A stretch of DNA of 55,760 nt, the filler included, from Squatina squatina (taxonomy: Eukaryota): the NCBI GenBank assembly GCA_031763465.1. It is 3 parts of 3 records of this genome, joined end to end, with 100 filler letters (N's around TTAATTAATTAA, not from the genome) between each part and the next. Parts side by side here need not be neighbours in the genome. Positions count along the whole stretch, not along the records: positions 27,257 to 41,544 come from JARFOE010000001.1; 2 more parts are not named here. The stretch is one strand, 5' to 3'. The notes below the pieces were generated by a model, which worked only from the letters and a program-made list of their open reading frames with translations, searched no databases and had not been told where the DNA came from. Numbering within the stretch: the first letter of the stretch is position 1; each line of letters starts with the position of its first letter. Shown here piece by piece: positions 1 through 55,760 of this stretch. The translations under genes and the position numbers were made by a program.

Positions 1-1619
1 GATACGAGAGAGCATTTTCACTATGGCAATCTGTGCTTTCTAGCTGTGAAGAATGAAACAGAAGCAAGTATACTATTTGGCTCACATTAGCTCTTTATTG
101 AGCTTCATATTAATTTGAGAACATCATTCAAAATAATGACATGATTCAAAGCTCATGCTTTTCATGATACAATAGTGATACTGCACATTAAAAAAAAATG
201 CATGTAATGTCTAAATGCTACTCCGGGATTAGTTTTGTTTTGACATTCAACTGCCACAAAAAGGAATATGGTCTTTCAGCTTTTGACCTTTTCATGTTCA
301 AAGTCTACCTGGACTTTGGGAAAAAAAAACACATTCTATTATTTCCTTTTCCATTTCTGCTCTGTGCTTGGAGATTGAGACAATTGAAACTGCAGTTATG
401 GCAAATAGAATAATATAAGTCCAACATAAAAATGTGCTAGATTGCATCCTTGCCAGTAAAATGATTATTTTTTTGAAAGATGCCCTTGAGCCTCTCAAAA
501 ATATAACAAACTGAACCAAGCCAAATGCTATCACATCAGGGAGATTATTGTTTTGATCAGCATGTAGTGTGCAATTTTNNNNNNNNNNNNNNNNNNNNNN
601 NNNNNNNNNNNNNNNNNNNNNNNNNNNNNNNNNNNNNNNNNNNNNNNNNNNNNNNNNNNNNNNNNNNNNNNNNNNNNNACTTAATTTTAAAATTTTTTAA
701 CAATAATTTAACTTTTGTTGGCAACCAAAGAATTCTGAACGGGGCAGGCCCAACGCCTGAGCCACTCATCGCAGATCAATTCCAGTGAGGGGGCCTAAAT
801 CAAGCATTTGACTCCTTGCTTTCATGTCTAAGGGGCACAATGCCTGTTTTTAGCAGTTGCCAGCCATATCTGAAAAATGGCCTGCCCCAATTTCGTGTGG
901 GACGTTTTTCAGGTGTCTTTGGGGCACACAATTTTGGGCCCTGAATTTAGTCCTCGTGTTAGCTCATAAAATGGGCATAACGAGATCCAATTTCCGCTCC
1001 TGTCTTTTTTCTTTCTCTGCATCGAGAAGTGGCCTTCCGGCAATTTGGAAATATTTGCCCATATTTTGGGAAACAACTGCTCGTTTGGGGCATTTGGTTG
1101 CAGTCTTAAGATATTCTCCCTGTTTCTCATGATCTTTCTCATTAGAAAGCAATTATCTCTGTTATCACAAACTATTTACAGTCTGCATCTTAGTTTGTAA
1201 TCCTCAGGCCCAGTCTGCCCATCAATAACATCATGCAGCAAATGCAATAAATTTAATTCTAATTTGAAAGTCCACTTAAATTTCATGTGTTATGACGAAT
1301 GCAAATGTGACTCCTGGCAAAATGCATCAAATTCAGAAATAGAAAATGTAAAGTCTGATGCAATCACTTACAAATCTGTAAGTACATAAAAGTGTAAAAC
1401 ATATAAAGATAATACCATTAAGCCAAGCAGATATTGAAGTGGAATTTTCTTGAAGATGAGTTGGACCAGTATTTGTGAGAACTACTTAGGTTGAAATATT
1501 ACTTGTGGAAAGCTCTGTTAATCTCTGAAGCGGTATGCGCCATCTCTTCCATTAAGTTTGCCATAAAGATGTACAGTTTATACATTTCATGCACTTGAAG
1601 TTAATTGGGCAGTTAAAAT

Positions 1620-1696
1620 GATTTACTTGCACATCCTGCAATTTAATATACTGAATTCACTGTTTACAATACGGTCTCCTCTACATTGGGGAGACA
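1620..1696 (+). mobile_element. Penelope-like retroelement fragment (GIY-YIG endonuclease, degraded)
   Basis: Translates FTCTSCNLIY*IHCLQYGLLYIGET. Similar to 30320-30395 in this window and cut by a gap. Confidence 0.75.
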
Positions 1697-3224
1697 NNNN
1701 NNNNNNNNNNNNNNNNNNNNNNNNNNNNNNNNNNNNNNNNNNNNNNNNNNNNNNNNNNNNNNNNNNNNNNNNNNNNNNNNNNNNNNNNNNNNNNNNAAAA
1801 CATGTTAATTAGATCTAATTCACAGTTGCAGGTTAAGTTGATTAGAAAATGGACTAACCCATACAACTCAAATATGGCCTGCAAATATCACAGGATCATT
1901 GTGCTTTGTTTAATCAAGAACATTTCATGGTTATAACCAGAGAACAAAAAACATATGACAAGTAAAGCCTTAAAATTTCAATCAATTAGTAAATGCTAAG
2001 TTATATAAAACATCACATCAACTTAGGGGTAGCTTCCACACTGCAAACAAAAATGTTTGACATGCAATGGCTGCAATACTGCACGTGGCAATCTCAGACC
2101 TAACACTATCAACACTAATGAGTACAGAACAAAACACACCATTATGCTTATTATGATGGCGGGATTGGTTAATGTGTTATGGCTCGGTAATCAAATCTAA
2201 GGTTTCCAATAATGTAGGTAATTATTTAAAGTTTGCAGAATCTACTTGCACAAAATCTAAAAGTGCCAAAGGAAAACTATTTAACTGGTGGCGTTACTTT
2301 TTGGTCTGTCCTCAGTTGTGTACCATCTGTCTAAATCTCATGAGCGCAGATAAAATGGCATCTATGTTGAGGATATTTACATATTCCAATGCACAATAGT
2401 ACATGTAAGGGGAGAAAATGGCATGGTTGTAAGTTAATTCAAGTTAGTGGGACATTGCATATAATTTTGAACATAAAAGTTAAATAGATAAATTGTTGCT
2501 TAATACAATGCAGACACTCCTTAGAGATCTGTCCAGAGAAAACGCTATGGGGAAGATGTTGGACTTGCCCNNNNNNNNNNNNNNNNNNNNNNNNNNNNNN
2601 NNNNNNNNNNNNNNNNNNNNNNNNNNNNNNNNNNNNNNNNNNNNNNNNNNNNNNNNNNNNNNNNNNNNNNTGGAATTCAAAGATCAGTAGGGCGGCATTA
2701 GAAGCAAAGACCCCTGTAGTAATTAAGTGAAAAATTTCACACTGAGACTTATTTTATTCTTTATTAAACTGAAGCATTTATACGGTGCTGTAGTTTATTG
2801 GTAAATTGATTAATTTAGTTACACACTGGAGTAAAGAGTAATGCAGATTGATGAGCATCCCTCCACCATTCAACTGGGACTGGTGGTGATTAATTGCAAT
2901 CCATATTTATTTTAGCACTGTAAACAACTTCAATAAAGTACTTAAAACTGGCCATGCAATACCTAGAGGCAATTTGAAGCAATTGTTATCATCGTGCTGT
3001 AAGCTTATGAAGTAATTATACTGTACTTGAAAAAAGTGAATGTGATTGCCAGACCCAGTACATTCATGATTTATTTGTTATGTTAAAGTATAACAACCAG
3101 TGATGAGACAAATAGCATTAGAAAGTTTATTGGGAGAATTCTGAAATTTATAATGTTCCCCGGCATTATTGTTTAGTTGTGTGTTCCAAGAGCACAGATG
3201 GCTGATCCTGTTGTTATTGAGCAT

Positions 3225-3272
3225 ATACAGGGCATAAGACCATAGGGCCATAAGAAGTAGGAGCAGGAGTAG
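3225..3272 (-). mobile_element. CR1 LINE 3' tail fragment
   Basis: cataagaccatagggccataagaagtaggagcaggagtag resembles the reverse complement of a CR1 3' end with its short tandem tail. It abuts a gap. Confidence 0.55.
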
Positions 3273-4367
3273 NNNNNNNNNNNNNNNNNNNNNNNNNNNN
3301 NNNNNNNNNNNNNNNNNNNNNNNNNNNNNNNNNNNNNNNNNNNNNNNNNNNNNNNNNNNNNNNNNNNNNNNNTAAATGTGACATCCAGATGTTGTCCTTT
3401 TCTGGACCATCTTTGCAGCTTCAATTTGTAGAACCGAATGAACAATGACAGAGAAATCAATGTGCACTTTTTATTTGATTGATTGATTGTAGCTTAGCTT
3501 GTTGGTGTTCATGCTCATTGAGGTGAGAAATTATAGTGCTGACAAGTGGAGCACCGTCGATACCTCGTGATGTTATAAAGCAGTCGCAGGCTGGGAATTT
3601 CAGCAGCGTGCTATAATGCTGAGATCTAACAATGCACGTGGATCTTGGAATAAGACTTGATGTTTTCATTCTTCATTTACTGCCCTCATAGTTGAATTAC
3701 AACTTGTGCCAAATGTAGTGTAGGGTTGTCCCAAATTTATAACAAACCCACAATGCAGGAACAGTTGCACCCGTATTTCAGATGACTTCTTAATCCCCTT
3801 TCAATTTTAGGTCTACTTACCAACATAATTCCCTAGGCAAGGTAGAAAGGAGGCAGGTCCTGGTCCTGGCTCTGTGCCAATGACATTGCCAGGTTTTGTG
3901 ATCTTTTGGCTATTTTTCCACAGAAAGGGTTTGGGAAAAAGAGTTGTTATAAAGCATTGTGCATTCATGCAAGTTAAAAAGAGGGGTCTGAGGTAATAGG
4001 CAGTTAAGATGCCAATGAGCTAACTTTGATCTTATTTGCTCATTGACTGTAAATAATCAATTTCTTGCCGTGNNNNNNNNNNNNNNNNNNNNNNNNNNNN
4101 NNNNNNNNNNNNNNNNNNNNNNNNNNNNNNNNNNNNNNNNNNNNNNNNNNNNNNNNNNNNNNNNNNNNNNNNAAAAAGATTCTATCTAAGGAAAGACTCA
4201 CATTTTGAAATTGTAAAGGGAGTTTGATATAAAGGGACATCATTGATTATCCTGCCTAATTCAAGTTAGGATTCACTCGATGACTTTTTTGCTCTTGTCT
4301 ATGTTTAATATTCAAAAGTCTTTTTTTCCACTGTCCCCCCTCCCCTTTTGTTCTTTTTTTTATTCAG

Positions 4368-4432
4368 ATGACTCATATCCAGTGAGGATTCCTCGTGCAG
4401 AAACCATCCCCAGTTACAGCTCAATGCACTGA
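4368..4432 (+). CDS. Candidate terminal coding exon of an unidentified gene
   Basis: A ~45-nt polypyrimidine tract ends in TTCAG (AG 4366-4367). The phase-1 reading gives (x)DSYPVRIPRAETIPSYSSMH* with the first residue split by the intron; phase 0 gives MTHIQ*. AT-rich UTR-like sequence follows. No homolog recognised. Confidence 0.3.
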
Positions 4433-7400
4433 CAAAAACTTCAGAAAGCTGGAACATTTTCTAACGGCTGTGCTTTAAACTGTGGCACTGAACTTGCCCA
4501 ATGAAACAAGCAAGAGGAATGCTGAGCGAAATGGACCGGGGTTTGAATGATATTTGCAATATCTTTTTTCTTTTTTAAATTCGTACTTTCTCTTCAAGAG
4601 TTGGGGTAACGGAAAAGGGAAGAAGGATGGAACTGAATGCACATTGAAAGGAAGATTTGCTTTTTCTAAAGCAGATTTGAGCTTGTGTTCCAAGATGTCC
4701 AGCATCATTTCCTACCATGATAACCAGAAGTACTTTTGTTAAGCACTAAGTTTCAAGATTGTGCTGATTGGTCAGCAGCATTATAAAATTAACTACCTTT
4801 TTTTTAATTAACAATCAGTTAATCACCTGCTATTAAACCGTGGCACTGTACAGACATGTGGTTGGTTATTTAGGTGTTGCTTACAGAGGATTGCAGGTAC
4901 TTTTTTTCCACTAACGCACACAGATTAATTTTTAGGCTTTAGTAAGGTGCAACGTATAATTTTGTTGGGCTTTTGCAGGTCTGTCTGAGGTGCACAAACT
5001 TGCACTACAATGGTGTTGCTCTGGCATCTGTTATTGATTTGTTTTTGTTTTTTTGGAACACAATACAATAATCAATCCAGCAATGGGAACTCATTTAGAG
5101 GAACATTTCATAAGGTTCAAGGCTTTGCAAAGTGAACAGAACGTACACGTAAATTATAGCAAGAAATGTGTGAAAGCTTTTTATGCATTAGACCATAACC
5201 TTAGGTGATTACAAGAAAATGGTTCTGGATTTGGACGATGTCTACCATTTACATATATTTACTTTCAGTCATTAGCTGGGCAGTTCACAAGGGTATTCAT
5301 TAAAACAAGTTGTAGAGTGCTNNNNNNNNNNNNNNNNNNNNNNNNNNNNNNNNNNNNNNNNNNNNNNNNNNNNNNNNNNNNNNNNNNNNNNNNNNNNNNN
5401 NNNNNNNNNNNNNNNNNNNNNCTGGCACTCAAAAGGTGCTATAAAGGACACTTGCCTTCTGGATGGATGGCTCCTGCCTTTTCACTGCCGTGTTTCCGGA
5501 GACCTGGGAAACTTGAATTTAAATCCTGCTTCCAGCTGCACTGTGGAGATCTGATTTAAATATTTTAATGAAGTCCCTCGCAGTGCACTCAAACGGCACA
5601 CTAGCCACTGCCATAAAAATGGCAGCTTGCGCATACACTTCGGGTTGGGATTACGTTCCCTGTTTTTTAGGGTTTAACCACCCCACCCCCACCTCGACCG
5701 CCCCGCCCATCATGGGAGAGGGGTTCTATTTGAGTAGCAATGATGCCTTTCACGTTTATGTTTAAAAAGGATCTATAATGCCCCCAAATGATATGCAGTT
5801 CAATGAACACCAAGATCCACAACGGCACTAATATAAAGCTAAATGTTTGGTCACCTATCCCATCTTTGGTAGTTACGGGCTGTGAGTATTTTATACCAGA
5901 AGAGTGCAGTGCAGTTCATTGCAAGAGCAGTAAAGGTGGTTCCAGTGCTGCTTGATGAAGAATCTTCTACAGCCAGTCATAGTTGGTAAGTTAACACCCA
6001 CAGGGATAACATTGCATGCCCTTGTTACAACCTCTGTCAGTTAATAAAGAATAAGCACCACTTATATAGCAGCCGTTAGGAGTTATTGCTATATGTAAAC
6101 ACACTGTGTATTTAACAATAGTTCATTTAAAGAGTGAAAAGATATGGTTACCATTTATTAAAAAGAGGATCTATTTTAATACATTAACACTTTCTGATTT
6201 CAGTATTATCAATCTTCAAATTTTTAAGAAAACTATATATTTGTGTTCTAGAGTTTTGCTGTTTGAGATGAATTTGAAGTAGGGTAGACATACTGTTGTG
6301 ATTGATACTTTGATTATGTATAAAAAAGGAAAGTTTGAGTCTTTGTTTTACTGTTATTTGTCAAATTTGCAATTTTTAGAGACAGTTATGTTGGTTTGTG
6401 TTTATATTTCAATGGCTGTTTTCTTTGTTATTCCCTTGTCTGTATTTCAATGCAATCGAACATTATAACATTCAACATTCTTTTTACCCTTGTCAAGTGT
6501 TTCATACAACAGTCCAGGACAATCCATTGGTCCAGTATTACTGGACAGCGCCAGTTAAAGATGGAGGAAGGTACTGATTTTATGCACCTGGATGCATTAC
6601 TTACACTGGTTATTCTGAAATGCGCAATAAATCTAACACAAGGTATAAAGCAGAGTTTTATTATTTTCATGGTGCCGTCCTATTGATTTAATAGCGTGAA
6701 AGTTCCATGTCCATTATTTTTGTCTTGCCAAAAAGAAAACCTTTCCTCTATCCCACAGTAGCTCCAGGTATTAGTGGACCCCCGCCACNNNNNNNNNNNN
6801 NNNNNNNNNNNNNNNNNNNNNNNNNNNNNNNNNNNNNNNNNNNNNNNNNNNNNNNNNNNNNNNNNNNNNNNNNNNNNNNNNNNNNNNNAATTAGCAAATT
6901 TCACCCACACGGGAGAAATCAAAACAAAAGTCAACACTGTGATTCAAAGACATACCCCATGAATACTGTCACCTGGTGCTCTACTGCAGCAGTTGCTAGG
7001 TTGCCCACAGAAAACAATCTACACAACTGAAATTGGGTGCCTTTTTCAAGGGAGTTTTTATATTGAAATATTACATCTGAAAAAAATTACGGAGCCGTTT
7101 TGCATGAATTTCTCATTGTTTCTGCTGAAGTCATTTTTCCTTAAAGAACTATTTTTAATTTCACTGCAATATCTGTTTACTGGTGGCTCTGCTTCTGCAC
7201 CAGTCTGAGAAAATGACAGCTCATTCGCATTTGAGAAACCGACCTGCCTGAAATTGAAGAATACAACATTTGGGACAGGGATATAACTGCTTTGGATTCT
7301 GGTATTTTTTTCTTTTGAAAATGTGGTTTCAACACAACATTAGCATTCTTATGATGGTGGGAAAAGCTATTTGGAACTCTGGCGTCAGAATGCTAGTGGT

Positions 7401-7726
7401 TGCTGTGATTTCATACAGGCTGTTCTGAATAAATGCATCAACAAAGTGTGATGTTTTGGTATGCTCATCATGAAAATATGAACTGCAAACTATTTAATTT
7501 TACTCCAATATATGCTAAAATCAATGTTTTCATTAATAAAATCAATATACCATCTGTTCCAAATAATAAAACCACATGGAAGTGTTAAAACAAACACTTC
7601 ACTCATTTATTAAATGAGCAACAAACTCATGAATCATCACATTTATATGCATTTTTAATTCAACACAGCAGTTCTGTAACCTTATTAAATTTCAGCATCA
7701 TTGACAGTTTTAAGTTGTTGCAGGAC

Positions 7727-7870
7727 TGGGCGCTGCAGTGGGTTAGCGCAATGTCCTTCCACCCCAGTACCTGATGTAGAACCCAGCCCAGAGTGAGAAA
7801 CTGTGAATCTTATCTCGCTTTCTGGCTGTGAGGATCTTACTTGAAATGGGTTAGGGCAGCTTCAGCCCAT
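7727..7870 (+). mobile_element. Degenerate tRNA-derived SINE head (putative)
   Basis: A-box-like gcagtgggttagcgca followed by a decayed B-box-like segment. Confidence 0.3.
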
Positions 7871-10317
7871 TTATTATTGTTACTGCCATATAATGTAGTT
7901 AATCGACTGATTTTAAATGAAATAATTCACAGGCGTGACATGTGTCTTGTATTGATATATGATATGAATGGCAGTGATATTCTGTGGAGGACAGCAGGCC
8001 AAGGTTGAATAGTTGAGGTGTAGCAATGGAGGAATATTTTGAAGTTTTGCTTGATTACCTTTGACGATCTGGAAAAATTTATTTCAAAATCCTCCTTCAG
8101 ATGATTAAATGGTTGGAGTAAAGTCTCTGATACAGTTGATATATATCTAATTCCCGATTTTAACTCTGTGTTGGGCAGGGGCTAAAACTTCAGTGAAGTA
8201 TTAAAGAATATTGACAGAGTACGGAAGGAATGTGAATCCACACTTGCAAAAGTTAATTTCCAGGGCCAGAGAAGGAGCTTAGCAATAATTAAGACTTATC
8301 ACGCCGTTAAAAATTTACTTACACTGGAATGGACAAGCCCTAACTTTTTCTGATAAGTTTAATGGGTATATATCAGGCAAGTGCAGCAACTTCATGCCAT
8401 TCGATGTATTTGAGTGCTGAGTCTTGTAGCGAGATACCATTCTCGGGCAGCTTCTGGAGAAGCAAGGCATCTCGGACAGCACCTTCCTGATTTCCGTGTT
8501 GTCCAATTTACATGTAAATAACGGTGAGCGCTGATAGCCTCGCCATTATTTCTACCACAAAATCCGGGGCAATGCCCTGGCACTGAAAATTAACTTTAAC
8601 AAGTGTGGAGTCTCAATCCTTAGGATTTTAGTTATTGTTGGAGATTCAATTTTTTTTTTAACAGTTTCTTTCTGTCTCTTTTATCTCTATCTCTTTTCAT
8701 CCAATCTTTCTTTGCCTCTCTTTATTTCACTTTCTGTACCTGATTTGACACTATTCCAACTGACACTTCCTAGTTCAGACTCAATAACGATTTTTCAGTC
8801 TGATTGGTTAAGGAGATACGCAGTGGCTTGCCTTTGATTGAAGACCTCAGTCTTCAGAGGACTATCAGTGAGGTAACTGCGTCAGTGCACTGCTGTTCAT
8901 GCTGCATTCTAACTAGGAACGAAAGGCTGGCTCTTGTGAAGAACACAGTCCTCAAGACAGTACCTTAAGATGACCGCGGTCCCCTTAAAAAAAATCCAAA
9001 CTGTACAACTTTTGTTTTTATTTCCCCTGCTGAAAATTCCTGTTAATACACCAGCATTGCATCAGGGACCTGGGCATGGCAAGCACAGTATGCAACATGC
9101 ATGCTGGTGTCATAAATGCAACTCGATGCATCTCTGAACCTGCTTTATGGTGAGAAAAACATTGGGACGAATTGGGTTTTATTCCCCCCCTTCCTCCCCA
9201 CCACCCCCCGCCTTAAATTCANNNNNNNNNNNNNNNNNNNNNNNNNNNNNNNNNNNNNNNNNNNNNNNNNNNNNNNNNNNNNNNNNNNNNNNNNNNNNNN
9301 NNNNNNNNNNNNNNNNNNNNNTTAATTAATTAGGTATTCAAATACTGGTCATCTCATGATTAATGGATCATCTACTGAATACTAATGTGCCCAAGGCAAC
9401 TTGCTATCCTTGATTCCTTTTCTATTTATCACTGTTCAAGGTAATAAAGATAGAAATTATGCCTCATATAGAAATGAATTATTTAAAAATGAAAGTTCTA
9501 TTAACAAGCTGCAAAGAAATGTCATTTTGATATAGAAATGGTGCAGCAACTTTACTGAGCTGAATAAAATATTCTGTTGTTTTAGCACATTATTGTAGAA
9601 TGAACAGTAGTTTAATAAATTATGGAGACAGATACTCTTGCATAATTAAGTATGTAAATATGCACAAAGGGGCACATTTATAGCATGGTGTTACAGATGT
9701 TGTCTTAATTAGCAAAGTAGTATGCTGCAAAAATCTGGAAGATATAACAATAGCATATATCTTAAAAGAAAGTTCTGACATTAATACTGTGCTGGTGCCC
9801 TTTGCTGCTTGCTCAGTATGGAAAGAAATAATGCAGTCAATACTGACTGGGAAGCTCACACAACTATAATGAAGATCATAAATATTCATGTTCATAACTG
9901 GGTTTTTCTTTCATGTGTACTGAGAAAACCAACCATTCAAATTTTTAGCCATATTAATATTGAAGATTTTATGATGTACGAGTATATAAACATTTTCAAA
10001 TGTACCCTCTGTCTGTCCATTTTCTGCATGAAGATAAATATGGACTTATTTCTCTTCTATACCTTGCTGTTGCAATAACTTTTATTTTAAGCCAAGACAC
10101 TGGAATCAATTCTTAGTATTGACTTCTTTTTTTCTTGTTTTTTGGTGGGGGGGGAGTAGGAGGATGATCTGTGATGCTACTGATCAAATTACTGAAAACT
10201 GCATATTTTGTATATTTNNNNNNNNNNNNNNNNNNNNNNNNNNNNNNNNNNNNNNNNNNNNNNNNNNNNNNNNNNNNNNNNNNNNNNNNNNNNNNNNNNN
10301 NNNNNNNNNNNNNNNNN

Positions 10318-10458
10318 AATATAGCTAATGAACTGGCCTCAACAGCTTCCTGTGGTAGAGAGTTCCACAGGTTCACCACTCTCTGGGTGAAAAGATTTTT
10401 CCTAATCTCGGTCCTAAATGGCTTCCCCCTTATCCTCAAACTGTGACCCCTGGTTCTT
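10318..10458 (-). mobile_element. CR1 LINE ORF2 C-terminal fragment
   Basis: TRGHSLRIRGKPFRTEIRKNLFTQRVVNLWNSLPQEAVEASSL is the canonical CR1 ORF2 C-terminal motif. Confidence 0.92.
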
Positions 10459-13400
10459 GAGCCAATCAGGTGCAAGTCTGACATACTTTACATATTTAAC
10501 ACTTTCAAATGTGACAGTAAAGCACCAGATGCAAGAGTTTTAGAATCAATAGATAAATTAATATTTGTGTCAGTGGGTGAGCTGAAAGCAAAACCAGCCA
10601 ACTCAGGAAGTTATTAATTTCCCTGGACATGCTGGTAATCTGAGGGTTAACATCCAAATTCAGTTTATCAGTGTTGATTTTCATGGGATACATAATGGTG
10701 GCATTCCAACTAATTTTATTTCCTTGTATGCAATGTGTTCTACTCCCTCAAGCTCTCTCACCTCTATGTGAAATCTTTGAATTAGGAGGACACAGTGGTT
10801 CATGCTAAGAACTTGTCAAATTCTGGCTCTATGATCAACTGACAGGAGATCCTTTGGTAATATTGCACACACCCACATTTGATGAGATGAATGATGTTAC
10901 TTTCTCTTGTGCTTGTCACTTTCGCAATGTCTCGTTTAATTTTCTTTCTGAATTGCTGATTAGATTTCTGGTTTGAGCCTTGTCTTTTTGTTCAATCTTT
11001 CTAAATACCCCTTTCCATATCTTTTATATACGTGCACTACTAATTATCGTCTGCAAAAGGAGCACTATTACTCACCACAAACATTTCCAACATTTTTTCG
11101 AAACTTCTACCACAAACAGATTCCTAATATATTTTCATTACAGTACATGGCACTGTATCTGTCCATTCCTAATTTTACTTTTATAGTTCTAACTTACTAG
11201 CCCTCTTGTATTCCCATTGGACCCTACATTCAGCAAATGTGTACAGATTACAATGGCTAATGGTCATAGCCGCAGCTGTAGTCTGTGCAGATTGGCCATT
11301 CTATGACCTGTGCTTAATGACTGATTCCCTTTGCATACAAATCAGCTGCCTTTGTTATTCAGACTGCCGATGATGTTTCTACCGTGTAGCTCATAAGGAC
11401 TCATTAAGTGATTTCACCTTATGGTCCCTTTAATTTTGTCAGGTGACATACCAGATGGTAAACACACTCACTGTCTCCAATAAAATGGATTATGCTGACA
11501 CTGTAGTCATGAATAAAGGACACAAGATGTGTTTCTATTTAAAACAACTCAAATTTATTGTGTGTGATGTTCATTACACAAATTTTGTGAGCCTTGTGCT
11601 TCTAGCTCAAATTAGTGTATGATACAGATGTAAAGGTCTTCATATTATATGGTAATGAGTATCCTTGGGTTTACTATACATTTAAGTATCCTGTGTGATC
11701 TATATTGGCTATTCTAAAACTCATTTAAGGCTCCATCAAATATTATCACTACAGAAGCCCAGGGGACAAGTCCAGCCATTGATAAAAGATGCAGAAAACT
11801 TAGTCAGAACAAAAATAGAGTATATTGTTAAGTTTTTTTCTACTTAAATNNNNNNNNNNNNNNNNNNNNNNNNNNNNNNNNNNNNNNNNNNNNNNNNNNN
11901 NNNNNNNNNNNNNNNNNNNNNNNNNNNNNNNNNNNNNNNNNNNNNNNNNCTCCAGTAAAGTCACAATTAGTTTTGCAGCATTCCCATGGCTGATAGGATT
12001 CCTGTTCTAATGAGAATTTCAATTCCCATAATTCTGACAGGAAACAGCTATACATAATATCCCATGGGTCTTTATAATATATTATGCTTACAATCTAGTT
12101 TAATAGTACAGAATTAAGTAAACTTAATTAGGTTTAAAAGATTAAAAAGAAGTTTAAATGATGTGCTGTATTCCTTAGTGGAAGAAAATAGAAGGAATTT
12201 ATTGGCAGAATGCTAATAAGAATGCTAGTATTGCAGCAGAAATCAATCCCTGAAAATGGGATGCAGTTATTAGTAGCATTAACAACTGTGACTTTCGTCA
12301 CTTCAGTCTGCAAACTGTGGAACAAATAGCTGTTCTGGAAGTAACACAAGGTTTACCCTGGCTACAAAAGATAGTGGAAGTGGTATTTAGTCTGTTATTT
12401 GGCACAGGGTTAAAGTGTCTATGCTTTTGACATTTTCTCCAAATCAATTTTGACTGAACAAGTTGTTACAGTAACTAGGTGNNNNNNNNNNNNNNNNNNN
12501 NNNNNNNNNNNNNNNNNNNNNNNNNNNNNNNNNNNNNNNNNNNNNNNNNNNNNNNNNNNNNNNNNNNNNNNNNNNNNNNNNTACTTTATGAGGACACCTA
12601 ATAACATGTACTCACAAACATCCTGATGATCTGTAATAAATACCTGGGGAGCTTTGACGTGCTACAATAATAATGATACCTCCAGAACTTGACCAAGCTT
12701 GGAAATACAATTCCAATTTGTGATATAAACCATGACTTCAGCCTATTTATTTCTAATTGGAATAGCCTTTGAGCAAACAGTTCACAAGTTGCTCAACGCA
12801 TTAAATTGCGTTTAACCTCAATGGTTCCTGATATGATTACCTGCTTGATGTCATTGAACTCATTTTCACCAATATGTGTTTTTATATTAAATCAGGTGTT
12901 CAGTAAGAAATACATTTGAACTGCTGCTATCCCAGAGGGAACACAAATTGCAGGTAATCACATTTCGTCATAGGTTTGTGTGAAGGTGAAACTTTGTTCC
13001 GCAAACTGCTTCCTTCAAATATGCTTATCTCACTGGTGTGTGCATTTTAATTTTTTAGTTTGTTAAATATGCGTTTTCAGTCTCCAGAAAAAAAAATCAG
13101 ATTCTCATGCTTTAGTGAAATTGCAAATGAAAAGCATAATTTTTAGAGCAATATTGTTCAAAACATTCAATACTACAATTGCATATTCAGAGAAATGTTT
13201 GCGAGATGTAATATGTTTATAAGTGTGTTTTTTTTAGTCGATGCAACATTTAACTTCTAATACTGTGGTCACACATTCAAATCCAATTTGGCTTTATCTA
13301 CTCAGGATACCTGAGGCATAATCTTTAAATTATTATTATGTGCCCTATGTTCAATAAACACTAGAAATGCAGGATTTCCACTGCTTATTTCTTCTATGCA

Positions 13401-16400
13401 ATTTTAATGGCTCGGATTTTGCAGTGGTAATGACCGCAAGCTATCAGCGTTCACCTTCATTACCTCTCTGAAGCTGATCGTAACTTCAGGATTTAGCGCA
13501 TGCACAGCTACTGTGGAACTCCAACAATCAGTGAAATCAATTGAACTGATGAAATGTTGAGCTTTTCTGTTGTAATATCACTGGTAAACACCCCATAAAA
13601 AGTTAAGCCTTGTTGGAATAGGTATAACTGGGGTTTTAATAGCGTATTGACTGCTGAACAACTGTTCTGACCCTGAAAACCGAATGTTATTTTTGTGGAA
13701 TGTCAATTTTCTCCATTATGATAGAAAATTNNNNNNNNNNNNNNNNNNNNNNNNNNNNNNNNNNNNNNNNNNNNNNNNNNNNNNNNNNNNNNNNNNNNNN
13801 NNNNNNNNNNNNNNNNNNNNNNNNNNNNNNAGTTCACTGCAAGAGTGTCTTTGCTCATGATGTTTCTGGATGCTTCTGCATTTGTCTGACTTGTCATTTT
13901 TGGGAAAGTGGCTTAGGATAAATGCATAGTAATGTATTTGTACAAAATTAGTTTGTCTCCTATTTTAACAGAAGCATTATCCTATTCATTTACCAAAATT
14001 CTATACAAACTCATTATTAATATCACACTGAGTAACACCAATTCTATTATCTTTGATTTGGCTTCCTCCCATTCTAAGAAGTCTTCAAAAGGACTTCGCC
14101 TGGTTAAACTTAACAGTAAGCATTTACAGAAGACAGAGATGAATTTAAAAAGATGGAAAAACCTTCCAATATCTCTAAGAAATAACGTCGGAGTCTGTGT
14201 GAAACATTGAGATTTTCGGCCATTTTGCCATGGAAGAATCTAAACTTGATTTCATTTTGAGAGCAGCTGGGAATAGTTCTGAGGAGCCTCCACCGAAGGG
14301 AGTGATAGCCAGTTTAATCACTTGCTTTACTGGCCAATACCTATAGAGGGAAGAAGTCATTGGTCTAACTTCTTGTCCAGGGAGAGAACAAATGAGGCAG
14401 GAAAATGCATATTCTAAGTGAGTGCAAGAACAGCTGCTGAGGAAAACAGGTAGAAGGCCATTTTACCTTAAGAACACAGACAACTGGACCCAGAGCAATC
14501 CTAGGCCTAAAGCAGGAAAAAGGCTGACCAGAAAAAGTTAAATTAGCCAACTATAAGGATGGTGCGACATTCTTTGTTGTTTTACATGTTATGGGGAGCA
14601 TTGTAGAAGAGTGCTAAAAGTGTAGATTTACTACTGCGTTCAGTTAGATATCATTCGTAAAATAAATCAGCTTCTTGGTTTTTCATTGACCTTGTCTCAC
14701 CGAAGTCACAATATCCAGCTTATATAACATAAGGTTAAGTGTTACAGCTGCGGGGCATGCTGTTACACTACTAGATATTGGGCCATAAACTTCTAATTGT
14801 AAGAAATGAGAGAGTTTTNNNNNNNNNNNNNNNNNNNNNNNNNNNNNNNNNNNNNNNNNNNNNNNNNNNNNNNNNNNNNNNNNNNNNNNNNNNNNNNNNN
14901 NNNNNNNNNNNNNNNNNNTGTGCTCCAGCCTCAAGACTACCCATGACAAAGTCATGGCACATCAGCTGCTAAATTCATATTGGCTAAAGGAGAATGTCTC
15001 ATCTGAGACCTGTCAGCTAATATATTTTACTTATTAGGATTGTAATTTCACTTTACTTACTTATTGAGTGCTCATGTGCCAAGGGTTCAGCATTCACATT
15101 TCCTACATACCCAATGGGTTACCTACTTAATGATACAAAATAGTAATACCGTTTAATATTTCTTAATGGGATTCCTAACTGCACTTTGAATTGCCACAAA
15201 ATCCTGCAGGACTTACTAAGTCTTCTGTGGTATCCTATTATATTTCATAAGATATGACAAATCTATGGCTTTATAATGTATCATCCAATATCTCATAAGA
15301 TTTGCTCTAGATATCTTTATGGATCCCAAAGGAGACTTTTGCTGTAGCTCTATTTACCTGACTCATTCTCGTTCCCTCTATTTATCTATCTTACTACAAT
15401 GGCCAATAAGCCTGATAGCAGTATAAATAACAAAGTTGCATTAACCTTCTGAGTATTGCATTCCACAGTATTTCATCACACACGAGCCAAAGACACGACT
15501 TTATTCAAGGATAACTCTGAAATTTATAAAGAAACTGATCAGAAAAAAAGATTATTTTCTTCCATTATATTTTTTCTTGTTCCATTTTTTTCTCCCTCTC
15601 ACCACATCTGTAAGTTGTTCAAAACTAGCAGGAAGAGACAAGTTTTCATAATTGAGTGTTATAGGTTAATAGAAATTGTGCCTCAAAAAAACAGCTTCAA
15701 AGCAATATTATACCGACTGTAGAATTCGATACAAAATGGATAATATTTGGGCAAGCCAGTACCACAAAATGGAAGACAACCAGATGTACAAAATCCACAG
15801 AGCAGGACAGGCAGGTGTNNNNNNNNNNNNNNNNNNNNNNNNNNNNNNNNNNNNNNNNNNNNNNNNNNNNNNNNNNNNNNNNNNNNNNNNNNNNNNNNNN
15901 NNNNNNNNNNNNNNNNNNTGACTGAATATTTCAATTGTTGTACTGCAGTTCACCCAATCATATTAGTGGTGGAACTAACACTGATGATAATAGAATTTTT
16001 CCCATTAAGTACTACCTTAATTTGCAATGGAGATTAACTGCAATTTAATTCACATTTTATGTCTCACATGCAGATTAGGAGAGTTGCAAAAATATTTAAT
16101 CAGGTCAGGAGATAGTGAGAGCATATGGGAGAGAAAAAAATAAAGAGAGCGTATGTGAGAGAAAAAAAATTAAAAAATTAAGAGAATCTAACATTAAAGA
16201 AGAATATTATTTTATTACAGAGAGGAAACTGATATCCTGCATGCTGAAGGAAACAGTAGCTTTGTGTTTGGAAGATGCAGAGAGAGGGGTCGGCAGCTCA
16301 AGAGACAGAGTAAACTCGCCTTGCAAATATCGGGTATTGTTATTGGCTGGCACGAGCCCATCTACTCATTTTCTTACCTACATGCTACTTTCTGGTTTAA

Positions 16401-19400
16401 AATTCCATTCATCTTTGAAGTACCTTATTTAAAGTGAATTTGTTTTTGAGCTATAGACTGAAGTATAAAACATCTTGTCTTGGAAGTGCTTTGAATGTGT
16501 CAGGTTTTGCAATATCATTTTATCCTGTATTTTTATTCATTTGATCAATTACATTTGTTTTATTTGATATTACTTTTTCTTTGTGTGAGCTACAGCAACT
16601 ATCTGGAGCCTGGAGGCAATATTCTAATTAATTTGTCAAGGTCTACTGAGAGCAAAATGAAACACTAGAATCACAAAGCCAGGGTCCTTGAGCAGAAAAT
16701 TCACTGTGTGTCATTTTTTAAATTTGGAAATACATCTCTGTCCTAACAGCTGCCCCTAGCTGGTAATTGGTCAAGCAAGGTAATGAAATTAGTTCCTTTA
16801 GTTGATGTTGGTCCTGTTTAATATATTATACACTTTATGGCCAGGGGTGCTAACAGCAGTATAAAATAGAATTGTAAGGCACACTATTATAATTGATTAC
16901 ACTGACGAAGTTTGCATAAGTAGATGATTCACTGGCCCTTTCAATGAAANNNNNNNNNNNNNNNNNNNNNNNNNNNNNNNNNNNNNNNNNNNNNNNNNNN
17001 NNNNNNNNNNNNNNNNNNNNNNNNNNNNNNNNNNNNNNNNNNNNNNNNNACTAAGTTAAGTGCTGTGAGCCCTCTGAGCCCCCGATGATGCCCCCATTGT
17101 CTCTGGTTGTCGGGGACCATCCCCAGTGGTTGCCAGCTAGCTGGCTTTCCCTCCTGACAGCCAGCCAGCCCCTCAGTATGACTGGCTGTGGGCAGGAAAT
17201 GGAAGTAAAAAATGATAATATAGTCTTGCCGGTAGGACCTCTGCCTCCCCAGTCGCGTCGAGTTCTTCATCCACTTCCACTCGCCCCACCTCTCCGTAAC
17301 TATCGAGGTCATTGAGTTCAGAAATAACTTGCAAATGGAATGTTCACGCAGATCACCGAGATTTTGCAGCAGGAGAGAGAAGAAAGGGAAGGTGAAGCTA
17401 ATCTGGTGGAGGAACTATTGTCCTTCTCACAAAATTTACAGAGCAGTTCCTTGGCATTGACAGAACAGCACTGTGGTTGTTATTGCCTCAGGAGAGATGT
17501 ACCTAATGATATATAACATCAGTCACATGCTGATTGGCATTCACCTTCGCTGGTAACTGTCACCTGTGAAGATAACAACAGCGATGGATTTCTTTGCCAT
17601 AGACTGCTTCCAGGCCTCTTAAGGGGTTGATTATATTGGCATCTTGCAGCCCACAATGTTGAACTGCATCCAAGAGACCACAGATAAGCTGATCTAAAAC
17701 GTAGCAAGATTCACATGTTTCCTAAAATCTAAAAGACTAAATCTGAAGGATTTGTAACCTATCACAAAGTGATGTGACATATATAAATTGTAAAAGTTAC
17801 CACTCCGTGACCATGCAGGTTGTGTGCAATGCACCAAATTGTTTTGGAAACCTCACAGGGTTAACCTGTGACTTTGTTTGCTTGACAATAGTCCAGAATC
17901 CCAAATGTATTTGAGAGAGATGACTTGATTCTTGGTTATTTTGCTGAGTTATCATAAATCAGCATGGGAAACTATAAAAAGAACACTTGCACTGCTGAAA
18001 TTAAGACACCGATAGTTGGAGAGAATGTAAGGAGTCCCTGCTGTATATACTGCATACACAATTCCCTTTTGTTGAATTAACAGTATGGTATTGTTGTAAA
18101 TTATATCAGTAAGTGCCAGCTACCTCATCACACAGTAGAGTCTTCCTGCAAGNNNNNNNNNNNNNNNNNNNNNNNNNNNNNNNNNNNNNNNNNNNNNNNN
18201 NNNNNNNNNNNNNNNNNNNNNNNNNNNNNNNNNNNNNNNNNNNNNNNNNNNNGCCCAAACTTCTTTTGAGGTCTCCAAAGAGCAAGACCAATTCCTGAAA
18301 CAATGCAGGTAGAGCCGCATACAGATTCATACAGATTTCATCAGGCCAATTGGGACCCTTACTTTTCACCTTTGGGATCGGGCTTCAAATTCAGCTCAGG
18401 CTCTTGGGACGGACATCCCTTTCTTGTTAAGGTCTTGTGTGAAATGAGCTTGTGCTGTCTCAATCTAGTTCCTCATAGGCCTTTGGCTTCATCACAAAAC
18501 TGTCCCTAATTCGGCACTAATTGGCAATCTCATTCAAAGAATCCACAGACTGTCCGATGTGGGACATGGAACCAATATCACACTGGTGCAGGTTTGGGCT
18601 GAGAAACACTGTTAGCGTAGNNNNNNNNNNGGACCGCTTGTTGCTGCCAATAAGAAGAGTTCCATTTCACAGCACTAACGTCCTTCACTTAATGAACATA
18701 AAGAAAATGCAATTCCATCAGCATGTCCTTTTCTGGGTACTCAACTTCAATTCCCACATTGATAGAGCAAGTTTTATTTCACAATTTGAGTGATGATTTA
18801 TATATCATACAAATATGGTGGTTATGAATAATCTTGCTGATAAAAGACATATGGAATGCAGAAATCTTTGGTGTCTAATTGGCAGAAGAATACTGGCAGG
18901 CTTTCAAGGGTTACAAGGACTCGCTTGACATTTATAGTATCTTACAACTCAATTCTGTGACCTAGTTGAAAAAGATGAGCATAATGTCATCTGAGCTGCT
19001 GCCATCAATGACATCAGATGGTAATTTATTACATTTTACAGGTTTTGGGTTATTGACCCAGCCAGGAAACTATATGACAACGCTGAAACGTTCTGACAGA
19101 AAGACAACTTGAATTTTTCATGAAACGTATCGGCTGGCTAAACAATAGACTGTGAAGTGACAGCAGTAACCAGATTAGGNNNNNNNNNNNNNNNNNNNNN
19201 NNNNNNNNNNNNNNNNNNNNNNNNNNNNNNNNNNNNNNNNNNNNNNNNNNNNNNNNNNNNNNNNNNNNNNNNNNNNNNNCGCAGCGCAATCCAATTGGGG
19301 CCCCAATTTACACTCATTTAAGAATAAAAATGTTGGGGAATTCAAACAGCTTTAGAATGTAACATATGGGGAATAATCTTGCCTCATTACAGTACTGCTG

Positions 19401-22400
19401 GTGCATGCTAGTGCATTTAAAATGAACATAAAGTTGCCAGCTGGGAGATAGTTGAGCATGCTGCACGCCTAACCGTAGAAATTAAGGCATCTGCCCTCGC
19501 TTGTATCTAAAATTGCAGGTAGTCTATTAATTTATATATTCTGAGACTACATTTGAGTTGCTAATTTACATTCAGATAGTTAACTGCATGCTTACAAGAG
19601 ATGAAAACTAAGTTCAGAGACCTTATGAATTAATAACAATTGATGTTAAATATTCTGAGTAAAGAGCCTTTGTCACAATCTCCTGTTTGGGAAAATAAAC
19701 CATTCAGCCTTAAGATATTGCTGTTTACTGGGCTCTGGCACAGACTCTGATATATATTCTTGCTGTTTAGCATAAATTTGTTTCATGGTTTTAAAATACA
19801 ATTTGCATTTAACTAACAAATATATTNNNNNNNNNNNNNNNNNNNNNNNNNNNNNNNNNNNNNNNNNNNNNNNNNNNNNNNNNNNNNNNNNNNNNNNNNN
19901 NNNNNNNNNNNNNNNNNNNNNNNNNNGCTTTAAAATACAGCTCACATTTCCTGGGAATCATATGTTTTTAAAGTTATGGGGCTTGTATGAGATACAACCA
20001 GTGCCGAAACAATAGCAATAGTTTTAATAGTCTTTAAACGTTATTTAATGTGATTGTCACATTACTTCTCCCAGTTTAAAAATGAGCAACAGACACATTA
20101 TGCATATGTATTTGAACAAAGCAAGCATTTTATAGAAAAATAATGATGGACTGATAGAAATATTTGGTAGTTGTGAAGGAAGTCATACATTTTGGGGATG
20201 CAATGTCTATTATATCATGCCATTAATTCTTGGCTGCATTTCAATTGCTGTTCTTATCGCCCTATCCTCTTTCTCGCTTTGAGGCCTACTGTGCTCAATA
20301 ACATATTCTCTGTCTCTTTATCTCTTTCTGCACACCACACCATGCTGTCGCTCTTTCGCTCTCTCTCTCCGTTAATCAGCTAGGTTTTACTTTCAACGTA
20401 TGTCATTAACAGAATTGAGCAGATTCCATGCGTTAGGCTATTCATCTATCTGTTAGATGCCAGTTCAGAAGGTCACTCATCAAGTTTAGTGAATGTACTG
20501 AACCATATAACTCATTCCTCAAAATGTTAGCAAATCCCAAGCCTGCTGGAAATATATGAAGAATAATGAATAGCACAGATTCATTGCAAGGCAGTAATGT
20601 AATCCAGAGACCCGATAACATCACAAGCCACATCGGCTGCTCGTAATCACGCGATTATCTTNNNNNNNNNNNNNNNNNNNNNNNNNNNNNNNNNNNNNNN
20701 NNNNNNNNNNNNNNNNNNNNNNNNNNNNNNNNNNNNNNNNNNNNNNNNNNNNNNNNNNNNNAGCAAGACAGGCTTAACTATATAACAATGTCTAGCATTT
20801 TATTCCTTCTGCATTGTATCGTCACATTTATTACTGTGTCAGACCTTCCAACTCACCCTCATTCCTGGACAATAACCACAGTCTTTAAAAAATCTTCACT
20901 TAATAACGTTTCCTTCAGGTTGGAAGGTGTATAGCTGAAAGGAAGGTTGATAATGATCTTTCTGCAGTAATCAATGGCCGCTCTCAGTGGAATGTAATTT
21001 GTTTTCACTCTGTAGATCACATTATACAAATGAATTTCTTCCAGGAGCCTGATACAGGAGACATACACTATAGAAGTTGTTTGCACTCAGAGTTTTCCTT
21101 TAATGAACTAGTCATTAGAGTCTTTTTGGTGTTACTCTGAAGCAAAGACATGGGTGCAATTAACTTTAAGTGAACATTCAAATACAGCTTAAATAATTGC
21201 GGTTTTATATTGAAACTGAAAACCTCTATCTGTTTCCCTTCCCTGATTCACAGTGCTGTTAATCCATTGCCATTTGCTTGCACATTTTAACACCGTTGGA
21301 GCAATTTGAATGTCTCTATAATCACAGCAACACATTACAATACATCACTGTATTTAGTGTGGCAGCTTCAACGAATTGCACATAGACACTGAGGTTATAA
21401 ACAAGTCCTTGGGAGTTCCTTGCAAATATATTGTTTTTTTTAATGTAGCTTAATTGAACAGAGGGACAGACGAACCAAGCTAAGGTAAAAATAATAATTT
21501 GCAGTAAATGTGTAATATAAGATTAGTGTATCTATCTACAGTGGAGAGATGCTCAAAGCAATTTGCTTCCTGCTAATATTAAACATTCAGAGTGTTTCAG
21601 CCTACTCTGATGAAGCTTCAGGTCCACACTCAGATATGATAACAAAGGTCAAATGATACTTAATATCATCTTATTTGATGTCACCACTGTTGGCTCCTTA
21701 ATCTCATTTCACATTGAATTAACTCCTGATAAATGATTTTGTCTCACATGGCGTGGTCCTATGAAATGACTAGTCACTGCTCATTTATGACTGGAAGCAA
21801 TTTAAAAGTATTGCAGGGTGTACACATTTCTGCACTTGCTAATTTGAACTAAAAGCCTGGCTTGAATAACCAGGTGAGCAAGACTCATGGAAAACAGTAA
21901 GAAGCTTTTCAACTAATACTACTGTTCTGTANNNNNNNNNNNNNNNNNNNNNNNNNNNNNNNNNNNNNNNNNNNNNNNNNNNNNNNNNNNNNNNNNNNNN
22001 NNNNNNNNNNNNNNNNNNNNNNNNNNNNNNNGAAAAAGTATTTGGTGCAGCTTCTGTATTAATGAAGGAACTATAAATAACCCACATTACCTCAAAGTGG
22101 TCAGTGACAGTTCCATAATATTTTGAAAGGTGTTAAGGAAATTTAGTGTCCCAGTCTGAATCCTCAAAACTGGGTATTCTTCAGTATTACAATCCCTTTA
22201 AAATTAAAGCATGATAAGAAGGCCCATGAATCTGGAGGCTTACTCAGTTGTCAAAAGCTGTCACAACCCAATTTAACAAGCTGATCAGTCCTCGGAGCGA
22301 CTGAGTTGACTAAAGCAGCTCAATTAACTGAAGAATTCATAAATTCTCGGATTTGCCATAAGGAGGGATCACTACAATCTATCCTGAAAATATGGACCCA

Positions 22401-24508
22401 GAAGCTAAGGCTTGCCCAAAGTTTTATTAAATTACCTACAAAGACCAAAAACATTTCTAAGCATGAAGAGATAGCTGGAAAAACCACAGGCGAGGGCTGG
22501 GAAATCAGGCAGGGATCCATTTCCCTGGATCTGCATTCAAATCATGCAGTACGGTACTTACTGCCTAATATTTTAGGCCCACCAAAAATTCTCTTGCACA
22601 TACAAGCTTCATTCAAATACAGAATTTCATTCAAATGAGATAGAAATGAGTTCTTGTGGGTTTTCCTGCATTNNNNNNNNNNNNNNNNNNNNNNNNNNNN
22701 NNNNNNNNNNNNNNNNNNNNNNNNNNNNNNNNNNNNNNNNNNNNNNNNNNNNNNNNNNNNNNNNNNNNNNNNGTCTTGTCTCGCCATCTTTCCAATGATT
22801 CAAAATCTATTTCTTTACTTCCACAACAAGATGATGTGTAATGCAAGGGTACAAATGTAAAGTGATGAAGGTTCAGAAATGACAACTCCTTGACTCTCTT
22901 AGAAGAGGCCACCTTGGACATCGTTGCAGATAAGAGCAAATAAGAGAAGGCAAAGCCACAAGCAACCCTTAAGCTCCAGTTGCCTCCACACTTCTCACCA
23001 ACTCTCACAAAGGCATGCATTTAATCATATACATCACCTACAGTACAATGCAATGCAAGTACCTCTTGGAGTTACCATTCTAACAGTAGGTCCTTTTCTG
23101 TCATTGTAGATGTCGAGGAACAGCCTCCCAGTTGACCTGGATCAAGATAACAGCTTGCATTATTTTAAGCAAATAGGAAAGCAGCTCATTGCAAAGTGCA
23201 TTTCATTGAGCTTGTCTCATTTTCCAGCTGAAAAATTATTTTACTTGCACCTGCACATGAAATTTGGAATGCACTTTTTCAGAAACTATGAATAAAATTA
23301 ACTAGGAGAAACATCCCATTATGGAGGAGGGAGGAGGAGAATAATTCCTCTATGTACAATATGTAAGAAAACAAATAAGTCTGTTTATGAAGAATAGGTT
23401 CTCAGTATTGTTGCACCTAGCCCACAAAGGGAATCTTTACCCCAAATACTATATAATGTGCTGTTACCTGAATCAAAAATAGAAAATATCTATTGCGAAA
23501 TAACAATCTTTCAGTATAGTGTTATACTGCACTGTGTCACCTCATAAAACTTACTGATATTATGTTTGAAAGATAGTAGCAATGCTCTTCACATAACATG
23601 ACATTACTATTAGTTTTTTAGAATGAGGAATGATATAGGCCAGTGATGCATTAGACATGCTAAAGATTGCACTGACAGAAATAGGATATTTTTCTCATTT
23701 ATCACACAGAGTATGTCACCATGTTAAATAAAGCAGAAATATCTGTTTGAGATGCACTGTTTTGGAGTACAGTAATTAATTGTTTGTCCTCTTTTCTTGG
23801 CCAGCCTGGAACGTAATTCAAAGAAATCTAAGTCAAAATTCCACATCATAAGATGTGTTTCTTGTTGCTCGCATGCCTGGAGGCTGGCTTGGAAAGAGAT
23901 GGAAAACCATGAAGAAAAGCATTAGCTGAGTCAGCTGGTTGTTTATTATCACTAACACCTTTTGAGACTGAGATAAATTTTTGTTATGTAAGGGATATGG
24001 AACCAAGGTAGGTAAATGGAGTTAATTCACTGATCAATCATGATCTAGTTGAATTCCTGAGGAAGTCGTGCTCTGGTGAGGTTGCATCTCAACGAGTATG
24101 TCCAGTTCTGCTTGCCAAGAAACAAGGGAGATTTTCAACTGGAATTTAGTGTCAAATGTCAGTACTTTAACAGCAAAAGGCTTTTGGTATGTTACTGCAG
24201 TGTATCTTTGGATACATTTTTCAAAAAAAGTTTGCAGACAAAAACAGCTTGAAAAACTAGTTGTGTATAATTTTAGAGATTAGCCCCTCTTAGGTGGCAG
24301 TTAGCTCATCTGCTCTGCTCAGGAGATTATTGGAGAATTTTTATACCTAGGAGTCGAGTTTCTGCTTTGGGTGCAATTGGCGAGGGCAGTTTTCCACAGC
24401 AGCAACAGCATGACGAATCCCGGATCTGACCTGGCACGGGTTAAATGCACAGTATTGAGCTGCTTTGTCGCTAAATGTCTTGAATTAACCTCAGGAAGGC
24501 CATTCAGA

Positions 24509-24648
24509 ATTACATAGAATTTGTAACACCAAAACAGGCAGTTCGGCCCAACTGGTCTCTGCGAGTGATTATGCTCCATATGAGCTACCTGCCACCCTAC
24601 TTCCTCTAACCCAATCTGCATATTGATCTGTTTCTCCTCCATGCAAGC
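24509..24648 (-). mobile_element. CR1 LINE 3' end fragment
   Basis: catagaa...acaggcagttcggcccaac resembles the reverse-complemented CR1 3' UTR hairpin and tail. Confidence 0.6.
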
Positions 24649-24804
24649 CACTCAGTTGTAAACAACCACTACAGAAAGTCACCAAGGACTGCAGCGGTTC
24701 AAGGCGGCGGCTCATCACCACCTTCTCGAGGGCAACTAGGGATGGGTAATAAATGCTGACCTTGCCAGCGATGTCCACATCCCAGGAACATTTTTTTTAA
24801 TAAA
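24649..24804 (+). mobile_element. 3' end of an elasmobranch CR1-like LINE/SINE
   Basis: ggactgcagcggttcaaggcggcggctcatcaccaccttctcgagggcaactagggatgggtaataaatgctgacc matches a common shark retroposon tail as I recall it. Confidence 0.7.
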
Positions 24805-24921
24805 GTGTTAGGTCTGCTGTCAATCTGATCTTTCTCTCTCCTACTTAACACCATTCATTAAATGGTCTGTTCTTTTTTCCTTCTAGCATGTAAGGCCTTG
24901 CCTTAGTAACAGCCCAAGTAC

Positions 24922-25052
24922 ATTTTCTCTGGAAAAGAAGAGGCCAAGAGGTGCCCTAATGGAGGCCTTTAAAACGATAAAAAGGGTTTGATAGGATAGT
25001 CATAGAGAAGATGTTTCACTTACGGGGCAGTCCAAAATTAAGGGTCATAAAT
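24922..25052 (+). mobile_element. CR1 LINE ORF2 C-terminal fragment (frameshifted)
   Basis: FSLEKKRPRGALMEAFKTIK/GFDRIVIEKMF...KIKGH corresponds to the CR1 FSLEKRRLRGDLIE..KI.KG.D...TRGH motif. Confidence 0.8.
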
Positions 25053-25360
25053 CTTTTATCTCAATTCTTCTGCTGGCCACTTGTAAATATTGTCCCAAGC
25101 CTTGCTGCTGTTCCTTAGCTGCTTCATCAGACTCAACTGCCTTAAACTAAACTTAGTTTACTCCACCTGTCAACATGCAGAATATTTATGAATCCAGATT
25201 ATCCATGTAGATTAGTAGCAACACCACGCACTGATCCCTGCAGCTCTCCACTGCCCCGTTCCAATCCAACATCATTTCCAGAACTAGTCCCTCCCAAGGC
25301 ACTCTATACATCACTCCTAAAACTAGTGCTCTCTCTCAGCCAATTCCTTTTCTACCTTAG

Positions 25361-25700
25361 AAACAAAATACTGCAGATACTAGAATCTGAAATAAAAGCA
25401 GAATGCTGGAAATACTCAGGTCAGGCAGCATCTGTGGAGAGAGAAACCGAGTTAATGTTTCAGGTCAGTGACCCTTCGTCAGAACTGGAAAGAGTTAGAA
25501 ATGTAGCAGGTTTTTAAGCATGTGCAAGGGCAGGGAAAGGGAGGCGCGGGGGAGAGGAAGGAACAAAAAGGGAAGGTCTGTGATAGGATGGGAGGCAGAA
25601 GAGATTAAGGGACATTAAGAGATGGTGCAAGACAAAAGGTGGTGGTAATGGGCAAGTTAAGAAAGAAAAGATGAATCTAGATGGGGTGTAAATCAGCAAC
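25361..25700 (-). mobile_element. Penelope-like element terminal repeat region
   Basis: The minus strand reads ttctgacgaagggtcactgacctgaaacattaactcggtttctctctccacagatgctgcctgacctgagtatttccagcattc, preceded by a pyrimidine-rich tract. This is typical of shark Penelope ends as I recall them. Confidence 0.75.
25450..25486 (-). ncRNA. Minimal hammerhead ribozyme motif (degenerate) in Penelope terminal repeat
   Basis: AGUU-CUGACGA-AG-GGUC acu GACC-U-GAAAC-AUU-AACU contains the CUGANGA and GAAA cores, stem I AGUU/AACU and stem II GGUC/GACC. Stem III is vestigial. Confidence 0.6.
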
Positions 25701-27156
25701 AGCAGTTAGAGGGAAAGAAAAACACACAATAACTAAATACATTTTTAAAATATATGAAAAAAGGGGCTGGGGAAGAGGGTAAGACTGGGGAAGTCAAGGG
25801 CCACTTCCTGCTGGTCTCGGAATGCACGAGGGAGAAACGCCCTTATGATTGACTCCCTTCTTGGCCAAGTTGGGCGAAGTACCAGGTGGGATGTGGGAGG
25901 AAGAATTTCTCTGATCTCTGTCACCTTAGTGACCACAATGCTCCATCTGGAACTGACCAGGATGACATTGGAGAGGCGGTCAGAATGAAGATGATAGAAA
26001 CCAAGAACACGAACAGGATCTGGACAGTGAAGAGATTTTGGTCACACTGGCCTATGTTCGCTCTGCTCTTCTCGTATTGTGACGTGATACAGAGCAGCGC
26101 ACACATACAGGACTAGGCCCTAAGTAAGGTTGACCGAGTCTTGCCTTCATACTGTCAGAGAAAGTCAGTTCAAATTCGGATTCCACAGCGCTTTGGTGAA
26201 AACATATGCGATTGCTACACAATTTTAATGTAGATGTATTTTTAATTTTAATTAAATGTTTTATTTTTTCAATGTTTAACAAACTTTCAGCATTTTTGTT
26301 TTGCTGTCATGGTGTTACACCGGCCATGGAATATAGCAGGCAAATCACGTTTGCTCAAATACGCCCGTTGTATGCAGTGAGGACTTTACAGAGCCAGGGA
26401 AAAAGATGGGGGGNNNNNNNNNNNNNNNNNNNNNNNNNNNNNNNNNNNNNNNNNNNNNNNNNNNNNNNNNNNNNNNNNNNNNNNNNNNNNNNNNNNNNNN
26501 NNNNNNNNNNNNNGCAACTAACCTGTAAGTGGTTCATGATTCCTTTAAGTAGTGCTGGTGGGGGATCCTTCATGCTGTTGAATGCATGTTCAGCTGTGCG
26601 AGGTTAAGAGAGGATGCTGGTTGGAGCGTGGCATTCAAAAATGGCACTGCGGGCCTCAATAGCGTTGCACACTGATTGACATCATAATCTACCAACTCCG
26701 CATGCTGCTGATGGTCGTCATATGTGGGCGTGAAAACTACTGTACCAAGATGGCGTCTGGTCCATTTCCCATCAGAGGTATGTGCGCTTCTAGGGCCCAA
26801 TTTTTTACCTTTCGAGGCCGATTAGTGCCTGCAAAACAGGCGTTAAATAGCTGAATTGCTCCATCAATACTTTTCACATGGGGTGAGCTTTTCATTAATT
26901 AATTCATTGATCAGCTGACAATTCTGATGACTGGAATCATCTACAGGTATGAAGCTCAAAATGTCCATTTATTTTGAAAGAATAAATTATACAGATAAAA
27001 TGTTTATCAGTTCATAGGTTCACAATAATCCTGATTTATATTATTCATTGTTACCTCAGTAATACTTGATAGTGAATGCTTTAACACAAGATACTTCAAA
27101 CTGCCAAAAAACATAATTGGATTGTATATCAAAAACATATATGGCATTTATGAACT

Positions 27157-27256
27157 NNNNNNNNNNNNNNNNNNNNNNNNNNNNNNNNNNNNNNNNNNNN
27201 TTAATTAATTAANNNNNNNNNNNNNNNNNNNNNNNNNNNNNNNNNNNNNNNNNNNN
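27157..27256. other. Artificial scaffold-joining spacer
   Basis: Exactly 44 N + TTAATTAATTAA (stop codons in all six frames) + 44 N = 100 bp. Confidence 0.97.
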
Positions 27257-27341
27257 TTTTGTGTTGTTTCCACGTTTGGTTTGGACAAGACATTCCCAGT
27301 TTCCAGTGGAACCCATTTGGATATTTGGGATAGTTAGAGTA
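27257..27341 (-). CDS. ADGRA3: Adhesion GPCR A3 (GPR125), second Ig-domain exon, truncated by scaffold end
   Basis: Acceptor ttctaaatgcag|, phase 2. (S)TLTIPNIQMGSTGNWECLVQTKRGNNTK matches the remembered human SALTISNIQAGSTGNWGCHVQTKRGNNTR. Phase is compatible with the upstream exon. Confidence 0.93.
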
Positions 27342-28174
27342 CTGCATTTAGAAACAGTTACATTACCACTCAACAGGAACACAAGGAGGAATACTCAAGT
27401 TTAGACAAAATTGCACTTTGAAAAGCAGAATATATCATCTTACTTTAAATATCCACAGCTGCAAGAAGTATTAACTGCAAGCATATGATGTTCAATAACC
27501 ATGGACCCAATTCTGAAATGGTTCAGTTTCAATAGCTTTGAACAATTATTAAATTCTAAACACTATCTTTTTTTAAAATGTGAAACTCACTGAAGAGAGA
27601 TTATAACTTTGAAGCAGCTCAAAATCTTTCAGGATCTTAAACCATTGATCACAAAATTTATATTTTTTCTAAAAATCCAGTGTTATGCATAAATGTTTGC
27701 AGCAGTCCAAATATAATACTGAATTCCTGGCAATTTAATCCACAATTAAAAGGCCACTTTCATGGAGACCTGAAATAACATTTGAAGTATTACAATCTAG
27801 TAAGACCATATCTTCTGCATTTATAGACTTCTGGTTTTGAGAGAATATTTGGAGATTTATGAATGGTACAAAAACTATGCTGNNNNNNNNNNCAGTCAGG
27901 TTACAGATGAATCCTGAAATGTAATAACTCAATGAAGTGGGCTGGAAAAATGATATATTGTTAACAAAACACTACATTGATCTTCATAAAACCAAGAGAT
28001 GCATATTTTATGAAAAGAATAAAATGTTTTACAGTGTTGAAGGACTTCAAATATAGGTTGGGGGGTGGGGGGGGGAGGAAAGACCTTTAACCATGGCTAA
28101 GATTATACATATTCAGAAAAGAAACACACTTACTCTGAATTCCAAGATGTAAATTATGCAAGTTAATTTATTAC

Positions 28175-28388
28175 CTTGCAATAAAGGAACAATTATAGAT
28201 CACATTTTTTTCAACAAAAATTCCTTCGGACTCATCGGTTTCCACCATCTTTCCATCCTGATACCAGAGCACTTGCATGTCCTGGTCAATATAAGAAGCC
28301 ATACACTGGAAAGGGAGACTGTCTCCCTCAAACACCACCTGACGATGAGAAGGGGTCAGCTGAAAGGATGGCAGCTCAAGAGGAGCAT
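28175..28388 (-). CDS. ADGRA3: Adhesion GPCR A3 (GPR125), first Ig-domain exon (214 bp)
   Basis: Acceptor ttcttgcag| and donor AG|gtaata. DAPLELPSFQLTPSHRQVVFEGDSLPFQCMASYIDQDMQVLWYQDGKMVETDESEGIFVEKNVIYNCSFIA is nearly identical to remembered vertebrate ADGRA3. Confidence 0.95.
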
Positions 28389-28717
28389 CTGCAAGAACAA
28401 CAAAAATGTTAAAAATGAAACCCATTCCACACGTTTAGACTTGTTAGGTTACAGAATACAATAATGACACATTCATAAAATGCAAAATCAAATGCACAAA
28501 ACAACTGTGTGCTCATCTTGTGGCTTGAAACCATAGGACCTGAATCTATAAATACTGAGTTGAAACGACTATTAATATATAGGAACTGTAACTTAAACAA
28601 CAAAGTTTGAGAAACAAACTCGTTTTAATAGGCAACTGAAAAACTGAAAGAAAATCTACAAGATCTGAGATGTACAGTGAAATTATAGGAAAATTAATTT
28701 TTAGCTGCAAAGACTGA

Positions 28718-29092
28718 GGGCCCGAAATTTACCTGCGTTGCTTCGGGGTGGGAGCAGGCATTTCTTGCACTGGCTCCTGACCCGCTGCACCTGCTGCAGA
28801 ATTTGCCGTTCCGGGGCGGGAGCGAGGTGCAGCGATGCTGGCCTCGCTCCCAGGCGGAACTGGGGCGGCTGGTCGGGAGTGTCGTGGCGTGGCCTCAGCG
28901 CCACACTAGCAACGTCAGCGTCTCTGCGTGCTGACGTCAGCAGCGTGGCCAGGCCTCCCTTAAAGGGGAGAGCCACCAGCAATTCTGACGGCGCCCCGCA
29001 GCCCGCCACTGGGCCACCAGGGACAGCGGCAATCAGGATACCAGTCCGGCATGCCAGTCGGGGATGATGGCCCTATCGGGCCGTGCGCCACC
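28718..29092. mobile_element. GC/CpG-rich end of a putative DNA transposon (PIF/Harbinger-like)
   Basis: Abrupt switch to high GC starting with GGGCCCGAAATTT after TGA. Similar termini occur elsewhere in the window. Ends at a gap. The family assignment is inference. Confidence 0.45.
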
Positions 29093-29192
29093 NNNNNNNN
29101 NNNNNNNNNNNNNNNNNNNNNNNNNNNNNNNNNNNNNNNNNNNNNNNNNNNNNNNNNNNNNNNNNNNNNNNNNNNNNNNNNNNNNNNNNNNN

Positions 29193-29986
29193 GGTATCTG
29201 TCATAAGCTTCCCTTTTTTTCTTTATCCTCCGCTGTAAACCCTTAACATCCAGGGGACTCTGGATTTGTTAGTCCCACCCTTTTTCTTTAAGGGAACATA
29301 CTTGCTCTGAATCCTCACCATCTCCTCCTTGAATGCCTCCCACTGCTCTGACACTGATTTACCTTCAATTAGCTGTTTCCAGTCAACTTTGGCTAAATCA
29401 CATCTCACCTTAATAAAATTGGCTTTTCCCCAATTTAGAAATTTTATTTCTGATCCATTTTTGTCCTCTTCCATAACTACCCTAAATCTAACTGAGTTAT
29501 GATCACCACCAACTAAGTCCTGAACCGCCCCCACTCTTGTCGGGCTTGCTACGTACTGGATAAAAATGTTCTCCTAAATGCATTTTAAGAATTCAGCTCC
29601 CTCTATACCTTTCACATTAAATCTATCCCAGTTAATACTGGGGGACGTTGAAATCCCCTACTATTACGGCTCTATTGCATTTCTCAGAGATCTGTCTACA
29701 GATTTGCTCTTCTACCTCCCTCTGACTGTTTGGTGGTCAATAGTACACCCCAAGCAGTGTGATGGCCTCTTTTTTGTTTTTCAGTTTGACCCATATGGCC
29801 CCATTTGATGATCCTTCTAAGATGTCATCCCTCCTCACAGCTGTAATTGCTTCTTTTATCAATATTGCAACCCCACCTCCTTGTTTGTCACCCTCTCTAT
29901 CTCCTCTGAAAACCCTGCAGCCAGGAATGTTGAGCTGCCATTCCTGCACTTCCTTCAGCTTTGTCTCTGAAATGGCTATAACATCA
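29193..29986 (-). mobile_element. CR1 LINE ORF2 fragment (APE endonuclease and linker)
   Basis: DVIAISET...WQLNIPGCRVFRGDREGDKQGGGVAILIK...ITLLGVYY, then GGDHNSVRF...LNWGKANF...WEAFKEEM. Confidence 0.93.
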
Positions 29987-30086
29987 NNNNNNNNNNNNNN
30001 NNNNNNNNNNNNNNNNNNNNNNNNNNNNNNNNNNNNNNNNNNNNNNNNNNNNNNNNNNNNNNNNNNNNNNNNNNNNNNNNNNNNNN

Positions 30087-30484
30087 ACATCCAGCGTGAT
30101 CCCACCACCACGCACATCTTCCCCTCCCCTCCCCTTCCAGCATTCCAAAGGGACCGCTCCCTCCGCAACACCCTGGTCCATTCCTCGATCACCCCCAGCA
30201 TCCCCTCCCCTTCCCACAGCACCATCCTGTGCAAGTGCAGGAGATGCAACACTTGTCCTTTTACCTCCTCCTTTCTCACTGTCCAAGGCTCCAAACACTC
30301 CTTCCAGGTGAAACAGTGATTTACTTCTACTTCTTTCAATTTAGTATACTGTACTCGCTGCTCACGATGCGGTCTCCTCTACATTGGGGAGACCAAATGC
30401 AGTTTGGATGATTGCTTTGCAGGACACCTTAATTCACTTTTCAAGGATTACCCTGAGATTCCAATTATCTGTCATTTTAATTCC
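30087..30484 (+). mobile_element. Penelope-like retroelement ORF C-terminus (Cys-rich linker and GIY-YIG endonuclease), with stop codon
   Basis: IQRDPTTTHIFPSPPLPAFQRDRSLRNTLVHS...CKCRRCNTCPF...FQVKQ*FTSTSFNLVYCTRCSRCGLLYIGETK. Confidence 0.9.
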
Positions 30485-30962
30485 ATTACAATATGCCCAT
30501 TCACATTTTGGGCATCCATATTAGATGACCTTCGTCTCTTCTGATGACAGGTCCCGGAATTGGTGGCAATGATGAGGAATAGGCAGAATGGCTCCTTAGC
30601 GTTACTCCATAGGAAAATCATCCCCCGTAGCAGAAGAGGTCAATTGTTTCTTTTTATTTCATATTTATATTAAGTGACAACAAGCTGCAGCAGGAAGAAG
30701 CAGTAAAGTAACAAGGATATAAGTCTGATGTTAACTGGGAGCACCACAGGAGCTCCAGATCCTCCTCCACATATGCAGTCACTAGGATGTATAAGCCCAC
30801 AAGATCTTATTTGAAAATCTCCCTGGAATTATGCGTAAGGAGGCCATAGTTCACTCTGGAAGCCTTGGAATAGCTTTGCTCCGTCCTACAGGTAGAACTG
30901 GAAAATTTCTTCGTCAAAACGTTGCTTAATTTCTTGGCTCATTCCAAGAGACAAAGGATCAG

Positions 30963-32263
30963 TCTGTTTCCAGTCCATTCTTGCTAAATCACATCTCACC
31001 TGAGTAAAATTGGCTTTTCACCAATCAAGAACTTTTCCACCTAGTCTATCTTTGTCCCTTTCCATAACTATGCAAAATCTAACTTAATTATGATCTCTCC
31101 CATTGATAACCCTTGCATCTGCCTAGCTTCATCCCCTAAATCTAAGTCCAGAACAGCCCCCTCTCATTTTGGGCTTGCTCCATATTGGCTAAAAAAGTAC
31201 TCCTGAATAATTCTGTACCCTCTATTCCTTTAACACTGATTGTATCCCAGTTAATGTTAGGGTAGTTGAAATCCCCTACTATTACCACCCTATTGATTTT
31301 GCAGTTCTCAGAAATTTGCTTACATATTTGCTCTTCTTTCTGCCTCTTTTATTTGGGGGTCTATAGTACTGTGATTGCCCCTTTTTTGTTCTTCAGTTCA
31401 ACCCATATGGCTTCATTTGATGATCCTTCTAATATATCATCTCTCTTCACAGCTGTAATTGTTTTTTTAATCAATATTGCGATCCCCCTCTCTATCTTGT
31501 CTGAACATTCCTGCAACCAGGAATGTTGAGTTGCCACTCCTGCCCTTCTTGCAGTCATGACTCATTAATAGCTATATCATACTCCCATGTGTCTATATGT
31601 ACCCTCAGCTCATCTGCCTTATTCCCTAGAACCCTTGCACTGAAGTATATACCATTTAGCACTGCCAAACTCCCTTGTTGTCTATTTTCTAGCCTTTGTT
31701 TCCTCCGCCTACCAAACCCACTTTGTAGTCTTCTGTCTTCCACTTCCATCTTTGCATCTCTCCCTTCTGAATCTACTCTCAGGTACCCATCCCCCTGCTA
31801 AGCTAGTTTAAACCCTCCCCAATAGCACTAGCAAACCCCACTGTAAGGACATTGGTCCCGGCCCTGTTGAGGCGCAACCCGTCCAGCTTGAGGTCCCACC
31901 TCCGCCAGAAACCGTCCCAATGCCTCAGGAATCTAAAGCCCTCCCTCCTGCACCATCTTTCCAGCCATGCATTCATCTGCTCTATCCCCCTGTTTCTGTA
32001 CTCACTACCTTGTGGCACCAGGAGTAATCCAGAGATTACTACCCTTGTGGTCCTGCTTTTTAATCTCTTTCCTAGCTCCCTAAAATCTGCCTGCAGGACC
32101 TCATCCCTCTTTCTACCAAGTCATTAGTACTGATATGGACCACAATCTCTGGCTGTTCACCCTCCCCCCTCAGAATGCCCTGCAGTCATTCAGTGACATC
32201 CTTGACCCTGGCACCAGGGAGGAAACATATCATCCTAGAGTCACGTCTGTGGCCACAGAAACA
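30963..32263 (-). mobile_element. CR1 LINE fragment spanning ORF1 (SGNH esterase domain) and ORF2 start (APE endonuclease)
   Basis: ORF1: CFLPGARVKDVTE...MNAWLERWCRREGFRFLRHWDGFWRRWDLKLDGLRLNRAGTNVL...GEGLN*. ORF2: IYFSARVLGNKADEL...YDIAI, then SSNEAIWVELKNKKGAIT. Several deletions and frameshifts. Confidence 0.93.
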
Positions 32264-34624
32264 NNNNNNNNNNNNNNNNNNNNNNNNNNNNNNNNNNNNN
32301 NNNNNNNNNNNNNNNNNNNNNNNNNNNNNNNNNNNNNNNNNNNNNNNNNNNNNNNNNNNNNNNGCACATACGGAATTCCTTACTGACAGCGCTACAATCA
32401 ATTACACATCAGGAAACTGAAAGTTTTTTGCCACGGAGTTTGGAGATTGCAAGATCTCGGTGGGCAGCTTCCTTCGAGGTCAGCGGCGATCACTATCACA
32501 TCGCCACTGACCAAATTGCGGGCCAGAAGCGTGAGCAGTCCTGATCACAAACCACTTAGTACACCTAAAGTCTCTACATTAAACTGTATGCACTTAATGT
32601 CATTTTGCATACATTAAGGAAAGAGGATGTAGAGTGGAAATGATACAATTCTCCACCTTTCATTTGATTCAATATGATACAGCAGTATGCAGTCAGTCAA
32701 TGGGAATCTAAAAAGGAACAATCAGGTCTACACTGTAGGATTTTTTAAATGAAAGAAAAATTGATTGTATAGTTTCCAGGTCATAACATTGAGCTCATTC
32801 ACAAGACTCACAGCTGCAGATTCGGCCTGCAGGTGCATATCACTTGGGTTTACACATCACCAGCTAGGGACTTTCCAATATTTAATTATGGTGTACAAAT
32901 TTCAGTAGCACCTAATTACAGGAAGCTCCCGATTGTTACCCTGGAGGTCGGTTAATCCAGGTAATTAGAATATTCAACAATTTCAAGAAACTAAACAATC
33001 TGCTTCATCATGNNNNNNNNNNNNNNNNNNNNNNNNNNNNNNNNNNNNNNNNNNNNNNNNNNNNNNNNNNNNNNNNNNNNNNNNNNNNNNNNNNNNNNNN
33101 NNNNNNNNNNNNCCTTAATGCTCTAAGCAGAGCGAAAGGATTTACTTTCCTTTCGTGGAATTGTGGATGCAGCTAATTCCTTTCTCAAATATTCAAAGGG
33201 CAGTAAAAACAAGAAAGGAGTGATTGATGAAAATTCTGTAGATTTAAAAATACCTTCTGCTGCGTAAGCTGAACAGAGGTAATTCAGACCAGAATATAAT
33301 AAGAAATCTCACATTAAGTTGTATCTCATGCTGTGCTGCTACAAAACTGCCTCACACCAGCTTCTAGATGAAATCATAGTTGGCATTTCAATAACTGGAG
33401 AGCTTTGTGAGATAAATGGCAATGCCACATGACAGGACCTGTGAAGCAGTTATTGAGTTACAGTGGTGAAGTTTACATTACTCTGGATTTAGATAAAAGA
33501 CAGCATATAGAAGACGAATGGTAAGACGACATCAAACAAGATTGTGTTTATGCAGTGACAGCAGTAATTCAATTGAAGGGACTGGTGATTTCCCTGTGGC
33601 AAAGTACAGTTTCCCCTGAGTGATTTTTATTAAAAGAGTGGAAGCCATATATTGAGCCCNNNNNNNNNNNNNNNNNNNNNNNNNNNNNNNNNNNNNNNNN
33701 NNNNNNNNNNNNNNNNNNNNNNNNNNNNNNNNNNNNNNNNNNNNNNNNNNNNNNNNNNNGACGCTACCCCCACTTGTCCCCACCCACCGCGGCTCAGGCT
33801 TCAGGTTGAAATTGCAGATCAGATATTAATGCCATCATTGGACCCGATCTGCGTACTTAAAGTAGGACCCTGCTTCCTTCCCGAGAGATTCTTCCTCACC
33901 TGCTCAAAAGAGCAGGTTATTATAGGGACACGGTGGGAAGGAAGCGCGATTCACTGAGTGGTAACGCAAAACAAGCAATAGCAAATCAGCAGCCTGTTTT
34001 ATAGTCTACCTGCTTTTCTCATCCGATTTTCTTTTCCATGAGAAACGGAAATAAGGTAGAATGTAAATCAGACTGCCTGCCAGCAACCACTCTGTATCCT
34101 CTTCGTACCCATTCCGGGCAGGAAGCAGAGCGGTGGTGTTTAATATCGGTGTGGCCTCCGCTGGGCAGAAAATTAATTTGCCAGAGCAGTTTTCCACCTG
34201 CTCCGACCCCACAGCATTGATTTACCCATCAGTGACAGTATAAAAACTGGCTGCGGTACTGACATGTATGAGTAGATCCTTTTCCTACAAGGAAATCTAA
34301 TCACTTCTCATTGAAATGTCATGACACCAGGTTTCTGCATTAATCATCGCCAAAATGGTTTATATGAATAATTAATAGTTTTAGCATTCAATCCTTCTTG
34401 AACAATTTCCATCATATAATAGTGTTTCCTCCGAGATGATAGCTTTCTCATACATATAAAGGTGGATGAGTTATAGTAATTGACACAGTTTGTGGATCTC
34501 ATCGGTCACAGAATTACTGTCATGGCAGNNNNNNNNNNGTGCAGTAACTTCACACAGACCCTCAAACCTAAAGGACAAAAATAATTAGCCTGTCAGATCT
34601 TCATCTTGTATGAAAAACATATTA

Positions 34625-34770
34625 GGGGGTAATTTTGTCTTTGTACGATTGTGTAAAATGGGTGATAGCACACTGAAGTCATTGGAAATGAAAATTGGAA
34701 GAGACGTAGGACGGGCTACTGATTCGCTGTCGCCTGTTCTACTCTATCGCTCAAAGTCAAAATTACCTCC
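34625..34770. mobile_element. 146-bp MITE-like element with ~45-bp imperfect terminal inverted repeats
   Basis: Left arm gggggtaattttgtctttgtacgattgtgtaaaatgggtgatagc versus right-arm reverse complement ggaggtaattttgactttgagcgatagagtagaacaggcgacagc: 34/45 identical by hand count. Confidence 0.7.
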
Positions 34771-36199
34771 ATCTTCTTAAGTATAGACATTTGCAGGCCT
34801 TTGTAATTAGGATTTAAACATCCAAACTAAGCCTTTAATTTGTAATTTTTAATGATTATATTCAATATATTTCAGGTGGGTAAGATTAGGGTTTAGTCAA
34901 CCTCCAATATCTGTTGCATTATTAGGATTAAGACACAAAACAATCCTAATCCTGAGTTGGCCCATTGATAGAGGAAAAGTGAGAAGAGTTCAATGGCTGG
35001 GATTCTCTGGCACGATTCTGCTTGAAGGTGAGTGGGATCGTGGTGGAAATGAAGAAAAATTTAGACCGTGAGGCCTACCACAACCTTACCATCCTGACCA
35101 GTATTTCCATTCCTCTGCCCCCTTTAGGACCATCGNNNNNNNNNNNNNNNNNNNNNNNNNNNNNNNNNNNNNNNNNNNNNNNNNNNNNNNNNNNNNNNNN
35201 NNNNNNNNNNNNNNNNNNNNNNNNNNNNNNNNNNNTGCAAAGTCTCAGTAGTTTGTATAATCACCACTGCATTTTTAATTTTTAAATGCAAAAGACTGAT
35301 GAGACTAGCTTAAATTTTTCATTGTGACTCGGAATACAGGATACAGAATAGATAAGAATAAAGCATCTAGTTCATTCAGCAAGTGAGCACAGATTTGATA
35401 ACCTGTGACTGATGTAGGGCCAAGTGAAAGTACACAGGAGCAATCTGTGTGATTGAAGAAGTCTTAGCTGGCTATGATTACATTTTAGGGAGAGGGTGGA
35501 TTGAGGCGGTTATGAAAAAACAGCCAGTCACTGTATATTATGCACTCAGTTTATAATAAAAATATATTCTTAAATACACGCACACACACACATTTAGCTT
35601 TTGTCCTCATTTTAATATGAATTATATACTGTAAAATTTTAACTTTTCTAGTCAAAAATATTGCATATAAAGAAATATTTTTGCTTACAGTGTAGCATTC
35701 ATTGTCATTTTTTACTAATAGAATTTTTTTTTTAATTGCTCTCTGCAGCCCTTGCACATGTATCTCTAGAAACAGTTGAAGTATGTAAAGTATAAAGTTT
35801 TAATCCCACATAAAGGAACTTATTGCTTTATGGAGATAATACAATATGGGGAAGACTACTGAGAGCTCATGCTGATATCCTCTTTGTGGTGAGTAATATC
35901 ATTCATTCTGATTTATCTGAGTAGCCTCTGTAGTACTAGAAAGGTTTATAGCTCTTAACAGTGGAGAGGGGCCGTAAATCACTCCTGTCACTTTCAGCTA
36001 AGGCTTACAGGATTAAAGAAAACAAAACAGAAAAGTTTGTTCCTCAAACAACTGGTTGTGAATGGTCTCATTTGAAAAAGTAGCTTAGCATTTTTATGCN
36101 NNNNNNNNNNNNNNNNNNNNNNNNNNNNNNNNNNNNNNNNNNNNNNNNNNNNNNNNNNNNNNNNNNNNNNNNNNNNNNNNNNNNNNNNNNNNNNNNNNN

Positions 36200-36946
36200 T
36201 TGTTCTCGTTTGTGACTCAGGGGTACTTCTTGGTTTCCCTTGAGCAACTTAACGAGTAGAATACCAGTAGGGGTTTCCGAGTATAAGTACTTTGATGGAT
36301 ATCCTGGTGGATTTATTTTTGTTGGGTCTAATAGCTGAATCAGTTCCTCATCCTGATTAGCTGCCCTTTGTGCTCCAGTGATTACACTCATTTTGACAAA
36401 CCCCTCCTTAGGGGGTGTCATGCAGACCGAACGTTTTGCTTGTATGTCTGCAAGACTGTTGCCTTTCGAGTGCACTGTCCCAGTGGTATGCCCGTTTACA
36501 TGTATTACCTGACAATTTTGTTTCTCCATTCCAAAATGAAGAATTTCTCCCCACAATGACTTATATTTGATAGGTTTACCCTTGTGAGTAGTAAAGTTTG
36601 TTCGTTCCCAGAACACTAGGTCCTGGTTATATCCTCTTTTACAATAGTCGCTATCCGTGCAGATTCATGTGGGTTTAATAGGGCCTACCTGTTCTAAAGC
36701 ATACCTGCTTCAGCATATTGTGCTGTCTTTTGGCCAAGGGGTATGGACAGTAATTCTTCTGGACAAAAAGAATAGGAATCTCGAAACTATCCGAGACTAT
36801 CCCCATCCCAGCTGAGGACTGCTGGGATGTCCCGTCTTTAATTGTCATTGACGACCCATCACAGTAAATGACTTGATGGCATTCTGTGAGTGGCCGCATA
36901 GGCATTTGTTTGATGCCTTCTTCTGCATCATCATCCTCCATGATAG
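36200..36946 (-). mobile_element. pol: Endogenous foamy-virus-like retrovirus pol fragment (RNase H and integrase N-terminal extension), pseudogenised
   Basis: Reconstructed: VIYCDGSSMTIKDGTSQQSSAGMGIV / LLSIPLGQKTAQYAE / YALEQVGPIKPT*ICTDSDYCKRGYNQDLVFWERTNFTTHKGKPIKYKSLW...HVNGHTTGTVHSKGNSLADIQAK...NQDEELIQLLDPTKINPPGYPSKYLY. Collinear with remembered prototype foamy virus Pol. Two frameshifts and one TGA (36665-36667). Confidence 0.88.
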
Positions 36947-37046
36947 NNNNNNNNNNNNNNNNNNNNNNNNNNNNNNNNNNNNNNNNNNNNNNNNNNNNNN
37001 NNNNNNNNNNNNNNNNNNNNNNNNNNNNNNNNNNNNNNNNNNNNNN

Positions 37047-37431
37047 GCCTTCTGAAAATCCAAATACACCACATCCACTGGTTCCCCCTTATCTACTCTA
37101 CTAGTTACATCCTCAAAGAACTCTAATAGGTTTGTCAAACATGATTCCCCTTTCATAAATCCATGTTGACTTTGCCCAATCATTTTATTATTTTCTAAGT
37201 GTCCTGTTATCACATCCTTTATGATAGATTCTAGTATTTTCCCTACTACTAATGTCAGGCTAATAGGTCTGTATCCCTGTTTTCTCTCTCCCTCCTTTCT
37301 TAAATAGGGGTTACATTTGCTACCCTCCAATCCACGGGAACCGTTCCAGAATCTATAGAATTTTGGAAGATGACAACCAATGCATCCACTATCTCTATAG
37401 CCACCCCTTTCAAAACCCTGGGATGTAGGTC
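37047..37431 (-). mobile_element. CR1 LINE ORF2 reverse transcriptase fragment
   Basis: YRPISLTLVVGKILESIIKD...SQHGFMKGESCLTNLLEFFEDVTSRVDKGEPVDVVYLDFQK. Confidence 0.95.
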
Positions 37432-37494
37432 AGTGTACAGCAATCAAGAGCAGGAACCCTTGCTAATTTCTCCATGCTAGTTGGCCGAGCAATG

Positions 37495-37608
37495 TCCCAG
37501 TTGAGATCAGCTAACGTGGCATGACCAGTGATCAAGCCTGGGTCTTTTCAGCTCTGTATTGCTCAGTATCAGACCAGATGATACATCTATCTATTGAGCT
37601 ATGAAGGG
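37495..37608 (-). mobile_element. Old tRNA-derived SINE fragment
   Basis: The minus strand cccaggcttgatcactggtc...gttagctgatctcaac is similar to the + strand copy at 49625-49683. Confidence 0.5.
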
Positions 37609-39539
37609 AGTTGCAGGATGCATTTTCAACATGTACCATTGATCAAGGAGGGAAAAAAAAACTACCATTGCACTCAGTACATATTATAGAATTCAGCTCC
37701 AGGCTAAAACTACTTTAGTGACTTCAGAGATAAAGCAGAATGGTGAGTGTTCATGTCATTTTGTCTGGTGTTTGAACACAAAGTCAGTATCAAATCTTTT
37801 TCATACGAACTCTTGAGGTTGCTTGGGAAACAAATTGCTGACATTATCTCATTGTTACCAGGGACAAAGTGTTACATGGCTATGTCTATGAACCAGTTTA
37901 AAATGTTTTCCAAATCACAATTGATATAAACTTGAGTTAATCTAGATTCAGAAAAAAATGAGTGATCTAATTTGTGTGAATCAGGGTTGGACATATTCAC
38001 TGCTTTAAGAAAACAGATTTGGATCTATATAGTTGTGGAATTTATCAGATCTGATCTTTTATCCAGTTGCACAGAACATTTTAGTGACACACTAAATGTT
38101 TGCATATTATTGTGCTTTGATTCCTTCTGAATGAAAGGTGGAAGCTGTCAAGTAAATAATTGGTGTGGTATCTGTACTGTGTCCAAATTCATCAGCAGTC
38201 TAGTGGGTTAATGAGTCTNNNNNNNNNNNNNNNNNNNNNNNNNNNNNNNNNNNNNNNNNNNNNNNNNNNNNNNNNNNNNNNNNNNNNNNNNNNNNNNNNN
38301 NNNNNNNNNNNNNNNNNNNNNNNNNNNNNNNNNNNNNNNNNNNNNNNNNNNNNNNNNNNNNNNNNNNNNNNNNNNNNNNNNNNNNNNNNNNNNNNNNNNN
38401 NNNNNNNNNNNNNNNNNNNNNNNNNNNNNNNNNNNNNNNNNNNNNNNNNNNNNNNNNNNNNNNNNNNNNNNNNNNNNNNNNNNNNNNNNNNNNNNNNNNN
38501 NNNNNNNNNNNNNNNNNNNNNNNNNNNNNNNNNNNNNNNNNNNNNNNNNNNNNNNNNNNNNNNNNNNNNNNNNNNNNNNNNNNNNNNNNNNNNNNNNNNN
38601 NNNNNNNNNNNNNNNNNNNNNNNNNNNNNNNNNNNNNNNNNNNNNNNNNNNNNNNNNNNNNNNNNNNNNNNNNNNNNNNNNNNNNNNNNNNNNNNNNNNN
38701 NNNNNNNNNNNNNNNNNNNNNNNNNNNNNNNNNNNNNNNNNNNNNNNNNNNNNNNNNNNNNNNNNNNNNNNNNNAGGTAATCCTTTGGTAACATGTCCAG
38801 GATAATGAACGGTGTAGCCTTTGTGCTAATTACTTTAGCCACTGGAATGATTCTATGCCTCCATGCTTCTATGGCTCCATAGAATCTTTCTTCTGTCTTC
38901 ACTAACCTGTGGAGAATTATCCAGTAATGCACTTTAGGCAATTTTAATAAAACGGCACACTAAAACATTACAGGAGCATTAAAAAATACCTTATAACATA
39001 GAGGCAAATAATGAATTGCACACGGTCAAAACTTGGGAATTATACAATCTGTGCCATGCAAAATTCAGTCATTCTGCAAAATGCTCTGTGATTGTGATTT
39101 GCACATTCATCTGAAAAAAAGTCAATTCTATTTAGTGCAAAGAAAACATTCATCAGGACACCTGGCTTAATTGCCAGATACTTCCTCAGCATTTGTTCAT
39201 AATTGAATGTCATGGCTGTCCTGGAGACTGGTTGCTCTTCCTCTGTCTGTCCACTGAATCCACATACTTGTGCTTTTCCCTCATTCTCACTCCAGTTGGC
39301 AGCAGCATCCTTTAGTATAGGATGAACAATTTCCATATTAGTCGATAATCTGGATGTCAGCTCGTCCTTATCAACGCTAAAAATGCATTAAAATTTCACA
39401 TTTGATGNNNNNNNNNNNNNNNNNNNNNNNNNNNNNNNNNNNNNNNNNNNNNNNNNNNNNNNNNNNNNNNNNNNNNNNNNNNNNNNNNNNNNNNNNNNNN
39501 NNNNNNNGTATCTGGACCTGCACCTAAAGTGCTTTAAGC

Positions 39540-39661
39540 TGCAGGGCTATGGACCGGGTGCTGGAAGGTGGGATTAGAATGGGCACTAGTTGTTCTTCGA
39601 GCCAGCACAGACACGATGGGCCAAATGGCTCCCTTCTGTGCTGTATCTTTTCTATGGTTCT
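39540..39661 (+). mobile_element. CR1 LINE 3' end
   Basis: cagggctatgga...gcacagacacgatgggccaaatggctcccttctgtgctgtat...ttctatggttct is a typical CR1 3' hairpin and tail. Confidence 0.75.
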
Positions 39662-41199
39662 CTCTCTATTTCTTCACCTTAAATATACAAAATGTAAGTC
39701 TTGTTCTCAGAGCTGTAATAATTTGTTTCTGTAAATGGGTTTATCTCTGTACTGAGGCTGGAATAGTTTTTTGTGTTTGGCTCAAATTCAGTGTACTAAT
39801 GAAATGTACTAAAACAGGGACTTGGGATGGGGAAAAACACATAAAACCATAGTAAATCATTTTAAAGGACCTAGACTTGAATTACCTCATCAATGCATAA
39901 TCATGCACAGTACTTGATAACTGTAGAAATGTATCTAGAATGTGTTTACCGTTTCTATTGATAAAGCACATTTTAATGATACTCTTATACATGCTGTAGG
40001 CAATCTGCCGCCATCTGTGTTCATGTTGCTGAATAGTTATGCATATGTAGCAGAAGTAGAGCAATCAGCAGTCACCTGTGGTAGTTATTATTTCAATGTG
40101 AAAAGAAAACTCTGAATTCTTTATTCCATCAACATGATTCATAAAATAGAATCATGGAAATTTAGATTGTGGTATAAGAGTGAAGTCTGCTAAATTATTG
40201 ATATAGGATAAAGAAATACCAATCCAATTGAAGGTTAATGACCAATCAATTCACTGAACAAGCAAATTTGAGAGAACAGCAACTGATCAGATTTGTTGTG
40301 GGACATGGTAATTAATTAAGTTAAAATGGATTGAGTTAAAGGGAAAATTATTCAAACTAACTTAATTGCAATAAGCATATTAGCATTAGTTTGATAATGT
40401 TATGCCCTAAATTATCTTATACTTAAAAGATTATCAGAATTTCCATATTTGCTGCCCTGAAGAAATAATTCTATAGTGATGCCTGCCATGAATTTTGGGA
40501 TGTCGATTATAGATTTTTGGAATGGACAGATGGACTGCATGGTCTTTTCCTCGCCTGTACTCTAGTTCCTATAGATTTGAAGGTCTATAATTGAAGGTTT
40601 ACATATAATATGAACTACAAACTAATAAAGGAAAAGAAACTGGGAAATTAATGACTTGTAAAGTAAAGGCCGTGGTTCCGTTTCCCAACTCCTAGAAACT
40701 TGGGTTCTTCATAAAAAATATTTAACCTTGAAATAAGCAATGTTGACTTATAGCTTCAGATGCAGTATTTTCTCGTCACACCTGGGATCATAGTAAAGGT
40801 CCCCTGGGCAGTGCAACTAGTGTATTTTATTTTCAGTTGTTACTAGCACTAAATTGGTTTCTTTAAGTTATTTTTTTCACCTTCTATACATATAGTGAAG
40901 TATGGGAGGCTAGCCTGGGCAGACCGTTTTGAAGAAGTGCTAGGAAATGTTCTCAGCGATCTCTACGATATCTAATTTACCACAGTGGTAAACTAAACAA
41001 TCCTACACTGCAGTTATTATACATCAGTGCGAGTATGTAATTATAATCCTACTAAACCTAATGTGCATTGGAGGAGCTGTGTTGAAGTCGGCAGCTTCTA
41101 CCTTATTGTTTGGAGGTGATCTTCGATCCAATAATTCTGAGCCATGATTTTGAAGGAAGATGAAATCCATCACAGGGGTTAGTAGAGGATCTAACTCAG

Positions 41200-41544
41200 C
41201 CTCTTCCTGAAGTCCCCACCATCACAGATGCCAGTCTTCAGCCAATTCAATTCACTCCACGTGCTATCAAGAAATGGTACTGGATACAGCACAGGCTATG
41301 GGCCCTGACAACATCCCGACTGCAGTGCTGATGACTTGTTCTCCAGAACTAGCTGTGCCCTCTAGCAAAGCTGTTCCAGTACAGCTACAACAGTGGCACC
41401 TACTCGACAAAGTGGAAAATTGCCCAGGTATGTCCTGTCCACAAAGAGCAGAGCAAATCCAATCCAGCCAATTGACCACCCCAATTGACCTACTCTCAAT
41501 CATCAGCAAAGTGATGGAAGGTGTCATCGACAGTGCTATCAAGC
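41200..41544 (+). mobile_element. CR1-like LINE RT N-terminal fragment (frameshifted)
   Basis: LDTAQAMGPDNIP...TCSPELAVP...WKIAQVCPVHK...PIDLLSIISKVMEGVIDSAIK. Confidence 0.88.
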
Positions 41545-41644
41545 NNNNNNNNNNNNNNNNNNNNNNNNNNNNNNNNNNNNNNNNNNNNTTAATTAATTAA
41601 NNNNNNNNNNNNNNNNNNNNNNNNNNNNNNNNNNNNNNNNNNNN
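41545..41644. other. Artificial scaffold-joining spacer
   Basis: 44 N + TTAATTAATTAA (41589-41600) + 44 N, identical in design to 27157-27256. Confidence 0.97.
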
Positions 41645-41915
41645 AGTTATGCTGATCGGCGCAGCTGACGTTAGTGTGGTGCTGATGCCACGCCAGTGGT
41701 GTCCCCCGCTGGCCGCACCAGTTCCGGCAGGAGCAAGGCCAGCATTGCTGTGCTTCACTCCTGCCGCAGAACGCTGAATTCTGCGGCGGGCGGGGTGGAT
41801 CAAGAGCTGGCGCAAAAAAATGCCAGCTCCCGCCCCCTACTGCCCGGGCCGAATTGCCCGCCCTTTGTGTCCTCCTCACAGCTTACTTTCATCAGCATTT
41901 GGTCCCTTCATCGAA

Positions 41916-42851
41916 GTCATTAATCTAAATTGTAAATAGTTGAGGCCCAAGCACGGATCCTTGTGAGACCCCACTAGTTACAGCCTGCCAACCGAAAATG
42001 ACCCATTTATCCCAGCTCTCTCTCTTCTGTCCGGTAACTAATCCTCTGTCCATACTAATATATTACCCCAACCCTATGAGCCCTTATCTTGCAAAGCAAC
42101 CTTTTATGTGGCACCTTATCGAATGCCTTTTGGAAATCCAGATATAATACATCCACTGGTTCCCCTTTATCTACCCTTGAGTTACATCCTCAAACAAATC
42201 TAATAAATATATTAATCAATATTTCCCTTTCATAAAATCAAGTTAACTGTGCCTAGTCACAATTTTCTGAATGCCCTGTTACCACTTCCTTAATAATGAA
42301 TTCCAGCATTTTCCCAACAACTGATATCAGGCTAACTGGTCTGTAGTTCCCTATTTTCTCTCTCCCTCCTTTCTTTAATAGCTGTGTTACATTTGCTACC
42401 TTTTCAATCTGCTGGGACTGTCTAGATTCTAGATCACAACCAATGCATCCACCATCTCTGCAACTATATCTTTTAGAATCCCAGGATGCAAGGGATCCAT
42501 CAGGTCCAAGGGATTTGTTGGCTTTTAGTCCCATTAGTTTCTCAAGTACTTTATCTCTACTGATATTAATTACTTGAAGTTCCTCACCCTCATTAGAGCC
42601 TTGGTTCCCCATTATTTTTGGTATGCTTGTTGCACCTTCTTCTGTGAAGACAGCAAAATATTTGTTTAACGGCTCTGCCATTATAATTTCTTCTGTCTCC
42701 GCCTCTAAGGGACCAAGGCTTACTTTTGCTCCTCTTACATGTTGTGGAAGCTCTTGCAATCTGTTTTTATATTTCTTGCTAGTTTACTCCTCTCTTTTCT
42801 CCCTTTTTATCAGTTTTTTTGGTCATCCTTTGTTGGTTTCTAAAGCTCTCT
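41916..42851 (-). mobile_element. CR1 LINE ORF2 fragment (tether and RT), degraded
   Basis: AEPLNKYFAVFTEE...VLEKLMGLKANKSLGPDG...KKGGREKIGNYRPVSLISVVGKMLE, followed by LDFQKAFDKVPHK and SGVSQGSVLGPQLFTI. Confidence 0.93.
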
Positions 42852-42951
42852 NNNNNNNNNNNNNNNNNNNNNNNNNNNNNNNNNNNNNNNNNNNNNNNNN
42901 NNNNNNNNNNNNNNNNNNNNNNNNNNNNNNNNNNNNNNNNNNNNNNNNNNN

Positions 42952-43145
42952 TTGGAGGGGAACTGGTGTTCCCATGCGCCTGCTGCCCATGTCCTTCTAG
43001 GTGGCAGAAATCGTGGATTTGGGAGGTGCTGTCGAAGAAGCTTTGCCAAGTTGCTGCCGTGCATCTTGTAGACGGTACACACTGCAGCCACAGTGCACCG
43101 GTGGTGAAGGGAGTGAATGTTTAAATTGGTCAATGAGGTACCAAT
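42952..43145 (-). mobile_element. CR1-like LINE ORF2 C-terminal fragment
   Basis: LNIHSLHHRCTVAAVCTVYKMHGSNLAKLLRQHLPNPRFLPPRRT; probably the same family as 41200-41544 and 24649-24804. Confidence 0.8.
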
Positions 43146-43197
43146 CAAACCTTTAATTTTGAACACTCCTACGAAGCACCTTTCTACATCTGTCTGT

Positions 43198-43522
43198 CCG
43201 ATGAGAAGTTAAATCTAGGTCCCGTCTGCCCTCTAAGGTGGGCGATAAAGATCCCATGGTGTTATTTCAAAGAAGAGCAGAGGAGTTCTTCCCGAGTGTC
43301 CTGGCCAATATTTATCTTCGACCAATATCACTATAAAAAACAGATTATCTAATCATTATCACATTGCTGTTTGTGAGACCATGCTGTACGCAAATTGGCT
43401 GCAACGTTTCCTACATTACAACAGTGAGTATACTGCAAAAGTGCTTCATTGGCTGTGAAGCACTTTGGGCCATCCTGAGGTAATGAAAGGCACTATATAA
43501 ATGCAAGATCTTTATTTCTTCT
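43198..43522 (+). mobile_element. Deu-domain SINE (SacSINE1/AmnSINE1-like), 5'-truncated
   Basis: gatgagaagttaaatctaggtcccgtctgccctct...aaagatcccatgg...gaagagcagaggagttc...tgtcctggccaatattt...acagattatct...cacattgctgtttgtg...aaattggctgc...gaaaggcactatataaatgcaag matches the remembered DeuSINE body and tail. Confidence 0.85.
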
Positions 43523-44550
43523 TATAGTATTGGCATTATGATAAATGCAAGTTGCTAATATTGAGATGATTTGAGGTATTGGGGGGAATTTTCAACTTCA
43601 CTGTCTGAGCCATAATGCAGCAGAGTAGATTGCTTGTCCGTAATAGAAACCTTCTGATTTTTATCCCGTTGAAATCAGTGGGATAAATATCAGATATCTG
43701 CTGCCATGAATGGCTGTCCACTCCGACACATCAACCCCACCTGCAGGTGGTGACACAGAAAATGTCCTCCATTCGGCAATACCATCAGATGCAAGGTGAT
43801 ACACAAGCAGAGAGAGCCCCTTTAGATCATGGAGCTTCAAAATAACCAATCCTCACATTCGTCTCTTCCTACGGGCATTGACCTTTGAGGATTTACCGTC
43901 AGACAAGTTTTGAAATGAAACCACAATATTTAATTTCCTTTGTTGCAAAAAAAAGTGCTAATCAGCTAAAATACCACTCCAACTTCTGCATTTTCTGTTT
44001 CAGTGACACCAAAGAGAAGCGTGCACACTAACCGCAACTGGCTGAATGGAACCATACTCTCTGCGTATTTAACAAGGGACAAACGTGGTTTGTGGGCAAT
44101 CAGATGTGGGCGTTGCTGAATAAATCTGAAAACAACACAAATATCTTACTGTTTTTTTTATTTTTAGCCAGCAAAAGCCTTCGTGAAAGCCACATCATGA
44201 CTTTGATTTATTTATCCGTCCTTTTAATAGACTGTCTTCAGAAATGGAAACTATTATTCCATAATGGAAGTTTTGAATAAAAACAGAAATATAATTAAAT
44301 ATTTTTTTTTGGCTGTTCAACAAATCCTTCCAAGCCAAAGAAAACCTGTTTCTCTTTCAAAACAAAATGAATTGAAGGGCCAAGGCCCACAAAGGACATC
44401 ATCAAGACTCAAAAGCGCAAAACAAGAAAGTATTTCAGTTGACACCACACTTCAGTTTGAAAAGTCTAAAGGTTGTAAGAGGTAGGAAAGACTGAAGGAG
44501 ATGAGAAGTTGTAATGTTTTAATATCTTGGGTAATGAGAATGAATAAGAG

Positions 44551-44611
44551 AAAAAAAGAAAAGGAGGACTTGCATTTATATAGCACCTTTCCCAACCTCA
44601 GGACATACCCA
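44551..44611 (-). mobile_element. Deu-domain SINE 3' tail (second copy)
   Basis: gacttgcatttatatagcacctttc...cctcaggac is the near reverse complement of 43472-43510. Cut by a gap. Confidence 0.8.
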
Positions 44612-44968
44612 NNNNNNNNNNNNNNNNNNNNNNNNNNNNNNNNNNNNNNNNNNNNNNNNNNNNNNNNNNNNNNNNNNNNNNNNNNNNNNNNNNNNNNNNN
44701 NNNNNNNNNNNGCTCAAGTGTGACCAACATATTAAAAAAATTATATTTACTAGGGAAAACTGGAACAAAAATAAGACCTTGAAGAATGCAAATAGTTCAC
44801 TACCATGTTTCTCAACCAGTCACTAGGCCGTTGGAGCGTATATGGCTCTGTCACTCGGATAGATCAGCTGTTGTAAAAGCATAGCAACACTGCAGTTACC
44901 CAATCACTGGCTTTTGGTTTCTAGGATACGGCTACCAATAACTGTCAGATGGGATGGTTCAAGGAGGT

Positions 44969-45016
44969 GAGCTCTCAATGCACAAGTCCTGCGAGCTCTC
45001 AATGCACAAGTCATGC
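44969..45016 (+). repeat. 24-bp tandem duplication
   Basis: gagctctcaatgcacaagtcctgc followed by gagctctcaatgcacaagtcatgc (1 mismatch). Confidence 0.95.
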
Positions 45017-45154
45017 AGATTAGCAGTAGTTTTGGGCAGTGAAATAACACAATTGGAATATGAAGTACACACATCATATCTGCAGTCAAAACTTGGCACC
45101 TTGTACATTCCAGAACTTTCCTTCCACTTCAAAAAGAGAAGAAAATCAAAAAAA

Positions 45155-46655
45155 TATTTTGATGCATTGAAATTTATTTTTTAGTAACTATTTTTTTTAA
45201 AAACAGAAATTATACAATATAATTATACAAGGAATATGGAAATATTTACAAAAGTGTATGCTTAGAAAAGACGATTTCCTTTAATATCTGTGCCCATTGT
45301 TGTTGGCATGGCCCAGATTTTGAACCTTTTAAGCAGTAAATGGTCTTGTGTAATTGTGTCTGTTGAGTGAATTCTTTACAGGGCATCGAGTGATTGACAG
45401 GAGATGGGGGAAAAAAAAACACTTGCCTCCCAAATCCAGGGTTGTGAGCTCCCTAAAGCCCCATCTCTCCACAGCTCATAGGCACGTAGATTCATATTGG
45501 GAAAGGACATTGTGTGTGGAAGACGCTAGAAATGTTAAAGTGCTTCAGCACTTGCTTTATCTGGTGGTTAATTTATACATAGTGCAAAACTGAATTTGAT
45601 AAAAAGGACCCAAATACTGTTAAGACATTCTTGGCATTTTTGCTACTGTGAAGGTTTTTTTTTGGATACATCTAATGAGTGAACATATATAATCAATACT
45701 GCCCTACACCTGAGAAGTGATTGCACTAAAATTAAGAGGTCAATGAATTAGTGTCCGATTAGGTTCTTGACCATCAAGACCTGCACTTTTACATGCAATG
45801 GTATTGCTTCTTCTTTCAGCAGATTACTGTAGGCATAACCCACATGAGATAATGGCAGTTCTAAATAACTGAACACAAATAACGATAAATGCGGGACAAA
45901 AAAAGGGTTAACGTATTCATCTCTCAGGTGATCTGGTCCCCTCTGCATCTTTTAAAGATTTTTTTTCCCCAAAAAGGCTTACATTTACAAATGTACATAC
46001 AAAACAACAGTTTAATATAAAGCTTAACAAGATTTCAAAACAAGTGCAACATCATTGGCAATAATAAACCTCTTTTCAGTATCTTGTCATCATTTCTTGC
46101 AGTTGTCCTTCGTTGAAGGAAAGTCTGATTCTGTACATCCTGAAGAGAGTAAACCGCTAAAAAGAGAAGGCAGGNNNNNNNGGAAAGGTCTGTTTGAAGA
46201 GTTCAAGAGCCAATCCAAACACTTTTTGTCAAAGTATTCATCATCTGGCCAGTGACTGGATGGCGGCCAGTTCACTTGTTACAAAGTGTCCATGGAGGAA
46301 TCCAAAGCCAATTCAACCGCAATTAGTCAATAACAAAAAGTTTTATATCTCTTTCAACCGATCCACACGGGCATATGATCTTCATTGGGTGTGTGGCTAG
46401 CCTGCAGACACTGGTGACAGGGGCCAATCGTCCATCCTGTACAAAGCCCAGCCTCAGGCAGATGTGCAAAACATTTCAACAGCGGACAAGCATCGTGTTC
46501 TCAAAAGTTCAGTGTTCGGTCGATGCCATCCGTGTTGACCAGTAATTTAAGTAGAATACTGCCGAGGTGATTTATTCACATACATTCCAGGGCTCTCAAT
46601 ACTGAGTGGTAGGTCTACCTCAGGCAAGCACAGCTGCAGGAAAAAGTCACTCTCC
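45155..46655 (-). other. RGL1: Putative RGL1 3' UTR (~1.5 kb)
   Basis: Lies between the stop codon (46656-46658) and AATAAA at 45173-45178, with no recognised repeats. Contains a Pumilio-type TGTAAATA (45243-45250) and an alternative ATTAAA (46011-46016). Confidence 0.55.
45173..45178 (-). terminator. Putative polyadenylation signal of RGL1
   Basis: AATAAA on the minus strand with a T-rich element ~20-45 nt downstream and TGTA motifs upstream. Confidence 0.55.
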
Positions 46656-46840
46656 TCACAGTGTAACCTTGCTTCGTCTGTTCGTCAATATTCCCTTTTT
46701 GGCTGCTCTGGGTAGCGTCGAGCAGGATCGACTTCGCAGCTTAACCTGTCGGCTTGGGTTCCGCTTTCTCAGAATAAAGTCAAAATTCACAGAAGTGTTC
46801 ATAGCATAAAACACATTGGCATTGTCTGGAATCACCAACT
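46656..46840 (-). CDS. RGL1: Ral guanine nucleotide dissociation stimulator-like 1, last coding exon (end of Ras-association domain)
   Basis: Acceptor ctctgcctttcag|, phase 1. [61 protein letters not shown] matches the remembered RGL1 C-terminus (...NRHSKITL). Confidence 0.95.
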
Positions 46841-47345
46841 CTGAAAGGCAGAGGAAACATACATTGTTATTTACACATTTTCTTTTGATAAATGTTGACC
46901 GGATTAAGCATACAGATACAACCAGATACAGAATTATGAATGGCTGGGAGTAACCAGTGACCAGACTGTAATTTGTTGCGAGGTTTCAGAAAGTATTATA
47001 AACCACAAGAGAAAAGCTTGAAGGTTTACACTATCTTTGGATAGACTCAATAACTGAAAACAATTAAAAAAAAAGAAATACATTAAAACAGCCCATGATG
47101 TAGCACAAAACAAAGGAGAATGGCGAGTGTAGTAAATGGAAAATTTGGATTGGTGCTATTCGGAAGCTCAGTTTAAGACACCTTGTTGGAAGAGTTGATG
47201 GCAGTTACTGTACAGTCAACTTGTGCTAAATTGAGAGTCAATCATAATACCCCATTTCCCAGCATGCATTAGTCATGGTGATAATAAATCGGCACTGATG
47301 GCACTTCCCCAACAGTTCCACTTTATATAAATTAATTTTGAATAC

Positions 47346-47717
47346 CTGTGTTGCCCTACTCAGTGTCTCCTTCCTGTGTCCTACATTCTTTGACCCTTTC
47401 GCCTGCTGACTCTTCATGCTTGTAGAGACGGGAGAAGCATTCCTCATAGAGGTAGAAGGCTGAAATCCAACCCTGGAAGAGGCAGCAGTTTGTTTTGCAG
47501 AGACCGTGGACCTTAGCTGAGATCTTCCCGTGTTGGTTGCCACTTTCTTACTAGTAACGCTGGTGTAAGTGGTCGCCACTTTGCTTACAGATCTAGCTGC
47601 AGATCCCCTTCGCGTTAAAGCTTGAGGCTTCGTTGGAGGCGGGTGGCTTGGAGCATTTTTGATGAAATCAGCTAGAGGAGGCGATCGCGGTCGCTGGCTA
47701 CTTGCAGATGACTGATC
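47346..47717 (-). CDS. Candidate 372-bp phase 0-0 exon encoding a Ser/Thr/basic low-complexity segment; assignment uncertain
   Basis: Acceptor tttgtgtgtag| and donor CAG|gtattc. 124 open codons, DQSSASSQRPRSPPLADFIKNAPSHPPPTKPQ...KETLSRATQ. GC is higher than in the flanking intron. Confidence 0.5.
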
Positions 47718-48190
47718 CTACACACAAATTGAAGTATTACCTTACTAAAACACAAATACAAAGCTCAACAGCAGGTCTTCAAAGTGACTTGAAAAAGTCT
47801 TCAGATGAAGTTAATTAAACTGTATCCATCATCGGCCAGATTTCTTCCCTTCAGGCCCCAGAGCCACACACCATTAACAAGGCAAGATGAGAAGAAAACT
47901 TCCCACATCTCTTATCAATTTTTATTCTGGCACTGGCTAACAGGAGGGTAAGCTGGGGATGTTTGCTGATTTCTTTCCCCGAAGTCCCGAAAGAAGGCCT
48001 TCTCTCAAGCAGCTGCAAAGGCCCTATGTGAAATGTGCTTGGACTGTCTCAATCCAGTCCCTAATAGCAGCGTNNNNNNNNNNNNNNNNNNNNNNNNNNN
48101 NNNNNNNNNNNNNNNNNNNNNNNNNNNNNNNNNNNNNNNNNNNNNNNNNNNNNNNNNNNNNNNNNNNNNNNNNCTCGCAAAGCCTCTTAC

Positions 48191-48312
48191 CTTTCTTCCT
48201 CGGTCAAGTATTGCTGACTGTGGAACCATTTGAGAAACCTCTGGACCGGGCTGATGCAGTAACTGTTACAGGCAGACTGCAACAGTTTAATCTGTGCTAT
48301 CACCTCAAACTC
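48191..48312 (-). CDS. RGL1: RGL1 internal exon (end of CDC25/RasGEF domain, 122 bp)
   Basis: ttttttcag|EFEVIAQIKLLQSACNSYCISPVQRFLKWFHSQQYLTEEE AG|gtaaga. Confidence 0.95.
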
Positions 48313-48755
48313 CTGAAAAAACATGGCAAAAAACATTAATGTTTAAAAAAATATATTGCTACTGCTGTAACTAGTCAGTGGTGCTTTTAAGAGGGGCAAA
48401 GTCCAGACTAAAAACTATTTTAAAAACTCTTGTTTGCTGAGTAATCATTACACAGTAAATCATGCCTCAAAATCTCACTGCATTGTGAAAACAGCACTGA
48501 TGTGGCACCTAAGGGATGAATTTCAATACAAATTATTTAAGGGTGGTTTCAGGCCACTACTGCTCTCAAGGCAGTGTCTCGAAGACAGATCTTTCAAAAA
48601 AGATCAAGCACAAAGGATTCACACAGCTATTAAAGATAACTAGTTTGTTTGAAAGAAATTCTGAGGAGTAATCAGCAATGGCTGATCTATCTACCCGCAA
48701 CCCTCACCCACATACAGTTTTGAAAGTTTTGCCAAGTGTAATAATTCATACTAAC

Positions 48756-48788
48756 CCTTCGTCTCTTTTCAAAGTTGATAAAACCACC
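48756..48788 (-). CDS. RGL1: RGL1 33-bp microexon (RasGEF domain)
   Basis: tctcctatag|GGFINFEKRRR|gttagt; phase 0-0 and in frame with both neighbours. Confidence 0.95.
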
Positions 48789-49378
48789 CTATAGGAGACA
48801 AACAAGGAGCAAGAGCATTAATTTGATTTGTAGAAAGGTTGGATTGTACAAGATTATGGACTTGGATGGTCAGGAGTCAAATGCATGTCATGTAAACTTG
48901 GTTCCAGATTAGTATGGGGCCCAAAACTCATCATGTGTACAACACCAATGATGTAATAAATGTACTGCCTGGTTATGATTCTAACACACCAAGTCCTTCT
49001 ATGTAGTCAAATTCGTCAAACTCAAGTTGACTACACAAGTGAGCAGGTAGCGGAGAATTAAACGGTTCGTGGTATCCAATTAACAGAAAATTACCTGCAG
49101 ACATTAAGAACGTGCAATTTATGCAGACAACTTATATTCATAATCAATTGCATTGTAGTTTTCATGCATCTTCATTCACAAACTATTTGAATCACAGCAC
49201 AAAACATCCAATTATCCAAGCCATGCATGGATTTCTCTAATGTACGTCTTTGATCAGTCTCATTAGTGGTTTCATTGTCTCTTTGATGCTCATCTTCAAG
49301 CAACTTGCATTGATATGGTAACTATAGCAACGATCAGCAAGGAGGAATCCCAACAAGTGGTAAAACAAACAAACTTAC

Positions 49379-49465
49379 GTCAACATAATCTGGAAGAGCA
49401 GTGTCCAACATTGTCAGATCTGTCAAGAAAGTGCCAAGGTAGGGCACAGTTCCTTGCATCACACC
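49379..49465 (-). CDS. RGL1: RGL1 internal exon (RasGEF domain, 87 bp)
   Basis: tactttatag|[29 protein letters not shown]|gtaagt. Confidence 0.96.
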
Positions 49466-49624
49466 CTATAAAGTAGAGGCAAATTTGTTCAACCCATTTT
49501 GAAGGTGTTAAGCACCACATTTTTTAAACATACTCCTCTTTAGTATGCAACTAAGTCAATTTGCAACCAGAACATTATGACCATTTAAATACAGAACAAT
49601 ATTGTGGGACACAAAGCTAGACCC

Positions 49625-49683
49625 CTACAGACTAGGAAGGTTCGGAGTTTGATCCCTGGTCTGTGCTGAGTTAATCAATCTCA
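49625..49683 (+). mobile_element. Old tRNA-derived SINE fragment
   Basis: cagactaggaaggttcggagtttgatccctggtctgtgctgagttaatcaatctc contains a B-box-like gtttgatccc. Related to 37495-37608. Confidence 0.5.
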
Positions 49684-50358
49684 AACTTTGTCATTTGCAA
49701 CACACGAGGTTACAAACAGCAGTATCCAATCTTGCTTATTGTGCATGCTTCAGTTATACACATGAAAATGTTTTATACTCCATTTATAATTATATACAAG
49801 ATAATGCACAAAAGTGGCATTGGTCAAATACAGCATTATCTCTATCTCTCCCAACCCCAAACTCCAGGCCACTCATTTGCTACATTGCAGTATACATGTT
49901 TTGTTAATATGATGCTCTGTGAATACTTAACTATTGCAGGAGTCCAAAGTGGAGAAATTTGGTGCTGTAGCAAATTAAGTTGGCCCTTATTAGCAGACTA
50001 TCTGGTAAAGATTTCACCAGATAGGTTTTAATGAAGGTCCATCTGTTTGTGTCATGTCATCCTTCTAGAATACCAATTCAACTCTCTTCCTAATTTTCTT
50101 AGTGGAATCTATGCTGTGGACTCAACCAACTTTTTTTCGCAACCTGCACCAGATATTTATCACACTTCTCCCACCTATGCTAAAATTGTTTTTCACACCA
50201 CTAAATCTGCTGCTCTAGTGTATCTGAAAGTATTATTTCAGGTTTAATTTTTCTCGTCTGTTAAGTATTTTAAATTAGTCTTTCTCTTTAAAGTCCGCTT
50301 TGAGACATGTCTTTAAAGCTGAAGAGACCCACCTCATTTAGTTGTTCCTCATATCTCA

Positions 50359-50567
50359 AGCAGCTGCATTGGGTGGGCCACATCGTCCGCATGCCTGATT
50401 CAAGACTCCCGAAAAAAGCACTTTATTCCGAGCTTCGTCACGGCAAGCGGCTACCAGGAGGGCAGAGGAAGCACTTCAAGGACATCCTCAAAGCCCACCT
50501 GAAAAAATGCAACATCTCCACCGGTCATGGGAATCTCTGGCCCAAGGCCACCCGCACTGGAGGAGAA
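50359..50567 (+). mobile_element. RTE-clade LINE ORF C-terminal fragment
   Basis: QLHWVGHIVRMPDSRLPKKALYSELRHGKRLPGGQRKHFKDILKAHLKKCNI / SWESLAQ...WRR is the RTE C-terminal signature. Confidence 0.9.
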
Positions 50568-52343
50568 NNNNNNNNNNNNNNNNNNNNNNNNNNNNNNNNN
50601 NNNNNNNNNNNNNNNNNNNNNNNNNNNNNNNNNNNNNNNNNNNNNNNNNNNNNNNNNNNNNNNNNNNCAGTCAGTGGAGGAAGACGAGGAAGACAGTGAA
50701 GATGAAGAGAGACCGTCACTTGATATTACACTCGCAGGCACCAGCTCACATACTGACACTGCTTATTTTTGAGGCTAGGATAGAGGAGGGATCTGCATGT
50801 GATGAAACACCGGGCACAAGTGTGCAGGAGCTAAGGCGAGGGGAAAGGATAACGCAGGTTGGCAGCTTGCCGGAGAGCGAGATGCTGCTTATATCTTCAG
50901 CCACAGCCTAGAAGGAGCCAGGCACAAAAGTTAAGAGCAAACTTTTTCCCCAACTATTAAAGCTGTATTAAAAAAATGCAACGTTTGCAGCTTCAACTGA
51001 TTGTGTGGCCATCAGGTCTGTTGGTGCACAAATCCAGAATTGTAGGAAGTACAAATTATAAAGCAAAAAGAGTACTGGCAGCTAGATTCATATAAAAGCA
51101 CAAATTTAAAATTAGCCGGGTTTTTTTTTTGATACAACGATATCAAACCATAATCTCAAGTAAGCAAACATTCAGACTTAAATTCTTCATCTGCCCACCC
51201 ACCAGTTTACAATTTCTACTTCAACCCAGTCACCAGAAGGGCCGGGAAGCTCTTTGGCAGAAAACAGCTTCCAACTCAGTCCAGCGAGTTTCCACAGCGA
51301 GGCATTGTGGGAATAAGCGCAGCGAGTTCTGTTCTGCTGCCCTGGCCAACAGCACGCAACAGGAAGCTGATCAGTCTGGCTTCAATCATGTCTGAACTCT
51401 CCGCTACATTATCATAGACCTCACATTTCCCAACAATATTGTTTTTAGAAAATCTAATTACTCTTGAAAGCAAGTTTGACTTGGCTGGAAGCGAAATTGA
51501 ATTGTAAAGCATTTGCTGAGCTGCCAGAAAATTTAAAGAGAGCAAAAAAAAAAGCAAACCTCAGGTTTTTTACTCCACAGGCAGTGTTATGCAAGGTTTC
51601 TACCATACGCTGGCTGAGTGACTGTTCGGTTTGGTTTTATACATAATGATATTGCAGAGAGCGCAGAGGGATTAGGGACTGAACACACATCAAAGAACTT
51701 CAGACTCCCAACAGTTCAAATGGCAGCAAGCATTCCCGTATTAAATTCTGCAGTCTTCACGTCAGCAAGTGCCCAGCTGGAATATAAATTGTCTTTGGGG
51801 ATTNNNNNNNNNNNNNNNNNNNNNNNNNNNNNNNNNNNNNNNNNNNNNNNNNNNNNNNNNNNNNNNNNNNNNNNNNNNNNNNNNNNNNNNNNNNNNNNNN
51901 NNNACTAGTGCTCACAGTACAAATCTGGAGTTTGCTTTAGATTAAATTGGGGGGGAAAAAAATTTAAAAACACGACCATAATTAAGTATCGAGAATAACT
52001 GATCAACAAGATTAAAACAAGCATATTTACAGCACCCAAAGATGGGAAAGCTTCAATTTTATTGCTAACATTTAATGCCACATCTTGCTCCATTTTTGTT
52101 TTCCCTTCCTTTAGTTCGAGATGCATAATCAACCCAAAATAAACAGGATTTGGGATAAATGTATTCCTGATGTAATTGAATGGACAATTCACATCCAATC
52201 CCTATAGCATGACTATCCAGGCCAGAGCACAATCCTGATATATTGCATTTCTTATGTATATAAAAAAGTAAATTGGTTATCTTCTCAGGAGGGGGAGGGA
52301 GGGATAAAGGGAGGAGAGAATAAAAAAATAAAACTGTACTCAC

Positions 52344-52457
52344 CCCCAGCCATCTTGCACCCTTGTTGGCTGCTTGTTGTATCTGAACTTTCTTCAAGGT
52401 AACATTATAAATAGCTCCTTCCTCTACCTCTTCGCCTAAGTCTTGGATTGTATTGTG
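52344..52457 (-). CDS. RGL1: RGL1 second coding exon (114 bp)
   Basis: ttcttctacag|HNTIQDLGEEVEEGAIYNVTLKKVQIQQAANKGARWLG|gtgagt matches the remembered human SSIQDWGEEVEEGAVYHVTLKRVQIQQAANKGARWLG. Confidence 0.95.
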
Positions 52458-53447
52458 CTGTAGAAGAACCAAACCAAAAATAGAGTCAATCCCTCTGGAG
52501 AAGCTGCTGAAATTTAGCAGCTAGAATGTAAATAACAATGTCATGTCTAATAGTGGACCCCTGCAGGAGGAATTGGGGAAACTTGTCCTACTATGCATAC
52601 CGTTCTTAAAATGTCACTGAATATTCTGCAGCAAAGCTCACGGGAATTCCCAAATACTTTAGGGAAACTTTGCTACATTTGTTAAATTATCAAGGAATGC
52701 AAATTACCCCCATTTCATAGTGTGAACTAAAAACCCATTTCACACAATTGCCATGCCCCATTATGTGTTGATATTTCTGATATGCACAATGCAGAATCTC
52801 TTCACACAGTGAACGGATGTTTAAAAGGCAGTTTCCAGTTTTTGTATCTGTACAACTCTCAGCACATCATTTTTTAAACCAATTAACTGAGATACCACGC
52901 TGTGCAGTTAAGGTTACCCATGCCACATGCATGAATCAATATAGAGTATGCCAGTGTGAGAAAGCGCCCACTCCTCTTCTCACCCATACCCCTAGCATCT
53001 TTCTGAATGTGCTGGGAAAAACCCGAGGACTCAATTGTGATTTAATATTTGTACTGAATGAATGCTAGAAACGGCAGCATTTTATTTCGAGTAAACATGC
53101 TGCAAATCTTTTGCTTCAATTTTCCCTTTGGCCATAATCAAATTAAGCCTAATTGATGTTGGCACAGTAGGAATCAATTAAAAAACAAAACCCACACTTT
53201 ACATAGGATCCCATGAGATCACAAAGGATTTTTATTTGAAGATCAAGCACGAAAAAACTTGGAATATCAATCTCATTTAAGTTATCTGGGCAGCAGAAAG
53301 CCCAATCCAATACTTTTCAGACACCGCACTATACTAAAGGACTACATATTCAGTGATCAGGAAAAAGCTAGCTACAAGAGCTTTGGCTCTGCTTCCCTCA
53401 AACCCACTGCTTAAATGGAACACAAAGGAAAGCATAACTAACTGTAC

Positions 53448-53492
53448 CATTTTAAGCTTCCAAGGTAACCGCATTCGTATCTTCCTCTTCAT
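53448..53492 (-). CDS. RGL1: RGL1 first coding exon (coding part)
   Basis: agcatcATG MKRKIRMRLPWKLKM|gtacag, phase 0 and compatible with the next exon. MRLPWKLKM resembles the remembered human N-terminus MKLLWQAKM. Confidence 0.8.
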
Positions 53493-53859
53493 GATGCTGG
53501 CTCTAGAGATCCGTGAGCACTTTGATCTGAAGTTTTAGCAATCATGTCACACATTCCACTTAGTTACTGCACTGCTTAGCTTTGCAACGTTCTGGCAGAG
53601 AGTTCAGCTACAACTCCTCCCACGGTGTGTGATGCAACGCTTTCCTGTTTGTGTCCCTGAACTTAAACCTTTAGTTCCAATGTCTCTGTCCACTCCTCCC
53701 ACAAAATTCTTAACTTCGCTNNNNNNNNNNNNNNNNNNNNNNNNNNNNNNNNNNNNNNNNNNNNNNNNNNNNNNNNNNNNNNNNNNNNNNNNNNNNNNNN
53801 NNNNNNNNNNNNNNNNNNNNCAATTTTGGTATCACCCGCAACTTTTTACACCATACACT

Positions 53860-54250
53860 CTAGGCCTTTATCCAAATTATTGATAAATATTGAACAGAAG
53901 AGGCTCCAGATCAGGACGCTGTGGGACACCACTACCCACTTCCAGCCGATCTGACAAACTGCCCTTAATTCAGGCTCTGTTTTCTTCCTAAATTTTTAAT
54001 CCAATTTGTCCTTCCACCACCCCAATAGTCGCCAACGTGATGCCTCATCGAAGGCTTACCAGAAGTCCACTACATCATCCACATTGCACCCATCTACTAG
54101 GTCTATTACCTCATGGTTGTCAAGGCAATCATCCCTTTTGAAATCTGTACTGGTTACTTCCAGCTATTTTTCCTTTATCGAGATATGTGGCAATTTCACT
54201 CTCCGATTACCCCACCACAGATGTTAAACTAACTGGCTTCAATTATCCAA
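53860..54250 (-). mobile_element. Ancient CR1 RT remnant
   Basis: Decayed VDDVVDFW*AFDEA and SGVPQ..DLEPLLFNIYQ motifs on the minus strand. Confidence 0.65.
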
Positions 54251-54299
54251 ATGCAATACAAGAAATAATAACTACTACTTCAATTATCCAGCGACGAAA

Positions 54300-54790
54300 C
54301 GTAGAGGGGAGGGGGCGTTTGTAGGGCCAGAGGTTACTACCAAGGTAGCAAGGGGCAAGGCCATGAAGGAGATTTAAATTTTAAATGAGGCTTTGGGGGA
54401 CTGGAAGCTAATCCAAATCAATGTCCGCAGGGATGGATGGGTGAGCGAGAGAGACAGGATCTGGAGAACAGAGTTTTGGATGTGCTGAGTTTTAAAGGGT
54501 GGAGGCCAGCCAGGATAATATTGGAATAATTGTGTCTAGCGATGAATGAGGGTTTCAGCGGCAGACGTGCTGAGGTGGGTGATATTACAGAGGTGGAAGT
54601 AGATAGTCAATGTGATGGAAAGTATATGGAGTCAGAAGCTCCACTCGGGAGTTGATGGGTTTGAGACTGCCAACAGTCTGTTTCAGCTGGGGGCTGGAAT
54701 CAGTGACAATGGTATGAAGTTTGTGACAAGCCTGAAGACACTGTCTACCTAATGTTTAACTGGAGGAAACTGCAGCTCCTCCAAGAGAGT
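54300..54790 (-). mobile_element. Ancient L2-clade LINE remnant (RT C-terminal region)
   Basis: Minus-strand pieces SWRSCSFLQLNI, SF*LHILSITLTIYFHLCNI, SAAETLIH and LDTIIPILSWL correspond to L2 ORF2 motifs. Confidence 0.7.
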
Positions 54791-55741
54791 AAGTGCATTT
54801 AGGCAGGCCAATAGTTACTTCATTGACAGCAACTGGGGGTAACTGATTAACAAATCTTGGAACCCAGAATTTTTTTTAATGCTTGGTGGGGGAAAAGAGA
54901 AAAATCAAATGTGCGTGCATGTGTCTGTGTGGGTATAGGGGTTTGAATTTATGTCCATCCATTCCACACCACTATGCACTCATGCTAAAACAAGCAATGT
55001 CGCAGCATCACCCAGGATTCTCTTCAGGATTAATTTCAAAGTTAATTTTACCCCCCCATCACTTAATGCCCTTAATGGTGATTAAGTACAAGGAGAGAAA
55101 CGCCTTGAACAAGCTTTCACACAAAATTCACTACTGCAGTACAGTACTCTAATAGCTTGTTCAAATGTTCCCATTTATCACAGCAGTGTCACGTTAATTG
55201 GCTCGATTCACTGTCTGCATAGAGGAGCAGAGTGACAGAAATTTCATTAACCTCGTTCTGCTTGTACAGCTCTTAATGGTGCTGCCTCACCTTCTGCATC
55301 CAAACTCAATTATCAATGAGCTGTGTCATAGTTTATGCATAGAAAGTGACTGAATAATACAATGCGTGTGTGTTAATATGCACGATATCCATGGGATGCC
55401 TCTGAAGGAATGCTGGATCTATTCTCACACGGTTGCCATTAAATCGCTGTTATGCATAAATTATGAAGAGACTATGAATAATTAATGTACCCATTCGCTC
55501 TCTTTCCCCACCACCCCTCCACATCAGTCAGAAAAGCAAGAGGTGGTTCTAGCTCCACAAGCCATCTGTGTGTGCATGACAGACAAATCAGCTCAAATTA
55601 TTCTCTCTCTGCTCTCCAGTAAGCAATTGTGCAGAAGATCTATAAATATGGATCTTGGATACAACCAAATACAGACAAAAATAGAACTAGTCAATCCATG
55701 AAGTTCAAAGCAGAATCTGATTGAAATCTTGGTGCTGGCAT

Positions 55742-55760
55742 CCCTCCTCCTCCTCCTCCT
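55742..55760 (+). repeat. (CCT)n simple repeat at window end
   Basis: ccctcctcctcctcctcct. Confidence 0.85.

What the first reader, a model, noticed from the sequence alone, without database searches (positions are those of the whole stretch)
36200..36946. Endogenous foamy-virus-like pol fossil in a probable shark genome
Seen: a 747-bp contig, gapped on both sides, encodes on the minus strand an RNase H with all four catalytic acidic residues (YCDGS, TAQYAE, ICTDS, NSLAD). It is broken by two frameshifts and a TGA. Known: the motifs AGMGIV, SIPLG..TAQ.AE, L.FW...F....KP.K...W, H..GH and H..GN.LAD follow prototype foamy virus Pol as I recall it. So does the downstream DEELIQLL...GYPSKYLY (PFV [22 protein letters not shown]), the integrase N-terminal extension domain, which argues for Spumaretrovirinae over Gypsy or class I ERVs. 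Foamy-like ERVs are rare but have been reported in fish, amphibians and the elephant shark. Inference: this may be an undescribed elasmobranch lineage relevant to the marine origin of foamy viruses, with the rest of the provirus hidden in the gaps.
Basis: partly seen in the sequence, partly recalled or inferred. Interest (0 to 1): 0.85.

Follow-up and report, generated by a model that had tools for sequence, protein, structure and literature searches.

The report
Dead foamy-virus gene fragment, likely shark
This is a 747-base scrap of a broken foamy-virus pol gene (RNase H plus the start of integrase) in a vertebrate genome, likely a shark's or ray's; related copies occur in other animals, and since shark and ray foamy-virus fossils were named in 2023 it is likely a further member of a known kind, not a first.

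Summary
The 747-bp contig encodes, on the minus strand, a retroviral RNase H with all four acidic residues, then a linker and the integrase N-terminal extension (NED), broken by two frame changes and a TGA. It is foamy-type: foamy Pols score 78-119 bits against at most 49 for other retroviruses; the NED scores 29.5 bits on a foamy profile, 0 of 2000 shuffles as high; an RH+NED tree puts it with foamy viruses at 100/100, outside the mammalian clade. The RH-only test was weaker (AU p 0.15). Related copies lie in 4 of 4 runs laid, about 8-15% diverged, possibly hundreds in one organism. The novelty claim is weak: endogenous foamy viruses of a catshark, a sawfish and a skate are already named, from a 2023 paper that I could not read or compare. 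The shark host is inferred, not tested. No other viral gene or primer site is in the window, and the gaps look like arbitrary joins. Verdict: real foamy fossil, new member of a known kind; a distinct lineage is possible (0.3).

The parts
36200..36946 (-). Whole contig: decayed fragment of a foamy-virus pol gene (end of connection region, RNase H, linker, integrase NED); cut by assembly gaps at both ends
36771..36944 (-). Frame piece 1: end of the connection region and RNase H strands 1-2, first catalytic Asp (YCDGS, Asp at 36860-36858), AGMGIV
36709..36768 (-). Frame piece 2: SIPLG..TAQYAE, catalytic Glu at 36711-36709
36430..36703 (-). Frame piece 3, RNase H part: Asp of ICTDS (36655-36653), C-helix and basic loop like foamy RH, HVNGH, Asp of NSLAD (36448-36446)
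36665..36667 (-). In-frame TGA inside RNase H
36355..36429 (-). RNase H-integrase linker, about 12 residues longer than in mammalian foamy viruses and closer in length to amphibian foamy ERVs; holds the likely protease cleavage site (inferred from alignment)
36200..36354 (-). Integrase N-terminal extension domain (DEELIQLL...PPGYPSKYLY...), cut by the gap just before the zinc-finger

Best explanation
The contig is a dead piece of the pol gene of an endogenous foamy virus, likely in a shark or ray and likely a member or close relative of the cartilaginous-fish endogenous foamy viruses named in 2023. Shown: foamy-type RNase H plus integrase NED, three lesions, related copies in other organisms. 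Inferred mechanism: an ancient foamy virus made Pol whose RNase H degraded the RNA strand during reverse transcription and whose integrase, cut off at the linker by the viral protease, inserted the provirus in a germ cell. The family spread in the germ line of an ancestor (or of several relatives) by reinfection or retrotransposition, to a few copies in some lineages and possibly hundreds in one. This copy then lost function and has decayed neutrally; it would make no working enzyme today.
For: Read through with X at the breaks, it matches 54 of 113 columns invariant in 12 exogenous foamy Pols, 33-37% identity over 221-222 columns. tblastn on 93 retroviral loci: all 28 foamy loci (17 distinct contigs) 78-119 bits; 11 other loci 22-49 bits; 54 no hit; 76 Gypsy/caulimovirus-type loci at most 26.6 bits, E 0.58. 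Among 167 stored proteins the top 31 are foamy Pols or amphibian foamy-like proteins (two of them unnamed), best equine foamy virus 120 bits, 37%; then a drop to 64 bits. NED: 29.5 bits on a profile of 17 foamy NEDs, best of 2000 shuffles 10.5; gamma profile 0.9, epsilon no score; that region is PFV integrase residues 4-57. Trees: with foamy at 97/91, 93/88, 100/100; AU rejects nesting with gamma (p 9e-6) or epsilon (p 3e-5). Neutral decay: 29 listed differences to other copies fall 8/11/10 on codon positions 1/2/3. Family: 26, 3, 82 and 636 contigs laid in runs X1, X5, X6, X10; 4, 0, 7 and 19 run past the contig ends. Divergence of ERV pieces 0.10-0.15 against 0.09-0.11 for host DNA of the same three organisms. 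Prior art.
Against: The RH-only AU test did not reject a place with gamma plus epsilon (p 0.15); with long rows included the join to foamy viruses had only 92/59 and the base was open. RH and integrase trees are known to be unreliable and these domains were swapped in retroviral history (PMC9040795; PMC8922424); RT, the defining marker, is missing. The 87-residue C-terminal part alone did not find PFV integrase in the PDB at E up to 10. No lokiretrovirus, ERV-L/S, coelacanth, chimaera or published shark sequence could be put in the comparison, and the 150 library hits were picked by a foamy-built profile. No chondrichthyan protein was among 21 named of 30 looked up. The host class was not tested. 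The 29 differences are the best-supported rows of a cut table (203 rows not shown).
Confidence: 0.6

Rival explanations
1. Same foamy fossil, but a lineage distinct from all published shark and ray elements: a further deep branch, shared by several host species and strongly amplified in one.
For: Long own branch (1.3-1.5), outside the mammal plus spadefoot clade (95/99) and the newt clade (98/96); no relative above 39% identity in a library of 1.84 billion representatives; run X10 has about 780 times the depth of a host locus against 7-8 times in X1 and X6.
Against: Broken ERVs rarely enter protein libraries, so the blank says little; four elasmobranch elements are already named and could not be compared; a family shared this widely would probably have been met in a genome screen; the tool states that summed contig depth is no copy number.
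Confidence: 0.28
2. It belongs to the more distant foamy-like fish group (teleost FLERVs, chimaera CmiFLERV, catshark ERV-Spuma.0-Sca) rather than to the group with tetrapod foamy viruses.
For: S. canicula holds 293 elements of a Spuma ERV that groups with teleost FLERVs (PMC10699275), which would fit a high-copy relative; a teleost protein fell near the query with weak support (88/50).
Against: The one teleost foamy-like protein at hand (P0049, Coilia grayii; FLERV status inferred from its RT motif) is only 22% identical and lacks the GYP-type NED, while the query shares GMGIV, SIPLG and PPGYP.KY with mammalian, bird and frog foamy viruses.
Confidence: 0.06
3. It is a non-foamy retroelement with a similar RNase H (lokiretrovirus, ERV-L/S, class I ERV, or a Gypsy element with an added RH), or a recombinant carrying a foamy RH-integrase on another RT.
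For: RH was replaced several times in retroviruses; RH-only AU p 0.15; loki and ERV-L/S were not in the set.
Against: Score gap of 30-70 bits to class I and to the snakehead-type genome; NED specific to foamy; Pfam gives RNase_H, not the Gypsy-type RT_RNaseH, at E up to 1; AU rejections with RH+NED.
Confidence: 0.04
4. The contig is contamination or misplacement (DNA of another animal or a laboratory foamy vector).
For: It is isolated by gaps in a pieced-together scaffold.
Against: Only 33-38% identical to exogenous foamy viruses and broken three times; the three organisms that hold related copies also hold the window's RGL1-region host DNA at 89-91%; CpG-depleted like the window (0.42 against 0.33). 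Misplacement within the right genome stays possible.
Confidence: 0.02

Closest known systems
Cartilaginous-fish endogenous foamy viruses: ERV-Spuma.a-Sto, ERV-Spuma.b-Sto (Scyliorhinus torazame), ERV-Spuma-Ppe (Pristis pectinata), ERV-Spuma-Ara (Amblyraja radiata); Wang, Chen, Cui 2023, J Virol, PMID 36651746
   Same: Foamy ERVs in elasmobranchs; the paper's title says they root to vertebrate foamy viruses, which fits the query's place outside the tetrapod clades.
   Different: Not comparable here: I saw the title in reference lists and the names and RT rows in another paper's supplement ('Ref. 8', which I take to be this paper); the text is not held and no RH-integrase sequence was visible.
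Exogenous mammalian foamy viruses (equine, bovine, feline, simian), Pol RNase H and integrase NED
   Same: All four catalytic residues, GMGIV, SIPLG..TAQ.AE, basic loop, GH, GN..AD, and D.EL...L....P.GYP.KY; best hit equine foamy virus, 37%, 120 bits.
   Different: Only 30-38% identical; linker about 12 residues longer; outside their clade; broken and endogenous.
Amphibian endogenous foamy viruses (Spea, Pelodytes, Lissotriton, Pleurodeles, Hyperolius proteins P0017-P0032)
   Same: 27-35% identity for most, longer linker with a V-T-R/G-like integrase start, GYP/GFP NED.
   Different: Not sister to the newt or the spadefoot clade with support.
CmiFLERV (Callorhinchus milii; PMC5512871) and ERV-Spuma.0-Sca (S. 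canicula; PMC10699275)
   Same: Foamy-like ERVs of cartilaginous fish, pol-only in the chimaera.
   Different: Reported basal with ray-finned fish FLERVs; the query looks closer to tetrapod foamy viruses by motif; sequences not compared.

Membership tests
Spumaretrovirinae (foamy viruses, incl. endogenous) | RNase H closest to foamy RNase H | tested here: met
   trees 76, 89, 119 (RH alone: AU p 0.15, so the tree part is weak)
Spumaretrovirinae (foamy viruses, incl. endogenous) | Integrase NED of foamy sequence type directly after RNase H | tested here: met
   29.5 bits against shuffle maximum 10.5; gamma 0.9, epsilon none
Spumaretrovirinae (foamy viruses, incl. endogenous) | RT groups with foamy viruses | not testable with these tools
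   RT is not in the window; no genome held
Spumaretrovirinae (foamy viruses, incl. endogenous) | Foamy gag, env, accessory genes, separate pol frame, LTRs, internal promoter | not testable with these tools
   73 retroviral ORFs against the window hit only this contig; the contig ends inside pol
Spumaretrovirinae (foamy viruses, incl. endogenous) | tRNA-Lys1,2 primer-binding site | tested here: inconclusive
   Motif (recalled) is in 12 of 12 foamy genomes, 0 matches in the window at 3 mismatches; the 5' end of the provirus is simply not in the window
Cartilaginous-fish endogenous foamy viruses (Wang, Chen, Cui 2023) | Host is a cartilaginous fish | tested here: inconclusive
   Vertebrate shown (RGL1/RalGDS-type exon); shark or ray inferred from recalled look of the LINE and Penelope-like repeats; run organisms are coded
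Cartilaginous-fish endogenous foamy viruses (Wang, Chen, Cui 2023) | Sequence groups with ERV-Spuma-Sto/Ppe/Ara | not testable with these tools
   Paper not held; only RT rows seen
Class I ERVs (gamma, epsilon) | RH and NED group with gamma or epsilon | tested here: not met
Ty3/Gypsy and caulimovirus-type elements | RT_RNaseH-type RNase H | tested here: not met
   Pfam PF00075, no PF17917 at E up to 1; 76 motif loci, best E 0.58 (mostly caulimovirus-sized genomes)
Lokiretroviruses and ERV-L/ERV-S | RH and integrase group with these lineages | not tested
   No named sequence could be fetched; only a snakehead-retrovirus-sized genome (L090, 29 bits) stood in for that side

The most novel reading that the evidence does not exclude
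A previously unnamed deep foamy-virus lineage of sharks, close to tetrapod foamy viruses in RNase H and integrase, inherited by at least four host lineages since roughly 90-120 million years ago and amplified to hundreds of germ-line copies in one of them.
Probability: 0.25. Interest if true: 0.58.

Novelty: new member of a known kind. Interest (0 to 1): 0.33.

Why it matters
Foamy viruses are the main clock for the age of retroviruses, and cartilaginous fish are the deepest jawed-vertebrate branch, so each shark lineage tests co-divergence against host jumps. That point was already made in 2017 and 2023, so this fragment adds a data point, not a first. What could be new is the spread of one family over several species and its uneven copy number, which would allow dating by orthologous insertions.

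Tried and rejected
No genome held, so copy number, gag, RT, env and LTRs could not be sought. Word-index protein searches with the 155-residue piece found nothing; with alignment A1 they gave 14 named foamy Pols, one unnamed and one fungal RNase H, no fish protein. The search for related loci found nothing in viral or metagenome contigs. AlphaFold model of the 155-residue piece (pLDDT 75.9, pTM 0.42) and its Foldseek hits (foamy RH top 5) are not independent, since the alignment was foamy; no integrase match appeared among the rows listed. Atlas search on the equine homologue gave only generic RNase H clusters. Earlier findings: none. Rfam: none. Supplements: RH region cut in PMC6955096, no sequences found in PMC5512871 or PMC10699275, PMC5210030 not searchable; unseen supplements of the 2023 paper bear directly on novelty. 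Literature searches for shark foamy ERVs; none gave the text of the 2023 paper. Rejected: Gypsy, class I ERV, host RNase H1 (intronless, followed by integrase NED), vector contamination. Tree rows left out: 5 loci without a found RH motif and one row trimmed short; 10 of 30 rows, mostly long ones. A Lyase_8_N hit at 2157-2396 was dropped as chance (below cut-off, no PDB match).

Full report
Observation. The window is a chain of 47 small contigs; the finding is the 747-bp contig 36200-36946 between two 100-N gaps. On the minus strand three frame pieces carry, in order, YCDGS and AGMGIV, then SIPLG and TAQYAE, then ICTDS, HVNGH, NSLAD, DEELIQ and GYPSK, with a TGA at 36667-36665. The long 3' piece is Pfam RNase_H (42.6 bits, E 8.9e-11) and does not hit the Gypsy-type RT_RNaseH model at E up to 1. 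Its five best PDB hits of 51 are foamy RNase H or PR-RT chains; murine leukaemia virus chains come at E 0.016 or worse. The 5' piece alone finds 4 chains, all foamy, weakly.

What it is. I fetched natural retroviral genomes from IMG/VR by motif; the loci carry no names, and my genus labels rest on RT motifs, genome lengths (recalled) and five length matches to named Pols. Read through with X at the breaks, the peptide matches 54 of 113 columns invariant in 12 foamy Pols and is 33-37% identical to them. In a tblastn on 93 loci, all 28 foamy loci scored 78-119 bits, 11 others 22-49 bits (gamma 49, epsilon 38-40, a snakehead-retrovirus-sized genome 29) and 54 gave no hit; 76 Gypsy/caulimovirus-type loci reached at most 26.6 bits. 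The stretch after RNase H aligns to what is PFV integrase 4-57. Alone it did not find PFV integrase in the PDB, but it scores 29.5 bits on a profile of 17 foamy NEDs, above all 2000 shuffles (maximum 10.5), and 0.9 or nothing on gamma and epsilon profiles.

Wider relatives and trees. A profile search of 1.84 billion representatives gave 12 proteins at E up to 1e-30 and 217 at 1e-10. Of 30 looked up, 21 are named: 19 amphibian, one teleost, one ctenophore, none from a shark or ray. Against 167 stored proteins the top 31 hits are foamy Pols and amphibian foamy-like proteins, led by equine foamy virus (120 bits, 37%); this set was chosen by a foamy-built profile, so it cannot exclude unseen rivals. 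RH-only trees join the query to mammalian foamy viruses at 97/91 (33 rows) and 93/88 (22 rows), but the AU test there did not reject a place with gamma plus epsilon (p 0.15). With RH plus NED and long rows kept, the base was open and the join had 92/59 (30 rows). With 10 rows left out, the query lies on the foamy side at 100/100, on its own branch outside the mammal plus spadefoot clade (95/99) and the newt clade (98/96); nesting with gamma or epsilon is rejected (p 9e-6, 3e-5). RH and integrase trees are known to be unreliable (PMC9040795, parts 1-2 of 4 read; PMC8922424, passages), and RT is missing. I put the foamy call at about 0.94.

State of this copy and of the family. Ten of 13 listed runs hold part of the stretch, in 4 studies and three coded organisms plus one unlabelled. 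I laid 4 of them: 26, 3, 82 and 636 contigs fit, mostly at 80-95%, and 4, 0, 7 and 19 run past the ends, so related copies continue beyond this contig. They differ from this copy at its lesions, which suggests that these are its own. Twenty-nine listed differences in the long piece fall 8/11/10 on the three codon positions, as expected for neutral decay; the table was cut. The same three organisms hold the window's RGL1-region DNA at 9-11% difference, against 10-15% for the viral pieces. At the rate assumed for catshark in PMC10699275 (0.5e-9 per site and year) that host distance is about 90-120 Myr; this is an inference, not a minimum age, because no shared insertion site was shown. Summed depth on the viral stretch is about 7, 8 and 780 times that of the host locus in X1, X6 and X10; the tool warns that this is no copy number, so a large amplification in organism C is a lead only.

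Surroundings. Seventy-three retroviral ORFs, including foamy Gag, Env and accessory proteins, hit only this contig; the foamy primer-site motif, present in 12 of 12 foamy genomes, is absent. The window holds an RGL1/RalGDS-type exon near 46.7-46.85 kb, an Ig-domain exon at 28174-28434 (I recall it as ADGRA3, untested), LINE pieces and two linker spacers inside gaps. Neighbours across the gaps are therefore not reliable, and nothing shows that the rest of the provirus lies in them. The host is a vertebrate; shark or ray is my inference from the recalled look of its repeats (about 0.9).

How it works. Shown: anatomy, foamy affinity, lesions, family. Inferred from foamy virus biology: Pol was cut at the linker into PR-RT-RH and integrase; RNase H removed the RNA strand, integrase inserted the provirus in the germ line; the family multiplied, and this copy died and drifted.

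Prior art. Chimaera FLERVs, pol only, were reported in 2017 (PMC5512871, passages); Han 2015 found snakehead-like and epsilon-like ERVs in the same species (PMC4422223, part 1 of 2). A catshark Spuma ERV with 293 elements, grouping with teleost FLERVs, appeared in 2023 (PMC10699275, parts 1-2 of 4). [quoted passage not shown] The supplement of PMC10581153 (parts 3 and 10 and search rows) lists endogenous foamy viruses of Scyliorhinus torazame (two types), Pristis pectinata and Amblyraja radiata with RT rows only, so no comparison with this RH-NED piece was possible. Bird, frog and sloth elements in that supplement share the P.GY NED motif. The one teleost foamy-like protein at hand lacks it, which leans away from the FLERV group.

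Verdict. Most likely a member or near relative of the published elasmobranch group (0.6), possibly a separate lineage (0.28). Interest 0.33.

Noticed in passing
window 46659-46985, minus strand: Exon for the end of a Ras-association domain, closest to RGL1/RalGDS; orthologous DNA, non-coding parts included, is in runs X1, X6, X10 at about 9-11% difference.
   Followed up: partly
window 28174-28434, minus strand: Ig-domain exon; I recall the sequence as ADGRA3/GPR125, a gene unlinked to RGL1 in other vertebrates, which suggests that the scaffold joins unrelated contigs. Untested.
   Followed up: partly
window 27201-27212 and 41589-41600: The 12-mer TTAATTAATTAA between two runs of 44 N: an assembly linker, not genomic DNA.
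   Followed up: no
window 29226-32120, 37049-37429, 42256-42783, 10320-10487: LINE fragments: endonuclease, RT and a GDSL-esterase ORF1 piece; CR1-like by recall. A Penelope-like stretch near 30087-30408 is recalled only.
   Followed up: partly
run X10 (organism C) on window 36200-36946: 636 contigs laid and about 780 times the depth of a host locus, against 7-8 times in two other organisms: possible large amplification of this foamy family.
   Followed up: partly
protein P0027 (unnamed Logan record, 1687 aa, contig 10956 bases): An open foamy-type polyprotein with RT, RH and GYP-type NED on a deep branch of its own; source unnamed.
   Followed up: partly
proteins P0017-P0032, P0051, P0152: Many amphibian foamy ERV proteins are filed as uncharacterised or 'Gypsy retrotransposon integrase-like' in public sets.
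   Followed up: no
window 47241-47717, minus strand: A 159-codon Ser/Thr/Lys-rich open frame just upstream of the RGL1-type exon, no Pfam match; unexplained.
   Followed up: no
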